A stretch of 64,000 nt of DNA from a virus. Under the pieces are notes generated by a model, which saw nothing but the letters and a program-made list of their open reading frames with translations, was not told the DNA's origin and made no database searches. The stretch lies in IMG/VR virus record IMGVR_UViG_3300027963_000039. One strand, given 5' to 3'. Position numbers and translations under genes: made by a program. Shown piece after piece: positions 1 through 64,000 of this stretch (position 1 is its first letter; each line of letters opens with the position of its first letter).

Positions 1-789
1 AGTTCAAATCGTTTTTATCCAGTCTTTGTTACTGGACTTTCGGGTAACGGCAAAACCTTGATGGTCGAACAAGTGTGTGCCGAGTTGCAACGTGAATGTA
101 TCCGTGTGAATATTTCCATCGAAACTGATGAAACTGACCTGCTTGGTGGTCCTACACTAGTTAACGGTAACGTAGTTAATCGTGATGGTCCTGTTCTCCA
201 AGCAATGAAGCGTGGTGCTGTACTGTTGATTGACGAAGTTGATCGTGGATCAAACAAACTTATGTGTTTGCAAGGTATCATGGAAGGCAAACCGCACTAC
301 AACAAAAAATCTGGTGAAATGGTTTTTCCTAAGAAAGGATTTACCGTAATTGCAACAGCAAACACCAAAGGTCGTGGTTCAGATGAAGGTAAGTACCTTT
401 CACAAATTCTTGATGATGCTTTTCTAGAACGTTTCCCAATTACTGTCGAACAGGAATATCCTGATGCTAAGACAGAAAAGAAAATTCTGAAACCCCTGAT
501 CAAAGATGAAGATTTTGTGGAAAACTTAATCCAATGGGCTGATGTTGTTCGTAAATCATATCAAGAAGGTGCTACTGATGAAATTATTTCAACACGCCGT
601 CTTGTACACATTGCTACTGCCTTTGAAATTTTCAAAGATCGCATGAAAGCAATTACATTATGTGTCAATCGTTTTGATGAAGAAACGAAAATGGCATTTC
701 TAGATTTGTATTCCAAAGTAGATGCTTCCGTTGCATCGCCAGCGAATACAAGTACCACTACCGTTAGCACGGAAGAAACACCGTTCTAA
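1..789 (+). CDS. cobS: CobS/MoxR-like AAA+ ATPase of T4-like phages, 5'-truncated by the window edge
   Basis: Frame is open from base 1 (SSNRFYPVFVTGLSGNGKTLM): Walker A GLSGNGKT, Walker B VLLIDEVD, sensor IATANTKG, AFLERF, STRRLV. Confidence 0.85.
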   Translation, partial: SSNRFYPVFVTGLSGNGKTLMVEQVCAELQRECIRVNISIETDETDLLGGPTLVNGNVVNRDGPVLQAMKRGAVLLIDEVDRGSNKLMCLQGIMEGKPHYNKKSGEMVFPKKGFTVIATANTKGRGSDEGKYLSQILDDAFLERFPITVEQEYPDAKTEKKILKPLIKDEDFVENLIQWADVVRKSYQEGATDEIISTRRLVHIATAFEIFKDRMKAITLCVNRFDEETKMAFLDLYSKVDASVASPANTSTTTVSTEETPF

Positions 790-816
790 TACTAGTGGTA
801 AACAACCGAATGGGGC

Positions 817-845
817 TTGCCAACCTAGTTTCATTCGTGTATAAT
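817..845 (+). promoter_or_regulatory. sigma70-type early promoter
   Basis: TTGCCA-17 nt-TATAAT in the intergenic gap upstream of 901. Confidence 0.7.
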
Positions 846-900
846 GGTACTGTAGCCGTATTATGCTATATTATGTTTAATTTGAATAGGAAATATTAAA

Positions 901-1230
901 ATGAGTTTGACAATTCGCAAAGGTAAAGTTAATCGTCACGAAAAAATCACACAGGTAATGCTTACAGGCAAACCAGTGTCTCCAGAAGAAATCAAAACCG
1001 TATTTGAGGGCACCGACCAAGAAGCAGTTTTGTATCGCCTCTCCACAAATATCTATAACATCCGTAAAGATGGTGGTATTGTAAAAGTTATCAAGAATGG
1101 TCGCAAAGTTCAGGCTTACCAATTGGTTAACTTTGATCAGTTTGATGCTAATGGTCGTTTCAAAGGCACAGTTAAAACTGCACCAGTTGTTGTTGCAACT
1201 GAAAAAGTTGAAGCTGCTGCAGAAGTTTAA
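901..1230 (+). CDS. hypothetical basic protein, possibly winged-HTH DNA-binding
   Basis: 109 aa ORF with SD (AGGA); helix-helix-beta pattern RLSTNIYNIRKDGGIVKV. Confidence 0.6.
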   Translation: MSLTIRKGKVNRHEKITQVMLTGKPVSPEEIKTVFEGTDQEAVLYRLSTNIYNIRKDGGIVKVIKNGRKVQAYQLVNFDQFDANGRFKGTVKTAPVVVATEKVEAAAEV

Positions 1231-1240
1231 TTAATTCAAA

Positions 1241-1546
1241 ATGAAAAAGATTGTAATTAATGCCTGCCATGGTGGTTTTGGTTTATCTGAATTGGCTATT
1301 GAAAAGTACAAGAAGTTAACCAATAACACCAATCCATATTTTCATGACCTTACGATTCCCCGTGATTGTTTTCTATTAATCAAATTAGTAGAAGAACTCG
1401 GTGAAGATGTTAACAACAGATTTTCCAATTTAAAAATTGTGGAAATTCCCGATGATGTTGATTGGGAAATTGCTGAGTATGATGGTTTCGAATGGGTCGC
1501 TGAGATGCATAGAACTTGGAGTTGGCATGAACCAGAAGCTAATTGA
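1241..1546 (+). CDS. conserved phage hypothetical protein
   Basis: KIVINACHGGFGLS...LKIVEIPDDVDWEIAEYDGFEWVAE pattern common in phage early regions. Confidence 0.7.
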   Translation: MKKIVINACHGGFGLSELAIEKYKKLTNNTNPYFHDLTIPRDCFLLIKLVEELGEDVNNRFSNLKIVEIPDDVDWEIAEYDGFEWVAEMHRTWSWHEPEAN

Positions 1547-1841
1547 TTTGGTCCGAAAACTGAAAGATCATGAAACAAGGATGAACCAATATTTGGATTC
1601 TATTCCTTCAGATTTGAATTCAGTATTTTTTGATAATGTTTACGTAAACAATCTAGCAATGCAGCGTGATGCGTTAATCGAGGAATTATTCGGTGATATG
1701 GCCGAAGATGTCTATTGGTTTCTGTATGAGTTTGAAGCAGGAAAATCTACTGGTCCACATTTGATACTCGCTGACGGTACTAAGTACACATTTGTTACCG
1801 ATGAATCTTATTATGAATATTTAAAAAGTCTATGGATCTAA
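1527..1841 (+). CDS. hypothetical protein (likely start MNQKL at 1527)
   Basis: GGAG SD before ATG 1527; stop overlaps the next start. Confidence 0.6.
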   Translation: MNQKLIDLVRKLKDHETRMNQYLDSIPSDLNSVFFDNVYVNNLAMQRDALIEELFGDMAEDVYWFLYEFEAGKSTGPHLILADGTKYTFVTDESYYEYLKSLWI

Positions 1842-2077
1842 TGAACGAACAAAAAACTCAACGAGGTTTATCTATAGATAATATTGCAACAGATCCAGTT
1901 AGAATGAGAAAACGATGCGAATCATTAGTTGTTGCCATGGTGGGTAAAGAGTTAGAACAACAATGGTGGAACGGTCCAAACAAGGCATTCTGTGGTGATA
2001 CACCAGAACAGATGTATAGTGTTGCACCTTCAGTAGTGTATGCTTATCTGATGAAATCAGCAGAAGGAGAATGGTAA
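1841..2077 (+). CDS. stand-alone Xre/MbcA/ParS (DUF2384)-like antitoxin C-terminal domain protein
   Basis: motif QQWWNGPNKAFCGDTPEQM matches W-x3-N-x-A-x2-G-x2-P of DUF2384. Confidence 0.55.
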   Translation: MNEQKTQRGLSIDNIATDPVRMRKRCESLVVAMVGKELEQQWWNGPNKAFCGDTPEQMYSVAPSVVYAYLMKSAEGEW

Positions 2078-2286
2078 TGAACGAACGAATTGTTGAATTG
2101 ATTAAACAATCCGGTACCGATGTTTCTGGTAAGTGGATGAGTATGTATCAGGTAGAAAAGTTCGCCGAGTTGATTGTGCGGGAATGTGCCGACTTTGTTC
2201 GTGAATATCCTGAAAAGTATTTGACTCACAATCAAGCCAATGAGATTGGTTTTGGAATGGAAGAACATTTCGGAGTTGAAGAATGA
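2077..2286 (+). CDS. small hypothetical protein, MNER...FAELIVRECA...FGVEE family, copy 1
   Basis: paralogous to 2503-2706. Confidence 0.7.
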   Translation: MNERIVELIKQSGTDVSGKWMSMYQVEKFAELIVRECADFVREYPEKYLTHNQANEIGFGMEEHFGVEE

Positions 2287-2477
2287 ACGAACAACAATAC
2301 CCAGGTCTAAAAAGGCTTGAAAACGGTGATATTGAATATCAAGACCATATTTGGTGGAGTGAAGAATACTTCAAAGCGGGTAAGAATCCAATTGGTGTAA
2401 ACTTTGATGATCCTGTGAATTGTCGGTTTACTTTTGACATCGATGGTAATCTAAAGAATGTGGAATTTATAAAATAA
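2283..2477 (+). CDS. hypothetical protein
   Basis: 64 aa ORF, ATGA overlap, GGAG SD. Confidence 0.6.
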   Translation: MNEQQYPGLKRLENGDIEYQDHIWWSEEYFKAGKNPIGVNFDDPVNCRFTFDIDGNLKNVEFIK

Positions 2478-2502
2478 TCAATAAACATTTTGGAGTTGAA
2501 CT

Positions 2503-2706
2503 ATGAACGAACGAATTCGACAACTGGTTAGACAGGCTGGACTAGATGATGCTGACTTTCCTATTGAGAATTGGGATAATGTTCCCTTAGCAAATTTTGC
2601 CCAGTTGATTGTGAGGGAATGTGCTCTTACTGCTGGGTTAATGGAGCAAGAAGGTCGCAAAGGCATTGGCGCACAAATATTAGATAATTTCGGAGTTGAA
2701 GAATGA
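2503..2706 (+). CDS. small hypothetical protein, MNER...FAQLIVRECA...FGVEE family, copy 2
   Basis: paralogous to 2077-2286. Confidence 0.7.
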   Translation: MNERIRQLVRQAGLDDADFPIENWDNVPLANFAQLIVRECALTAGLMEQEGRKGIGAQILDNFGVEE

Positions 2707-3017
2707 ATAAATGGGCTGAAATGAAAGATAGATTTGATTTTGAACAGGCTTTGCTTGAGTGTTGGAAAATTACCGATGAAATTGGTTTACTCAACAAAAA
2801 TGTTTTAGAAGGAAAAATTGGCGGAGACGAAATGTCTCAAGATGAAATTTCCAACTTTCTGTTGGGGCTGGAAACCATCTATGAACACAAATTTGATGTT
2901 TTGTGGAATGGATTCGAAACAGTAATTATGAATATTGTTAGAGAAAATTCAATTCTTAAAGAAGAAGTTTCAGCTCTCCGTACACAATTGGTAGAAATTC
3001 AAAAAGGCGAAAAATGA
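2703..3017 (+). CDS. hypothetical protein
   Basis: 104 aa ORF, ATGA overlaps at both ends. Confidence 0.65.
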   Translation: MNKWAEMKDRFDFEQALLECWKITDEIGLLNKNVLEGKIGGDEMSQDEISNFLLGLETIYEHKFDVLWNGFETVIMNIVRENSILKEEVSALRTQLVEIQKGEK

Positions 3018-3232
3018 AATATATTGCAAAACCTCGGATGTCCAATAGTCTAGGAATGAAAGAATTCGACAACCAACTTGACGCGGTGATGTACTTAAAC
3101 AGCGTATTGAGTGCGAAGGATGGCGATGGGGAGCGATTTGATTACACCTACGTAGTACCGTCAGCATCTCCTAAGAACCTGCGTAGGACAGTCGAGGAAT
3201 ACGTCTGGATAGGCAAATTAATTGTTGTTTAA
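3014..3232 (+). CDS. hypothetical protein
   Basis: 72 aa ORF translationally coupled to upstream gene. Confidence 0.6.
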   Translation: MKYIAKPRMSNSLGMKEFDNQLDAVMYLNSVLSAKDGDGERFDYTYVVPSASPKNLRRTVEEYVWIGKLIVV

Positions 3233-3284
3233 TTACAACAAAATGGCAGAAAATGCTTGACTTATTTTGTGGTTGTGATACAGT
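3223..3284 (+). promoter_or_regulatory. palindrome plus sigma70-type promoter element, copy 1
   Basis: TGTTGT-N6-ACAACA (3223-3240), TTGACT (3257), TGGTTGTGA, TACAGT (3279). Confidence 0.55.
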
Positions 3285-3317
3285 ACTACTTCTTAACTTT
3301 TAAAAAGACTTTACACT

Positions 3318-3449
3318 ATGATTAATTTTATGGCCGGATGTGTTCTTGGTTTTTTTGTTGCAACGATAGGTTTTACTGGAATTGCAACATCCTTGGATAA
3401 AGGAATCGAAACAATTAAAAGCACCTCAATTACTGTGGATAAAAAATGA
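3318..3449 (+). CDS. small membrane protein (43 aa), not in ORF track
   Basis: MINFMAGCVLGFFVATIGFTGIATSLDKGIETIKSTSITVDKK*, ATGA overlap with 3446. Confidence 0.6.
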   Translation: MINFMAGCVLGFFVATIGFTGIATSLDKGIETIKSTSITVDKK

Positions 3450-3673
3450 AAAAACTTTTACTGATTTCTTTATTGTTTGTAACTGCTTGTAGTAGCACTC
3501 CTACAATTAAAGGTTACGAAGGGCCAAAAGCAATGCAACGTAATGATGTAATTGAAGGTGCTAGATCATGTGTCAACACTCGCATGAAACCGCAAATCAT
3601 TTATTTACCACAAAAAACAGAATTTGGTTCAATTTTAGTTCCCGTTGATGTACATTGCGAAGTCTATAGATAA
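3446..3673 (+). CDS. putative lipoprotein
   Basis: MKKLLLISLLFVTAC signal peptide and lipobox. Confidence 0.7.
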   Translation: MKKLLLISLLFVTACSSTPTIKGYEGPKAMQRNDVIEGARSCVNTRMKPQIIYLPQKTEFGSILVPVDVHCEVYR

Positions 3674-3684
3674 CAGGTAAACTT

Positions 3685-4008
3685 ATGGAAATGTTTTATC
3701 AGTTTGGCTTGACACAAAGAGCATTAGAGGGTATTATTATATTTGGTGGCGCAGCAGCTTTGTTGGCCATCTTTTGGCGTTTGATTGTGATTGGTGGCGG
3801 CATTATTTTGGTTGCCTATATCTTTATGCATCATCAACTTGAACCTGTTGATCCTGTTGTACAAGCACAATCACAAAAACAAGAATTTATGCAAGATTGT
3901 ATGGGTATTGCTATGAACGATAAAGATCATTGCGAACTCATTTGGAATGAAAGAATGATCGAAGAAAGGAAACTAAATGGCTCTGTGGAAAATCGAACCT
4001 CAATTTAA
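3685..4008 (+). CDS. hypothetical membrane protein
   Basis: two N-terminal hydrophobic segments. Confidence 0.6.
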   Translation: MEMFYQFGLTQRALEGIIIFGGAAALLAIFWRLIVIGGGIILVAYIFMHHQLEPVDPVVQAQSQKQEFMQDCMGIAMNDKDHCELIWNERMIEERKLNGSVENRTSI

Positions 4009-4369
4009 AAAATCTATTATTGACCGTAACTATTGGTCAAACGACCTTGGCCAAAACATTGTACACGAAACAGGTTGGCGCTGGGGCGAATTCTTTATTG
4101 TAACTGAAGATGATAATCCTCCAGATTTACCGGCAGATGGTAACTTTGATATTCTGGATTGTGGATACGAACTTCAAGACTTTTCAACTGATGATGGATG
4201 TTGGGAAGATTATGAATATGATGGATTTATCGAAGAAGAACAGCAAATCATAGAATCTTGGATTGAAGAAAATTCAATTTTTGATTTAGAGAATGAAGAA
4301 GGCGGATGGACTTGTAATGAATCCGAAATGTTTATTAATTGTCCGATTACAATCGAAAAAGTAGAATGA
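3977..4369 (+). CDS. acidic hypothetical protein
   Basis: 130 aa, strongly D/E- and W-rich. Confidence 0.65.
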   Translation: MALWKIEPQFKKSIIDRNYWSNDLGQNIVHETGWRWGEFFIVTEDDNPPDLPADGNFDILDCGYELQDFSTDDGCWEDYEYDGFIEEEQQIIESWIEENSIFDLENEEGGWTCNESEMFINCPITIEKVE

Positions 4370-4602
4370 TCGATGATGAAAAGCTGCTGAGCTTGGTTAC
4401 AGAAATTGATGAATTTATTATGCACGCTTGCGTTAAAGAGAATTTACCTCCACTAAACGTAACGGCAATTATATTGGCACGTTTAATTTCTTTAAACAAA
4501 AGATTTGGCCATGCCGAAGAAATGGTTAAATTGCTAGAAGAAGTTTGTAGTAAAATAGAAACCCGTGAAATTGACATGGATGAATGTAAGGTGATACATT
4601 AG
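4366..4602 (+). CDS. hypothetical protein (likely start 4366)
   Basis: ATGA overlap with the upstream stop. Confidence 0.6.
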   Translation: MIDDEKLLSLVTEIDEFIMHACVKENLPPLNVTAIILARLISLNKRFGHAEEMVKLLEEVCSKIETREIDMDECKVIH

Positions 4603-4605
4603 TAT

Positions 4606-4666
4606 TGTTGTTAATTTACAACACTTTAAATTATTTGCTTGACATTATTGTTGGTTGTGATATAAT
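4606..4666 (+). promoter_or_regulatory. palindrome plus sigma70-type promoter element, copy 2
   Basis: TGTTGT-N6-ACAACA (4606-4623), TTGACA (4639), TGGTTGTGA, TATAAT (4661). Confidence 0.7.
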
Positions 4667-4692
4667 ATTGTTTTAAGTTGGTAAGGATAAAA

Positions 4693-5571
4693 ATGAAAAT
4701 AGCTCTTGCATCCGACATTCATTTAGAATTTGGAGATATTAATTTACAAAACACCGAAAATGCTGATGTATTGATTCTTGGTGGGGATATCTGTGTAGCT
4801 AAAGACATTGGTCGACCAGATCCTCATAGTCTCATGGAAGGCAGCCGTAGTAGCCGAATTGTTGACTTTTTCAAGCGTTGTTCATTCCAGTTTCCTCATG
4901 TGATCTATATCATGGGTAACCATGAGCATTATCACGGCGACTTTGCTACAAGTGCAAACATAATCAAATCAATGTTAGAATCTAATATGTTAAGCAATGT
5001 GTATTTGCTTGATAAAGAGATTAAAAAAATCGATGATGTGACATTTATTGGTGGCACTCTTTGGACTGATATGAACAAAGAAGATGAAATGACACTACGT
5101 TCTATGTCTCGAATGATGAATGACTTCCGTTGTGTTGAAAATAGTAATCGTGTCGTTAATTATAGGGCTTTTGAAGATAAAGAGAATCCCGATAAACCTA
5201 CATTCAAGACTAAACCAGCAACATTTTCTCCAGAAGATGCTGTTGAAGATCACAAAAAAATGCTTGATTACATTCAAAACATAATTGAAGGTAAACATGA
5301 TGAAAAATTTGTTGTTGTAGGTCATCATGCTCCTAGTAGAGCGTCAACACATCCACGTTACAAAAATGAAACTTTGATGAATGGTGGTTATAGTTCATCA
5401 TTGGATGATTACATCATAGACCATCCGCAAATTAAATTGTGGACTCATGGTCACACACATGAAGATTTTGATTACATGATTGGTTCAACTAGAGTTGTTT
5501 GCAATCCTAGAGGGTACATTCATTACGAAGAACGTGCTGACAGATTTGAATTGAAATATATGGAAGTATGA
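4693..5571 (+). CDS. calcineurin-like metallophosphoesterase
   Basis: DIH, GD, GNHE, GHH and HGHTH metal-binding motifs. Confidence 0.9.
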   Translation: MKIALASDIHLEFGDINLQNTENADVLILGGDICVAKDIGRPDPHSLMEGSRSSRIVDFFKRCSFQFPHVIYIMGNHEHYHGDFATSANIIKSMLESNMLSNVYLLDKEIKKIDDVTFIGGTLWTDMNKEDEMTLRSMSRMMNDFRCVENSNRVVNYRAFEDKENPDKPTFKTKPATFSPEDAVEDHKKMLDYIQNIIEGKHDEKFVVVGHHAPSRASTHPRYKNETLMNGGYSSSLDDYIIDHPQIKLWTHGHTHEDFDYMIGSTRVVCNPRGYIHYEERADRFELKYMEV

Positions 5572-5768
5572 TGGTTTCTCTAAATCGCAAACAAATGGAA
5601 AAGTTGGTCAAAATTGCCGAACACTTCAAAGAGGTCGAATGGTTTACTATTGAAGAAGTCGAAAAAAACGGAATCGGACCTGAAGTACAGGTTCGGTTCA
5701 ATCTTTTTGGTGATATTGATAAAGATGATGATGTGAAGGTAGATATTACCGATCTATCGACTTGGTGA
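5568..5768 (+). CDS. hypothetical protein
   Basis: 66 aa coupled ORF ending DITDLSTW. Confidence 0.6.
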   Translation: MMVSLNRKQMEKLVKIAEHFKEVEWFTIEEVEKNGIGPEVQVRFNLFGDIDKDDDVKVDITDLSTW

Positions 5769-5772
5769 TAAT

Positions 5773-6375
5773 ATGGATACAAATCAAAAATTTCTGTCGT
5801 TAGACCTTGAGCTAAACAACGCTCAAGACAATTCAACACCCAACCCAAAAATTATTCAGGTGGGTGTTGCTGTTGGAAATTATGAAATGTATTGCAATGA
5901 TGAAATTATCACAGAGAAATGGTATTTGGATCCACACGAACCAATCTATCCTTTCATTACAGAATTAACCGGCATCACCGATGAAGATATACAAACCAAA
6001 TCGGTGACGCATGGTGTGCTTGCTGAAGAACTTGGTAAATTTATTAAACAACACAATGTGTTTGTAAATCCGGTAACTTGGGGTGGCGGAGATAGTACAG
6101 AATTAAAACAGGAATTTGTTGATAGGAATATTCCTTTTCAATTTTTTGGTCGCCGTTGGATTGATGTTAAAACCTGGCACATATTACACCTTTTAACGAA
6201 TGGTAAAAGACCTTCTGGAGGCTTGCGTTCTTCTTTGAATATACATAGAATGAAATTCTTAGGAACTCCGCATCGTGCTGATGATGATGCATTTAACACG
6301 TTAAGATTATTTTTTAAGTTGTTAGAAAACCAAAGAAAATTGTATAACATAAAAGAAATCACGGATTCATTATGA
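5773..6375 (+). CDS. DEDDh 3'-5' exonuclease (DnaQ/RNase T-like)
   Basis: SLDLE, ITELTGIT, WGGGD, HRADDDA motifs. Confidence 0.85.
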   Translation: MDTNQKFLSLDLELNNAQDNSTPNPKIIQVGVAVGNYEMYCNDEIITEKWYLDPHEPIYPFITELTGITDEDIQTKSVTHGVLAEELGKFIKQHNVFVNPVTWGGGDSTELKQEFVDRNIPFQFFGRRWIDVKTWHILHLLTNGKRPSGGLRSSLNIHRMKFLGTPHRADDDAFNTLRLFFKLLENQRKLYNIKEITDSL

Positions 6376-7220
6376 AAAAAATCTTAGTAACTGGTTCTAG
6401 TGGATACATTGGCCAACATCTTTGTAAATTATTGAAACAAAAAGGCACATATAAAGTATATGGACTGGACACCATAGTTAATAAAAAAAACGTTGACTCA
6501 TTTTTGCACCATTCTATTTCAGAAATAGATTACTATGGTCACGAAGGAATTTATGAAATCGATACACATTTCGACACCGTTATTCACTTAGCAGCACTAG
6601 TAAGAGTAAATGAAAGTGTGAAGTTTCCTGCAAACTATTATAAGACCAATTTGTTTGGTACTATAAATGTGTTGGAACAAATTTATTTTGATAATTTCAT
6701 ATTTGCTTCTACTGGTGCTGCATCCAATCCTTCAAGCCCTTACGGTTTATCTAAACTTTGTGCTGAAGATGTAGTTAAGAGTTATTGTGAAAAAACGAAT
6801 AAACCCTTTACAATATTCAGGTTCTATAATGTGATAGGTTCTGATGGAATTGCTCCAACCAATCCTGACGGGTTGTTTTATAACCTGATTAACGCAGAGA
6901 AAACAGGTGAATTTAATCTGTTTGGTGACGATTACAACACACCTGATGGTTCGCCTATTCGTGATTATGTGCATGTTATGGAAATTTGTAATGCACTCGA
7001 AACTGCAATTAAAAAGCCTGCACATGGATTGGAAAATTTAGGTCATGGCCATGGATTTTCTGTAAAAGAAATTGTTGATATTTACAAAAAAGTAAATGAT
7101 TGTGATTTTAAAGTTAATATGTTACCTCGGCGTGAAGGTGACTTGGAAAGAACTGTACTAGATAAGCCTTCTAGTTATTTGAAGTCTATGTATACCATTG
7201 AGGAGTTATTGAAAAAATGA
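6372..7220 (+). CDS. galE: NAD-dependent sugar epimerase, UDP-glucose 4-epimerase-like
   Basis: GSSGYIG, HLAA, YGLSK (YxxxK), RFYNV, GSPIRDYVHV, RREGD. Confidence 0.8.
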   Translation: MKKILVTGSSGYIGQHLCKLLKQKGTYKVYGLDTIVNKKNVDSFLHHSISEIDYYGHEGIYEIDTHFDTVIHLAALVRVNESVKFPANYYKTNLFGTINVLEQIYFDNFIFASTGAASNPSSPYGLSKLCAEDVVKSYCEKTNKPFTIFRFYNVIGSDGIAPTNPDGLFYNLINAEKTGEFNLFGDDYNTPDGSPIRDYVHVMEICNALETAIKKPAHGLENLGHGHGFSVKEIVDIYKKVNDCDFKVNMLPRREGDLERTVLDKPSSYLKSMYTIEELLKK

Positions 7221-7405
7221 AAGAAGGATATTCTGACATAGAACTTGAGCTCGAAAAAGAGTTGTTGTTTGATTTGATGTTTTTGGCTCATGAACGTGAC
7301 ATAACATTGAATCAATTAGTTGAAAATATTTTACGTGAATACCTTGAAAAAAATAAAGGTATTTCAACATGGGAAAATTGGAAAATGAATAAGGATATAA
7401 CATGA
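7217..7405 (+). CDS. small ribbon-helix-helix/HicB-like DNA-binding protein
   Basis: strand then helix ending LAHERDITLNQLVENILREYL. Confidence 0.5.
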   Translation: MKEGYSDIELELEKELLFDLMFLAHERDITLNQLVENILREYLEKNKGISTWENWKMNKDIT

Positions 7406-8352
7406 AAATTAAATTGTTAGTTATTTCGTTGATGATTGGTTTAACATCGGCTCATGCTCAAGAATGGCCCCAAAAACAGGTAAAAGTTATAGTTGGCGGC
7501 ACACCTGGAAGTACAGCTGATCTTTGGACTCGAACTATTTTTGATCAAGTTTCGAAACAAACAGGTAAAAATATAGTTGTGGAAAATCGAGGTGGTGCAG
7601 CTGGAACTATTGCTGGAAATGCGATTGTAAAATCTGAACCAGATGGACACACTCTTTTTGTCAATACCATCACACATACAGTTGCTCCTCTAATACAAAA
7701 ATCAGTACGGTATAATGTTGAAACAGATTTTACCAATATTTGCGGACTAGTCACGCAACCTTTTGTTCTGACTGCAAGTGTACGTTGGAAAAATATTGAT
7801 GAATTTGTCAAATATGGTAAAGAAAATCCTGGCAAATTAAACTGGGCTTCTCCTGGTTTAGGAAGTTCTGGTCACTTGTTGATGGAAAAATTTTCTTATG
7901 CTACAAATATTAAAATGGTACACATTCCTTATCGTGGTTCACCCGAAGCTTTGACAGATATTTTATCTGGCCAAGTAGACATTTTTCCATCAACTATCGG
8001 ACACTCCTTATCTGTGGTAAAAGAGGGCCATGCAAACAATCTTGTTGTCACATCACCAAAACGATCCCCAATCACACCAGATGTACCTACTTTAAATGAA
8101 TCAGGAATTAAAAATTCAAATTACATTTATTGGCTTGGTTTGTTTGGTCCAGCAAAAATTAATCCTATTATAGTTGAAAATATCAACTTAGAGGTTCAGC
8201 GAGCTATGTCGTCATCCGAAGTTAAATCAAAATTAAATGAATTGGGATATGAACCAATTAAAATGTCTCCATCAGAATTTGATACTTTTGTTAGGAATGA
8301 AATTAAACAACATAAAGAAATTATATCTCGTTCTAAAATGACAATGGAGTAA
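7402..8352 (+). CDS. Bug/TctC tripartite tricarboxylate transporter periplasmic binding protein
   Basis: signal peptide, WPQKQVKVIV, VVENRGGAAGTIA, PDGHTL, ASPGLGSSGH, HIPYRGS, PDVPTLNESG. Confidence 0.9.
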   Translation: MKIKLLVISLMIGLTSAHAQEWPQKQVKVIVGGTPGSTADLWTRTIFDQVSKQTGKNIVVENRGGAAGTIAGNAIVKSEPDGHTLFVNTITHTVAPLIQKSVRYNVETDFTNICGLVTQPFVLTASVRWKNIDEFVKYGKENPGKLNWASPGLGSSGHLLMEKFSYATNIKMVHIPYRGSPEALTDILSGQVDIFPSTIGHSLSVVKEGHANNLVVTSPKRSPITPDVPTLNESGIKNSNYIYWLGLFGPAKINPIIVENINLEVQRAMSSSEVKSKLNELGYEPIKMSPSEFDTFVRNEIKQHKEIISRSKMTME

Positions 8353-8354
8353 TT

Positions 8355-8987
8355 ATGAAAGTTTATTTTAATGGTTATCAGAACACTTGGGTTTCACCTT
8401 ATACCATTCTAGAAAAGGTATTGTTCTGGAAGGATTGGGAAAATATTGACTATGACACACCTTGGGTTGAAAAATGGTCGAATCGTTTACAACCTTTCTG
8501 CAAGGCCTTACAAAAAGTACTTCAAGTTTTTAGGCCACATATTCGTTATGTGAAGATTGATGCTTATGATACTTGGTCAATGGACCATACATTGGCGTAT
8601 ATTATTGTTCCTATGTTGAAGCAACTTCATGCAACTAAACATGGCGCCCCATTAGTTGATGATGAAGATGTGCCTGATGAATTAAAATCAATCAATGCAC
8701 CACCAAAAGAAAATGAATATGATACTGATGGTAACCATTTCAAGCGTTGGGATTGGGTTATGGAAGAAATGATTTGGTCTTTTGAACAAGAACTCAAAGA
8801 CGATGATGAGTCTCAATTTTTTGATCATTCAGCATATGATAGTGACGATACCAAAGCATGGTTTAAAGATATGTCCAACGGTGTAAGTAAAATCAAAATT
8901 GACCGTGAAGGATTGGAAGCACACCAAAAGAGAAAACAAAACGGATTCAATCTTTTTGGTAAATACTATCAGGCACTTTGGGACTGA
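8355..8987 (+). CDS. conserved phage hypothetical protein
   Basis: DTWSMDHTLAYIIVPMLKQL...LFGKYYQALWD pattern. Confidence 0.7.
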   Translation: MKVYFNGYQNTWVSPYTILEKVLFWKDWENIDYDTPWVEKWSNRLQPFCKALQKVLQVFRPHIRYVKIDAYDTWSMDHTLAYIIVPMLKQLHATKHGAPLVDDEDVPDELKSINAPPKENEYDTDGNHFKRWDWVMEEMIWSFEQELKDDDESQFFDHSAYDSDDTKAWFKDMSNGVSKIKIDREGLEAHQKRKQNGFNLFGKYYQALWD

Positions 8988-9232
8988 TTTTGAGATCATA
9001 TTACTATCTCCGTGAAGCCAAATTGCGTTTGGAGAACGCCAAGCAGGCCATTGACATGATGGGCGGTGAGGATGAATGCCAACCAATGTTGCTTGGCCAA
9101 AGAGACATGTTGGAACTAGAGGTTGATTATTACCGAAAAGAATCTCGGAAGTTTACCATATTTTTATTGACTTTCGTTTTATTTTCGTGTACAATTGGTT
9201 ATCTTTACTTGAAAGGGTTGATTGATGTTTGA
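8978..9232 (+). CDS. hypothetical protein with C-terminal TM helix
   Basis: coiled coil then hydrophobic stretch; start codon uncertain. Confidence 0.55.
   Translation: MGLILRSYYYLREAKLRLENAKQAIDMMGGEDECQPMLLGQRDMLELEVDYYRKESRKFTIFLLTFVLFSCTIGYLYLKGLIDV
9167..9195 (+). promoter_or_regulatory. sigma70-type promoter inside a CDS
   Basis: TTGACT-17 nt-TACAAT. Confidence 0.5.
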
Positions 9233-9494
9233 TAAAATCTGTGCGTGGGTTAACAACCACACAATCGGTTTGTTTGTAATTGCTTTGGTGGGTACCTGTC
9301 TCGCAACTATTATTTCTTTAGTTGAAGTGGTACGTAAACCTCCTCAACTTGTTTCATTTAACGAAAGCAGCATACAAAACAAATTAGTTTGGTCTGTAAA
9401 AAATGAATGTTATTTTGTTCGACCATATAGTGCCGATGTTGTATATTTAATTCGTGTACAAGATTGTGATAAAAGCGAGAAAATTACCAAATGA
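9222..9494 (+). CDS. hypothetical membrane-anchored protein
   Basis: N-terminal TM helix, paired Cys in the C-terminal part. Confidence 0.6.
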   Translation: MMFDKICAWVNNHTIGLFVIALVGTCLATIISLVEVVRKPPQLVSFNESSIQNKLVWSVKNECYFVRPYSADVVYLIRVQDCDKSEKITK

Positions 9495-9667
9495 AACCAG
9501 GCAAAGATTTTAGACTAAGCAAAACAACCAAACGTATGTTGGCTTTGATGAAAGTATCGGAAGAAAAACGCAATTTGTGGAAATCTCTGATGATATCCGG
9601 TGAGTTGGCCGAAAAATTGGCCAAAAATTCAAAATTTAATGTTAAATCTAACCAAGGAGATGAGTGA
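9491..9667 (+). CDS. small basic protein (58 aa), not in ORF track
   Basis: MKPGKDFRLSKTTKRMLALM...NQGDE*, overlaps neighbouring stop and start codons. Confidence 0.6.
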   Translation: MKPGKDFRLSKTTKRMLALMKVSEEKRNLWKSLMISGELAEKLAKNSKFNVKSNQGDE

Positions 9668-9945
9668 TGAGTTTATTTGTAGAAGTTGAAAGTGTTGATA
9701 AGAATTGTAAAGTGATTATCAATTTAGATGAAGTAGTTGAAATTGCTCCTCTTGTTGAAGGTGGTTGTGCTCTATTCTTTGCTGATAATGCGGGTACCAA
9801 TTCAAAAAGTGCCATCAAAGTAAAAGACAGTTATGATCAATTCAAACAATTCGTAATGCAAACCGTGACAGCTGAAGATATCAGCAAAAAAGTCAAATCA
9901 ATTAAATCACAAACAAGTCAGCCAATGGAAATTCCTAAACTATGA
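9664..9945 (+). CDS. hypothetical protein
   Basis: 93 aa ORF with AGGAG SD. Confidence 0.65.
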   Translation: MMSLFVEVESVDKNCKVIINLDEVVEIAPLVEGGCALFFADNAGTNSKSAIKVKDSYDQFKQFVMQTVTAEDISKKVKSIKSQTSQPMEIPKL

Positions 9946-10124
9946 CAAAATTTACATTCATTTGCGAAGATGATCCTTTTCCATTTTGCGATCAGGTTAC
10001 GTCTAAAAAGACAGTTGAGTTTTCAGCTGAATCTTTACACAATGTAATTCAAGAATTCGAATTGTTTTTAAAAGCTGCCGGTTTTCACTTCAACGGAAAC
10101 CTGGATTTTGTAAATGATGAATGA
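9942..10124 (+). CDS. hypothetical protein
   Basis: 60 aa, FELFLKAAGFHF motif. Confidence 0.6.
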   Translation: MTKFTFICEDDPFPFCDQVTSKKTVEFSAESLHNVIQEFELFLKAAGFHFNGNLDFVNDE

Positions 10125-10401
10125 TGTATTTCTTTCTACACTTCAATGGATAAAAAATGATTGGAACTCTAATCGTGTTCGCTTTATTGCCGAGCTTGCT
10201 GCTTGGGCTATTAGTATTGGGTGTAGCATTACAATGGCACTTACCGTACCAAATCCTCCCCTCTTGGTTCTTTATCCTGTGTGGATTGCTGGCTGCGCTA
10301 TCTATGCTTGGGCTGCTCATACTCGGAAATCTTTTGGCATGTTGGCTAACTACCTGCTTCTCGTAACAATTGATACTGTTGGTTTAATTAGGATGTTATA
10401 A
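10114..10401 (+). CDS. small multi-pass membrane protein
   Basis: three hydrophobic helices. Confidence 0.65.
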   Translation: MMNDVFLSTLQWIKNDWNSNRVRFIAELAAWAISIGCSITMALTVPNPPLLVLYPVWIAGCAIYAWAAHTRKSFGMLANYLLLVTIDTVGLIRML

Positions 10402-10451
10402 TATGACGACTATGAGCAAAAAACACTTGGAGAAAAATATGGTAGTAAACC

Positions 10452-11024
10452 ATGACATTTGAAACTATTGTTATTGATGATGTATTGCCAAAAGAATATG
10501 CCGATAAGATAGAAAAAATACACACTAGTGGATACTTTCCTTGGATTTTCAACGTTGATATGACTTTGCCAAAAGAGTTAAGAACAAAACTGCCTAATTA
10601 TATTAACACTCCAGGATTTACTCATGTATCGTTACATCTTAAAAAACCAGTTAGTCAATACATTAACCAATTTGCCAAAATAGTTTATTATACTTTACAT
10701 AAAATAAAGTATACAAAAGGTTATAAAATAAATGTTTGTCGTTCCTTTATGTTGTTGCCAACTCCTAAAGTTCAGGAATTTACAACTAAACATATAGATA
10801 CGGAAACACCTCATTTGGTTATTTTATATTATGTGAATGATGCCGATGGAGATACCTATTTCTTTGGTAAAGAAAAAGATAGTGAACTGGTACAAAAAGT
10901 TTCGCCTCGAAAAAATCGAGCTGTAATTTTTGACGGATCAAATTACCATGCAAGTAGTTTGCCAACCAACAAACATAGAATTGTAATAAACTTTAATCTT
11001 GAAATTAAAAATGATGATCTATGA
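10452..11024 (+). CDS. 2OG-Fe(II) oxygenase
   Basis: HID...LYYVNDADGDT...H.S...R.VINFN facial-triad pattern. Confidence 0.85.
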   Translation: MTFETIVIDDVLPKEYADKIEKIHTSGYFPWIFNVDMTLPKELRTKLPNYINTPGFTHVSLHLKKPVSQYINQFAKIVYYTLHKIKYTKGYKINVCRSFMLLPTPKVQEFTTKHIDTETPHLVILYYVNDADGDTYFFGKEKDSELVQKVSPRKNRAVIFDGSNYHASSLPTNKHRIVINFNLEIKNDDL

Positions 11025-11629
11025 ATATTTTTTATCTTGACAATCATCCACAAACGTGTGCAGAAATGCACATTGATAAACATTGTGTAAAAATGATACT
11101 TGAATATGCACAATTACTCTCAACTGCTCACCGTGTTCTTGACGGCACTCTTATCAACCGCCTCAGTGCTTCTGGCCGTAAACAAAAAGCATATGTACTT
11201 GCCGATAACCGTGAGTCCACTCTTTACTCTGCTACTCATATCAATCACCCATCGGCAGTTTGGGTAAGGCAATCCCGTGACAATTATGTGTGGTTATGGA
11301 AATTGTTAGAATCATTATGTAAAGAATATACATATCGTTATGGTAAAGTACATAAAGTTGAACGGGATGGACTACTTGAAGAATTAAGATTCGTTCCTTC
11401 AGGAATCAAAGAACATCCTAAATTTACAGAACCAACACCAGCAATGCCTGATGAGTGCAAGGTTGAGAATGATTCTATTTCTTCTTATCGTAACTACTAC
11501 TTCTTAAAAAAGAAGCACATCATATCTTGGAAAGGTAAGATAAATAGTAGGATGCAACCTAAATGGTACAGTGAATTGGCCTTAGATGCCTTACATGAAG
11601 AAAGTATAAAACTTGGACTGGAGTATTAA
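11021..11629 (+). CDS. pyrimidine-dimer DNA glycosylase / endonuclease V family protein
   Basis: MNIFYLD, DKHCVKMILEYAQLLSTAH, THINHPSAVW, EYTYRYGKVH. Confidence 0.75.
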   Translation: MNIFYLDNHPQTCAEMHIDKHCVKMILEYAQLLSTAHRVLDGTLINRLSASGRKQKAYVLADNRESTLYSATHINHPSAVWVRQSRDNYVWLWKLLESLCKEYTYRYGKVHKVERDGLLEELRFVPSGIKEHPKFTEPTPAMPDECKVENDSISSYRNYYFLKKKHIISWKGKINSRMQPKWYSELALDALHEESIKLGLEY

Positions 11630-11910
11630 TGCCAACATATGATTTCTTGAATAGTGAAACAAACGAAGTTGAAGAACATCGTATGTCATATACAGAATAT
11701 GACGATTTCATAAAAAATAATACACATCTAACAAGGTATTTCTCAGCAGAAAATCTACCTATTCTTGGTGATGGTATGCGAATGAATACTCCTGGTGTAG
11801 GAAAACCAGATTCCACGTTTGAAAAATACGTCATTAATCGTATGAAGGAAACTATTCCCGGAAATACAATTAAAGGTGGCCACAAAACGAAAGCACCGAG
11901 AGAATGGTAA
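11629..11910 (+). CDS. FmdB-like regulatory protein lacking the zinc-ribbon Cys residues
   Basis: MPTYDF start typical of this T4-like gene. Confidence 0.55.
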   Translation: MPTYDFLNSETNEVEEHRMSYTEYDDFIKNNTHLTRYFSAENLPILGDGMRMNTPGVGKPDSTFEKYVINRMKETIPGNTIKGGHKTKAPREW

Positions 11911-12024
11911 TGAGTCAAATTCCAGCACTATTCAGACCTTTCAAAGGAGAACAATTTGAGAATAAAGTTCCCCCCGTAGAAAAAATCCCCCGCCTGTTGA
12001 ACGATAACAAAAAGAGGGAGTCCT

Positions 12025-12192
12025 ATGAGCAAAAAAAGAATGATGTCAAAAGCACAGCGGCTTTACTACGAATCTCAGAAGAAGGAAAAAATAAGGCAAG
12101 CACTAGATGAGTGGGCCAAACAGGAAAAAGAATCCAATAGGATAGAAAAATACAAATCATATAACCCACACGACATATCATACTTTACATAA
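12025..12192 (+). CDS. small basic protein (55 aa), not in ORF track
   Basis: GAGGGAG SD, MSKKRMMSKAQR...SYFT*, TAATG coupling to 12192. Confidence 0.55.
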   Translation: MSKKRMMSKAQRLYYESQKKEKIRQALDEWAKQEKESNRIEKYKSYNPHDISYFT

Positions 12193-12848
12193 TGTTTAAT
12201 TATTGCCCACCCAAAGATTTACCTGACTTATTCTCTGAAACATTTCCTGATGGAAAAAGATATTACAAATTGGCTGATGGTACGAAATTGCCATCAGTCA
12301 CTACTGTACTAGGCGCCATGAAAAAGGAAGCAATCAGTTTATGGCGTAAACGGGTGGGTGAAGTTGAAGCGAATAAGATAACCAAAAAGGCCACAGGTCG
12401 TGGCACGAATGTTCACACTCTTTGTGAACGATATCTCAACAACGAAGATATGGGCACAATGATGCCTGATGCTTTGGAGATGTTCTATTCATTGAAACCA
12501 CTACTCAATAGAATAAATAACATACATTACCAAGAACAGGCATTATGGTCAACACAACTAGGTCTTGCTGGTCGTGTAGATTGTATTGGTGAGTTTGATG
12601 GTTCTTTATCTGTTATTGATTTTAAAACCTCTAGAAAAATAAAAACAAAAGTACAGATTGAAGATTATTTTTGGCAAACCGCAGCATATGCTTTGATGTA
12701 TGAAGAACTTATTGGCAAACCAATTAATAATCTAGTTGTTATTATGGCTGTAGAAGATGAACAACCTATATTATTCCAAGAAAAAACAGAAGATCATATT
12801 GATGGCCTTGTGAAGGCTATTAAATACTATAAGGACCAATATAAATGA
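12192..12848 (+). CDS. PD-(D/E)XK exonuclease of T4-like phages
   Basis: PSVTTVL, RGTNVH, E, AGRVD, IDFKTS, QTAAYA motifs. Confidence 0.85.
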   Translation: MFNYCPPKDLPDLFSETFPDGKRYYKLADGTKLPSVTTVLGAMKKEAISLWRKRVGEVEANKITKKATGRGTNVHTLCERYLNNEDMGTMMPDALEMFYSLKPLLNRINNIHYQEQALWSTQLGLAGRVDCIGEFDGSLSVIDFKTSRKIKTKVQIEDYFWQTAAYALMYEELIGKPINNLVVIMAVEDEQPILFQEKTEDHIDGLVKAIKYYKDQYK

Positions 12849-13282
12849 AAAAATTCTTAATTGCCTTGAGCATTTGTTGTGCATTGCCAGTATTTGCTCA
12901 ACAACAAAAAGCAGGTGTAACATACAATGCAACTTTAACCAGAGTTATCGATGGTGATACAGTAGCGTTTCAAGCATTATGGTTGCCTGAACCTTTGAAG
13001 AAAGAATTATCTATTCGTGTCTATGGTGTCGATACACCAGAAAAAGGATTTCGTGCTAAGTGTCCGCAAGAAGATGCTAAAGGTCAAGCTGCATCACAGT
13101 TCACCAAAAAGATGGTAGAACAATCAACTACTCGCCAAGTGGTACTAATGGATTGGGACAAATATGGTGGTCGTGTACTGGGTGATGTATTACTCAACGG
13201 TCAATCCTTACGTTCCATGTTGATCCAACAAGGTTACGCAAGAGAATATTATGGTGAGGCAAAACAATCTTGGTGTGACTGA
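12845..13282 (+). CDS. staphylococcal nuclease (thermonuclease) homolog with signal peptide
   Basis: RVIDGDT, RVYGVDTPE, DKYGGRVLG; N-terminal Sec signal. Confidence 0.85.
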   Translation: MKKFLIALSICCALPVFAQQQKAGVTYNATLTRVIDGDTVAFQALWLPEPLKKELSIRVYGVDTPEKGFRAKCPQEDAKGQAASQFTKKMVEQSTTRQVVLMDWDKYGGRVLGDVLLNGQSLRSMLIQQGYAREYYGEAKQSWCD

Positions 13283-13289
13283 TTGGCTG

Positions 13290-13318
13290 TTGACAAAATA
13301 TAAATAATCCTGTATACT
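13290..13318 (+). promoter_or_regulatory. tmRNA promoter: sigma70 promoter with a nested T4 late promoter
   Basis: TTGACA-17 nt-TATACT, with TATAAATA at 13299-13306 inside the spacer. Confidence 0.8.
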
Positions 13319-13324
13319 TAATAG

Positions 13325-13628
13325 GTATACAAGTTATTGCTGTATGAAGCAAAGAGAAAAGTGTTCTGGACGGGGGTGCGAATCCCCCCAGGTCCACCAA
13401 TTATCTATTTTTATCCTAAACGGATAATTATCTGGATTAAATAAAATTGGATAATTGATGGGCCTGCATAGTTTCGACAGGGCAAAGAGTAACAGAGTGG
13501 ACAGCACGACAGCGATAGTCGTAAAAACTAAACAAAAGTAAACGCAAACGACTCACAGTTCGCATTAGCAGCCTAAACGCCGCTTAGGGTTTTTGGTAGT
13601 TTATCCTCGTAACAGAATTAAACTGCCT
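13325..13628 (+). ncRNA. ssrA: circularly permuted (two-piece) tmRNA, tag ANDSQFALAA
   Basis: T-arm and CAGGTCC-A-CCA end at 13399, upstream of the 5' strand GGGCCTG (13460); 7-bp acceptor stem with G3.U70; tag ORF 13544-13576; outer ends approximate. Confidence 0.93.
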
Positions 13629-13696
13629 AAATAAAATTACTATCAACACACACAAGATGATAGTAAAACACATAAACACACACAAAGGAGATTAAA

Positions 13697-13972
13697 ATGA
13701 GTATGACACCCTATGAAATTCGCCTCGAACTTTTAAAAATGGCGAAAGAAATGCTGTCTGACGATTACTACGGTAAACGTGAAGTCATCAGCAACGAATG
13801 GTCAACCAAGGTCGAAGAAGCCAAAATTAACGGCACACCTTCACCATCACATCCAGGTTTTCCATCATTCCCCTCAGAAGAAGAAATCATCAGAAAAGCA
13901 GAAATGCTCAATGGTTTCGTTTCTCAGCTCACACAACAACCAGAAGTGAAAACGAAAAAATCTAGTTCGTAA
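13697..13972 (+). CDS. conserved T4-like hypothetical protein
   Basis: TPYEIRLELLKMAK...PSEEEIIRKAEMLNGFVS; AAGGAG SD. Confidence 0.75.
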   Translation: MSMTPYEIRLELLKMAKEMLSDDYYGKREVISNEWSTKVEEAKINGTPSPSHPGFPSFPSEEEIIRKAEMLNGFVSQLTQQPEVKTKKSSS

Positions 13973-14026
13973 TTGGGAAAAAACCGGCTTCGCATATGCG
14001 GAGTCGGCCATCTACAAGGAGAAAAG

Positions 14027-14548
14027 ATGTCAAAAAAAAGAAACGGCCTATTAATGGCGTTCTTAACACTAACTTTAATTGGTGTTAATTTTATCAACCC
14101 AACTTCAATGAGTTTTGCACAAGAAATTATTCGCCAAGAAGTCGTTGAAAATTTCAGTAAAGAATCAAATTGCTTGGCAGAAAATATTTACTATGAAGCT
14201 GCCAGCGAATCATTTGAAGGTAAATTAGCAGTAGCACAAGTAACAATCAATCGTGTTAAATCAGGTAAATTTGCAGATGATATATGTGGTGTGGTAAAAC
14301 AAAAAAGCAATATTAATGGTTCTATTGTCTGTCAGTTTTCTTGGGTATGTGATTCAGTTAAACACATTGTTAGAAACAAATACAAGTGGGAAGAATCTTT
14401 AATCGTAGCTAAAAAGGCACTAACAGAAGCAGTTGTTCACGATTTAATTGCAGAACAAAATGCAATGTATTACCATGCAAATTATGTTAATCCTGGATGG
14501 AAATTGAAAAGGGTTACTCAGATTGGTGCCCACATATTTTATAAGTGA
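14027..14548 (+). CDS. SleB/Hydrolase_2 cell wall hydrolase
   Basis: CLAENIYYEA, AVAQVTINRV, CQFSW, YYHANYVNPGW, IGAHIFY; AAGGAG SD before ATG 14027. Confidence 0.85.
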   Translation: MSKKRNGLLMAFLTLTLIGVNFINPTSMSFAQEIIRQEVVENFSKESNCLAENIYYEAASESFEGKLAVAQVTINRVKSGKFADDICGVVKQKSNINGSIVCQFSWVCDSVKHIVRNKYKWEESLIVAKKALTEAVVHDLIAEQNAMYYHANYVNPGWKLKRVTQIGAHIFYK

Positions 14549-14551
14549 TGC

Positions 14552-14580
14552 TTGCTTTTGCAACTCACATGATGTATAAT
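14552..14580 (+). promoter_or_regulatory. sigma70-type promoter for gp33-gp59
   Basis: TTGCTT-17 nt-TATAAT. Confidence 0.6.
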
Positions 14581-14607
14581 GATAATTTTGAATGAAATGG
14601 AATTGTA

Positions 14608-14829
14608 ATGCCAACTAAAGATGAGATTAAAGAATTCAGTTCTATGATTGAAGAATTGGCGACCAAACTAAGATGTACACGTATGGACGCCATTCTATAC
14701 CATTGTAAAGAAACTGAATTGGAAGTTGAAGTTGCTTCAACATTGATATCTTCCGCACTAAAGAGTGTTATTAAAGAGGAAGCTCAAGAAGCAAATATGT
14801 TGAGAAAGAGTTCACGTTTGCCTATATGA
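14608..14829 (+). CDS. gp33: late promoter transcription co-activator
   Basis: FS..IE...MDAIL.C...E.EVE....LIS..LK..I..EA..N.L pattern; synteny with gp59 and gp32. Confidence 0.8.
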   Translation: MPTKDEIKEFSSMIEELATKLRCTRMDAILYHCKETELEVEVASTLISSALKSVIKEEAQEANMLRKSSRLPI

Positions 14830-15431
14830 CAGAAAACACAGGCTTCGCAGCCTATGCTTTGTGGAATGCATTGAAGCTGCACTTTACATCGGACTCTTAC
14901 GACTATTTCAAATACAATGGAAAAACAAACGTTTCCAAGCAAACATTTTCCATAAGAAAAGATAAGTACCAGTTCTATAAACTTAGTCGTAAGTATAGTC
15001 TAGAAGAATTGCGGAACTTTTATGTTGCCAATTTTGTATATGGTAAGTCTGATTGGGTCGGCGAACTTTTACAAGATGGTAACGAAAACTATTTAAAGTG
15101 GCAAAAGATTATACAGAGCTTGACTTATACCTTTGAAAATGATATAGTACATCTGTTAGACGAAGTGGAAAAACCAAATGATTTACTTTTAGTGAAATCA
15201 AATGAGTTTCCAAAATTGTTACAATCTGTGATGAACTACAGTATCTCAATTGAAACTGTTATAATTTTAAATGATATTATGAATTTTTTTCCTATGTGGA
15301 AAAAACAAATTGATGATGATATTGTTTGGCCTGATTGGCAAAGAAGAATCGAAAAATATTCACCGTTTATACACTACGATAAATCCAAACTGAAAAACAT
15401 TTTGAAAGAAAAGATTAAAGAATATGCCTAG
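14826..15431 (+). CDS. gp59: helicase loader
   Basis: ALKLHFTSDSYDYFKYNGK, RKDKYQFYKL, ISIET motifs. Confidence 0.85.
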   Translation: MTENTGFAAYALWNALKLHFTSDSYDYFKYNGKTNVSKQTFSIRKDKYQFYKLSRKYSLEELRNFYVANFVYGKSDWVGELLQDGNENYLKWQKIIQSLTYTFENDIVHLLDEVEKPNDLLLVKSNEFPKLLQSVMNYSISIETVIILNDIMNFFPMWKKQIDDDIVWPDWQRRIEKYSPFIHYDKSKLKNILKEKIKEYA

Positions 15432-15915
15432 ATGTGAAATTTTTAACATTTATTTGGACATGGATGGCGTCATTGCTGACTTCAATAAAAGATATAAAGA
15501 ATTGTACGGGCTTTATCCACATGAAGCAGACACATACAAAATTTTTGATGGATTCTTTTTAGAATTCATTGCTGAAGGACATTTTGCAACGCTTGATTTG
15601 ATGCCTGATGCAATGTTGTTGATTGATTATTTGAAATCTTTACCAGTAAAAACAAAGATTTTGTCCTCAACATCTTCTGAATCTAAACACGAAGCCATTA
15701 AGGCACAAAAATTGATTTGGTTGCAAAAACACAATATTGATTTTGATCCGATCTTAGTGCCAGGAAAAAGACTAAAATGTAAATATTCCGACCCAAATTG
15801 CATACTGATTGATGATACCAAATCAAATATCGATCAATGGCAAGCTTATGGTGGAATTGCGATACACCATAGTGATATACATACTACTCTGGATATGTTG
15901 AAAAGATATGTTTGA
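15424..15915 (+). CDS. HAD-family 5'(3')-deoxyribonucleotidase-like protein
   Basis: YLDMDGVIADF, ILSS, LIDD, W...GGIAI. Confidence 0.8.
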   Translation: MPRCEIFNIYLDMDGVIADFNKRYKELYGLYPHEADTYKIFDGFFLEFIAEGHFATLDLMPDAMLLIDYLKSLPVKTKILSSTSSESKHEAIKAQKLIWLQKHNIDFDPILVPGKRLKCKYSDPNCILIDDTKSNIDQWQAYGGIAIHHSDIHTTLDMLKRYV

Positions 15916-15926
15916 TTGGAGAAAAA

Positions 15927-16520
15927 ATGATTAAAGATTTTATTGGTGTTTTTGAAAATACTTTGAGACCCGAAACTTGCGATTATTATATAAAACACTT
16001 TGAAAAATTAAAAGCCTTAGGATTTTCATATAAGAGATCAGCAAAAGAAAAAGGAAAATTACACAAAAGTGATGAATCTATAAATTTACTTGGTGGTGAT
16101 AGTCTTTCTATGTTGTTATTAGGTATCGGTGGCAAAAACGACCATACAAATCATTTTCATGAAATATTTTGGGAAAAGTATAACGAATATGCTGACACAT
16201 ATAGCATTTTGAGAACTTATCCACAACATGAAATGTTATCCATAAAAGTGCAAAAAACTCTACCCACAGAAGGTTATCATATTTGGCATTCGGAAAATTC
16301 GGCAGTAAACTCTCCTAGAGTTCTAGCTTGGATGATCTACTTGAATGATGTAAAAGAAGGTGGAGAAACAGAATTTTTATATCAAAGTGTTAGGGTCTCT
16401 CCAAAAAAAGGTACCTTAGTTATTTGGCCAGCAGCATTCACTCATGTACATAGAGGTAATCCTCCATTGAGTGGTACAAAATATATTATGACCAGTTGGT
16501 TGGAATATTGTCAACCATAA
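15927..16520 (+). CDS. 2OG-Fe(II) oxygenase (prolyl-hydroxylase-like)
   Basis: WHSE, YLNDVKEGGETEF, THVHRGNPP, KYIMTSW. Confidence 0.85.
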   Translation: MIKDFIGVFENTLRPETCDYYIKHFEKLKALGFSYKRSAKEKGKLHKSDESINLLGGDSLSMLLLGIGGKNDHTNHFHEIFWEKYNEYADTYSILRTYPQHEMLSIKVQKTLPTEGYHIWHSENSAVNSPRVLAWMIYLNDVKEGGETEFLYQSVRVSPKKGTLVIWPAAFTHVHRGNPPLSGTKYIMTSWLEYCQP

Positions 16521-16542
16521 TGGTAGACTTCTATGTTCTTGA

Positions 16543-16572
16543 TTGACAATCGCCTAAATAATATTATATAAT
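16543..16572 (+). promoter_or_regulatory. gp32 promoter
   Basis: TTGACA-18 nt-TATAAT with nested late-like CTAAATA. Confidence 0.6.
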
Positions 16573-16632
16573 GTATAAAGTGAAAACAATCCGTTCACAC
16601 ACCGTTAATACTCCGTTTATAAAGGAAATACT

Positions 16633-17520
16633 ATGAGTTCATTTGCAAACCTCAAACGCCAATCTGGCAATCTCGACAAACTCTCCAAAGCAATCGAAGC
16701 ACTCAACACCTCCGATGGTGGTGCAGAAAAGCAGGATAATTTCTGGCGACCAGAAGTAGATAAAGCTGGCAACGGCATGGCTACTATCCGTTTTCTTCCC
16801 GCACCAGCAGTTGATGGTGATGATGCATTGCCTTGGGTTAAAGTCTTTTCTCACGGGTTCCAAGGTCCTGGTGGTTGGTTAATCGATAACTGTTTGACCA
16901 CTAAGAATCAACAATGTCCCGTATGCGAACACAACACTTCCTTGTGGAATTCCGGCATCGAAGCTAACAAAGATGTTGTTCGTAAACAAAAACGTAAACT
17001 CAATTACATTGCAAACGTTTACATCGTTTCTGATCCTAAGCATCCAGAAAACGAAGGTAAAGTCAAACTGTTCAAGTTCGGTAAAAAAATCTTTGATAAG
17101 ATTACTGAAGCTATGAACCCACAATTTGAAGATGAAACTGCAATCAATCCATTTGATTTGTGGAAAGGTGCTAACTTCAAATTAAAGATTCGTAAAGTTG
17201 AAGGCTATCAAAACTATGATAAGTCTGAATTCGAATCTCCATCCGTTCTATTGGGCGATGATGATGAGATGGAAAAAATCTGGAAATCAGAATTCTCTTT
17301 ATCAGAGATGGTTTCGGAGAAAGAATTCAAAGCTTATGATGTACTCAAACAACGCCTAGACAAAGTTCTTGGCCTAAACGGCGAAGCACCCAAAACAACA
17401 GTCGAACAAGTAAAAGCTAAAAGCTTTGATGCACCAAAGAAAGCCGTTCAAGAACCGGCATTTGCTGAAGGTGACGATGATGACTTGTCGTACTTCTCAA
17501 AACTTGCTGAAGAAGAATAA
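16633..17520 (+). CDS. gp32: single-stranded DNA-binding protein
   Basis: AGNGMATIRFLP, HGFQGPGGW, C-x8-CPVC zinc site, acidic tail DDDLSYFSKLAEEE. Confidence 0.95.
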   Translation: MSSFANLKRQSGNLDKLSKAIEALNTSDGGAEKQDNFWRPEVDKAGNGMATIRFLPAPAVDGDDALPWVKVFSHGFQGPGGWLIDNCLTTKNQQCPVCEHNTSLWNSGIEANKDVVRKQKRKLNYIANVYIVSDPKHPENEGKVKLFKFGKKIFDKITEAMNPQFEDETAINPFDLWKGANFKLKIRKVEGYQNYDKSEFESPSVLLGDDDEMEKIWKSEFSLSEMVSEKEFKAYDVLKQRLDKVLGLNGEAPKTTVEQVKAKSFDAPKKAVQEPAFAEGDDDDLSYFSKLAEEE

Positions 17521-17556
17521 ATTGAATTGCGATAGGATTCTCTGAATCCTATGGTC

Positions 17557-17584
17557 ACCACTCCAGTAAAATGGAGTGGTTTCT
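17557..17584 (+). terminator. probable intrinsic terminator after gp32 (weak U tract)
   Basis: ACCACTCCA-GTAAAA-TGGAGTGGT then TTCT; a second hairpin lies at 17532-17552. Confidence 0.55.
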
Positions 17585-17607
17585 ATGTTTGAAAACGGAG
17601 TTAAAAT

Positions 17608-18648
17608 ATGGAAATATTGAAACTTGTGGATGGCCTTGGCTATCTCTGGATGGTTTTCTTCATAATGATTTCTGCTGGACTAGCAAAAGAATATAACCTT
17701 TTCGCCCCAGCGTACTCTTATGTTAAGAACACTTTTCGTTCAAACAAATTTGTTGTAGTTCTTTTATCTGCTATTGGTGGTGTACTGCCAATTGAAGGTA
17801 GAGTAACAGTATCAGCTGGTTTGTTAGACACCGTTGCACCTAAGTCTGGCCATGGCCGTGAAAAGATGGGTATTGTTGATTATCTTTCAACGCATCACTA
17901 TTATATGTGGTCGCCGTTAGAAAAGACAGTAGTTATTCCTATTGCCGCCTTTGGTCTAACCTATGCAACTTTTATGGGCATGATTGCACCATTATTGTTA
18001 GTTAGTTTTATTTTTATTTCGTGGTACATTTGGCACGAAGTTAAAGATGAAGATATCGTTATCACACCAGATAACTTCAAACTAAGTACAGTAATTCGTA
18101 ATGTGTTTCCAATGTTTATTGCAATTGGTGCTTATATTTACGGTGGTGGAAAAGACAATGTTTTTGTAATCTTTGGGTTGTTGGCATTTTACTATGTCTT
18201 TATTACTCAACAATGGGGTTACAAGAAATTAATGTCTTATGTGAATTGGGAAGTCTTAGTTACTGTTGGTGTAGTTATTATACTAGGTAACTTAGCTAAG
18301 TCATACAATAACGAATACATATCATACATCAAAGGTGCAGGTTTCGACCCACACACATTTGTCGGTATGTTATTGATTAGTTTTGTCGGATTTGTGGTTA
18401 GTTTCTTGATGGGCAGCAGTGGTAAGTTTATTGCATTTGCCGTTTTGATGGCGCAAATATTTGGCCAAGAATATTTTATGTGGTTCTTTGCAGTAGATTA
18501 CGCTGGTTACTTGTTGAGTCCTACCCACAAATGTGTTATGGTCGGTAACCGATACTTTGGTACACCGCTCGTAACGTATTATAAAGCGCTTGGTAGTTGG
18601 TCGGCATTATTGATTCTGACTGCTGGGGTGTTTACTTTTTTAATTTAA
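17608..18648 (+). CDS. polytopic membrane protein, DUF401-like / ion transporter superfamily
   Basis: about 10 hydrophobic helices; GGVLPIEGRVTVSA and GYLLSPTHKC...YFG resemble DUF401 motifs. Confidence 0.6.
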   Translation: MEILKLVDGLGYLWMVFFIMISAGLAKEYNLFAPAYSYVKNTFRSNKFVVVLLSAIGGVLPIEGRVTVSAGLLDTVAPKSGHGREKMGIVDYLSTHHYYMWSPLEKTVVIPIAAFGLTYATFMGMIAPLLLVSFIFISWYIWHEVKDEDIVITPDNFKLSTVIRNVFPMFIAIGAYIYGGGKDNVFVIFGLLAFYYVFITQQWGYKKLMSYVNWEVLVTVGVVIILGNLAKSYNNEYISYIKGAGFDPHTFVGMLLISFVGFVVSFLMGSSGKFIAFAVLMAQIFGQEYFMWFFAVDYAGYLLSPTHKCVMVGNRYFGTPLVTYYKALGSWSALLILTAGVFTFLI

Positions 18649-18657
18649 GGAAAAATA

Positions 18658-19212
18658 ATGAAAAAAATTATTACGATTTTTAGTTTAGTTGTTTCAAGTT
18701 CAGTTTTTGCGGTTGATAGTTTTACGATTTCATCAGCTAATGTTGACAATATTGGTAAAGCTGCACAAACGCAATATTCGCTTGTTGTAAGAAAAGACCT
18801 TACCGATAATCTTACGGCTGATGCGGGTATGTGGAATACGCAAACTGAAGGTACAAAGGCCTTGGGTACAAGGTTGGAGACAGGTTTAACCGTATCAGAA
18901 AAATACGGAAGTTTTACTCCTTATCTCCGCACATCTGTGGGTCAAAGATATACACCCAAATCAGATTATAGTTATTATGCAATTGAACCGGGTATACAAG
19001 CAAAGCTAGGAGAGTCTGGATTCACAGCTTCAGTTGGTTATCGCTATCGTAATGCGTTTGATAGTGATGTTAACGCCGACCAAACAAACACGATGCGTTA
19101 TGGTTTAAGCTATGCATTAACGAAAAAAGATAGTGTTGGTGTTCGTTATGATCGTGTAAGTGGTGATAGTGATCAGAAAACAGTTAATCTAAATTATACT
19201 CGAGCATTTTAA
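18658..19212 (+). CDS. outer-membrane beta-barrel protein (small porin-like)
   Basis: Sec signal, alternating amphipathic strands, C-terminal YTRAF beta-signal. Confidence 0.75.
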   Translation: MKKIITIFSLVVSSSVFAVDSFTISSANVDNIGKAAQTQYSLVVRKDLTDNLTADAGMWNTQTEGTKALGTRLETGLTVSEKYGSFTPYLRTSVGQRYTPKSDYSYYAIEPGIQAKLGESGFTASVGYRYRNAFDSDVNADQTNTMRYGLSYALTKKDSVGVRYDRVSGDSDQKTVNLNYTRAF

Positions 19213-19235
19213 TTGAGTAAATTAGTATAGATGAG

Positions 19236-19259
19236 AACCCCGCTTCGGCGGGGTTTTTT
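19236..19259. terminator. intrinsic terminator between convergent operons
   Basis: AACCCCGC-TTCG-GCGGGGTT with T-tract on +; C(UUCG)G tetraloop. Confidence 0.9.
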
Positions 19260-19264
19260 ATTGG

Positions 19265-20740
19265 TTAAACGATTCTCGTACTTGCAAGTAACATCTTTTG
19301 AAAAGATGGTTCCATATTTCTTACAGCAGGTAAATATTTTTTCGGTGGTACTGGACCACCATCACTATTGACTGTTGTATTTTTAACACTAGTAACAGGA
19401 TCGGATCTAGATTGGGGTAAATTTAAATCTACATTTTGTGAATTGACCGCATTTAGTTTTGATCCTAGATTAGGAGTTTCCATTGGTTCTGCTTTTGCAG
19501 CAGGACTGCCATTGAGTTGATTTGAAGATTCTGTGCCACCTGAAGCCATCGGTGCAGCAGGTGTTGCTGGTGCAGGTGTTGCTGGTGCAGGTGTTGCTGG
19601 TGATTCGGTTGTTCCTTGTGGTATAGGTGTAGCTGTTTTTCTAGTACCATCTTCATTATAATTTTCGCCGTATCTCTGGTCCCAAGCAGATGCTCGCACA
19701 CCATGGGCAAGTTTGCTTCCACCTGTTCCTGGCTTTCCTGCAATAAAATCGGCCTTTGATGGAACATTTTCTTTTAGTCCTAAATCGGCATCACTTCTTT
19801 GTGGTGGAATTTCATATACCTTTTCATCATCAGCAATCTTTTGAACCTTTTCTCTACCACCCATTTCCAACAAAAGCTTTTCCTTGGCATCACCTTCTTC
19901 CATGGCTAAAGCTTCTTTAGCTAGTTGGCGACCATTCTTAATAATATCTTCTAGTTTTTCACGGCCGCCCAATTTTTCAATATCTCGGGCACTTCCATTT
20001 TGTAAAATTGCCTGTGCTTCATCAGGACTTAAAGCTTTCATATTAGCCGTGTTTTCAGCTAACTTTTTTAGTCCAAAAGACATTAAAGCAATAAGAGCAA
20101 CCATAGAAGTTGCACCTAATAACGCAAGACCTACCGGACTTGCAAACCAACGTAACACACTCATCAAAGTTTTTGCTACATTAACACCACCAAGTAAATC
20201 CGCCAAAGAAAAACCATCTTCACTTTTTAATTTTACTGCTGTTGCTTTACCTGAATATGGTTTACCGGTAATCGCTTCAATTAATTCTTTGTGTCTTTTT
20301 AATTTCTCAATATCATTTTCTTCTTTATAATTATTTTGTTTTTCTCTACGCTTCCTTTCATCATCAAGTGATTTTTTCATTAACACATAGATTTTTTCTA
20401 GTGTCTTAGAGAAACCGCCAGTTGATTGTAATTGAGGAATTCTAGTTGATCTTTCTCCCATTGCCGAAGCTCGACCACCTCTTTTAACACCTGAAAAGAA
20501 ATCAATTGATTCACGGCTTCTTCCTGTAGCTTTACCCAGCATAGCAGGAGCCCAATTACTACCAAATGTAAGAAACTTGGCAATATTCATTGGATCAAAT
20601 GTTTGCTTGATGCGTGTTGCTCTGGCTTTTGATTTTAAAGAAATAGTCTTTCTAAGTGACGAAAAGGCACCACCCTCTTGTTCAGCAAGAAGTGTGCCAA
20701 AAGATTTGTTTCTTATGTTTTGTGCTTGTCTGTAGTCCAT
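19265..20740 (-). CDS. tape-measure/baseplate-hub-like protein, paralog 2
   Basis: N-terminus paralogous to 20740-22620; helical and hydrophobic middle; PATPA repeats; lies downstream of gp26/gp51. Confidence 0.55.
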   Translation of the reverse strand: MDYRQAQNIRNKSFGTLLAEQEGGAFSSLRKTISLKSKARATRIKQTFDPMNIAKFLTFGSNWAPAMLGKATGRSRESIDFFSGVKRGGRASAMGERSTRIPQLQSTGGFSKTLEKIYVLMKKSLDDERKRREKQNNYKEENDIEKLKRHKELIEAITGKPYSGKATAVKLKSEDGFSLADLLGGVNVAKTLMSVLRWFASPVGLALLGATSMVALIALMSFGLKKLAENTANMKALSPDEAQAILQNGSARDIEKLGGREKLEDIIKNGRQLAKEALAMEEGDAKEKLLLEMGGREKVQKIADDEKVYEIPPQRSDADLGLKENVPSKADFIAGKPGTGGSKLAHGVRASAWDQRYGENYNEDGTRKTATPIPQGTTESPATPAPATPAPATPAAPMASGGTESSNQLNGSPAAKAEPMETPNLGSKLNAVNSQNVDLNLPQSRSDPVTSVKNTTVNSDGGPVPPKKYLPAVRNMEPSFQKMLLASTRIV

Positions 20741-22620
20741 TATTTCTTATCAGCCTTTTTAACTGGAGCAGGTCTATCATCTGGCCTTGTTGATCCTGAT
20801 GGTGGCATTTGATTAGACTGATTAACCGTTGTGTTGTTTACATTTGTTGGTGTTGGAGTATCTTTATTTAACTCATTTCGCATTTGAGTATTTTGTTGAG
20901 AGGATTTATCAATTTGTGAACCTGTACTAGAATCAGCTGGAACCATTTGAGCACTCAAATCTTCTTTTTGATATTTTTCCGCCAATACCGCACGATCCTT
21001 TGCCTTTTTACCTGTAGGATCAGAAAAACCAACGGCTGTATTTACTAATGAAATATCTTCAAGTCTTCCTGGATCACCTTTAGTTAGTTTTGATTTATAA
21101 TTTAAAAAGAACCAAGGTATAGATTTTGCAGCGATTTCAGGAGAATTAAGTAAATCTGGATTCGAAACTAAATCTATTTTAAGATAATCACCTAAAGCTT
21201 TGTAAGCATTTTTTCCTGTGATTTGTAAAAAACCTCGACCTCTATATTTCCATCCGTCACCTGGTTCAGAATTTCCGTCAGTCTTTGCATATACATGATT
21301 GGCTAATTTTTCACTTCTGTCGTCTCCTTCTTTTGAAACAAATTGTTGAGCAAATTCTAGTGTAGGTATTCTATTTTTATTGAAAGTATTTTGTATTCCC
21401 TCTGGAGTTCTATAAAACAAACTTTCATTTTTAGGAACAAAATTTGATTCCGATTCTACTTGAGCTAACACATTTGCTTGTGCTTTAGCAGATAACCCTG
21501 CGGCCACCAAAGCTGCAATAACCGCACCTTTGCCTCCAGAAACGGGAGGAATTTTTAGTGCTTTTTGTGCTGGTGGTTTTGTTGTGACTGATTTTGGTGC
21601 AGCGGGTGCAGGTTGTGCTGGGGCTTGTTGAGCGGGTGGTTGTGTTTGTTGTTTAGGTGCAGGTTGCGCTGTAGGTTGTTGCTGTTGAGCACTTTCAGCT
21701 TCTTTTTTCTGTCTAGTTGCTGTTTCTTTAGCTTCTCTATCAGCCTTATCTCTAGCATCTTTAGCTTCTCTATCAGCTTTGTCTTTGGCTTGTTTACTCT
21801 CTCTGTCAGCTTTATCTTTTGCGTCTTTAGCTTCTTTGTCAGCTTTGTCTTTGGCTTCTTTTTGTGATTTATCTTTGGCTTCTCTATCAGCCTTATCTTT
21901 GGCTTCTCTATCAGCCTTATCTTTAGCAGCTTTATCTTTAGCTTCTCTATCAGCCTTATCTTTAGCAGCTTTATCTGTTTGTTGCTTTTGTGCTGGTTTT
22001 TCAGCAGGTTTTTCAGCAGGTTTTTGTGTTGCTGGTTTTTCAGCAGGTTTTTGTGCTGCTGGTTTTTCAGCAGGTTTTGACGGCTCGCCAGGTTTTTTAG
22101 GTTCTTCTATTTTCTTAGGACGACCAACTTTTTTTGGCACACGTTTAAGAGTGAGTGCCTTTAATATTTGTTCGTGTCTTTTTTGTTCAACTTTATTTTC
22201 ACGTTTATTTTCTTTATCGTCCTCTTTGTTCCATTTGGCTATCTGTTTTTCACGTTCTTTAATAATTCTCTCAATGCCTTTAACAGACTCAATTATGGGA
22301 TTAACAGGTTTATTTTCAGAATCACCGTCTTGAACAGCAGCAGAACGACCAACACCGGAAGGTCTTGCACCAGTAAAATGTGCAATATCAGATTGTTTTC
22401 TTCCGGTCATTTTACCCATCATAGCAGGAGCCCAATTACTACCAAAAGTCATCTTTTTGGCAATATTCATTGGATCGAACGTTTCTTTTATACCCGTTAC
22501 GTTTGCTCGGGTTTTGGATGAAATTGCAGAACCTATAGACGAAAGTAAGCCACCCTCTTGTTCAGCCAAAAGAGAGCTAAATGATTTTTTTCTTATCTTA
22601 GCTGCTGAACGATAATCCAT
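20740..22620 (-). CDS. tape-measure-like protein with GH19-type (chitinase/lysozyme) domain, paralog 1
   Basis: AQVESES, GDGWKYRGRGFLQITGKNAY, NPDLL motifs; charged repeat stalk. Confidence 0.7.
   Translation of the reverse strand: MDYRSAAKIRKKSFSSLLAEQEGGLLSSIGSAISSKTRANVTGIKETFDPMNIAKKMTFGSNWAPAMMGKMTGRKQSDIAHFTGARPSGVGRSAAVQDGDSENKPVNPIIESVKGIERIIKEREKQIAKWNKEDDKENKRENKVEQKRHEQILKALTLKRVPKKVGRPKKIEEPKKPGEPSKPAEKPAAQKPAEKPATQKPAEKPAEKPAQKQQTDKAAKDKADREAKDKAAKDKADREAKDKADREAKDKSQKEAKDKADKEAKDAKDKADRESKQAKDKADREAKDARDKADREAKETATRQKKEAESAQQQQPTAQPAPKQQTQPPAQQAPAQPAPAAPKSVTTKPPAQKALKIPPVSGGKGAVIAALVAAGLSAKAQANVLAQVESESNFVPKNESLFYRTPEGIQNTFNKNRIPTLEFAQQFVSKEGDDRSEKLANHVYAKTDGNSEPGDGWKYRGRGFLQITGKNAYKALGDYLKIDLVSNPDLLNSPEIAAKSIPWFFLNYKSKLTKGDPGRLEDISLVNTAVGFSDPTGKKAKDRAVLAEKYQKEDLSAQMVPADSSTGSQIDKSSQQNTQMRNELNKDTPTPTNVNNTTVNQSNQMPPSGSTRPDDRPAPVKKADKK
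21725..22080 (-). repeat. coding tandem repeats (DKADREAK)n and (KPAE/KPAQ)n
   Basis: repeated TCTCTATCAGCCTTATC and GGTTTTTCAGCA units on the + strand. Confidence 0.85.
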
Positions 22621-22623
22621 TTA

Positions 22624-22812
22624 CTATTTTCTTTGTCTCTCTTTTAGTTTCTGGTTTTCTTCTTCAATATATTGTATCAGCATGGTGACGTAAATATCCC
22701 GTTCCCAAGGCAGCATCGCTTCGAGTTCGGTAAGACTATACTTATGGTGTTGCATCAATGAAAAGTTAGTCTTGTAATAATTCTTCAGATTGTCATGACG
22801 AAAGGTTAGCCG
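22624..22812 (-). CDS. gp51: gp51-like baseplate hub assembly segment, probably reached by -1 frameshift from gp26; not in ORF track
   Basis: RLTFRHDNLKNYYKTNFSLMQHHKYSLTELEAMLPWERDIYVTML...; first ATG only at 22755. Confidence 0.8.
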   Translation of the reverse strand, partial: RLTFRHDNLKNYYKTNFSLMQHHKYSLTELEAMLPWERDIYVTMLIQYIEEENQKLKERQRK

Positions 22813-23537
22813 AAAAAATCTTCGAGGCCTTCTACAGAAAGATGGTGCTCAAAACCGCATTTGCTGCAGGTAACATCAATATTGTGTTTCATTCTAGGCA
22901 GATTGTTAAAGAAATTTTCAACCTTTTCAAATTGTTCCTGGTTCATACTCTCAACAAATTCCATCATCTCACCAGGTTCAGCTTCTCTTGCATAATAAAA
23001 TTCTTCAGTCGGCACCTCATAAATGTACTCGATACTGTTTGCAATCATGTTGAATGTAACTTCATTAATGTCATCCAACTCCATGGAATCTTTAATGAGA
23101 CCAAATTCTGGATATTTCATTTTTACGATGATTTTATCCGATATCTTAATTTCTGGATTATTATTTTCTGGTTGTTGAACCTTCACTTGCATCAAATCAA
23201 CATCTTTTTCCATAATGTTACCACACTCTTTATCTTCAACAGCATTGTTGCAACGGTATCTGGTTTGGATAATTTCTCCAACAGATTTTGCACGTAGTTG
23301 AATAAAGTAATATTCAACATCAACAATAGGCAATTTATCGATTTCGATATTTTCTGTTACTGTACAGTTGTGAAGAATATCGTGTACGTTTTGTTGAATA
23401 GTTGCACTTTCTCCTGATTCTACTGCCATCAGAAGATTCTTTTGTTCTTTCACTAAGAACGGTCTGAATTTAATTTTTTTCTTTGAAACCGGCAATTCCA
23501 TTTCATATGTCGGCACATCAAGTTTAGGCAAAGCCAT
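22806..23537 (-). CDS. gp26: baseplate hub assembly chaperone
   Basis: MALPK..P.YE..LP, FRPFLVKEQK.LL, LRAKSVGE, C-terminal CxxC...GLEDFF. Confidence 0.85.
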   Translation of the reverse strand: MALPKLDVPTYEMELPVSKKKIKFRPFLVKEQKNLLMAVESGESATIQQNVHDILHNCTVTENIEIDKLPIVDVEYYFIQLRAKSVGEIIQTRYRCNNAVEDKECGNIMEKDVDLMQVKVQQPENNNPEIKISDKIIVKMKYPEFGLIKDSMELDDINEVTFNMIANSIEYIYEVPTEEFYYAREAEPGEMMEFVESMNQEQFEKVENFFNNLPRMKHNIDVTCSKCGFEHHLSVEGLEDFFG

Positions 23538-23566
23538 AATATCTCCTTAATATATTAATAAAATAA

Positions 23567-24256
23567 TTATCTACCACCAAAAGTAGATTTGATAGATTCT
23601 AAAGAACCGCTGGCTACCGATTCTGGTATAGAATTGATACCAGTGCCAATACCACCAAACGCATTTAGTCCTCCAAGAGCATCGGCAACCAGACCAATAC
23701 CCGCATCGACAACTTCCATGCCAAGAGCTTGTAGAGAGTTGTTTTTCCAATAAGTGTAAGCAAAAGTAACACTTAATTTATGATACCCGTCATTCGACCA
23801 ATCTAAATCTAATTGATTCATTGAAACAGGAAAAGCATCAAACATATTAACAGAATACGATGGTTGATTAGTTACATCATATTGCGTTACTGTAAGAATG
23901 GTTGCATAATCACTTTTATATCTGTGATTGTAATTATACGTTGGATTCATGTAGTTCATCCACGCATCGAAAAACACCTTTTGGTTCATGTCGTCATCAA
24001 CAATAAAAGTTAGGTCAATATCGTTGTAAGTAGTTTCATAAGGAAATTTTTCAATCGGATTTGAACCGATTCTTTGTTCTAGTGTTGCAAAAGTTCTACC
24101 TGGAAGTTGTGCCGCTTCGCAACGGAACGAAAGATTTCTAGAACTTTGAATATATGGCAATAACGTTAAAGGAATAGGTATATCTACCTGAAACTTATTA
24201 GGTCTGGCAATGTCTTTCTTAAAACTAGATTGGAATTCTGATATTGAACCCGGCAT
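23567..24256 (-). CDS. tail tube-like / tube initiator protein (gp19/gp54 family)
   Basis: ARPNKF, CEAAQLPGR, FFDAWM, AFPVSM..LDLDW, VTFAYTYW. Confidence 0.75.
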   Translation of the reverse strand: MPGSISEFQSSFKKDIARPNKFQVDIPIPLTLLPYIQSSRNLSFRCEAAQLPGRTFATLEQRIGSNPIEKFPYETTYNDIDLTFIVDDDMNQKVFFDAWMNYMNPTYNYNHRYKSDYATILTVTQYDVTNQPSYSVNMFDAFPVSMNQLDLDWSNDGYHKLSVTFAYTYWKNNSLQALGMEVVDAGIGLVADALGGLNAFGGIGTGINSIPESVASGSLESIKSTFGGR

Positions 24257-24859
24257 TTAGTGTTTCCTTATTTCGTTTATCGATTCTTGCCAAACTTTTT
24301 GTGGTTTGGCTTTCTTAAATTGTTGCATAGGTAAGAATACTGCCACTTCCCATTCATTTGGTTGGATGGCAAGTATTTTGGACTTAACATGACCATACAA
24401 ATAACGTTTAAAGCATGGCCTGAACTCTTTAAACCGCTTGGAAGACGATAGGATTTCATACGTGACTCTCAGTCGCTTAATCTCGTCCTCATCGTTATAC
24501 ATTGCATAGGACATTAATTTGTTTAAAAATGCCACTCTGTATCTGATAGGTAGGTAATGTAGATTTAGTCCTGTAAATCCTTCTTTATCTCTATCTAGTA
24601 TTAATACCAAAGGAAATCTGTCATAATATGGTAAATCTTCTTTGGTTTTTGGATCATAATAAAAACAATACAATCTGCCTAAAATAAATCTACTTACTTT
24701 TCTGAAACCTTCTCTATTAACTTCAGCTGCAATTCGAGATGGGTTTCGAATGTCTGCAATTTTTTGAAGAAGCCATTTATATGACTCTTTCGATAAAAAA
24801 TCGAGTTGAGCCGCACTTCTTTCAGCGGAGATAAGCGTTAGTTTTGATTGGTTGGCCAT
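24257..24859 (-). CDS. gp2: DNA end protector protein
   Basis: YDPKTKEDLPYYDRFPL, GLNLHYLP, PCFKRYL. Confidence 0.9.
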   Translation of the reverse strand: MANQSKLTLISAERSAAQLDFLSKESYKWLLQKIADIRNPSRIAAEVNREGFRKVSRFILGRLYCFYYDPKTKEDLPYYDRFPLVLILDRDKEGFTGLNLHYLPIRYRVAFLNKLMSYAMYNDEDEIKRLRVTYEILSSSKRFKEFRPCFKRYLYGHVKSKILAIQPNEWEVAVFLPMQQFKKAKPQKVWQESINEIRKH

Positions 24860-24872
24860 AATTAATATTTAG

Positions 24873-25313
24873 TTACAATCCTAGGTGTTCTTCTGTTAAA
24901 ATTTTGAATTCCCAACCACGATCCAAACAATACTCACTAGCTGCTTTCCATTTTGCTTTATTTACTGCAAACGTGTAAACTTCATTTATGTACTGTTTTG
25001 TAACTCTTGATTTTTTGGCAGGTTCTTCTGTTTGATACTTTGGTTTAACTTCTATCAAATAACTTTTTACTATTCCTTGTTTGTTCTTTATTTGTGCAAA
25101 AAAATCAACAAAATATCTTCTGTAATTGCCTTTAAGTGGGTCTTTGTAAGGAATTATGATTTCCTCACTGGACCAAGATACAACATCTGGTGATGTGTCT
25201 AACCAGACGCAAACTTTTGTTTCCCAAGATGATCTCACCCAAATGTTGGTGTGATCACCTCGATACTTTTGCGGATTTCTAGGTTTCCATTTATGTGGTT
25301 CAGGTCTTGCCAT
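24873..25313 (-). CDS. gp4: head completion nuclease
   Basis: PRNPQKYRGD, RSSWE, WSSEE, RYFVDF, IEVKP, NKAKWKAA. Confidence 0.9.
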   Translation of the reverse strand: MARPEPHKWKPRNPQKYRGDHTNIWVRSSWETKVCVWLDTSPDVVSWSSEEIIIPYKDPLKGNYRRYFVDFFAQIKNKQGIVKSYLIEVKPKYQTEEPAKKSRVTKQYINEVYTFAVNKAKWKAASEYCLDRGWEFKILTEEHLGL

Positions 25314-25336
25314 ATTATATTTCTTTGGGAATGCTC

Positions 25337-25344
25337 TATAAATA
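25337..25344 (+). promoter_or_regulatory. T4-type late promoter
   Basis: TATAAATA 30 nt upstream of gp48. Confidence 0.75.
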
Positions 25345-25374
25345 CTATGTATATCTTTATTTTAAGAGGACTCA

Positions 25375-26340
25375 ATGGCAATCATATCAATTCCATCATC
25401 AATTGGTGGTGTAACAATACCAGGAAGTGTCACAAACGGACCTTTGGGTATGTTGTTTGGTAAACGTGGCAGCAATGACAGTTTGCAATATCCTAGGGAC
25501 TTGGGTTCTGCTACCAGAGGACACTCAGTAAGATTTGAGATTTTTGAGATAGAACCCATCGGATATCAAGAAGGAAAAGAAACAAGCTTTAGTTCTATTG
25601 GTTCAGGTATTGTTGAGTCTGGCAAAAAAGTTTACAATACTGCGATAGAGTTGGCCAAAAACGGCAATACTAATGGGATGAAACCTCAAGATAAAGTTAA
25701 CATTTCATTAAACCCAAATATGTCAAAAAAAGCTGTTGCGACAATTGATTTATATATGCCCGAAACGATGGCTTTTCAATATCAATCATCTTACAACGAT
25801 ATCAGTTTGAAGGAAGCTGTGCAAAGCGCAGCTCAGGGAGTCGCTGGCATGGATCGTAGCGGTATAGCAGGTTCCATTGTTCAGGGTGTTAATGGTGTGA
25901 TTGACTCCGATATTGCAAAACTTACACTAAAATCTCAAGGCCTTGCAATTAATCCTATGCAGCAAATGGTTTTCCAAGGTATTGATTTCAGAGAATATCA
26001 ATTGGCATTTACATTTACACCATATTCAAAACAAGAAGCTCAAACAGTCGAAAAAATTATTAAAAAGTTTAAAGCACATGCTGCGCCAAGAATTACAACA
26101 GGTGCTGCCGGAATGTTTTTTATTCCACCATCCACATTCAAAATCAAATTTCTTTTTAAAGGTAAAGAAAATCCAAACGTTAATAAAGTTGAAGATTCAG
26201 TTATCACAAGTATTGATGTTAATTATGCACCCAATGGTTGGTCAACACATTCTGATGGTGCACCTGTACAAACAACACTCACGATGAACCTGAAAGAAAC
26301 AGTTCTTATCGATAGAGCCAAGATTGAAGCAGGATATTAA
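25375..26340 (+). CDS. gp48: baseplate tail-tube cap
   Basis: LQYPRDL, LYMP, INP...FQGIDFR..F.F.P.S..EA, L.LKE motifs. Confidence 0.8.
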   Translation: MAIISIPSSIGGVTIPGSVTNGPLGMLFGKRGSNDSLQYPRDLGSATRGHSVRFEIFEIEPIGYQEGKETSFSSIGSGIVESGKKVYNTAIELAKNGNTNGMKPQDKVNISLNPNMSKKAVATIDLYMPETMAFQYQSSYNDISLKEAVQSAAQGVAGMDRSGIAGSIVQGVNGVIDSDIAKLTLKSQGLAINPMQQMVFQGIDFREYQLAFTFTPYSKQEAQTVEKIIKKFKAHAAPRITTGAAGMFFIPPSTFKIKFLFKGKENPNVNKVEDSVITSIDVNYAPNGWSTHSDGAPVQTTLTMNLKETVLIDRAKIEAGY

Positions 26341-26342
26341 AA

Positions 26343-26945
26343 ATGCAATATTTCAACACTCTACCAAAAATATTATACACCGATAAAACAGGTGTGTCTA
26401 AAATATTCACGAACCTTATGGCTCGTGTTAGTATGATTCCCGACACTTTGCAGAATCCTTTGGTATTTTATGATTATGACGTTCAAGAAGGTGATACTCC
26501 AGAAATAATTGCATACAAATACTATGGAGATTCATATAGATATTGGATGGTTTTATTTGCAAATCAAATATTGGATCCACAATGGCAATGGCCTATGAAT
26601 TCGCAAACGTTTGAATCTTATGTTCAAAATAAGTATCCCGACATTAATCCAAACGAAGAAATACATCATTATTTAAAAACAATTACGACAACAGACAATT
26701 CGACAGGTACAGTTACAACAGATAATATCATAATTGACGAAACGGCATATAATGCCCTCGCACGAACAACTACAACTTACACATTACCTAGCGGATATAC
26801 TACAACAGTTGTAACAGACAAATCATTTATTACTGTGATTGAATATGAGCAAGATGAAAACGAAAAGAATAGAAATATCAAATTAGTAAACGCAAGATAT
26901 GCTGATCAATTAGAAAAAGAATTTAAATCATTAATGGCGACTTAA
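26343..26945 (+). CDS. gp53: baseplate wedge subunit with LysM-like segment
   Basis: YFNTLP, GDTPEIIAYKYYGD, WP, YE..ENEK.R.IKL. Confidence 0.85.
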   Translation: MQYFNTLPKILYTDKTGVSKIFTNLMARVSMIPDTLQNPLVFYDYDVQEGDTPEIIAYKYYGDSYRYWMVLFANQILDPQWQWPMNSQTFESYVQNKYPDINPNEEIHHYLKTITTTDNSTGTVTTDNIIIDETAYNALARTTTTYTLPSGYTTTVVTDKSFITVIEYEQDENEKNRNIKLVNARYADQLEKEFKSLMAT

Positions 26946-26947
26946 TT

Positions 26948-28324
26948 ATGGCAACCGTTTTACCGAATACAGCATCTCCAGTAGAGACTAAAGGTATTTT
27001 AGGACCTCAAGATTATGCTATAAAAACACTAAATCTTTTGTTTGCCAATGGTCAAAGGATGGAATTGAAGAAACTGGTTTTTTCTTTAGATTACTACGAA
27101 GATATCTATAGCTTTGTTACATCAGGATCAATTACTTTAAATGATGCACAAGGTTTTCCTGAGTTGTTACAATTAACGGGAAACGAATTCATCGAAATTA
27201 ATTTTGGTAAATATAAAGATTCTGTTAATTCAACAGACCAAATCTTTCGTGTATACAAGATGGGTGAAAGAAACCCAGGTAAAAATTTAAATTCTCAAAG
27301 ATTCACACTTTATTTTTGTTCGGAAGAATTGTTATTGTCTGAACAAACAAAAATAAGCAAATCATATTCTGGCCAAAAAATCTCAGAAATCGTTTGGGAT
27401 GTTTTGTTGGAACAAATGCAAGTCGATGCTAAAAAAATATATAATATCGAAGAAACGACTGGTGTCTATGATTTCTTGGTACCAAGATTAAAACCTTTTG
27501 AAGCTATTAGTTGGGTGTCAACATATGCACGACCAGAAGGCACAGATTTGGTTGGTGCAGATATGTTATTTTTTGAAACAAAAGATGGATACAATTTTAG
27601 ATCCATACAGTCGATGATATCTGGTGTGCCTTATGCAACGTACAAATATCAGTTACAGAACGTAGATAATCTTGGTGGATTACAAAACAAGTTATCTAGT
27701 ATTTTGGAATATGAATTTACAAAAGTTTATGATGCACTTTCAGAAATTTCAAATGGAACTTTTGCTAATAAGTTATTAACGATAGACCCTCTGACCAGAT
27801 CGTTTAAAAGTACAAATTTTGATTATAGTGACTTTCAGAAACATGTAAAAACTTTAAACGAAGGAACGATAACAAATAATGTGACTAATAGATTGGGAAA
27901 AACAATTAGTGAAGCTTCTGATAGTGTTTTGAAATTTATGACATCAAATGCGGATCAATTGTCTGTGCCTTTTATTAAAAATAAACAAGCCGGTGTGGCC
28001 AAAGATATATATGCGGAGACTTATGTTCCTCAAAGAACAGCACAACTTGCACTAGCAAATTACAACGTGATTAAATTAACTATTCCTGGTGATCCTGGTA
28101 TTACAGCTGGCAGAACTATTCAACTTGATCTACCATCAATCAAACCATCAACCAGTACTAGACAATCTGATAAATTCTATTCAGGTAAATATTTGGTGAC
28201 AGCAGTAAGGCAAATGATTGGTGTGAATACATTTCAGACCGTTTTGGAAATTGCAAAAGATAGTTTCCCAAATAGTCCGGCTTCTGCTGATAATACGGCA
28301 TTTAAATCGAGTGTGAAAGCATAA
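26948..28324 (+). CDS. baseplate hub protein (gp27-like)
   Basis: YEDI, FFET..GYNFRS, IPGD....G, SGKYLVTAVR; between gp53 and gp5. Confidence 0.7.
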   Translation: MATVLPNTASPVETKGILGPQDYAIKTLNLLFANGQRMELKKLVFSLDYYEDIYSFVTSGSITLNDAQGFPELLQLTGNEFIEINFGKYKDSVNSTDQIFRVYKMGERNPGKNLNSQRFTLYFCSEELLLSEQTKISKSYSGQKISEIVWDVLLEQMQVDAKKIYNIEETTGVYDFLVPRLKPFEAISWVSTYARPEGTDLVGADMLFFETKDGYNFRSIQSMISGVPYATYKYQLQNVDNLGGLQNKLSSILEYEFTKVYDALSEISNGTFANKLLTIDPLTRSFKSTNFDYSDFQKHVKTLNEGTITNNVTNRLGKTISEASDSVLKFMTSNADQLSVPFIKNKQAGVAKDIYAETYVPQRTAQLALANYNVIKLTIPGDPGITAGRTIQLDLPSIKPSTSTRQSDKFYSGKYLVTAVRQMIGVNTFQTVLEIAKDSFPNSPASADNTAFKSSVKA

Positions 28325-30129
28325 TGGAAAATTTTTTAGGAAAAGACGGATTTATTTGGTGGACTGGTGTTATCGAAGATAGACAGGATCCATTAAATCT
28401 TGGTCGTTGTAAAGTTCGTATTTTTGGTTGGCACAGCGAAGATAAAATGTTGGTGCCTACCGAATCTTTACCTTGGGCTTTGCCAAAATTACCTGTAAAC
28501 AACTCTAGAACATTTACAACACCAACTGAAGGTGAATGGGTTACAGGTTATTTTTTTGATGGTTCATCGGCGCAATTTCCTGTTTATGATGGTGTTCTTC
28601 CGGGAATTGCAAGATCAGGTTCAAGTCCACAAGTTGGATTTTCTGATCCTAGAACACCAGAACAACTAATGAATAGTCCTGCACCACCAGCAAAAAATAT
28701 AATTGCACAAGATGGTTCAGGCACAACAACTGAAAGCAAACCTGCGGTTAGAAATCCTGCTGATATTGGATTTCCAAGTACAAATAAACTTTCTATCAAT
28801 GACTTGATGAATGCTGCGCCGCAGATGTTGGAAAGAGCTTTCAATGTTGTAAAAGATATCAAGGGACCAGAAGCAAAAACTTTAGGCACAGAGATTGCAG
28901 GTGCTGCTCAGGGTGCAGCTGCAGCACTTCAAGGTATTCAACCTAATCTAGAAGCACTGGTACCAAAAGCAAGTGAATTGGCTGCAAGTATTCAACCAAA
29001 TTTGGGAAGTTTAGCTGCAAAGTTTGGACCAGAATTTAAAGCTGCACTAGATGAAGCCGCACCAAAAATTCAAGCGGGAGTAACAGCTTTACCTGGACAA
29101 GTATCTGGACTAGCTTCTTCCGTTACAGAAGGAATAACTAGGGCACAATCAGAAATTAGTACTGGATTATCTGCTGGTTTAGCAGACGTACAATCTAAAA
29201 TTAACGATGGAAGTTTAAAAGCACAATTTCAAAAAGACTTGGCAGAAGCACAGAAGAACATAGCTGCTTCGGAACAATCTGTAGCCGAACAAATAGCAAA
29301 AGCACAAAACGCTGCAAGTGAAACTTTAGCCAAAGTTAACCAAGCATCTTCAAAAGATTTAACGACATTACAAGCAGAATCAAAAAATATTGCTGGCGCT
29401 ATTTCAGAAAAACTAAAAGAACTATCAGCAGCAAACATTAGTACAAAAACTCCAGTCATTTTAAGTCCAGCTACGATTGGATCAACAAACGCATCAACAA
29501 CTTCTGCAACTCCTGCCATTTTTGGTGCAGGAACTATTGCTGGCATAACATCATTTACAACATCATTTGAATCTAATTTATATAAAAATACTCCTGATGA
29601 TCAATTGACATATACAGGTTTAGACGAAATAGCTTGGGATAGAGTTAACGCAGAAAGATTGAGAAGAAAACTACCAAGTTTAACAGATATAGGTTCACCT
29701 AGACCACCAACAGATCAACCACCACCAGAACCAAAAGCAAATTTAGGTGCTGTGGCGCCAGCACCTTTGGTCGCAACTATGGCACCAAATCCAATTCCAA
29801 ATGAAGTTCCTTTGGAGAAAGTTTCTAGTACACAAAAAAAATCATTTGAAAATTCTTTAGATTTATTTGATAGGATGGTTGCAGAAGATGTTTCTAGTTT
29901 ATTAGGACAATTACCTTCTGTAACAAATCGAGATGGATTTATTGTATTTTTTGAAAAACAAAATGCGCTTACTGCAAAATGGGACGGCAAAGCCAGTGAA
30001 ATACAAAGTGCTCTCACAGGTGATGATAAACAAACAGCTTTCACTTCAACATACTCTACCACTAATAAAGCATCAAGGAATATTAAGAAAGCAGTAGATG
30101 CACGAATTCAAGTATTAAACGCACAATAG
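28324..30129 (+). CDS. gp5: central spike N-terminal part (OB fold plus long Ala-rich helical insert, no lysozyme)
   Basis: WWTGVIEDRQDPLNLGRCKVRIFGWH, LPWA, GEWVTGYFFDG. Confidence 0.85.
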   Translation: MENFLGKDGFIWWTGVIEDRQDPLNLGRCKVRIFGWHSEDKMLVPTESLPWALPKLPVNNSRTFTTPTEGEWVTGYFFDGSSAQFPVYDGVLPGIARSGSSPQVGFSDPRTPEQLMNSPAPPAKNIIAQDGSGTTTESKPAVRNPADIGFPSTNKLSINDLMNAAPQMLERAFNVVKDIKGPEAKTLGTEIAGAAQGAAAALQGIQPNLEALVPKASELAASIQPNLGSLAAKFGPEFKAALDEAAPKIQAGVTALPGQVSGLASSVTEGITRAQSEISTGLSAGLADVQSKINDGSLKAQFQKDLAEAQKNIAASEQSVAEQIAKAQNAASETLAKVNQASSKDLTTLQAESKNIAGAISEKLKELSAANISTKTPVILSPATIGSTNASTTSATPAIFGAGTIAGITSFTTSFESNLYKNTPDDQLTYTGLDEIAWDRVNAERLRRKLPSLTDIGSPRPPTDQPPPEPKANLGAVAPAPLVATMAPNPIPNEVPLEKVSSTQKKSFENSLDLFDRMVAEDVSSLLGQLPSVTNRDGFIVFFEKQNALTAKWDGKASEIQSALTGDDKQTAFTSTYSTTNKASRNIKKAVDARIQVLNAQ

Positions 30130-30138
30130 GGATAAAAA

Positions 30139-30945
30139 ATGGCAGGAGAATTAGAACTAGCACTTGAACAATCCAATAGTCAGTTGGCAGCTTTAACAGA
30201 GATTCAAGATAATAAAAAAAACTATGATCAAAAGAGTGATCAGCTTGAAGGAGTTCTTTACCCAAATAACGAATCAAATGAACCTGTAACATCATACGAT
30301 TCGAAATATCCTTATAATAACGCTACGATAACCGAATCTGGTCACACTTTCGAACTAGATGATACTCCTGGTGCTGAAAGAGTATCTTTATCACACAGAA
30401 CAGGAACATTTTTCGAAATTCATCCTAGTGGTTCTAAAGTGGAGAAGATTGTAAATGATAATATGCAAATTATTGTAAAGAACAATGAAGTGTATATTAT
30501 GGGTAATGAGAAAAAGTCAACTCAAGGCAACTTAAAAGTTTACATCAAAGGAAGTGCCAAGTTACAAGTTGGTGGTGACGTTGAACTTGAAGTTAATGGT
30601 AATATGACCATGAAAGTTGATGGAATGTTTACTGCAATGGCAGAATCCTTTAATTTTGTTGGTGATATCAATCATGTAGGCGACTTAAAATCGACGGGAA
30701 ACATATTAAACCAAGGAAATATATCATCGGCTAAGAACATTCAGGCAGAACTTGATATTGTTGGCCATCAAGATTTGATTATTGCCAGAAACTCAAGTAT
30801 TGGTGGAAACGAAACTGTTACTGGAAATGAGACAATTGTAGGTAATTTGGCTGTAGAAGGATCGACTATTGGTAACGGCATCAACTTAAATTCTCATACT
30901 CATCCTGATGCACAGGGTGGAAATACAGGACCACCAAATGCTTAA
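30139..30945 (+). CDS. gp5: central spike C-terminal part (beta-helix with HxH apex)
   Basis: YPYN..TESGHTFELDDTPGAER...HRTGTFFEI; 8-residue repeats; ends SHTHPDAQGGNTGPP. Confidence 0.85.
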   Translation: MAGELELALEQSNSQLAALTEIQDNKKNYDQKSDQLEGVLYPNNESNEPVTSYDSKYPYNNATITESGHTFELDDTPGAERVSLSHRTGTFFEIHPSGSKVEKIVNDNMQIIVKNNEVYIMGNEKKSTQGNLKVYIKGSAKLQVGGDVELEVNGNMTMKVDGMFTAMAESFNFVGDINHVGDLKSTGNILNQGNISSAKNIQAELDIVGHQDLIIARNSSIGGNETVTGNETIVGNLAVEGSTIGNGINLNSHTHPDAQGGNTGPPNA

Positions 30946-31762
30946 TTTGGAAAATTCGAATTTTTGCGTTCCGGCCCAAGAATTTTTTCCGACAGCTTCA
31001 AGACTTGAAAAAGTCAATTTAGTTTATTCAAAAGAAGAAAGTGACGAAAGAATTATTCAAGAGGTTTCTATTTTTGATGCACGAAATATTGTAGATGCAT
31101 CATTGGATACAAATGGTTTCATATTACGAAATCTTAATACAAAAATTAAAAATTTTTTAAATTTAGATGAAGTAGAAAATGTATATTATGATGAAATTTC
31201 AGAGTTAATAAAAAAAGAAACTGGTGCAAAAGATATTGTTATATTTAACCATACGCTTCGTACTGGAAATGAATTGGAACAACGTGAAGTGAAACAAAAA
31301 TTTACTCAATGTTGCATCTTAACTCCTACTAAAAGAATACATAATGACTACACAGATTGGTCTGGACCACAAGAAGTGTGTATTAGATTGCCAGAACAGT
31401 CTGAAAATTTATTAAAAAGAAAATTTTCTATAATACATACTTGGCAACCAATTAAACCCATATTTTCTGACCCTTTAGCTATTGTTGATGCTCAAAGTGT
31501 TGCAGAAGAAGATTTAATTACTAAAACTTATGTGAGTACAGACAGAACAAATCAGACCTATCAGATGAAATTTAATCAAAATCATAAATGGTATTATTAT
31601 CCGAACATGCAGCCATCCGAGATATTATTATTTAAGGGTTATGACTCAGAAAAAGATGGAAGAACAAGGTTTACACCACATGGTTCGTTTATTGATCCAA
31701 ATTATACAATCGATGTACCACCAAGAAAGAGTATTGAGGTCAGAACGTTCGCTTTTTTCTAA
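30938..31762 (+). CDS. CmcJ/NvfI/AsaB-family Fe(II) oxidoreductase
   Basis: LDTNGF, HNDYT, WQP, PLAIVDA, HKWYYYPNM, PHGSF, RKSIEVR. Confidence 0.8.
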   Translation: MLNLENSNFCVPAQEFFPTASRLEKVNLVYSKEESDERIIQEVSIFDARNIVDASLDTNGFILRNLNTKIKNFLNLDEVENVYYDEISELIKKETGAKDIVIFNHTLRTGNELEQREVKQKFTQCCILTPTKRIHNDYTDWSGPQEVCIRLPEQSENLLKRKFSIIHTWQPIKPIFSDPLAIVDAQSVAEEDLITKTYVSTDRTNQTYQMKFNQNHKWYYYPNMQPSEILLFKGYDSEKDGRTRFTPHGSFIDPNYTIDVPPRKSIEVRTFAFF

Positions 31763-31783
31763 TATAAGCTTAATAAATAAACA

Positions 31784-32176
31784 ATGGCAACTAAACTAAA
31801 TTTATATTCGGACATAGATTTCACCTTCACCAAGAAACCGGTGACGGGTGATGTTGCTTTGAGTTATAACGAATCGGCCGTAATTAGATCCATTAGAAAT
31901 CTTTTACTGACGGATCAGTTTGAAAGACCTTTTAATCCAACTTTGGGTTCTAACATCAACGCTTTATTGTTTGAACCAGACACACCATTTACAGCAAGTT
32001 CATTAGAGTCGGAAATTGAAACTACTATAAAAAATTATGAACCGAGAGCTCTTTTAAAAGAAGTAAATGTGAATCCTATGCCCGATAATAATTCTTATAG
32101 TGTGCAATTAACATTTTACATAGAAAATGCCACATTACCAACAGTTGTAACACTTCTTTTAGAGAGAAACAGATAA
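31784..32176 (+). CDS. gp25: baseplate wedge subunit
   Basis: YSDID, SIRNLLLT..ERPF.P..GS, NYEPR. Confidence 0.9.
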   Translation: MATKLNLYSDIDFTFTKKPVTGDVALSYNESAVIRSIRNLLLTDQFERPFNPTLGSNINALLFEPDTPFTASSLESEIETTIKNYEPRALLKEVNVNPMPDNNSYSVQLTFYIENATLPTVVTLLLERNR

Positions 32177-32177
32177 A

Positions 32178-34259
32178 ATGGCAGGCGCTAATTCAAATAT
32201 TCAAGTAACAGAATTGGATTTTAATAATATTAAGTCCAGTCTGAGAACATTTTTACAATCACAAGATGTACTGAAAGATTACAACTATGAAGGTTCTGCA
32301 CTTTCAAGTCTTTTGGATATCCTTGCATACAATACACAATATAATGCGTATTACCTAAACATGGTTGCTAATGAGATGTTCTTGGATTCTTCTTTACAAA
32401 GAAGTTCTGTTGTATCTCATGCAAAACTGTTAAACTATGTTCCAAAATCAGCTTTGGCGCCCACAGCACAAATTCGTTTATCGGTGAATCAAGTAACAGA
32501 TTCATCACTAACACTCCCAAAATTCACAAGATTCATTTCTGAAGCAATCGATGGAGTTAATTACACTTTTGTTACAACCGACACAAATACAGTTAATGTT
32601 GTTAACAATACGGCAACATTCGATGATCTACATATTAAACAAGGTTTACCTGCAACATTAACATTTACTGTTGATTCAATTAATAATCCAAAATATCTGT
32701 TTGAAATACCAGATCAAGGTGTGGATACAACAACACTATCCGTTACAGTACAACAATCGGGATCAAATAGTTCTTCTGAGGCATACAGTACTGCAACCAA
32801 CTTTCTAACTTTGACACCAGATTCAAAGGTATATTTCTTACAGGAAAACCTAAAAGGCAATTACGAAATTTATTTTGGTGATGACATTTTAGGTAAAAAA
32901 TTATCCGATGGCAACGTTGTTATCATCACTTATGTAATCACAAAAGGAACTGCATCAGCTGGTTCAAATAATTTTGTGTTGATGGATTCGGTTGGTGGTT
33001 ATGCAAACAACGTAATCACTCCCTTAGTTTCTGCAACTCAAGGTGGAAACAAAGAATCTATCGAATCAATCAAATTTCAGGCACCAAAATCATATTCAGC
33101 ACAAGGACGTGCGGTTTCTAAGAACGATTACATTACATTGATTCAACAAAATGAATTAGGTTATTCTTTTGATGCTGTTAACGTTTGGGGTGGAGAAGAA
33201 AATATTCCTCCTGTATATGGACAAGTATTCGTATGTCTAAAACCAACAGGTTCTTATTTGTTGACAGACACACAAAAAAGAGACATCGTTACAGAAGTCA
33301 TCAAACCTATATCAGTTTTGACCGTTTCACCAACGATTGTTGATCCGGATTACACATATATTAAAGTAAATGCCACAGTTGTTTACAACCCAACCAAGAC
33401 CAGTTATAGTTCCAGTCAGTTGAATCAAATCATTTCATCTTCTATTAGAACATTTGGAAATGATACATTAAATACATTCAATTCTACCTTTTTAGGCAGC
33501 CAATTGACTTCTACAATTCAAGTTGCTGATCCTTCAATCATAACCAGCGAACTCAAGATTCAATTACAGAAAAAATTTAATCCAGATTTGACTGTATCAA
33601 AAACCTATTCGTTGAATTTCAATACACCACTACAAAAAGGTATTTTATTAAGTGGTATCAATAGTTCTCCTGCTATTCAACAAAGAAATCCAACTACTCT
33701 AACAGAAATTATTCAGGGAATTTATATCGAAGAAGTTCCTTCAACATCTGGTGGAATTGCTTCTGTATCTATTGTTAATCCAGGTTTTAATTATACTTAT
33801 GTACCAACTATTACCATTTATGGTGATGGAACTGGCGCAACAGCAGAAGCAGTTATCAACACAAGCGGAAGAATCACCAAAATCAATGTAACCAATCCAG
33901 GAATAGGTTATACAAGTGCGGTAGTAACTGTTACTCCAAATGCATACGATACTACAGGATTGAATGGCGCAGCTGCAGCCATTTTAGAAGGACAATTTGG
34001 AACATTAAGAAGTTATTACTATAACTCGAATAATGTTAAAACAATTTTCAATGGAAATGTAGGTACTGTTGATTATGTGAACGGAATCGTTACTCTAGTC
34101 AACTTTAATCCCTACCAGATTGATAATCCATTAGGTCAATTAACAATATCTGTCGTACCTACCTCAACAATAGTTAATTCTTCATATAATAAGATTATAA
34201 CTATAGATGAATATGATTCAAATGCAGTTAATGTTAGTTTAATAGCTAAAGCTCAATGA
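32178..34259 (+). CDS. gp6: baseplate wedge subunit
   Basis: LDF..IK..L, DYNYEGS, LAYNT.YNA, NEMFLDS, ESIESIKF.AP, WGGEE. Confidence 0.9.
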   Translation: MAGANSNIQVTELDFNNIKSSLRTFLQSQDVLKDYNYEGSALSSLLDILAYNTQYNAYYLNMVANEMFLDSSLQRSSVVSHAKLLNYVPKSALAPTAQIRLSVNQVTDSSLTLPKFTRFISEAIDGVNYTFVTTDTNTVNVVNNTATFDDLHIKQGLPATLTFTVDSINNPKYLFEIPDQGVDTTTLSVTVQQSGSNSSSEAYSTATNFLTLTPDSKVYFLQENLKGNYEIYFGDDILGKKLSDGNVVIITYVITKGTASAGSNNFVLMDSVGGYANNVITPLVSATQGGNKESIESIKFQAPKSYSAQGRAVSKNDYITLIQQNELGYSFDAVNVWGGEENIPPVYGQVFVCLKPTGSYLLTDTQKRDIVTEVIKPISVLTVSPTIVDPDYTYIKVNATVVYNPTKTSYSSSQLNQIISSSIRTFGNDTLNTFNSTFLGSQLTSTIQVADPSIITSELKIQLQKKFNPDLTVSKTYSLNFNTPLQKGILLSGINSSPAIQQRNPTTLTEIIQGIYIEEVPSTSGGIASVSIVNPGFNYTYVPTITIYGDGTGATAEAVINTSGRITKINVTNPGIGYTSAVVTVTPNAYDTTGLNGAAAAILEGQFGTLRSYYYNSNNVKTIFNGNVGTVDYVNGIVTLVNFNPYQIDNPLGQLTISVVPTSTIVNSSYNKIITIDEYDSNAVNVSLIAKAQ

Positions 34260-37200
34260 TTCCAAACGATCAAAAAACCTCACTTCTAATTCCGTCACAA
34301 CTTCCTGGATTCGTTCGGGATGAACCTGACTATGCTAATTTTGTGACATTCGTTCAAGCATACTATGAATGGATGGAAGAAAATGGTAATGTGACTGATA
34401 GAAGTAAAAATATCTTAAACTATACGGATATTGATAGTACGACCGAAGAATTCATAGATTATTTTCTAAATGATTTCCTTGCTTATTTTCCACCAGATGC
34501 CTTAGTTAGTAAGCAACAAGCCGTAAAAGTTGCCAGACAATTATATCAATCAAAAGGAACGATATCTTCATATCAATTACTTTTCAGAATGTTATTCAAT
34601 TCTGATTTTGATATTTTCTACACAAAAGATGCCGTACTGAAAGCTTCATCTGGTATTTGGTATGTACCAAAAAGTTTAAAACTTTCAACAAATGATTCCA
34701 GATTTTTGAATATTAAAAATTTAAGGATCTTTGGTGAAACTTCCAAATCAATCGCTACAATTGAAAACTCCATAATTTCAAGAAATAAAATAGAAGTTTT
34801 TATTTCAAATATTGAAAGACTATTTAACTCAGGTGAATTTGTACGTATTGTTGATGGCAACAATCAAGATGTGATTGTTAATGGTTCTATAATGAGAGCC
34901 AAGATTGTAGGTCAAGTTAGTCAAATCAACGTAGCAAAAGATATTTTAGGTAACGCATTAAGAGGATCAAATTATGAAACAAATGATCCTGTGGTTGTTT
35001 ATGGTGGTTTAAATCAAGAAATTCTTAATCCAGTTGGTGCTCAAGCAAAAGTTGGACAAACAACTACTGGTTCGATTCAACGTATCAATGTTACAAATGG
35101 TGGTTTTGGTTACAGAGTAACTCCAGACACGTTGTTGTCATTTTATGGATTAAATGCTTCATCTTCAACACCTATTGCAACCGTATCGTCTGTTGATCCG
35201 ACACCGTATAACAGAGCAAATGCAACTTTTATTCCTCAAGAAACAATTAGTATAAGACAAAATATACAAATTGGAAATTCAGACTACATCTTTGCAAACG
35301 GTTATACGTTAGTGGTGAACACCAGTATGTATTCGGTCAATGCAAATACATTTCAATTGGGTGAAGGTGTTTATCAGGGACCTAGTGCAAATCCAACTTT
35401 CTCGGGTATAGTTTCTAGATGGGATTCTGCCAATGGTATTATTAAATTGACCGGCGGTTCAGGTACACCATCAAGAAATGCAAACGTCATAAGCGTTGCA
35501 ACAGGAAATGTGGGTAATGTCAGAGTATTTTCAACGGCAAATGCAAACACAACAATGGCTGAAGCGTTTTCATTTCTCTCGTTGGAAACATATCCAATAT
35601 CTTCCGTTGTTGTACAAAATGCTGGTGGCGGCATTAGAGTTTCTCCTACTATTATTGCAGACACATACTATTCAGCAGACTCTTTTGATCCAACTAAAAA
35701 GGCCAATCTAAGATCGTTAGGTATTCTAGCACCAATCCGTATCGATTCTCCAGGTGAAGGTTATCGAATAAACGACACCATCAATATTATAAACGGATCA
35801 GGATATGGAGCATATGCAAAAGTAAGTAATGTAAGTGCAACAGGAGCAATCACAGAAACAACTTATGTACAACAACAAGGTGCTGTTTATCCACTTGGTG
35901 GTTTAGGTTACGGTTTTGCTTTACCTGTTCTGTCTGTTACTTCTGCAAACAATCAGGCATCAAATGCAGTATTGTCTGTCACGGCCGTTTTAGGTTCAGG
36001 TGCAACTTTTGATCCTGTTTTGGATAGGGTTGGTACAGTAACATCGATTGTTGTTACAGATGCTGGTGAAGATTATGTTTCTAATCCATCAGTATCATTA
36101 AAAGTTATTGATACACTTGTTGATGGTGCGGATATTTTAAATCTTCCACAAAAAGGTTCAACAGTTTATCAAGGTGCAGACCTAAACACAGCATCCTTCT
36201 ATGCATATGTTGATTCAATTTCACAAATTACTTCAACGGTTGATGTGAATCCTGCATTGACAAAATATAGTTTAAGAGTGTATGAATACAATTCAATACC
36301 TGTTGCTGGTTCAACTTTAAAATTCGTTGACTCGGATATTGAATTAAATCTTTTAGATGAAACTGTACCTTCCAATTTCTTCTATACAGGAAGTCCTGCT
36401 TTCACAAATGGTGTGAAACTATATGGTGATGGAAACGCAAGAGCTGTTGCTTCGTTCTTGAATGGTTTGGTAATTGGCCAAGGTCAGTATTTAAATTCAC
36501 AAGGTCAACCAAGTTCATTCAACGTACTACAAAGTTCCATATACAACAACTACACGTATCAAATTACGGTTGAAAAAGAAATTGCAAAGTACAGAGAAGC
36601 TTTATTAAATCTTTTACATCCAACAGGTATGAGAATCATTGGTCGATACAAATTATCGTCCAATTCAGATTACAATAATGTATTACATTCAGTTGGTTTG
36701 AATCGTGGTGATACATTATATCACTACACACAGACAAACAGTTCTAATGCTGTGATGTCTACAGATTTCTCAAATACAAGTACAAACTTAGTAAAGTTTT
36801 ATAATATTGGTGCTGGTACAAATATTGCAAACTTTATATTGGCAAACAGTTCTATTTTCTTGGCACCAACAAATGGTCCAGACATAATTTCTAAAGCTCA
36901 ATCTGTAGACTATGCCAATAATCAAGTGTATCTATCAGAAAGTATATTTTTAACATATGCAAATGTTGCTCACGCAGTAGGATCCAATGGATCAAGCACT
37001 ATAAATATAACATCAGTTTATACAGATTCTTACAATATTGTTAACAATGGAGTTTATAGTAATACTGCATACCCATTAAAAGATATTATATTTGCTGGTG
37101 ATAAGATACTTGTAGCAAACAATACTGCCAAGACAGTACAGAGTATCGATTACACGACTGGAATTATTACACTAACTTCCAGTTTAACGTCAAATGTAAA

Positions 37201-37366
37201 CTCAAATGTTGCAGTAAGCAGAACGTTCTCAGCTGGAGGAAGTGCCGCAACCAGACAACAAGTTAGAATTTATGGTACTATTGGAACACAATATTATCCA
37301 CAACTTGTAACTGAAAATGGTGATTCGTTAATAACAGAAGATGAAAATTTAATTCTTTTAGACTAG
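34256..37366 (+). CDS. gp7: baseplate wedge initiator (gp7-like)
   Basis: QLPGFVR, FVQAYYEWME, YQSKGT, LLHPTG; follows gp6. Confidence 0.75.
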   Translation: MIPNDQKTSLLIPSQLPGFVRDEPDYANFVTFVQAYYEWMEENGNVTDRSKNILNYTDIDSTTEEFIDYFLNDFLAYFPPDALVSKQQAVKVARQLYQSKGTISSYQLLFRMLFNSDFDIFYTKDAVLKASSGIWYVPKSLKLSTNDSRFLNIKNLRIFGETSKSIATIENSIISRNKIEVFISNIERLFNSGEFVRIVDGNNQDVIVNGSIMRAKIVGQVSQINVAKDILGNALRGSNYETNDPVVVYGGLNQEILNPVGAQAKVGQTTTGSIQRINVTNGGFGYRVTPDTLLSFYGLNASSSTPIATVSSVDPTPYNRANATFIPQETISIRQNIQIGNSDYIFANGYTLVVNTSMYSVNANTFQLGEGVYQGPSANPTFSGIVSRWDSANGIIKLTGGSGTPSRNANVISVATGNVGNVRVFSTANANTTMAEAFSFLSLETYPISSVVVQNAGGGIRVSPTIIADTYYSADSFDPTKKANLRSLGILAPIRIDSPGEGYRINDTINIINGSGYGAYAKVSNVSATGAITETTYVQQQGAVYPLGGLGYGFALPVLSVTSANNQASNAVLSVTAVLGSGATFDPVLDRVGTVTSIVVTDAGEDYVSNPSVSLKVIDTLVDGADILNLPQKGSTVYQGADLNTASFYAYVDSISQITSTVDVNPALTKYSLRVYEYNSIPVAGSTLKFVDSDIELNLLDETVPSNFFYTGSPAFTNGVKLYGDGNARAVASFLNGLVIGQGQYLNSQGQPSSFNVLQSSIYNNYTYQITVEKEIAKYREALLNLLHPTGMRIIGRYKLSSNSDYNNVLHSVGLNRGDTLYHYTQTNSSNAVMSTDFSNTSTNLVKFYNIGAGTNIANFILANSSIFLAPTNGPDIISKAQSVDYANNQVYLSESIFLTYANVAHAVGSNGSSTINITSVYTDSYNIVNNGVYSNTAYPLKDIIFAGDKILVANNTAKTVQSIDYTTGIITLTSSLTSNVNSNVAVSRTFSAGGSAATRQQVRIYGTIGTQYYPQLVTENGDSLITEDENLILLD

Positions 37367-37374
37367 GGTAATAA

Positions 37375-38514
37375 ATGTCAACAGTAAAAATATCACAACT
37401 ACCACTCATTACGGCATTAAATGCTAACACAGCCAATAGTTTGTTTATGGGTGTCGATATTCCAACAGGCGTTACGGGTAAATTTACCGCACATACGTTG
37501 GCGGCAAACCTTTACTCTAACGAAATATTAAATGTTGGTGTCAATCAACAGAACTTACCTAATACGATTGCACAATTTTCTTTGGGTGGCGAATCATATA
37601 TCCAAACCAACCTCGTCAATACGAATGATGGTGGTACTGCTGACATAGTTGTAACCGCCAACGTAGGTTCTGGTGGTACGGATGCGGCCAACTTTATCGA
37701 TATGGGTTATGCAAACAAGAACTATCAACCAGGTTCAGAATTTAATAATATTGGTAATGCGGTTCGCCCTAATGATGGTTACTTGTATGTACAAGGCACA
37801 TCAGGTCAAAACTATGGTAACTTGACTATAGGTACCACTAGTGTCGGTGCTAACATAAACTTTATTGCTGGCGGTGGTTCTGCACAAAACATCGTTGCAA
37901 AAATGACCTCAACTGGTCTAGTGTTGAACACACAATCATCAATTACATTCTCCGATGGTTCTTCAATCAATACGGCACCGCCCACACTTACTTACACACA
38001 AGGCGTTAATACTTATCAAAATACTTACGCTCAGGCTGCGTTTGCAAAAGCTAATACCGCAGTTCAAAATACTGCTGTCATCCAACTACAATCGTTGACA
38101 TTAACTGGTAATAATGATGTTACAGGTACTATAACTGGAAATAACTTTGTTGCAAATACTATTACTGTTTCTGGTGTAGTTAATCCACAAAAAGGTTTCA
38201 TTTACACACCAAACATTTACCCAAATTCACAGACAGCAATTACAATTGACTTTGCAAATAACTCGGTTGTTCGTGCTCAGACAGCTGCAGGTTTAGTTGT
38301 AACATTATCAAACTTTGTAATAGGTAAAGTTGTTGATGCATGGATTACAAATACTGCTGGCACAAACCAAACATTTACTCATGGTGTTTCTGCTCTTAAT
38401 TCAACAATTAATGCGACAACCTATAATATTCCAGGCACATCAACCATCTATGTAAAATACTGGAGTATTGATGGTACATTAACAAATACTTTCTGTTCGA
38501 TTGTTCACGCTTAA
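37375..38514 (+). CDS. baseplate-associated fibre protein
   Basis: MSTVKISQLP start; beta-rich N/T/G composition. Confidence 0.6.
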   Translation: MSTVKISQLPLITALNANTANSLFMGVDIPTGVTGKFTAHTLAANLYSNEILNVGVNQQNLPNTIAQFSLGGESYIQTNLVNTNDGGTADIVVTANVGSGGTDAANFIDMGYANKNYQPGSEFNNIGNAVRPNDGYLYVQGTSGQNYGNLTIGTTSVGANINFIAGGGSAQNIVAKMTSTGLVLNTQSSITFSDGSSINTAPPTLTYTQGVNTYQNTYAQAAFAKANTAVQNTAVIQLQSLTLTGNNDVTGTITGNNFVANTITVSGVVNPQKGFIYTPNIYPNSQTAITIDFANNSVVRAQTAAGLVVTLSNFVIGKVVDAWITNTAGTNQTFTHGVSALNSTINATTYNIPGTSTIYVKYWSIDGTLTNTFCSIVHA

Positions 38515-38524
38515 TAAATAAATC

Positions 38525-39883
38525 ATGGCAAACAAACAACTATTAACATACGGCGCAAAAGCAAAACAGGTAGAACAAGCCTATTTTGCACCAACGGCCG
38601 GCGTCATTTCAACATACATGTTTTTGGCTAACGTTGATCCTTGGGATGACGATGCTAATCCGCCAGCACCAACACAAGACCAAGCATCAATTAAAAAAAT
38701 ATTTAAAAAAATATTTGCAGCAAAACAAGTTACAGTTAATGACATTACACCTGTTATTCAAAGAATTGACTGGACATCTGGCGTCACCTATGATTATTAT
38801 GACGATACTGTTGATATGTTTGAAATTGATCAAAACGGATATTTCGTCAGATCATTTTACGTAAAGAATAAGTACGACCAAATTTTTAAATGTCTATGGA
38901 ATAATAACGATTCACCATCAACCAGTGAACCTTTTTTTCAACCCGGCAACTATAGTCCTAACAATATCTATCAGGGTGATGATGGATATAAATGGAAATA
39001 TATTTACACGGTTGAAATCGGTACAAAAGTAAAATTTATGGACTCTGACTGGTTACCAATACCAGTTGGAGATAGAACACCAAATCCACTAACTAGTGCT
39101 GCCGGCGTTGGTTGTATTGATGTTATCAACGTAATAGATGGTGGTTCAGATTATGTTCCAGGAACTTCTCCTATTACTGTAACGATTACTGGTGATGGTT
39201 CTGGTGCAACAGCGCAGGTAGCTAACGTGACAAACGGTTCAATTACTGATATTACCGTTCTAACACCAGGAACAAATTATAGTTTTGCAAATGTTGCTAT
39301 AACTTCCGCCAATGGTTCTGGAGTTATTGTAACTGCGCCTATTTCTCCTGTCTCTGGCCACGGTTACGATCCAATTTCTGAACTAGGTTGTGCTCACGTT
39401 ATGTATTGTGTTGAGTTTAATGGTCCAGAATATATTAACGGTGTTGTTAATGTTCCAACAGACATCACATATTATCAAGTGGGTCTGGTCATCGATCCGG
39501 TTTCGACCGAAACAAGTCCAAATTTTGCTAACGGAACAATTTATAGAACAACAACCGATTTGACAGTAGCTTCTGGTTTTGGAACATATCTCTCGGATGA
39601 ACTTTTGTATCAAGGAACTTCTTTATCAGCATCAACATTTAAAGGTACTGTACTGAGTCACGATACAGGAAACAACGTGGTAAAGCTGATAAATACAGTA
39701 GGCACACTAACTTTTAATGCACCGGTTTTTGGAAACACCACACGGACTGTGAGAACATTGTTAACAAGTTCATCACCATCATATGTTGTTTCTTCTGGTT
39801 ATATGGCATACATAGAAAATAGGTCCGGCATACAAAGAAGTAATGATGGTATAGAACAATTTAAAATTATATTAGGTTTCTAA
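38525..39883 (+). CDS. gp8: baseplate wedge subunit
   Basis: RIDWTSG..YD.Y, FKCL.NN, DGYKWKYIY, GHGYDP..ELG, YIENR...E.FKII. Confidence 0.85.
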   Translation: MANKQLLTYGAKAKQVEQAYFAPTAGVISTYMFLANVDPWDDDANPPAPTQDQASIKKIFKKIFAAKQVTVNDITPVIQRIDWTSGVTYDYYDDTVDMFEIDQNGYFVRSFYVKNKYDQIFKCLWNNNDSPSTSEPFFQPGNYSPNNIYQGDDGYKWKYIYTVEIGTKVKFMDSDWLPIPVGDRTPNPLTSAAGVGCIDVINVIDGGSDYVPGTSPITVTITGDGSGATAQVANVTNGSITDITVLTPGTNYSFANVAITSANGSGVIVTAPISPVSGHGYDPISELGCAHVMYCVEFNGPEYINGVVNVPTDITYYQVGLVIDPVSTETSPNFANGTIYRTTTDLTVASGFGTYLSDELLYQGTSLSASTFKGTVLSHDTGNNVVKLINTVGTLTFNAPVFGNTTRTVRTLLTSSSPSYVVSSGYMAYIENRSGIQRSNDGIEQFKIILGF

Positions 39884-39892
39884 AGGAAAAAA

Positions 39893-42800
39893 ATGGCTCT
39901 GAATTTTAACGTAGACCCGTATTATGACGATTTTGATCCGTCTAAAAATTTCCATCGCATACTTTTTAAACCAGGTGCTGCTGTACAAGCTCGGGAATTA
40001 ACTCAATCCCAGACAATTTTACAGAATCAAATATCAAATTTTGCCGACAGCATTTTTTCTCAGAACACACCTGTTACTGGCGGTAAAGTAACAACGAATT
40101 TAAATTGTCATTACTTAAAATTAAATCTACAATACAATAACGTCAACATTAGTGCAGCTTCTTTCTTGAATAAAATCATTCAAGATTCTACTGGTACAAT
40201 TATTGCAAAAGTTATTGCTACATCCGAATCTACCGGTACTGTTACTGCTGCAGGTGATCCACCTACTTTAATTCTTTCTTACTTATCCGGCATACATTTC
40301 TCCGACAATATGTTAATTGTACCAACTGACGGTACAAATATTGGCGCAACAACCATTGGTGCTACAGGTGGTACAACTTGTTCTGGTCTTTCTTCTGTTG
40401 CTTCTATTTCTGATGGTGTTTTCTATGTTGTAAATGGTTATTCTCAATCATCGACTGCAAACCAAGACGGAAGCTTTACAAAATATTCAATCGGTAATTT
40501 TGTTGCTGTACAACCACAAACAATCATTCTTTCCAAATACGGAAATACACCTTCCTATCGTGTAGGACTGTCCATAACAGAGACAATTGTAGACTACGTT
40601 AATGACTCATCACTATTAGATCCGGCTGTTGGAGCGTCTAATTACCAGGCTCCTGGTGCTGATAGATATGCAATCATTCTTTCATTAATTGCTTTGCCTT
40701 TATCTTTAGGTAGTGATGATGCGTTTATTGAATTGTTGAGAATGGAAAATGGTGATATATTAAAACAAGTCGATAATACTGTTTATTCGGTAATCGATGA
40801 TTATTTTGCTAAGCGTGATTATGAAAGTAACGGCGATTATATTGTTAATGATTTCAAATTAACTCCATCAGCCAATACTTCCGATGGTGCAAAATATAAT
40901 TTAAGTGTTGGTAAAGGTGTTGCATATGTACATGGTTATCGTATAGAGAACCAATCACCATTAACTATTGTTAGTGACAGAGCTCGTGCAACAAAAACAA
41001 TTGATACAAACAACGTTTATTTGGACTACGGAAACTATTTCTATATTGATACGTCCAATGGTTCTTTTGATATCACCACGATGCCTGTTGTTGATTTGCA
41101 TTGCGTAGAATCAATCAACATTTCCGCAAACAACAATGGTGGTTCAGCTAACGCAAACACATATTCATCAACTTTAGTTGGTACTGCTCGCATTAGAGAC
41201 TTGCAATATGTGACGGATGGTGGCAGTTCAAATACAAAATCATATGTTTATCAAGCATATGTTTCAGACATTTCAACCAGAACAATTTCAGGCGTAGCCA
41301 AAGTTTCTGGTTCTTCTGTAACAACTTTGGCTATTGATGATGGTAGTCGTGCAAACTTTTCCACATCAGCCAACGCATACTATGGAATGACAGTCACTAT
41401 AACTGGTGGTACATCCTCAGGTGACATCCGCACCATTTCTTCATATAATGGAACAACAAAAGTAATTACTGTTACATCTCCGTTCACTTTTGTTCCTGAT
41501 GCAACCACTCAATTCAAATTAACTTTAACACCAAAGAGTGTCGAGTCTATTGTTGTTAAAGATGCTGCATATTCTTTCTCTGCAAACTCCAATATTAATA
41601 CCATTTACGGTAAACAAAGTGCTGTAGTAACTGGTGACACCGTGTTAACAAATCCTGGATATCCAGAGATGGTTTTCACAATTGGTAATCCATATGTTGC
41701 GAATGTATCTAGTTCCAGTTACACATCAACAAAGATTTATCGTAACCAAGCGATCTCAAACACAGTACCATTAACCATATCCGCAACAGGAACATTTACT
41801 TTCATCGGTAATGGTGCATTAAGTTCTGATGCAAAGAAACAAAACTTTATTGTTGTCAGCAAAACGACAGGCCAAATATTGGATTTCTCGACAACTGGTA
41901 ATACAATTACTGTAACAAGTGGAACACAAGCAACGTTTTCGACCACGAAATGGAATGATACAGTTGATATTATTGCAAACATTAATATTCCATATGCAGA
42001 TCATGCTACGGATGGTGGTCTGGTATTAAAATCTAAAAACTTAGTTACTGGTAATACGACAGCTGTTGGAACATTAACTGCTGTAACAGGCACATCAAAT
42101 ACAACAATTGATTTGACAAAAGGTCAAACGTATATTACTAACGCAACAACTAGAAACCCACAAATTTCGTTGTATGTTTCAGATGTTAAGAAAATTAAAA
42201 AGATTATTGACACAGGTGCTCCAGGTACTGCGCCAACAGCAGCAATGCTAACTGCTGCTCAGTATGATGTAACAAATCAATATACACTAAACAATGGCCA
42301 AAAAGATAGTTTTTATGACCATGCTTATTTGAAACCTTTAGTTGGTGCAGCAAAAGGCAATTTGTTGGTGGTCTATGATTTCTACACACATGGCGGTGGT
42401 GATGGTTACTTTAGTGTATTATCATATCAAGCTACTGGCGGCGGTTTCTCAACATCGCCAGAGACATATTCGGAAATTGGAAGTTACACAGCTTCATCAG
42501 GTAAAACATATCGTTTAGCTGATTGTTTAGATTTTAGACCAGTTAGAACAAACGCAACAACAGCAACTACTTTCAACTATCAGAATTCTTCTGCTTCAAG
42601 AGGTATGTTGTTGCCACAAAACTTGACACAATTCCAAAGTTCTTATGCTTACTATCTTGGAAGAAAAGATATATTGGTATTGAGTAAAGACAAGAGTTTT
42701 GAAATCATCCAAGGTGTTCCATCTTTAACTCCTATATTCCCAATACAACCAGAAGGTTCATTGTTATTAGCTAATCTAACACATGATCCATATACTGCTT

Positions 42801-44716
42801 ATGTTCCTGGTGAAAATCCAGGAAGTATAGTTTCGAACCTATCGATGAATAAGGTTTCACACAATCGTTGGGCCAAGAGTGACATTTCTAACTTGCAGGC
42901 CCGTGTTAATAACCTAGAATACTACACCTCTTTAAGTGTATTGGAACAAAGCGCACAATCACTACAAATACCTGATGCAAATGGTTTGAACAGGTTTAAG
43001 AACGGTATTTTAGTTGACGATTTCAGTTCATATGGTACTGTTGATTCTGCTCATCCAGATTTCTTGGCAAACATCAACATCAGAACAAGACAATTAACAC
43101 CAATGACTCCTGTAACAAACTTTCAGTTACAGAATCCACAAATTCTTGCGAGTTTGGGAACATTGTCTAACACAAACACATACGCTGTGTCGAGTATCAA
43201 TGGTACAGGAACAAACATCTTTACTCTACCATACACCAGAGCGAATGTTGTAACTCAACCGTTGGCATCATCAACAGTAAGTTTAAATCCTTTTAGTGTA
43301 AACATATTCCAAGGTGTTGCAGCATTAACTCCACCAATGGACAATTGGGTTGACACATACAATGCACCTGCAATTTTAATTAGTGACCCAAACTTACAGG
43401 TTTATCAAACAAACGGTGGTGCCACGGCTCTAAACGCTGGCGATTTCGCTACTGTAGTGGGCACTCCTGCACCATCGAAAACGACAAACAGTTCTACTGG
43501 CATTGGTAACGGAATTGATACTTCAACGTATGCAAATCAAATTACAACTTACAATCCGATTTCTGTTGCAATGCAAACCAATAATGGTTATCTGACCAAT
43601 GCAACACTATTACCATACATCAGAGCTCAAGAAGTTGGTGTACGTGTTAAAGGATTATTAATTAATACTCCCATATCCGCATGGTTTGATGGTGTAAGTG
43701 TTGATGAGTATATGACATCACCAGATACAGTAGAGTTGAAGCAGGTTGGTGGAAAATTCCAAGAAGATGACGTTGTTGGTTTCTTTACAAACAACAACTT
43801 CTATCCAACAGCTCGTGTTATGGGTATCTATAACTATCCAGGAACATCTAACACACGACTATATCTGTCATCGGTTCCTGGTGCACCAGCATACACAAGT
43901 TCAACTGTATTGCAAAGAGGTGATTTTGATGTAAATGGAGATTACATCACTACAAGTAATACTGCTTGGGGTTACCTTGCATCAGATTCTTTCCGTCAAT
44001 CAATCAGTTTGACTGGTCAAATTACCGGCGTTGGTGGTTTATATTTACCTAATTCATTAACACCAATTCAGATTTATAAAACAAATTATCCAAACATTTG
44101 GAATGATTTCATGAATCAGTATGCCGTTTGGGGAGATTTGAATCGTTCGAGTACATTTACGTATCAACCAAAATGGATACCTGAAGTTTCTGGAACATAC
44201 ACGGTTATTGCATCCTCAACTGGAACAAGCCATACTGTAACAGCAAATAATGTTTCTCTCGGACTGGGAACACTAAACTTTACAACAACAACTTCTGTAA
44301 ATTATACAGTTGCTGCAGCAAACGTTGGTAATCCAGTTTCAATTAACGTATCTGTTACTGGCGGTGTGACCAATTCTTTCATACCTGGATTTGCAATGAT
44401 CATTAAGGATCCAAACGACATGGTTGTTTTCAGAACAGATGCACCACCAAACGCAACTTATTCTGATGTGACCGGAGAAGAAAATCTTCCTGAAGGTGGT
44501 ACATATTTTACAGGTGTGACAACTATTCAATTAGATTCCAAAGCATCTTCGGCAAATGGATACTATGTTGGATCAAAAATAAGTATTCAATCGAAATACG
44601 TATATAGTGTGACCCAACAAACTGCTACATACCATCCAGCACAATCGTATAGATCACCAGATGGTGATTGCAGTTGGTATGCACCTGCATATGCGACATT
44701 TGAAACTAAAGCTTAA
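39893..44716 (+). CDS. large virion structural protein, VrlC/DUF4815-like, N-terminal part
   Basis: NVDPYYDDF, LFKPGAAVQARELTQ.Q, APGADR, LEYYTSLS.LE, RFKNGILVDDF. Confidence 0.8.
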   Translation: MALNFNVDPYYDDFDPSKNFHRILFKPGAAVQARELTQSQTILQNQISNFADSIFSQNTPVTGGKVTTNLNCHYLKLNLQYNNVNISAASFLNKIIQDSTGTIIAKVIATSESTGTVTAAGDPPTLILSYLSGIHFSDNMLIVPTDGTNIGATTIGATGGTTCSGLSSVASISDGVFYVVNGYSQSSTANQDGSFTKYSIGNFVAVQPQTIILSKYGNTPSYRVGLSITETIVDYVNDSSLLDPAVGASNYQAPGADRYAIILSLIALPLSLGSDDAFIELLRMENGDILKQVDNTVYSVIDDYFAKRDYESNGDYIVNDFKLTPSANTSDGAKYNLSVGKGVAYVHGYRIENQSPLTIVSDRARATKTIDTNNVYLDYGNYFYIDTSNGSFDITTMPVVDLHCVESINISANNNGGSANANTYSSTLVGTARIRDLQYVTDGGSSNTKSYVYQAYVSDISTRTISGVAKVSGSSVTTLAIDDGSRANFSTSANAYYGMTVTITGGTSSGDIRTISSYNGTTKVITVTSPFTFVPDATTQFKLTLTPKSVESIVVKDAAYSFSANSNINTIYGKQSAVVTGDTVLTNPGYPEMVFTIGNPYVANVSSSSYTSTKIYRNQAISNTVPLTISATGTFTFIGNGALSSDAKKQNFIVVSKTTGQILDFSTTGNTITVTSGTQATFSTTKWNDTVDIIANINIPYADHATDGGLVLKSKNLVTGNTTAVGTLTAVTGTSNTTIDLTKGQTYITNATTRNPQISLYVSDVKKIKKIIDTGAPGTAPTAAMLTAAQYDVTNQYTLNNGQKDSFYDHAYLKPLVGAAKGNLLVVYDFYTHGGGDGYFSVLSYQATGGGFSTSPETYSEIGSYTASSGKTYRLADCLDFRPVRTNATTATTFNYQNSSASRGMLLPQNLTQFQSSYAYYLGRKDILVLSKDKSFEIIQGVPSLTPIFPIQPEGSLLLANLTHDPYTAYVPGENPGSIVSNLSMNKVSHNRWAKSDISNLQARVNNLEYYTSLSVLEQSAQSLQIPDANGLNRFKNGILVDDFSSYGTVDSAHPDFLANINIRTRQLTPMTPVTNFQLQNPQILASLGTLSNTNTYAVSSINGTGTNIFTLPYTRANVVTQPLASSTVSLNPFSVNIFQGVAALTPPMDNWVDTYNAPAILISDPNLQVYQTNGGATALNAGDFATVVGTPAPSKTTNSSTGIGNGIDTSTYANQITTYNPISVAMQTNNGYLTNATLLPYIRAQEVGVRVKGLLINTPISAWFDGVSVDEYMTSPDTVELKQVGGKFQEDDVVGFFTNNNFYPTARVMGIYNYPGTSNTRLYLSSVPGAPAYTSSTVLQRGDFDVNGDYITTSNTAWGYLASDSFRQSISLTGQITGVGGLYLPNSLTPIQIYKTNYPNIWNDFMNQYAVWGDLNRSSTFTYQPKWIPEVSGTYTVIASSTGTSHTVTANNVSLGLGTLNFTTTTSVNYTVAAANVGNPVSINVSVTGGVTNSFIPGFAMIIKDPNDMVVFRTDAPPNATYSDVTGEENLPEGGTYFTGVTTIQLDSKASSANGYYVGSKISIQSKYVYSVTQQTATYHPAQSYRSPDGDCSWYAPAYATFETKA

Positions 44717-44737
44717 TAGATTAATTGGAAAAATAAA

Positions 44738-46900
44738 ATGGCTCTATCCTCAGCAATTTATAATTATAATTCAACAATAACTTCTTATAATGGGGTGACC
44801 AAGGTCGCCACATTGAGTTCGCCTGTAGAAATTTCTTTAGGTTACAACAACACACTAGGACAATTAACTTCTCAGTACACTTTATCAGGTGATAACACAA
44901 GCGTTCTTGCAGCTATCAAAGATGGCACAAAACCACAACAGTTGTCTACTGACGAAAACGGAAGCTTTTATGGTATTTTAAATGTGCCGCCAGGAATATT
45001 TAAAGTTGGTTCTAGAGTGTTTCGTGTTGATAATAGGACAGTTGATGCCGATCTTTCAACTGCAACAACTTATGCTGAAGCAACATTTACGGCAGCTGGA
45101 CTTTCCACAACATCTCAAGCTTTACAATTTAGTCCTTCTGTAGATTCTGCATCAAATAAATTTACACCTACACAGTACCAGTCACAACAACAAATTAGTA
45201 CTATTGCAAGTTATACAAATTTTGATCCAGTTGCACAATCATTTATCATTTCTAAAGATAATTATCCAAACGGTGTCTATATCTTATCTGTAAAACTTTT
45301 CTTTAGATCAAAACCAACAACAACAAATACGCCAGTGATTGTATCGATTGTTCCAACTCTCAATGGTTACCCTAATGGTAACGCATTAGACTATTCCACA
45401 GTATCTTTGTATGCAGATCAAATTCAAACAAGCACATCTCCACACTTTTTGGATGCATCAACATACACAGAATTTATGTTCAAAGCTCCTGTTTATATCA
45501 AGCCAGGAGAAACTTATGCGGTGTTAATTCAAACCAGTTCACCGGATTATACTGTTTATTATGCCCAACAAAATTCTTCGGCAGTAGCTTCAACTGCAAG
45601 AGCTCTACCTACAGATGCAATACCATCCAACCCAACAAAAATTGGTGCAGTACCAAATAGTGGTGCTTTCTTTGAATCACAAAACGGAACAACTTGGACT
45701 GCTGATCTGACAAAAGACCTGATGTTCGTTATTGATAGGTGTGTTTTCAACACTTCAAATAATCCAAAATTAGACTTTGTTGTTCCACAGAATTTACCTA
45801 AGAGAAAATTACTGGCAAGTGATATTCAATACAAATTAGATCCAAGTTTGATTAATGGTATATACCGTAGTGCTGGTGGTGATCAAAGAATGGATGCTTT
45901 GAATGTTACAACTACAGATTTTACGCCGACTAGTACAACAATTAATTATGCATACACATCTACAATAAGAGATGGAAATGTTTCTGATGGTCCAAACACA
46001 ATCATTCCTGGAAAATTTGGTTCTCCAACACCAGACAATGTATATTTGGATGACGGACTAGGTTCACGTATTTTATTATCAAACTCAAATAATTCGTTTA
46101 CACTATCAGCAACACTCTCATCTTCTGATTCTGCTGTAAGTCCTATCATTTCTGACGATGGATTAACATTGTTTAATGTTCGATATGTAATTAATAATAT
46201 GGGACTTTCAAATCCTACAATTTCAGTTGCCAATACTGGAACAGGATACAACGCAAATACCGTTTCCGTATCTGTAAGTTCACCAGATGTTGGTTCTGAT
46301 ATTGCGGTGTGTACAGCAAATGTACAAGGCGGAAACGTTGTCGCCGTGGCTGTAACTTATGGTGGTTCGGGTTACTTAAAGACTCCAACAATTACAGTAT
46401 CCGATGCAGCAACCCGTGGCGGTAATGCAAACTGTGTAGTAGTTGTTTCAGGTGAAACAAGTCCAGAAGGCGGTAACGCACTTGCAAAATACTTCACAAA
46501 GAAAGTTGTGTTGGCTGCAGGACAAGATTCTGGTGATTTGCGTGTATATTACTCAGCATACAAACCAGTAGGTACAGAAGTTTACATTTATTACAAACTT
46601 TTAAGTAGTAATGATACACAAAAATTTGAAGAAGGCAATTGGCAATTGATGACCCAAGTTGGTCCACAAAATGTTTATTCTTCTAATAGAGATGACATTA
46701 TTGAATTTGAATGTGCTCCTGGAGTTTATGGAAGTGGTGCAGCAAATAATATTATTTCTTATACCGGTATTAACGGTCAAACATACAACGACTTTATTCA
46801 GTTTGCGATTAAACTTGTTATGGCAACAAATGATACTACCAAAGTTCCCGTGATTGAAGATATTCGTGCGTTGGCTTTACCACCAGGAACAGGAATTTAA
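44738..46900 (+). CDS. VrlC-like virion protein, C-terminal part
   Basis: DPVAQSF, LFF..KP, F.SQNG.TWT, F.QFAIK.V, P.I.D.RA.AL. Confidence 0.75.
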   Translation: MALSSAIYNYNSTITSYNGVTKVATLSSPVEISLGYNNTLGQLTSQYTLSGDNTSVLAAIKDGTKPQQLSTDENGSFYGILNVPPGIFKVGSRVFRVDNRTVDADLSTATTYAEATFTAAGLSTTSQALQFSPSVDSASNKFTPTQYQSQQQISTIASYTNFDPVAQSFIISKDNYPNGVYILSVKLFFRSKPTTTNTPVIVSIVPTLNGYPNGNALDYSTVSLYADQIQTSTSPHFLDASTYTEFMFKAPVYIKPGETYAVLIQTSSPDYTVYYAQQNSSAVASTARALPTDAIPSNPTKIGAVPNSGAFFESQNGTTWTADLTKDLMFVIDRCVFNTSNNPKLDFVVPQNLPKRKLLASDIQYKLDPSLINGIYRSAGGDQRMDALNVTTTDFTPTSTTINYAYTSTIRDGNVSDGPNTIIPGKFGSPTPDNVYLDDGLGSRILLSNSNNSFTLSATLSSSDSAVSPIISDDGLTLFNVRYVINNMGLSNPTISVANTGTGYNANTVSVSVSSPDVGSDIAVCTANVQGGNVVAVAVTYGGSGYLKTPTITVSDAATRGGNANCVVVVSGETSPEGGNALAKYFTKKVVLAAGQDSGDLRVYYSAYKPVGTEVYIYYKLLSSNDTQKFEEGNWQLMTQVGPQNVYSSNRDDIIEFECAPGVYGSGAANNIISYTGINGQTYNDFIQFAIKLVMATNDTTKVPVIEDIRALALPPGTGI

Positions 46901-46901
46901 A

Positions 46902-47132
46902 ATGCCTTTGGTGAAGGTTACTAATAGTCCTTTTGTTAGGGACACAGAGTCTAGGGTCTTATTGAACACGGATGAAAATGCAAAAAATGAATATTTAACA
47001 AAGGTTAAATTATTAAAGACTCAAAAAGAAGAAATAAATAATGTTAAATCAGAAATAATAGCAGTAAAAGAAGATATGGCGGAAATAAAATATCTGCTAT
47101 CAAAATTAATAGAAAAAGGTTCCAATGGCTAA
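46902..47132 (+). CDS. small coiled-coil virion-associated protein
   Basis: VRDTESRVLLNTD followed by heptad repeats. Confidence 0.65.
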   Translation: MPLVKVTNSPFVRDTESRVLLNTDENAKNEYLTKVKLLKTQKEEINNVKSEIIAVKEDMAEIKYLLSKLIEKGSNG

Positions 47133-48858
47133 TACAGTTTCAGTTCTAAGTTATGCCAACACATTTGGTGATTGGGTAGTTGCGACCAACGCTCTATCGA
47201 GAGAGCACAACGACCTGGTAGCAAACAATTGGACCAAATCTACAGGAACATTGTATCTAACAGATCCCTCATTAGGCATGCAAGTTAGTGGTGCAGCTAT
47301 TGTTGCTGGCGCTTTACAAGTTCAGGGTACAGGTTCATCCGCATACGTACAAAATAACATTCGTATTGATGGAACTTTGGCCGCAACAAACTCTACAAAT
47401 AGTATTTACTCCACAGGTGTTGTTACATCTTTAGGTAGAGTAAATGCTAATGCTTCCGGATTAGGTTTATTTGTTGCAAACAATTTTACTGTTGGCGGCA
47501 CAGCAAACGCTTCAAATTTATTTGTAACATCAACCACCACAACCGGTAACTTAGTGGTTTCTGGTACATCAAATGTTGAAAGTTTAGTTGCAAACACATT
47601 TCTTAGAACAAACACATTTGTTGCCAATACAATAACCGCAAATACAATCACCAATGCAGGATCGATGAGTGCTAACGGATTATCTGTTGGTACGGGTGGT
47701 TTGAATGTGCAAGGTAGTTTCACTTTAAATGGAACGACAGTCTACAATACTCCATATTTTACCATAAGTGCTGCGACACCAAATATAGATGCTTATTTTG
47801 GTGTCTACAGAACAATCACAGCAAATGCTAGTATTAAATGGGACAATGCAAATTCATATTTTGCTATTGGTGATGTCACTTCTGGCGCAAATAATTATTT
47901 TTATAGAATACTTACTGCACAACAACTAACAGATTCTTTATCTGATAACAGTTCTTTAAATGTAGCAACATCTAAAGCCGCAAACACTTTACAAGTTGCT
48001 TTAGTTTCTGCAAACACATCGATGAAGTCTTATGTGGACAACATCAATACTATTGGTGCAGGTATCAATACAGCACAAAATACCAATATTACAACCGCAA
48101 ACAATGCGGCGTGGGCAGGATACGCTCGTGCTAATACATCATCAAATACTTTTGTTGGCACTTCTGGTAGCGCATCACCTAGTACCGGTGTTATTTCGTT
48201 CAACAGTACAAACGGTATTACAATTAGTGGAACAAGTAACGTTCTAACAATCAGTACCTCACAGAATTTACAAACAAACGGTACTCCTACTTTTGCAACT
48301 GTAACGTTAAGTTCACCGTCAACTGCACCAACAGCAGCAACAAATACAAGTAACACTCAAATTGCTACGACTGCGTTTGTTCAGAATCAGTTAAACAACG
48401 GTAATACTTATACACTTACTTCCGCAGTAACAAATTCCGTTACTGTAGTAAATGATTCATCAACAAATGCCACAATGTATCCTGTTTGGGTCGTTGCAAA
48501 TTCAGGTAACAATGCACTTAAAACATCGAGTTCCAATTTCTATTTCAATCCAAGTACAGGCTCAGTAAGTGCAACTATATTCAACGCACTCTCTGATGAA
48601 AATAGAAAAGAAAATATTTACCCAATCACCAATGCAACTGGTGTAATTAAACAAATTAATGGTTATGGATTTAATTGGAAAGATAATGGTAAAAAATCTT
48701 ACGGTCACATCGCTCAACGTTTAGAAGAAATTTTACCCGATTTAGTAGACACCAATGCAGAGGGTGTGAAATCGGTTAATTATAACGGTTTAATTGCCTT
48801 CTTGGTTGAAACTGTAAAAGAGATGGACAAACGTATCACAGAATTGGAAAGTAAATAA
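47125..48858 (+). CDS. tail fibre with C-terminal peptidase S74 intramolecular chaperone
   Basis: NTF..W...TN N-terminus; LSDENRKENI, F.WK, G.IAQ..E..LP.LV, VNYNGL. Confidence 0.8.
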   Translation: MANTVSVLSYANTFGDWVVATNALSREHNDLVANNWTKSTGTLYLTDPSLGMQVSGAAIVAGALQVQGTGSSAYVQNNIRIDGTLAATNSTNSIYSTGVVTSLGRVNANASGLGLFVANNFTVGGTANASNLFVTSTTTTGNLVVSGTSNVESLVANTFLRTNTFVANTITANTITNAGSMSANGLSVGTGGLNVQGSFTLNGTTVYNTPYFTISAATPNIDAYFGVYRTITANASIKWDNANSYFAIGDVTSGANNYFYRILTAQQLTDSLSDNSSLNVATSKAANTLQVALVSANTSMKSYVDNINTIGAGINTAQNTNITTANNAAWAGYARANTSSNTFVGTSGSASPSTGVISFNSTNGITISGTSNVLTISTSQNLQTNGTPTFATVTLSSPSTAPTAATNTSNTQIATTAFVQNQLNNGNTYTLTSAVTNSVTVVNDSSTNATMYPVWVVANSGNNALKTSSSNFYFNPSTGSVSATIFNALSDENRKENIYPITNATGVIKQINGYGFNWKDNGKKSYGHIAQRLEEILPDLVDTNAEGVKSVNYNGLIAFLVETVKEMDKRITELESK

Positions 48859-48859
48859 A

Positions 48860-49195
48860 ATGGCAGCAGGATACCAAGACATTTATTTAGAACAGGGTGT
48901 TACATACACCAACCAAATCACGCTTGATGATTCTACAGGTGAGCCATATAATTTAACTGGATTTACCGTCAAAAGTCAAGCCAAAAAATCTTATTACTCA
49001 ACAAATCCAACCATCACGTTTAATGCAATAATTTACGATGCAAACAATGGCGTAATACAGTTGAGTGCAAATTCTGCTGTAACTGCAAATGTGGCTCCCG
49101 GTAAATTGGTATATGATATTATTATCATGGGATCCAATAATGTAACCCGTGTACTTGAAGGACAAATATTTGTATCTCCAGCCGTAACTAAGTAG
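48860..49195 (+). CDS. small virion structural protein (Ig-like/BppU-like)
   Basis: LEQG, YNLTG, YDI, TRVLEG...V.P.VT. Confidence 0.65.
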   Translation: MAAGYQDIYLEQGVTYTNQITLDDSTGEPYNLTGFTVKSQAKKSYYSTNPTITFNAIIYDANNGVIQLSANSAVTANVAPGKLVYDIIIMGSNNVTRVLEGQIFVSPAVTK

Positions 49196-49203
49196 GGCAA
49201 AAG

Positions 49204-49563
49204 ATGCCAAATGTTAGAGTCAATCCCATACAAAGCATAAATGTAAGGATAAATCAACGAAATCAACCCGTTGTTTCTACTACCTCCACATTTAATGGCC
49301 AAGTTGAAGTACAAGAAAAAGTTGACTTTGCTTTATCGCAAGCCAATAGTGCTTTAATTCTTGCCAACACAGCTTATTATCTCGCCAACACAGCCACACA
49401 AGACATCTCTTACATAAAAGGTGTCGATGCATGGCAGAATACACAGATTTCATATGTGAACGTTTTTGCTCAGTCGGCTTATAACCAAGCAAATGCATCA
49501 TATAATTTTGCAAATACAATATATACTGATCTTTCCGTAATTGACGGAGGCTTTTTTTACTAA
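49204..49563 (+). CDS. small fibre-associated protein ending IDGGFF
   Basis: shares the AYNQAN module with the fibres. Confidence 0.6.
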   Translation: MPNVRVNPIQSINVRINQRNQPVVSTTSTFNGQVEVQEKVDFALSQANSALILANTAYYLANTATQDISYIKGVDAWQNTQISYVNVFAQSAYNQANASYNFANTIYTDLSVIDGGFFY

Positions 49564-49706
49564 ATAATGGTGTTACGTAAAAAGTAACACCAACAACATT
49601 GATTTATGAAGTTATTATTACATAGAAGTGGGGTTCGCCGACATTCATAATCACGGAGTTAATTTTCACCTTTGTAAGTTCAACAAAATAATAACCAAAC
49701 AAAAAA

Positions 49707-49931
49707 ATGAAAAGAAATAGAATAAATCAACAAAGACTGCCCTTTTCAACTGCCGGTTCTCATACCGGTAATCCCACCATCTCTAGTACTTTTTATGGTG
49801 CATATGGTTCTGCAAACAACCAAATACGTTCTGCATATGACCAAGCCAATACGGCTACAGGCATTGCAAATACAGCAAACACACTTGCAACCGATCTATC
49901 GATAACTCTAGACGGTGGTTTTTTTAACTGA
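49707..49931 (+). CDS. short paralog of 49204-49563 ending LDGGFF
   Basis: RINQ...STF.G...SAYDQAN...TDLS..DGGFF shared. Confidence 0.5.
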   Translation: MKRNRINQQRLPFSTAGSHTGNPTISSTFYGAYGSANNQIRSAYDQANTATGIANTANTLATDLSITLDGGFFN

Positions 49932-49946
49932 TAACATTGGTTTCTT

Positions 49947-49954
49947 TATAAATA
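49947..49954 (+). promoter_or_regulatory. T4-type late promoter
   Basis: TATAAATA in the intergenic gap before 50067. Confidence 0.65.
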
Positions 49955-50066
49955 ATGTGGATGTGAAATAATTAATTTTCGTAATTAATTTTAATTTAAG
50001 ATTAAGCCTGATTGACATTTGTAATGGAATTTTTAACAAAAAAACAAATCAAAACAAGGAAATAAA

Positions 50067-51938
50067 ATGGCCATTTCAAATACTAACATTCTGATTAAAC
50101 GTTCAGGTGTCGGTGGAACAGGACGTCCAAGTTCGCTACTATCTGGTGAATTAGCGTATTCATACGCATCAAATACAATCTTTATCGGTTCTCCAACTGG
50201 TAATGGTGTTGTTAATGTTGGCGGTCAATTCTACACTTCACAGATCGATTCTGCAACTACATCAAATACCGCAAGCACCCTTGTAAAACGTGATGCTGAC
50301 GGTAAATTTGCTGGTCGTTTGACTGGTATTGCAGACAAAGCCGATCAATTAACAAATTCACGTAACTTCTCCGTTTCTGGTAGTGACATCACCGCAGCTA
50401 ACGTTTCTTTTGATGGTACTGGTTCAGTTACATTAAATGCTTCTTTAAATGCTGTTCCTGGTCTATCTGCTGGTGCATACGGTTCTACAACAGCCATTCC
50501 TGTTGTTACTGTTGGTGCAAACGGTCGTGTTCTTGCAATTTCAACATCAACTATTGCAACACAATTTGATATTAATGATGGCACAAACAGCAATACGATT
50601 AACGGTGGTTCAACATTCTACCATCTTGGTACAAAAGGTATCACAACAACGGTATCAGCCAATACTGTAACGATATCTACAGATAACACAATCGTTCGTT
50701 CTAATACAACATCCGTTGGTCCACAGACCATCGGTACAGACTTGAATATTTCTGGTAACTTAACTGTTACAGGTACAACAACATACGTTAATACAGCCGT
50801 TGTACAAACAAACGATTCATTAATTCAACTTGCTGCAAACAATACTGTAGGCGATGTAATTGATATCGGTTTCGTTGGTACATACAACAACGGTGCAAAC
50901 GTAGCAACCGGTCTTGTTCGTGATGCTGGTAACAAAGCGTACTACTTGTTCAAAGATGTTGAGGCTAGTTCTATTACATCTGCAAATACGATTGCAAATA
51001 ACCTGTTCACACAGGCAAATACTGCAACTCTGTATGCTAACTTAAATGCTTTCTCAGGCACAATTGGTACTTTAACATTAACCAACGCATTAACTGTACC
51101 TAACGGTGGTACAGGTCAAACTTCGTTTAATACTGGCCAGATGATTGTTGGTTCAGGCACGAACGGTCTTGCACAAATTGCTAACGTATCGACCGCAATC
51201 AGTCAGAGTTTTGGTTCTGCATCAGTTGTTCCAGTATTCACAACAGACGCTTATGGTCGTGTTGCTTCTGTATCTAACACATCAATCGCAATTGCTGCTT
51301 CACAAGTTACTTCTGGCCAGTTAGCGATTGCTCAAGGCGGTACAAACTCTGGTTCATATGCACAGAACGGTTTACTATACTATAACGGTACTTCTTTTGC
51401 AACATCTGCTAACCAAACTGCTTACACCACACAAGGTGGTGCAAGTTATGTTCCAGTAATTTCTACCAACACTCTTGGTCAAGTTACTGCAATTTCTAAC
51501 ACACAGATTGCAATTGACGTAAGCAACATCACTTCTGGTACATTGGGTTACAGCAGAGGCGGTACAGGTTCTACATCATACACAACAGGTGCATTGCTTG
51601 TTGCTGGCGTTACTGGTCTAGAGTCTGTTGCTAATACAACATACGTATTGACTGGCGCACTAGCATCTAACAATACAATCACTTCATTGACTGTTGATGC
51701 ATATGGCCGTGTAACTGCTGCAACTGGTGCTGCAATTTCTGGTCTAACCGTTGCTCAAGGCGGTACAGGACTAGCAACTGTAACAACAAACGGTATCACA
51801 TATGGTAACGGTACTGCTGCGATGGGTGTAACTGCTGCTGCAGGATCTTCCGATCAGACATGGTCTAATCAGATTCTTACAGTAACAGCTGCTGGTGTTC
51901 CAGTATGGTCATCAGCAATGGACGGTGGAACATTCTAA
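50067..51938 (+). CDS. tail fibre protein
   Basis: ILIKRS...GELAYS N-terminus; repeated TVDAYGRVT and GGTG units; ends DGGTF. Confidence 0.75.
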   Translation: MAISNTNILIKRSGVGGTGRPSSLLSGELAYSYASNTIFIGSPTGNGVVNVGGQFYTSQIDSATTSNTASTLVKRDADGKFAGRLTGIADKADQLTNSRNFSVSGSDITAANVSFDGTGSVTLNASLNAVPGLSAGAYGSTTAIPVVTVGANGRVLAISTSTIATQFDINDGTNSNTINGGSTFYHLGTKGITTTVSANTVTISTDNTIVRSNTTSVGPQTIGTDLNISGNLTVTGTTTYVNTAVVQTNDSLIQLAANNTVGDVIDIGFVGTYNNGANVATGLVRDAGNKAYYLFKDVEASSITSANTIANNLFTQANTATLYANLNAFSGTIGTLTLTNALTVPNGGTGQTSFNTGQMIVGSGTNGLAQIANVSTAISQSFGSASVVPVFTTDAYGRVASVSNTSIAIAASQVTSGQLAIAQGGTNSGSYAQNGLLYYNGTSFATSANQTAYTTQGGASYVPVISTNTLGQVTAISNTQIAIDVSNITSGTLGYSRGGTGSTSYTTGALLVAGVTGLESVANTTYVLTGALASNNTITSLTVDAYGRVTAATGAAISGLTVAQGGTGLATVTTNGITYGNGTAAMGVTAAAGSSDQTWSNQILTVTAAGVPVWSSAMDGGTF

Positions 51939-51973
51939 ATACTTCGTAATTACTTTATAATAGGGAGACCAAG

Positions 51974-52747
51974 ATGAGCAATGATAGCTATATTAATCAT
52001 TATGTTGAAATTTTAACCAGTACGATGACGGATGCTGTAATTAGAAATGTTTCTTTACAGGCAAACGCAAGAATTAGTGATGAAGTTATTGCTGGATTGA
52101 ATAAAAAAGTTGAAGAATCATTTGCTCAGATTGGAAAATATGAGGAAAAGTCAAGCGGTGAAATTAATAATCTAAAATCATCGCTTGACAACCACCTCAA
52201 TACGATTACAAGATTAAATAATGAAATTCAAGAACAGAAACGTAATCATGTTAATGAAATTAAAGATTATAAACTTAAATCTACTAATCAAATTGATAAG
52301 TTAAATATATTAATTGAGGAACAAGCGAATACCATTTCTTCATTAGAAGAAACAATTTCTAATTTTGATATATCTAAAGAAGAAATTGAAAATTTAAATT
52401 CTTATAAAGAAGAATTAAATAAATTAAAAGAAGAAAACGGTAAATTCAATGAATCATATGAATCAAAAATTACTGAAGCAAATAGTGGATATGATTCTAA
52501 AGTTGCAGAAATGCAAAGTGAATATGAATCTAAAGTTGCAGAAGTTAATAATCAATATGAATCCAAAATTAAAGAATTGACAGAAGCAAATAGTGGATAT
52601 GAATCTAAAGTTGCAGAACTTAACCGTGAATATACCAATTTGAAAACGCAAGTACAAACTGTATTGAATAGAACTCGAACGGATTATGAATCTAGGATTT
52701 CACAATTGAATGAAAAAATCAAATCGTTAGAATCTTCCTCTCTTTGA
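51974..52747 (+). CDS. coiled-coil protein with 11-residue YESK(I/V)xE repeats
   Basis: repeated TATGAATCTAAAGTTGCAGAA-like units at 52457-52620. Confidence 0.7.
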   Translation: MSNDSYINHYVEILTSTMTDAVIRNVSLQANARISDEVIAGLNKKVEESFAQIGKYEEKSSGEINNLKSSLDNHLNTITRLNNEIQEQKRNHVNEIKDYKLKSTNQIDKLNILIEEQANTISSLEETISNFDISKEEIENLNSYKEELNKLKEENGKFNESYESKITEANSGYDSKVAEMQSEYESKVAEVNNQYESKIKELTEANSGYESKVAELNREYTNLKTQVQTVLNRTRTDYESRISQLNEKIKSLESSSL

Positions 52748-52815
52748 TAAAATTGACGAATAGTGTTCCGAATAAAGATGGTGTAAAAACTTAACTTAAA
52801 TCTTTAGAAAAAAAA

Positions 52816-53697
52816 ATGTCAACACCTATATCAAACACCAGAATACAACTTAAAAAATCCGGCGTATCGGGTAATACACCAACATCATTAAACTTTGGAG
52901 AGTTGGCGTTAAACTACGCCGATGGAAAGTTATATTATAAAGATGATACTGGTACCATCCGTTACATTAAAAATTCAAATTCTTTTGCTACAGTAAACGC
53001 AAATGCCTCTTTGGTATTAGCTCAGTCAAATAGTGATACATTGACTTTAACTGCGGCAAATGGTATTGGTATCACAGCCAACACCATAACAAAAACGATT
53101 ACGATTGATGATCGTGTTACACAAGACTTAGTTAATCATGTAAATGCATATGCGGCTTCTGCTTACAATAAAGCAAATACTGCGGCTTTACAAATTACTC
53201 CTGTTGGAGAAACAGACAATAATGCTAACAATGTTTTCTATGTTGTTCTTAATGACATCAATAGTGGTCCTGCAAACACATTATTTGCAACAGCTAATAA
53301 TGCTTCAAACAACACTTTAACATTTGTACCTTCTGCTGGAAAGATGGGCGTGAAGTCTATTGGTTTGGCTTCAAATACAATCATTTCTTCAAATAGTGTA
53401 TTTGTTGCAAATTCTAATTCTAGAATAATTGATTCTTTTTCTACAACAGAATACAAAGGTGCTTTCTATCAAGTGCAAATGTCTAGTCCAGATTATTTTC
53501 ACTCATTGAATCTTACCGTGATACATGATGGACTTTTTCCAACCATAACAACTTTTGGTGAAGTTTATACAGGTAGTTTAGGATCATTTTCCGCAGATAT
53601 ATTTGGATCAAATCTAGATGTAATTTTTACTCCTAGAGGAGATTTACCTACAGCGAATCTTGCTACAATTGTATTCATCAAAAATGCGATTAGGTAA
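52816..53697 (+). CDS. tail fibre-like protein, paralog A
   Basis: IQLKKSG..GNTP..LNFGELALNYADGKLYYK. Confidence 0.7.
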   Translation: MSTPISNTRIQLKKSGVSGNTPTSLNFGELALNYADGKLYYKDDTGTIRYIKNSNSFATVNANASLVLAQSNSDTLTLTAANGIGITANTITKTITIDDRVTQDLVNHVNAYAASAYNKANTAALQITPVGETDNNANNVFYVVLNDINSGPANTLFATANNASNNTLTFVPSAGKMGVKSIGLASNTIISSNSVFVANSNSRIIDSFSTTEYKGAFYQVQMSSPDYFHSLNLTVIHDGLFPTITTFGEVYTGSLGSFSADIFGSNLDVIFTPRGDLPTANLATIVFIKNAIR

Positions 53698-53702
53698 GAA
53701 AA

Positions 53703-54680
53703 ATGTCTACCGCAAACACCACAATACAACTTAAAAAATCCGGCGCTTCAGGAAACACTCCATCGAATTTGAATTTTGGAGAGTTGGCGTTAAACTACGC
53801 CGATGGAAAGTTATATTATAAAGATGATTCTGGAAATACCAGTTTCATTAAAAATTCAAATTCTTTTTCTACTATTGTTGCCAACTCTTATTCTTTAGTT
53901 GCCAACACGAATTCTGATGTACTGAATTTAGAATCTGCAAATGGTTCGTATGGTATTAACATACTCGCCAATACGCAATCAAAAACCATTAGAATTGATG
54001 ATTCGGATACACAAACGTTAATTGGTGATGTAAATACGTTGGTTAGTTCTGCTTACAATAAAGCAAACAACTTAGCTATACACATCGATTCGATTGGAGA
54101 AGTTTCTAATACTTATTATATTAATTTTGCGGATCATAATAACAATTCGTCAAATATCTTATATACTACCGCAAATAACACTCTGACTTTTAAACCTTCT
54201 GAAGGAAAATTAGGTGTAAGGTCTATTGACTTGACATCAAATACAAATATAGTTGCTAAAACTGTAGTTGTACCAAACATTAATCCAATTGTAGTAGATT
54301 CATTCTCAATTAATGAATTTAGAAGTGCTTTTTATCAAATACAAATATCAAGACCAACCTCTTTTCATTATCATTCATTAAATTTTAACGTTGTACATGA
54401 TGGATATTTTCCAATCACATCAACTTTCGGTGAAGTGTATACGGGTAGTTTAGGTTCATTCTATGCAAGTATATTTGGATCAACATTAGAAGTAACTTTT
54501 TATCCTAGTGTGGGTGCTGCAACTGTTGTTTTCACTAGATATGCAGTTGATACAAGTCCTATACAAGGAACTCCAGAAGATTCTATGGGTTCGGTTGGTG
54601 ATCCTCCTACATCAAGATACAATTCGGGATCTGTTACAGAATTGCCAACATTGATTTTGGATTACGGCACAGTAAATTAA
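53703..54680 (+). CDS. tail fibre-like protein, paralog B
   Basis: collinear paralog of 52816-53697 with an extra LDYG tail. Confidence 0.7.
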   Translation: MSTANTTIQLKKSGASGNTPSNLNFGELALNYADGKLYYKDDSGNTSFIKNSNSFSTIVANSYSLVANTNSDVLNLESANGSYGINILANTQSKTIRIDDSDTQTLIGDVNTLVSSAYNKANNLAIHIDSIGEVSNTYYINFADHNNNSSNILYTTANNTLTFKPSEGKLGVRSIDLTSNTNIVAKTVVVPNINPIVVDSFSINEFRSAFYQIQISRPTSFHYHSLNFNVVHDGYFPITSTFGEVYTGSLGSFYASIFGSTLEVTFYPSVGAATVVFTRYAVDTSPIQGTPEDSMGSVGDPPTSRYNSGSVTELPTLILDYGTVN

Positions 54681-54714
54681 CAAGAATAAATAAATCAAAC
54701 TTTAGGGATAAACC

Positions 54715-56508
54715 ATGGCTACACAACTACAATTAAGACGAGGTAATACGGTAGAAACTTTAGCGTTTACCGGCGCTATTGCTGAAGTTACCGTAGATAC
54801 GGCACAAAACACGTTAACTGTACATAATGGTGTAACACCTGGCGGCATCTATTTGGTCAACAAAGGTCAATTTGAAGCAAACGTTACAAATTTGCAAACT
54901 TTTGCACAAGCAGCTTACAACGCAGCGAATACTGCTGGTGGTGATACTGCTTCCGCAAATACTATTATAATTCAAGGTGTTGATCTTACTCAAAACACCA
55001 ATATTACCGCTGTAAATACGTATGCTGGTTCTGCTTATGCTGCAGCTAATTTGGCATTAGGTATTGATGCAACACAGAATACCAATATTACTGCTGTAAA
55101 CACTTATGCCGGTTCTGCTTATGCTGCAGCTAATTTGGCATTAGGTATTGATGCAACACAGAATACCAATATTACTGCTGTTAATACATATGCTGGAAGT
55201 GCTTATGCTGCAGCTAATTTGGCATTAGGTATTGATGCAACTCAAAACACCAACATCACAGCAGTTAATACATATGCGGCATCAGCTTACGGTGTAGCCA
55301 ATACTGCTACATCCAATATCACGGTAATTCAAGGTGTAGATAATACACAGAATACTAATATTACCGCTGTAAATACGTATGCTGGTTCTGCTTATGCTGC
55401 AGCTAATTTGGCATTAGGTATTGATGCAACTCAAAACACCAACATCACAGCAGTTAATACATATGCGGGTTCTGCATATAACAAAGCAAACAATGCACTT
55501 CCTTTAACTGGTGGTTCAATATCAGGCAGTATAGCAGTATCACAGGACTTAACTGTTTCTGGTAACTTAGTTATTCTTGGAAATACAACCACAATCAACA
55601 CATCATCATTTATTGTTACAGACTCCTTGATTCTTTTAGGTGAAGGTAATTACACATCTGATGTATTGGATATTGGTTTTTCTGGTCACTACAACGATGG
55701 CACTAATGCTCACGCTGGTTTGATCCGTGATGCTGGAACAAAAGAATGGTATTTGTTTAAAGGTTATACACCAGAAGTTGATGCAAATAATAATGTTGAT
55801 CTCAACCACGCATCATTCAGAAAAGCAAACTTACAATCAGACTATGTTAAATCAAATCTAATTGCAACAACAGCTGTAGTAAATGGATTAGATATTTTCA
55901 ATTACGTTACTTCTGCTTACGCAGCTGGTAATACCAATGCAACTAATATTACTGCTGTAAACACATATGCTGCTGGTGCTTACGGTGTAGCTAATACTGC
56001 TACATCCAATATTACGGTAATTCAAGGTGTAGATAATACTCAAAACACCAATATAACAACAGCGAATAATGCCGCATGGGCTGCTTACGCTGCTGGTAAT
56101 ACTAATGCAACAAACATCACAGCGGTCAATACGTATGCTGGAAGTGCTTATGGTGTTGCCAATACTGCTACAAACACATTAGGTTACACATATGTAACTG
56201 CTGGTGGTTATGGTAGTGCAACTGCTGTACCTGCAATCACATTGGCTGCAAACGGTAGAGTTGTTGCTGTAACAAGCACAAATATACAATCCGGTACCAC
56301 TGGCCAAGTTGGTTTGGTACAATTAACTGATTCTGTTACTTCTACTAGCACAACAACTGCTGGCACACCAAACTCTGTTAAAATTGCATATGACAGAGCT
56401 GAAGCGGCTTTCACAGCTGCAAATTCTGCATCTGCCAATGCTTCATCAAGTTCTGGTGCAAGCTTGGCACAAGTGATGTTCTGGAGCGGTTTAGTGTCCG
56501 GTTCTTAA
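54715..56508 (+). CDS. tail fibre with Mtd/hyaluronidase-like N-terminus and 28-aa repeats
   Basis: QLQLRRG...FTGA.AEVTVDT...VHNG.TPGG; GLVQL..S..S...A.TP.SVK collar motif. Confidence 0.75.
   Translation: MATQLQLRRGNTVETLAFTGAIAEVTVDTAQNTLTVHNGVTPGGIYLVNKGQFEANVTNLQTFAQAAYNAANTAGGDTASANTIIIQGVDLTQNTNITAVNTYAGSAYAAANLALGIDATQNTNITAVNTYAGSAYAAANLALGIDATQNTNITAVNTYAGSAYAAANLALGIDATQNTNITAVNTYAASAYGVANTATSNITVIQGVDNTQNTNITAVNTYAGSAYAAANLALGIDATQNTNITAVNTYAGSAYNKANNALPLTGGSISGSIAVSQDLTVSGNLVILGNTTTINTSSFIVTDSLILLGEGNYTSDVLDIGFSGHYNDGTNAHAGLIRDAGTKEWYLFKGYTPEVDANNNVDLNHASFRKANLQSDYVKSNLIATTAVVNGLDIFNYVTSAYAAGNTNATNITAVNTYAAGAYGVANTATSNITVIQGVDNTQNTNITTANNAAWAAYAAGNTNATNITAVNTYAGSAYGVANTATNTLGYTYVTAGGYGSATAVPAITLAANGRVVAVTSTNIQSGTTGQVGLVQLTDSVTSTSTTTAGTPNSVKIAYDRAEAAFTAANSASANASSSSGASLAQVMFWSGLVSGS
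54975..55490 (+). repeat. 84-nt coding tandem repeat (IDATQNTNITAVNTYAGSAYAAANLALG)
   Basis: ATTGATGCAAC recurs at 55063, 55147 and 55231; related copies at 55912-56175. Confidence 0.9.
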
Positions 56509-56519
56509 TATAAAAAATA

Positions 56520-56527
56520 TATAAATA
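56520..56527 (+). promoter_or_regulatory. T4-type late promoter
   Basis: TATAAATA before 56564. Confidence 0.7.
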
Positions 56528-56563
56528 ATACTAGACGAGTTCAAATTAACAAGGAGAGCGAAG

Positions 56564-56767
56564 ATGTCTATCAAAATTCAAGGAACGGATGTTATTGACG
56601 ATAGTAAAAATGTCGTCAATATTATCAACGTAACTGCTTCTACAAATGTGGAAGCAGGTTCTTATGTCACAGCAGCATACTTCAAAGGTGACGGAAGTCA
56701 ACTAACGAACGCTGGTGCTTCGATAGACAAAGCCTTCTTCTTAAGCAATCTTTTATCTGGCGGATAA
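56564..56767 (+). CDS. short fibre adaptor-like protein
   Basis: MSIKIQGTDVIDDSKN, FKGDGSQLTN; AAGGAG SD. Confidence 0.65.
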   Translation: MSIKIQGTDVIDDSKNVVNIINVTASTNVEAGSYVTAAYFKGDGSQLTNAGASIDKAFFLSNLLSGG

Positions 56768-56810
56768 TATCTCACAAAACTATTTTAATCAATACACTAG
56801 GAGCAATTAA

Positions 56811-57149
56811 ATGGCCTCAGGTTTAATTCAAAAAACTGCTGTAACCAGTACCACACTTACACCAATTTATTCTGGTGTACCGTCAGGTAAAACTGCAACA
56901 GTTAATATTTTAATTTGTAACACATCAGCAGCCGCAGCATCAATTTCTATTGGTTTAACAAATGCTTCAGCTAATACTTTAGGTACATCAGACTACTTGG
57001 AATATAGAACAATTTTAGCACCAAACGAATCTCTAGAAAGAGGTGGTCTTGTTCTACAATCCGGAGCATACGTTTATGTTTCTGCGGATAGTAATCCATC
57101 GGGAGGTACAATTGCTCTTGGGTGTATTATTACAGGTTTTGAAGTTTAA
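56811..57149 (+). CDS. small virion protein, paralog A
   Basis: YSGVPSGKTATVNILICN...LERGGLVL...GFEV. Confidence 0.7.
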   Translation: MASGLIQKTAVTSTTLTPIYSGVPSGKTATVNILICNTSAAAASISIGLTNASANTLGTSDYLEYRTILAPNESLERGGLVLQSGAYVYVSADSNPSGGTIALGCIITGFEV

Positions 57150-57157
57150 TCTTTCAT

Positions 57158-57165
57158 TATAAATA
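57158..57165 (+). promoter_or_regulatory. T4-type late promoter
   Basis: TATAAATA before 57200. Confidence 0.65.
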
Positions 57166-57199
57166 TATAAAATATAATCAATACATTAGGAGCAATTAA

Positions 57200-57538
57200 A
57201 TGGCAACGGGTATTATTCAACAAACAAACGTAACAAGCACGTCACTTACATCTATCTATAGTGGTGTACCTTCAGGTAAAACCGCTACAATTAACATTTT
57301 AATTTGTAACGCTGCTAGCAATGCTGCAACAATTACTTTAGGTTTAACAACAGGTGCAACAGGTTCTTTATCTGGAAGCCAGTATATCGAATATAAATCA
57401 ATTTTAGCTCCATATGAAGTTATGGAAAGAGGTGGTCTTGTTCTACAAGCTGGCGCTTATGTTTATTTACAAGCCGAAAGCAATCCTATTGGAACAGGTA
57501 TCAATTTAGCAACAACAATAACAGGATATGAGGTATAA
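57200..57538 (+). CDS. small virion protein, paralog B
   Basis: same length (112 aa) and motifs as 56811; duplicated leader AATCAATACA.TAGGAGCAATTAAATGGC. Confidence 0.7.
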   Translation: MATGIIQQTNVTSTSLTSIYSGVPSGKTATINILICNAASNAATITLGLTTGATGSLSGSQYIEYKSILAPYEVMERGGLVLQAGAYVYLQAESNPIGTGINLATTITGYEV

Positions 57539-57541
57539 AAA

Positions 57542-58717
57542 ATGTCCAGATATTTAAAAGAAGTATCGGCTACGGCCTATAGATTTAAGAAATATTTCAT
57601 CGTACCAGGAACCTATTCCGTTTTTATTCCAGCTTCAGTAAAGCAAGTAAAAACAATTGCTTTTGGTGGCGGCGGAAACTCTTGTACAACCACAATTACG
57701 AATTGCCTAAGCCAACTTCAGCAATGTTGTTGCTGTTGCTATGTCAGAGGTCACTTTTCTGGTGCCGGCGGCGGTTTTACAGAAAAAACCTGGTTCGGTG
57801 TGGGTGGTCAATATGCTTGTATAGTTGTTGGTAGTTCGGAAGGAACTTCTTCTATTTGTTTCTGTGGCTTTGGATCAATCTCCGCAACTGGTGGTACAGG
57901 TTCAGGAACATCAACTAGAACAACTACTGGTGGATCAGGTTCCGGTGGTGAGGTTAATAGATGTGGAAGTCCTGGTTATTGCCGTTGTACTAGCGGATTC
58001 TGTAGGTATGATGCAGTTTATTATAATTGCGCCGCCAGTAATCAAACAGAACACAACAAAATGATGTGTTCCCTTCTTTATCAAGAATTAAGGGGTGTAC
58101 ATTTATCCGGAGGTACTCCAGGAAATTCATTATGTAATAGAGCCGCACTAAGTGATGACACCACCAACGTTTACAGCACTTGTTGTGGATGTGTATCATA
58201 CGGTGTCGCCGGCAATGGCGGTGATAGACCAAACAATTATGCTTACCCTGCTAGCTTTGCATGTAACGGTGTTACCCAGCATACAGTACAACGTTGTACA
58301 TACACAACAGTTCCAGGATATTGCTGGGGATTCCCAGCTTGGTATTGTCAGAGTGCGTTTGCTTTAGGTATACAAAACTGTATTGATCCGTTCTATACCT
58401 TTGACTGGGATCCAATAGCGAACTGCTGTTGCACATGTTTAAGAAGTACCTGTACAAGTCCAGGAACATTTTCCACAACAGGCAGCGGTTCTTGTTTCCT
58501 TAATAACTTTGGTGGTTACAACTATTGTTGTGCATACTGTTTCGTTGAAAGAAATAATGAGTCTTGTACACATACTTTCCTAGGTGCTCCAGGTTTTGGT
58601 TGTGCTCCAGGAACAACAGGCGGCGGTGGTGCTGGTATCTGGAACGGTGATGAAACTAGATGTTTATCCGATTATTCTAGATCAGGTGGTGTTGGTCTTG
58701 TAGTTGTTCACTATTAA
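57542..58717 (+). CDS. Gly-rich, extremely Cys-rich tail-tip/adhesin-like protein
   Basis: F..PGTY..IP..V....AFGGGG start and SGGVGLVVVHY end of Gly-rich phage domains; 37 Cys in 391 aa including CCCCC. Confidence 0.7.
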   Translation: MSRYLKEVSATAYRFKKYFIVPGTYSVFIPASVKQVKTIAFGGGGNSCTTTITNCLSQLQQCCCCCYVRGHFSGAGGGFTEKTWFGVGGQYACIVVGSSEGTSSICFCGFGSISATGGTGSGTSTRTTTGGSGSGGEVNRCGSPGYCRCTSGFCRYDAVYYNCAASNQTEHNKMMCSLLYQELRGVHLSGGTPGNSLCNRAALSDDTTNVYSTCCGCVSYGVAGNGGDRPNNYAYPASFACNGVTQHTVQRCTYTTVPGYCWGFPAWYCQSAFALGIQNCIDPFYTFDWDPIANCCCTCLRSTCTSPGTFSTTGSGSCFLNNFGGYNYCCAYCFVERNNESCTHTFLGAPGFGCAPGTTGGGGAGIWNGDETRCLSDYSRSGGVGLVVVHY

Positions 58718-58756
58718 ACGTTTAAATATTTAAATAAGTAATATAGAGGAAAAAAA

Positions 58757-59245
58757 ATGAAAAAGTTTAGACTTATTCCATATCATCATGACGAAAATTA
58801 TTTTGAAATTATTGAAGAACTTATATTTGAACACGAATACGCTTTTGAAATTACCGATCCTACATCGGTATTAGTGACATCAGAAGATTTTGGTCTCAAT
58901 GATGTTGTTGACAATTCGGGAAAATTGGTTCAAAAGGCCGAAAAACCCGAACCAACTCCAGAAACATGGACTCCAGAATCTGAAAAATTTGAAAATGTTT
59001 TATCCGAAGAAGATAAACAAAAAAAGTTAATATCTTTACAAGAACAAATAACACTCACTCAAATATTGGTTGATAGGTATACTACCAAATTAGCTAAATT
59101 TGCAAATAATGAGACTGTTCAAGTTAATGCTGAAGAAATTAAAAATGCTACTAAAGAAGAACAAATTTCTTGGTATACGGAAGAACTAAAAAAAGCGCAA
59201 GATATTATTGAAAAAGCTAACGAAGAAATTAGTTCATTGAATTGA
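58757..59245 (+). CDS. acidic hypothetical protein, possible fibre assembly chaperone
   Basis: E-rich with coiled-coil C-terminus; directly after the Gly-rich tip gene. Confidence 0.55.
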   Translation: MKKFRLIPYHHDENYFEIIEELIFEHEYAFEITDPTSVLVTSEDFGLNDVVDNSGKLVQKAEKPEPTPETWTPESEKFENVLSEEDKQKKLISLQEQITLTQILVDRYTTKLAKFANNETVQVNAEEIKNATKEEQISWYTEELKKAQDIIEKANEEISSLN

Positions 59246-59271
59246 TTTAATAATTTTTAACTGAGGATACT

Positions 59272-60024
59272 ATGAATACAACTGAAATTATATTAGATGA
59301 AGATTTAAAAAATCATTTGTTTATTGCATCTACGGAGACTACAGGGGCGGACTACTTGAATTCTTGTTTTCAGAAATGTAAAGACGTTTCTGTTTTAGAG
59401 AAAGATCAAGAGCTCTTGTTTTCTCCGTCTTTTTATGTGCCTCCTGTTTTTGAGGATCCAAACTTTTTTATAAAAGAAAGAGAATTACTTGAAACAGGAA
59501 GTGATATTGTATGGACAAATAACAACCTTCAATTGGACTTGAATTGGCAAAAACAAAATAGTAAAGCAAAATTGAGAGTTGGAAAATCAATCTACAATTT
59601 TCTTAGACCACACATACTGCTTGATTATTTTACAAATACTGGATTTCTAATAGTAACCAAAAATCCTTATGCTTTAATTCAAGATTACTTAACATTAGCA
59701 CCTTTACTTGAGTTTGACATAGACAATCTTGCCGAACATGTCTTACAAGGCCTTATAATCCAACAAAAAAATAATTATCTATTAGGTAATAATTTTGCTT
59801 TCACTTATGAAGATATGGTTAGCAAACCAAAATGGGTAGAAGAAAAGATCAAAGAAAAGTATGGTATTGAAGATTTTAAATTCCATTTTGAAGAAAAAAT
59901 ATCAAACAAAGAACAGATTGAAAAATTTACGGATGCTCAAATTGATTTAATCAACGATGTTTTCATCAAGGCTAAAGACGCTTTAGAATATTGGGGATAC
60001 GATTTAGTAAAGAGAGAAGATTAG
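59272..60024 (+). CDS. sulfotransferase-fold protein with degenerate PAPS motifs
   Basis: HLFIASTETTGADYL, VTKNPYA, FTYEDMVSKP, L..WGY pattern. Confidence 0.5.
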   Translation: MNTTEIILDEDLKNHLFIASTETTGADYLNSCFQKCKDVSVLEKDQELLFSPSFYVPPVFEDPNFFIKERELLETGSDIVWTNNNLQLDLNWQKQNSKAKLRVGKSIYNFLRPHILLDYFTNTGFLIVTKNPYALIQDYLTLAPLLEFDIDNLAEHVLQGLIIQQKNNYLLGNNFAFTYEDMVSKPKWVEEKIKEKYGIEDFKFHFEEKISNKEQIEKFTDAQIDLINDVFIKAKDALEYWGYDLVKRED

Positions 60025-60044
60025 GCAATTTTGTTATAAGTTGA

Positions 60045-60073
60045 TTGACAAAATTATGTTTTTATTGTAAAAT
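60045..60073 (+). promoter_or_regulatory. sigma70-type promoter for the glycosyltransferase-carbamoyltransferase pair
   Basis: TTGACA-17 nt-TAAAAT. Confidence 0.65.
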
Positions 60074-60099
60074 TGAATATTTAATTCTGAGGAAATATT

Positions 60100-61032
60100 A
60101 TGTCTTATACTGTTTTTATTATTGATGGTGGTGCAGGTCGAGCGATTGCTGCTATTCCTGCACTTATAAAATACCATTATAAAAACCCTAATGATGATTT
60201 TAAGATTCTTGTGCATGGATGGGATACACTATATTGGGGTATTCCTGAACTGCAAGACAGAACTTTTAATCCAGAAAACAAAGGCACGTTCGAGAATATC
60301 GTTCTCAACTGTAACCGTGTCGTAACTCCAGAACCTTACAAACTCCCATCCTATTTTAAACAAAAGAAGTCTCTAGGTGAGGCTTTCGATGAAACCATCA
60401 ATGAAACAGATGATCATTCCGATTTGGATAAACCAACTATGGTTACAACCAAGATGGAAGAAAAGATGGCAGCTAATATCATTTCTGAGGTTAAAAACAA
60501 ACAGAAAAAAGAACTCACGATTGTCATTCAACCTTATGGACGTGGCGCCAAGGTTGATAATGGCCATGTGATTGATGAAGCTTCACGTTCTTTAGATCCA
60601 GATGCATATCTGTTGTTAGCTAAAAAATTAGCTACGAAGTATAACCTCATCTATTTTGGAGAAAGACAGTTCGCCATAGAACAAGATACATATACACATA
60701 AGATGGAAATGGACTTGAGAGGTTGGGCATCAGTCATTCAATCATCAGATTATTTTGTTGGTTGTGATTCGGTTGGACAATACATGGCAAGATGTTTTAA
60801 TAAACCGGGAACCGTAATTTTTGGTTCAACATTCCCAATCAACACATCTTTTCCTGATCATTTCCAAATTATTGAAAAACCAGGAATCAAAAAATATTCA
60901 CCTATTCGTTTAGTTGGTCTTGATTGCCATCTTGCAGATAGAATGAATGATACTCTAATGGATTTTACAGACGATGAAATTCATGATATCTTTTTGAAAA
61001 TTGTTAAAGACATTGAAAACAAGGTGAAATAA
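60100..61032 (+). CDS. GT9-like (ADP-heptose transferase fold) glycosyltransferase
   Basis: IDGGAGRAIAAIPAL...NP N-terminus and DLRGWASVI..SDYFVGCDS...A....PGTVIFGST.P C-terminus. Confidence 0.7.
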   Translation: MSYTVFIIDGGAGRAIAAIPALIKYHYKNPNDDFKILVHGWDTLYWGIPELQDRTFNPENKGTFENIVLNCNRVVTPEPYKLPSYFKQKKSLGEAFDETINETDDHSDLDKPTMVTTKMEEKMAANIISEVKNKQKKELTIVIQPYGRGAKVDNGHVIDEASRSLDPDAYLLLAKKLATKYNLIYFGERQFAIEQDTYTHKMEMDLRGWASVIQSSDYFVGCDSVGQYMARCFNKPGTVIFGSTFPINTSFPDHFQIIEKPGIKKYSPIRLVGLDCHLADRMNDTLMDFTDDEIHDIFLKIVKDIENKVK

Positions 61033-62741
61033 TGAACGTATTAGGAATAAATCCAGGACACAATGGTTCTGCAGCATTAGTCTCTGACAATAAACTTATG
61101 TTTTATGTTGAGGAAGAACGGTTAAGTCGTAACAAATATGATGGTAATCCTTTCCTTGGCATCATGCAGATTATGGAAGATTACCCACTAGATAGAATCA
61201 TTATTGGTGGAACAGGCCAAAAAGAATCTTTGGGTACTTTGCCTTGGACAGGAGAAGATCCTTTTACATCATTAATTAGAAAAAAATTAAATACGAATGG
61301 TATCGATGTGATGTACGCAGGCGAAAGTCACCACGTTGGCCATGCAGCATTATCTTTTTACAATTCAGGTTTCGATAAAGCAATTTCTATTGTAGTTGAT
61401 GGATGTGGATCTTTTACAGTAAATAAAGAAAATGGTCTTTGTGGATTTGAAACAGATACAGTTTTTGTTTGTGAATATCCTAATAAGTTTGAGTTATTGA
61501 GTAAGAAACTATGTTATACTCCCCAACAAAACTCTATGGAATACTTTGACGGTACCTCAGAATATAGTGTGGGTGCTCCTACAGTTAAGGTTTATGAAGG
61601 CGTTACAGATTATTTGGGTTTTGGTTTTATTGAAGCTGGTAAAACAATGGGTCTAGCACCGTACGGCAAACCAGATGAAAATATTCCACAGTTATACATC
61701 AATGGTCGTGGCAACCAAAACGTATTCATGCCTTTGTATCCTGCTGGAACAAGAATCAACCAGTTACTTAACCCATACCTAAGACAAACTTTTGATCCAA
61801 AAGAATGGCACAGAGATCCAGAAAAGATCCCACAAGTATCCAAAAACTTGGCATACGCAGTTCAAAAAGAATCTCAAGAATTGGTTTTAGAAGCAATCAA
61901 AAAAGCAATCAAACTAACAGGTATCAAAAAAGTTTGTATCTCTGGTGGTTACGGACTAAATTGTACTGCCAATTACTTCTTTAGAAAGAGTCTTCCATCT
62001 GATGTTGAACTTTGGTGTGAACCAATTTCTCATGATGGTGGTACTTCTATTGGTTTGGCTATGATTGCTTGTAGAAACGAAACACAATCATCTGACGTTT
62101 ACAAATCAAAATCAATTTATCTAGGTAAACAATACGATCCATCAACTTATTTAACTGATGTAAACGAAGATGAATTTGAAATTGAATCTGTAGAACCTAA
62201 AGATGTTGCCAAATTAATTTCAGACAGAAATATTGTTGCACTTTTCCAAGGCCGTGCTGAAGCAGGTCCTAGAGCTCTAGGTAACAGGTCAATTCTTTAT
62301 GATCCAAGAGATCCAGACGGCAAACAATTTGTAAATATTGTGAAAGGTCGTGAATGGTTTAGGCCTTTTGCAGGTTCTATGCTTAAAGAAGATGCTAAAC
62401 ATTGGTTCGATATGGCCGGAATGGAAGAATCTCCATTTATGATGTATGCTATTGATGTACAGTCTGACAAAGCACATCTGATTCCTTCTATCATTCATGT
62501 CGATGACACATGCCGTATTCAGACTGTTACAAAAGAACAGAATGAACACTATTACAATTTGATTAGTGAGTTTAAGAATATCACGGGTGTTCCAATCGTG
62601 TTCAATACAAGCTTTAATCTTGCAGGTGAACCATTGGTAGAAACTATCAAAGATGCGTTACACACACTCAGAAGTTCTAAGATGAACTATCTGTATCTAC
62701 CAGAGGTTGGAAAACTTCTGACTAAGAAGGTAAAGAGTTAA
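61032..62741 (+). CDS. O-carbamoyltransferase (NodU/CmcH/TobZ family)
   Basis: EEERLSR.K, HHVGHA, VDGCG, GKTMGLAPYG, SGGYGLNC, GPRALGNRSIL, REWFRPFA, NTSFNLAGEP. Confidence 0.92.
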   Translation: MNVLGINPGHNGSAALVSDNKLMFYVEEERLSRNKYDGNPFLGIMQIMEDYPLDRIIIGGTGQKESLGTLPWTGEDPFTSLIRKKLNTNGIDVMYAGESHHVGHAALSFYNSGFDKAISIVVDGCGSFTVNKENGLCGFETDTVFVCEYPNKFELLSKKLCYTPQQNSMEYFDGTSEYSVGAPTVKVYEGVTDYLGFGFIEAGKTMGLAPYGKPDENIPQLYINGRGNQNVFMPLYPAGTRINQLLNPYLRQTFDPKEWHRDPEKIPQVSKNLAYAVQKESQELVLEAIKKAIKLTGIKKVCISGGYGLNCTANYFFRKSLPSDVELWCEPISHDGGTSIGLAMIACRNETQSSDVYKSKSIYLGKQYDPSTYLTDVNEDEFEIESVEPKDVAKLISDRNIVALFQGRAEAGPRALGNRSILYDPRDPDGKQFVNIVKGREWFRPFAGSMLKEDAKHWFDMAGMEESPFMMYAIDVQSDKAHLIPSIIHVDDTCRIQTVTKEQNEHYYNLISEFKNITGVPIVFNTSFNLAGEPLVETIKDALHTLRSSKMNYLYLPEVGKLLTKKVKS

Positions 62742-63345
62742 CAAACTCTAATAAATTTTGAAAGGTTTTGGTTCTCATTCTCAATTCTCGATTGGCGAAT
62801 GAGTCCAACTTTTCTAAAGTTTCTTGATAGATACCAGTCTTGACTAAAACAGGTACGCAACCTAAAGAGTTTCCAGCTTTAAGGTTGCGTATTTTATTTC
62901 CGACAAAATAACCACCTTTAAATTTTATTCTTTGTTCTTTTTCGGCTTTCTTCATCATGCCAGTATTTGGCATAGAGTAGATATCCTGTTTCATATTGGT
63001 AGTTGAGTACAGTACACCATCAATATTTTGTATTCCGTACTCACCAAATATTTCCATCATACGCATATTTGTACGGTCAACATCATCTACAGTCAATATT
63101 CCCTCACTAATTAGTGGTTCATTGAAGAAAATAGAAACCTTATAACCTTTAAGACGTAAAAGTTTAATGGCTTCTAAAGAACCTTCAACTGGAACAACAT
63201 CATCTGGAGTCTTTATTTGACCATCACGCAATATTACACCGGTTCGTTCAATAGCAACAACGCCAGTATTAAAAACTTCTGGCCAAGGTTCTAAATTCTT
63301 AAATCCTGAAACAGTTGCAATTTTGTTATCGTATCTTCCCATCAT
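62722..63345 (-). CDS. GmhB/HisB-like HAD IIIA protein with substituted catalytic residues
   Basis: AIERTGVI, GSLEAIKLL...GY, PNTGMM, FVGNKIRNLKAG..LG..PVLVKTG. Confidence 0.7.
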   Translation of the reverse strand: MMGRYDNKIATVSGFKNLEPWPEVFNTGVVAIERTGVILRDGQIKTPDDVVPVEGSLEAIKLLRLKGYKVSIFFNEPLISEGILTVDDVDRTNMRMMEIFGEYGIQNIDGVLYSTTNMKQDIYSMPNTGMMKKAEKEQRIKFKGGYFVGNKIRNLKAGNSLGCVPVLVKTGIYQETLEKLDSFANRELRMRTKTFQNLLEFVNSLPS

Positions 63346-63434
63346 TATTCCTTAAACATAAATAGTCCATTACCTCTCATTGTATTATATATTGATCTAA
63401 AAAGTCAAATAAATACTAACAAAATGGAATCAAC

Positions 63435-64000
63435 ATGGCCACAATTACCACTAGAGTTGCTTTTAAAGAATATTGTTTACGCAGATTAGGTTTTCCAGTC
63501 ATCGATATTAACGTGGATGATGACCAAGTGGAAGACCGAATTGATGATGCCTTACAGTACTGGCAAGATTACCATTTTGATGGTCTACAAAAGGTCTATT
63601 ACATCAAAAGAGTGGAACAAACCGATGTTAACCAAAAGTATATAGATTTAAGCAATGTTACCGACAGTTCAAATAACGCACTAGAGATTGTTGGTATATC
63701 ACGTATATTTCCAATTCAAGATTCTCAGGCAACTATTAATATGTTTGACCTTAGATATCAACTAAGATTAAACGAATTGTATGACTTCACATCAGCGTCC
63801 TACATCAACTACACACTAACACAACAGCATCTACGTTCATTGGAGTTAATGTTTACTGGAGAAGTTCCTATTCGATTCCAAAGACATATGCGTAGGTTGT
63901 ACATAGATTGGGCCTGGGGTTCATCACAATCACCAGTTGGTACTGTGGTAGTTGCCGAAGCTTATGCAAATATCGACCCTACGGTATACACCAGAGTTTG
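63435..64000 (+). CDS. gp13: neck protein, 3'-truncated by the window edge
   Basis: MATITTRVAFKEYCLRRLGFPVIDINVDDDQVEDRIDDALQYWQDYHFDG...MFDLRYQLRLN. Confidence 0.9.
   Translation, partial: MATITTRVAFKEYCLRRLGFPVIDINVDDDQVEDRIDDALQYWQDYHFDGLQKVYYIKRVEQTDVNQKYIDLSNVTDSSNNALEIVGISRIFPIQDSQATINMFDLRYQLRLNELYDFTSASYINYTLTQQHLRSLELMFTGEVPIRFQRHMRRLYIDWAWGSSQSPVGTVVVAEAYANIDPTVYTRV

Follow-up and report, generated by a model that had tools for sequence, protein, structure and literature searches.

A candidate fibre-tip tailoring cassette with a GT9-fold transferase and a carbamoyltransferase in a marine T4-like phage

Results

The window analyzed here, a stretch of 64,000 nt, comes from an uncultured marine T4-like phage (record IMGVR_UViG_3300027963_000039). 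A first-pass annotation had grouped six ORFs into a candidate virion-modification system, and all six are present at the positions given below. Upstream of them, a 67-aa ORF (56564 to 56767, plus strand) has a start, MSIKIQGTDVIDD..NV, that recalls the N-terminal attachment segment seen in relatives' giant Cys-rich fibre proteins; the starts compared were MSYKINGTIVVDNSRNV in L038 and MAIKIQGTTIIDDAANV in L012, a likeness judged by eye and unscored. Two paralogous 112-aa small fibre-module proteins follow. The first (56811 to 57149, plus strand) matches the tail fibre family phrog_11338 (8e-7) and is the counterpart of P-SSM2 gp302 and S-CAM3 gp160, and the second (57200 to 57538, plus strand) stops 3 nt 5' of the gene for a 391-aa Cys/Gly-rich fibre-tip protein (57542 to 58717, plus strand). 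Between this gene and a 250-aa sulfotransferase-fold ORF (59272 to 60024, plus strand) sits an acidic, Cys-free 162-aa ORF (58757 to 59245, plus strand). Next come a 310-aa GT9-fold, heptosyltransferase-like transferase of a phage-specific GGxGR clade (60100 to 61032, plus strand) and a 569-aa NodU/CmcH/TobZ-type O-carbamoyltransferase (61032 to 62741, plus strand), whose start overlaps the transferase stop. A 207-aa GmhB-like HAD protein (62722 to 63345, minus strand) is encoded convergently with the carbamoyltransferase. The start of a gp13-like neck gene (63435 to 63998, plus strand; phrog_211) forms the downstream cassette edge, and this assignment is supported by PF26809 (Phage_T4_gp13) in the relatives L003 and L004.

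Copies of the T4-type late-promoter motif TATAAATA occur on the plus strand at 56520 to 56527, in the interval preceding the distal fibre-module genes, and at 57158 to 57165, 5' of the 112-aa ORF that leads into the Cys-rich gene. The window holds six matches, all on the plus strand, where 6.6 are expected, so the motif is not above chance and serves as a lead only. The 75-nt gap before the transferase gene contains the best sigma-70-like match of the region (TTGACA-17-TAAAAT, 11/12; 60045 to 60073, plus strand). This is a consensus match only, and as a promoter it would also fit early expression and a host-directed role.

The extreme cysteine content ascribed to the tip protein is real: it has 37 Cys in 391 aa (9.5%) along with 60 Gly, against 88 Cys in 17,350 aa (0.5%) for the remaining 50 ORFs of the window, where fourteen structural ORFs have none. 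The cysteines include runs of five (residues 62 to 66) and three (295 to 297) and two CC pairs. A Gly_rich_2/ALK-GRD-like frame of the type typical of tail-fibre tips (residues about 11 to 143 plus a C-terminal strand) surrounds an unmodelled Cys-rich region (144 to 381). Among close homologues, Cys positions are kept at 73 to 86% compared with an overall identity of 51 to 64%, and 21 of the 37 are invariant in 10 homologues, a pattern that structural roles would explain no less well than acceptor sites would. The partner proteins at related loci are 280 to 2,378 aa long and mostly unalignable with each other, yet they too hold about 10% Cys. Across 44 of them, 18 have an odd Cys count, and CC pairs are enriched (z 8.3) but CxxC is not. 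The CC and CxC enrichment is reminiscent of metal-thiolate proteins, and the pattern as a whole poorly matches what fully paired disulfides, or classical sites for zinc or iron-sulfur clusters, would give. A search of two complete relatives turned up no gene of the DsbA family.

The transferase has a GT9 fold (AF2 model, pLDDT 97.6), and Arg stands where the catalytic Asp is expected. Its top structural matches are all GT9 enzymes (3tov, Z 24.4; WaaF, 22.6; TibC, 21.4; WaaC, 19.9), whereas GT-B folds outside GT9 reach Z 12 or less; PF01075 is matched by 30 of 62 relatives. The bases at 60139 to 60141 (plus strand) are CGA and, as first noted, encode Arg14, which lies within IIDGGAGRAIAAIPAL. 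MAFFT aligns G13-R14 with G12-D13 of Escherichia coli WaaC and with the GD of WaaF, and HMMER gives the same Arg14/Asp13 pairing. In the VIA-align overlays, model residue 2 falls at WaaC residue 1 and model residue 1 at TibC residue 96, which places Arg14 at WaaC D13 and beside TibC D110. Arg14 is kept in at least 90% of the 62 diverse relatives and in all 58 IMG/VR enzymes, and on the donor side D223-S224 pairs with the D-T/S-G motif found in WaaC and WaaF. Because the transferase does not have the catalytic Asp of WaaC and TibC, its mechanism cannot be copied from either. The invariant acidic residues E78, E120 and D159 could provide the catalytic base. E78 lies two residues past strand beta-4 and is probably near Arg14, since beta-4 adjoins beta-1 in the Rossmann sheet. 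In the window's clade the enzyme carries Tyr for the family His228 and Phe for Tyr251.

The carbamoyltransferase proved as intact as first described: both Pfam domains match (7e-61 and 8.5e-22), NovN, GdmN and TobZ are matched at 1e-52 to 1e-48, and O-carbamoyltransferases of hydroxyl substrates as a whole at 1e-52 to 1e-45. Its gene and the GT9-like gene are translationally adjacent at nearly all relative loci. Other labels held in part. The sulfotransferase-fold ORF scores 0.98 in Atlas features against Sulfotransfer_3 clusters, but its Pfam match is weak (E 0.029), and its activity is uncertain because its 250 residues show no clear example of the usual basic 5'-phosphosulfate loop. For the GmhB-like ORF, GmhB is the best NCBIfam match (1.6e-22, below the cut-off) and the catalytic motifs are degenerate, with DxD changed to ExT, Lys to Met and GDxxxD to GNxxxN. 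"Chaperone-like" suits the 162-aa ORF by position only, as profile searches gave no family match: the relative AG-345-O18 (L091) has a tail-assembly-chaperone-domain protein (PF16778, 1.2e-9) between its Cys-rich gene and transferase, and the 162-aa ORF shows no similarity to it despite the same position.

The trio of Cys-rich fibre tip, GGxGR transferase and carbamoyltransferase recurs in hundreds of phages, and together these genes are a real conserved unit. Co-occurrence of the transferase with Cys-rich fibre proteins, suggested as a check on the original idea, was strongly positive and far above chance. Same-strand ORFs that are 200 aa or longer and lie no more than 6 kb upstream were counted: at 40 of 59 IMG/VR transferase loci one such ORF has 6% Cys or more (background, 2 of 611 ORFs) and at 50 of 59 one has 4% or more (background, 11 of 611), and the linkage holds across clades. 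All 24 isolate and single-cell phage records with the transferase have a Cys-enriched ORF upstream. In a set of 50,697 phage records, every phage with a member of the P-SSM2 or S-CAM3 Cys-rich families also has the transferase, and transferase-positive records outside these families have a Cys-enriched ORF upstream as well. The association is incomplete: at 9 of 58 loci the GGAGR enzyme and carbamoyltransferase lie beside fibre genes with less than 4% Cys, and at one (L035) beside four 23%-Gly proteins with 0 to 1 Cys. It would follow that the Cys-rich protein is not an obligatory partner, or that the acceptor feature is not Cys. One clade has the enzyme pair surrounded by GT1, GT2 and sulfotransferase genes, an arrangement resembling a cluster for glycan assembly.

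The GGxGR clade is almost absent from cellular genomes, with 10 loci in 185,579 species genomes; the matches are phage-like contigs or one archaeal locus, and none of the inspected cellular loci lies in an LPS cluster. A Cys-rich ORF is present at 8 of 8 inspected MAG loci. The archaeal-flanked cassette, which sits among enolase, Cbf5, MCM and L10e genes, encodes a Cys-rich protein with a Tat-like leader, the transferase, the carbamoyltransferase and a HAD protein. Archaea have no LPS. In many relatives, the carbamoyltransferase is followed by genes for GmhB, an adenylyltransferase, a PfkB kinase, a cupin and an epimerase, an ADP-heptose-type supply set. Supply genes are not adjacent to the cassette in the window's clade; in a complete 168-kb relative the set lies 34 kb away, and the nucleotide-sugar genes sit among replication genes. 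Together with the degenerate GmhB-like gene and the His228/Tyr251 changes, this suggests that function may have drifted in the window's clade. Cultured carriers are P-SSM2, S-SSM7, S-CAM1, S-CAM3, Sf-FS3 and, more distantly, Aeromonas phage HJ05. The host of the window's phage is probably not a cyanobacterium, because psbA is absent from the complete relatives.

Discussion

The genes, the transferase fold, the Arg-for-Asp replacement, its conservation and the co-occurrence are direct observations, from which we infer a sugar donor, a protein acceptor and an order of steps. We would give even odds to a phage-specific protein-tailoring cassette through which the neighbouring fibre tip receives a sugar of heptose type that is probably carbamoylated. 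The tail-fibre module would end distally in this cassette, whose Cys/Gly-rich protein would bind the receptor as a fibre tip of the kind with a glycine-rich domain. In the cytoplasm of the infected cell, the GT9-fold enzyme would probably glycosylate the tip with a heptose-type sugar, drawing on a nucleotide donor; ADP-heptose is the likeliest one, supplied by phage genes elsewhere in this clade's genome. O-carbamoylation of the sugar by the NodU/TobZ-type enzyme would follow, similar to the reaction proposed for WapO at heptose II in the Pseudomonas LPS core. The putative linkage atom could be O (Ser/Thr), S (Cys) or another atom.

The first-pass annotation had favored sulfur, with Arg14 stabilizing a thiolate instead of a general base acting, S-heptosylation of the tip cysteines and then carbamoylation of the S-linked sugar. 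The conserved Arg14, the Cys content kept by partners diverged beyond alignment, the odd Cys counts with their CC excess and the lack of a DsbA family gene in two complete relatives would suit such chemistry. We nonetheless regard it as quite improbable, and neither the thiolate step nor its enabling by Arg14 was borne out: among the 58 IMG/VR enzymes, no conserved residue differs between those with Cys-rich and Cys-poor neighbours, acidic candidates for the base are at hand, and the cysteines are conserved in position. The enzyme pairs beside Cys-poor fibres also show, in part, the independence from Cys-rich proteins that the first-pass annotation had said would count against it. No known S-glycosyltransferase belongs to GT9, nor is one known to depend on an Arg of this kind. 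The cysteines might instead be purely structural, their disulfide or metal cross-links hardening a hypervariable tip in oxic seawater, while the enzymes modify another virion protein or residue type, so that Cys richness and the enzyme pair would be linked only indirectly. Their positional conservation, the tip-like frame, the metal-thiolate-like pairs and the Cys-poor, Gly-rich neighbours of some enzyme pairs agree with this, but we consider it unlikely, since it accounts neither for hyper-Cys families confined to transferase-positive phages nor for four genes moving jointly into an archaeal genome, and odd Cys counts are common. That the carbamoyltransferase acts directly on Cys thiols, as HypF does on HypE, to give S-carbamoyl or thiocyanate groups independently of any sugar, is extremely unlikely; HypF has the same Kae1/YrdC architecture as TobZ/NodU enzymes, but the HypF match is marginal (E 0.029) beside those to O-carbamoyltransferases, and the gene keeps to its GT9-like neighbour.

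A target in the host envelope, or a free or lipid-linked glycan, serving for example superinfection block or receptor change, also seems to us improbable: among the cellular loci inspected the GGxGR clade turned up in no bacterial LPS cluster, its cellular matches being phage-like or archaeal, Cys-enriched fibre genes accompany it across clades far more often than the background would give, and the Asp used on sugar hydroxyls is absent. A Kdo-lipid A type acceptor is unlikely. On this reading the enzymes would lie next to fibre genes only because that region is a hotspot for accessory genes. Such a target would nevertheless suit the clade with glycan-assembly-like surroundings, the sigma-70-like match, the nucleotide-sugar genes among replication genes, the action of GT9 enzymes and WapO on LPS core, and the listing of T4-GC 302-308 as LPS genes of unknown role by Sullivan et al. 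2010 (PMC3037559).

That cyanomyovirus set (P-SSM2 gp307-313; also in S-SSM7, S-CAM1, S-CAM3, Sf-FS3 and S-SSM6a) comprises true orthologues of the cassette in the same order: fibre, small ORFs of ~106 aa, Cys-rich ORFs, spacer ORF, GGAGR transferase and carbamoyltransferase. It differs from the window's clade, where the kinase, adenylyltransferase, cupin and epimerase genes are non-adjacent, the GmhB-like gene is degenerate, and the sulfotransferase-like and 162-aa ORFs are inserted. In mycobacteriophages, work by Freeman et al. in 2023 reportedly found virion glycosylation with glycosyltransferases encoded beside the structural genes whose products are glycosylated; the enzyme families, sugars and targets (capsid, tail tube) are other ones, with no carbamoylation and no Cys-rich target. 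Iyer et al. 2010 predicted, likewise from comparative genomics and as prediction only, hydroxylase-sulfotransferase tailoring of collagen-like and tail-collar proteins (PMC2938197); fibre-type proteins are again the predicted substrates of co-encoded tailoring enzymes, including sulfotransferases, but the enzymes are 2OG dioxygenases and the substrates differ.

For the proposed fibre-tip tailoring, both steps have precedents. TibC and AAH heptosylate the adhesins TibA and AIDA-I (PDB 4RAP/4RB4; PMC4358343): a GT9-like GT-B enzyme (VIA Z 21.4 over model residues 1 to 310), encoded next to its adhesin, hyper-glycosylates it with ADP-heptose in the cytoplasm, and the phage partner is also an adhesin-type protein. 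Unlike TibC, the phage enzyme has Arg where Asp110 is kept, has neither the roughly 95-residue N-terminal extension nor a BAHT profile match, and comes with a carbamoyltransferase; its partner is a Cys/Gly-rich fibre tip and not a Ser-rich beta-helix. The Pseudomonas LPS core offers the O-carbamoyl-heptose precedent, WapO being a NodU-family, putative heptose 7-O-carbamoyltransferase (PMC8005017). WaaC and WaaF share the GT9 fold (Z 19.9 to 22.6), the donor-side D-S/T-G motif and an ADP-heptose supply pathway with the phage system, whereas the phage clade is phage-restricted, in no LPS cluster found, and has Arg for WaaC Asp13. The literature has so far listed these genes only as cyanophage "LPS genes"; they may instead serve to tailor the phage's own fibre tip.

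Window, gene order and the putative Cys-rich tip protein

The window comes from a T4-like marine myovirus. It includes baseplate, fibre and neck genes, and its G+C content is about 36%. At 57542-58717 on the plus strand it encodes a Gly-rich, putative fibre-tip protein of 391 residues, in which we counted 60 Gly and the 37 Cys (9.5%) reported in the first-pass annotation, with runs of CCCCC, CCC and two of CC. Across the remaining 50 ORFs there are only 88 Cys in 17,350 residues (0.5%); many of the large structural proteins have none. The 37-Cys protein stands out because most other virion proteins of the window are nearly Cys-free. Between 19265 and 56508, the ORFs of 491, 626, 1036, 577, 623 and 597 aa all lack Cys, and this scarcity suggests that Cys is selected against in the rest of the particle. 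The 597-aa ORF (54715-56508) is a fibre protein with Mtd_N and Phage_fiber_2 domains and about six tandem copies of a unit of about 28 aa, GIDATQNTNITAVNTYAGSAYAAANLAL.

All six ORFs of the system proposed at first pass were recovered at the locus in our ORF calls. The Cys-rich ORF is followed on its 3' side by a 162-aa acidic ORF, a 250-aa sulfotransferase-like ORF, a 310-aa transferase (60100-61032, plus strand), a 569-aa carbamoyltransferase (61032-62741, plus strand) whose start overlaps the transferase stop, and a convergent 207-aa GmhB-like ORF of the HAD family (62722-63345, minus strand). No family was matched by the 162-aa ORF. As candidate counterparts we considered the tail-assembly-chaperone-domain protein of AG-345-O18 and the spacer ORF of P-SSM2, and rejected both for lack of similarity. 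Motifs of the T4 late-promoter type occur at 56520 and 57158, 5' of the distal fibre-module genes, and a near-consensus match to a sigma-70-like promoter lies in the gap 5' of the transferase. These consensus matches are compatible with early, late or both-phase expression of the enzymes.

The tip protein has no Pfam match. It resembles Gly_rich_2 (PF21722) by a language-model (Atlas) feature score of 0.94, and its TM values to Gly_rich_2 tail-fibre clusters are 0.42-0.47. The AF2 model has a pLDDT of 41 and is confident only at residues 11-143 and the last strand; residues 144-381 are unmodelled.

The transferase co-occurs with Cys-rich fibre genes

The first-pass annotation had proposed that co-occurrence of the transferase with Cys-rich virion proteins be tested across phage genomes, and the linkage emerged in IMG/VR, in phage records and in metagenome-assembled genomes (MAGs). 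More than 593 IMG/VR loci carry a relative of the transferase; we took 80, of which 59 had at least 4 kb of upstream sequence. In 40 of these 59, a same-strand ORF of ≥200 aa and ≥6% Cys lies within 6 kb upstream, and the number rises to 50 when the threshold is lowered to ≥4% Cys. Among background ORFs elsewhere in the same loci, 2 of 611 reach 6% and 11 of 611 reach 4%. In the transferase tree, three clades are uniformly high in neighbour Cys (6/6, 12/12 and 17/17), and one clade of 15 is mixed.

The Cys-rich partner proteins, with sizes up to 1,458 aa (137 Cys) and 2,378 aa (134 Cys), are mostly unalignable with each other, with an N-terminal segment common to some; Pfam found no domain in eight giant examples. 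A tblastn search of 50,697 phage records with the Cys-rich protein of the window gave no match, probably owing to composition filtering, and members of the P-SSM2 and S-CAM3 families were used as queries instead. The transferase is present in 24 of these records, and Cys-rich families of the P-SSM2 and S-CAM3 types are confined to transferase-positive phages. Both P-SSM2 and S-CAM3 have the order fibre, small ORFs of about 106 aa, two or three ORFs with 24-36 Cys (8-12%), a spacer ORF and a transferase with the motif GGAGR, followed by the carbamoyltransferase and then ADP-heptose-type genes. In the other transferase-positive records the ORFs lying directly upstream have 9.6-10.7% Cys (AG-345-O18), 9.2% (AG-345-P14) and 4.1% (Aeromonas phage HJ05). 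Taken together, the genomic comparisons give good support to the idea of a cassette that tailors virion proteins and is linked to Cys-rich fibre tips, and this linkage makes the co-encoded adhesin a candidate acceptor of the transferase.

HJ05 (OQ594355.1) is a cultured, non-marine phage with a distant GT9-like gene of motif GGLGR. This gene lies directly 3' of a 559-aa ORF with 23 Cys (locus L093, 7225-9840); the remaining structural ORFs have about 0.2% Cys, and no carbamoyltransferase was seen. HJ05 may be a convenient laboratory system.

Among prokaryotes (one genome per species, 185,579 species), the transferase clade was found at 10 loci, all in MAGs, and all eight that were inspected carry a Cys-rich ORF. 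Some are phage fibre modules with the cassette that were binned into unrelated phyla, namely a Neomarinimicrobiota MAG (L099 and L104) and Methanobacteriota MAGs (L100 and L103); in one such case a 335-kb and a 153-kb contig bear identical loci. These cases look like mis-binning or assembly duplication. A further locus, L097 (6031-11308), is on a contig of a Woesearchaeota MAG (JAHFPP010000006.1) and encodes a Gly-rich, Cys-rich protein of 593 aa (52 Cys, Tat-like leader KREFIKKGLLAIGLGGAAALL), a GGAGR transferase, a carbamoyltransferase and a HAD protein with degenerate motifs. Its neighbours are archaeal genes for phosphoglycerate mutase, enolase, Cbf5, endonuclease III, MCM and ribosomal protein L10e, and we found no phage genes near the cassette. 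This arrangement is due either to chimerism of the contig or to horizontal acquisition by an archaeon; in the latter case the cassette of four genes was transferred whole to an organism without LPS.

The transferase has a GT9-like fold with Arg at the catalytic position

The transferase is predicted with high confidence (AF2 pLDDT 97.6) to adopt a two-Rossmann GT-B fold closest to solved GT9 enzymes (CAZy GT9, PF01075). The best 30 Foldseek matches of the model are all GT9, and VIA Z values are 24.4 for a Veillonella GT9, 22.6 for WaaF, 21.4 for TibC and 19.9 for WaaC, compared with at most 12.2 for other GT-B folds. Profile searches with the window protein gave no Pfam match at E ≤0.1, and TIGR02201 was matched at E 0.011, far below its cut-off. 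PF01075 is matched by 30 of 62 aligned relatives (best 2.4e-8), and a profile of the family matches WaaF and WaaC at 0.004-0.05. At E ≤0.001 the family comprises 337 clusters at 50% identity.

As the first-pass annotation had read it, bases 60139-60141 encode Arg14 at the position of the catalytic Asp; the codon is CGA. Placement of G13-R14 on the Gly-Asp of WaaC, with Arg14 at D13, was reproduced by MAFFT, by HMMER and by structural alignment ranges; the N-terminal equivalence rests on these three because hhalign, run with the family against the WaaC and WaaF sequences one at a time, aligned just the C-domain. In the alignment to TibC, residue 1 of the model corresponds to TibC residue 96, so that Arg14 adjoins D110, the catalytic base of that enzyme (PMC4358343). 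At least 90% of the 62 relatives keep Arg14, as they do G10, G11 and G13, and all 58 IMG/VR enzymes have Arg at this position. Invariant among the 62 relatives are P79, Y80, D159, D223 and S224, and nearly so E78, E120, R163 and R207.

The donor motif of the C-domain, D-(S/T)-G-x-x-H, is present in the family, and the invariant D223-S224 aligns with WaaC and WaaF. With its donor side intact and its acceptor side remodelled, the transferase looks, by conservation, like a selected, active protein. In the window enzyme and its closest relatives, Tyr228 and Phe251 replace the His and Tyr of 54 of 58 relatives. It is in this clade that the GmhB-like gene is degenerate, and the substitutions may reflect an altered donor or a relaxed function.

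Compared with the two GT9 branches, whose catalytic Asp is D13 in WaaC and D110 in TibC, the window transferase has Arg14 in its place. The BAHT model was absent from its NCBIfam matches at E ≤0.1, and its 310 aa align only to TibC residues 96-391, without the N-terminal extension of BAHT. Because the catalytic Asp is missing relative to both branches, we file the transferase as a GT9-fold relative in a phage-specific GGxGR clade of its own, neither a WaaC-type nor a BAHT-type member.

Carbamoyltransferase and sugar-supply genes

The carbamoyltransferase is an intact NodU/TobZ-type enzyme, as proposed at first pass. Both Carbam_trans_N and Carbam_trans_C exceed their thresholds (Pfam 8.5e-22 and 7e-61), phrog_1601 is matched over residues 1-558 (4.9e-151), NovN, GdmN and TobZ are matched at 6e-52 to 1e-47, and the translation contains the HHVGH motif. 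From family membership and the precedent of WapO, to which carbamoylation of heptose in the Pseudomonas LPS core has been attributed (PMC8005017), we infer that its substrate would be a sugar hydroxyl.

Many relatives carry sugar-supply genes downstream of the transferase-carbamoyltransferase pair: a canonical GmhB and genes for an adenylyltransferase, a PfkB kinase, a cupin and an epimerase. In the clade of the window these sugar-supply genes are not adjacent, and the sulfotransferase-like and 162-aa ORFs are inserted. The GmhB-like ORF of the window matches NF006506 at 1.6e-22 (79.9 bits against a cut-off of 178), and ERT, Met and GNxxxN replace DxD, Lys and GDxxxD; most relatives retain DRDG, KPN and GDxxxD. 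The sulfotransferase-like ORF is a weak match to Sulfotransfer_3 (E 0.029, 15.1 bits against a cut-off of 27). It has an Atlas feature score of 0.98 to sulfotransferases and KNPY and YEDM..P patches colinear with a bona fide phage sulfotransferase; in the N-terminal loop expected to bind PAPS, STETTGA, the usual Lys/Arg is absent. In one clade (L035:12633-15816, L037:2074-5765 and L039:5852-9958), the pair belongs to a larger glycan-assembly island that includes bona fide sulfotransferases (Sulfotransfer_3, 1.6e-15) as well as GT1- and GT2-like glycosyltransferases, and it adjoins Gly-rich, Cys-poor fibres.

The nearest record, G001, is a 52-kb fragment, and G002, a complete 168-kb relative with a transferase 79% identical to that of the window, served as a proxy. 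In G002 the adenylyltransferase, kinase, cupin and epimerase lie 34 kb from the transferase, beside gp44, regA and hsp20. A second carbamoyltransferase at this locus (L090:3360-7772) is split into an N-terminal ORF of 310 aa and a C-terminal ORF of 199 aa. It is followed by the adenylyltransferase, PfkB kinase, cupin, epimerase and a rubrerythrin, and the whole is surrounded by replication genes. The cupin may stand in for the missing isomerase GmhA. By analogy with G002, the sugar-supply set of the window phage probably lies beyond the end of the window. We did not find psbA in G002, and on that ground the host is probably a heterotroph. From the co-occurrence of HldE-like kinase, adenylyltransferase and GmhB genes, the putative donor is ADP-heptose.

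Is Arg14 a signature of a Cys acceptor?

The first-pass annotation had argued that Arg14 would suit a thiolate, and that Cys of the tip may be S-glycosylated, possibly S-heptosylated, with the sugar then carbamoylated. In the most novel form of this reading, many Cys of the tip would carry an S-linked carbamoyl-heptose, installed by a GT9 enzyme that had evolved Arg instead of a general base. Some properties of the 44 partner proteins favour something unusual: Cys counts are odd in 18, the spacings CC (z 8.3) and CxC (z 3.5) are enriched and CxxC is not, and charged residues are scarce. A metallothionein-like reading was set aside, as Cys make up about 10% rather than about 30% of residues and aromatic residues are abundant. 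Among four relatives searched, DsbA was not found and one glutaredoxin was present, in G004 only; an Erv1/ALR search of the same four gave no match, but its controls were unmatched too and the search is uninformative.

The step from Arg14 to a Cys acceptor was not borne out. In 9 of 58 loci a GGAGR enzyme and a carbamoyltransferase adjoin fibre genes with less than 4% Cys, and at L035 the four upstream proteins have 23% Gly and 0-1 Cys each. All the conserved residues (R14, E78, Y80, E120, D159, R163, D223 and S224) are identical in enzymes beside high-, mid- and low-Cys neighbours, and no alignment column separates these classes. Moreover, E78 is two residues past strand beta-4 (E73-75), the neighbour of beta-1 (E4-8) in the Rossmann sheet; since these predicted strands are adjacent, E78 is probably near Arg14, where it could act as a relocated base or form a salt bridge. 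Close homologues of the tip protein keep Cys at 73-86%, versus 51-64% overall identity, and 21 of the 37 Cys are invariant, a pattern that suits structural roles no less than acceptor sites. We therefore consider S-heptosylation of the tip improbable. If it were true, it would be a protein glycosylation chemistry so far undescribed in any organism, and marine phages would gain a glycosidase-resistant, hypervariable, sugar-coated adhesin.

Relation to known systems and implications

The putative tailoring cassette would be a new variation on known protein heptosylation and virion glycosylation. Its closest working analogy is the heptosylation of co-encoded adhesins by TibC/AAH, and its closest chemical analogy the LPS inner core, with WaaC/WaaF and WapO. 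The cyanomyovirus "LPS genes" T4-GC 302-308 are true orthologues of the cassette; such genes of cyanophages were catalogued in 2010 by Sullivan et al., who left their function open (PMC3037559). In the literature searched we found no description of hyper-Cys fibre proteins or of their linkage to these enzymes. The core pair of these genes is here tied to one unusual class of fibre protein, in a module that is widespread across IMG/VR and phage-specific. The cassette is open to direct testing in cultured phages, as P-SSM2, S-SSM7, S-CAM1, S-CAM3 and Sf-FS3 carry it and, more distantly, HJ05. That proteins as long as 1,458 residues with about 10% Cys are produced in a reducing cytoplasm is a puzzle in its own right, and a GT9 enzyme with Arg for Asp would be a new mechanistic subclass whatever its target atom. 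If glycosylation of the tips takes place, abundant ocean phages would rely for host recognition on a post-translational sugar coat that is invisible to sequence-based prediction of host range.
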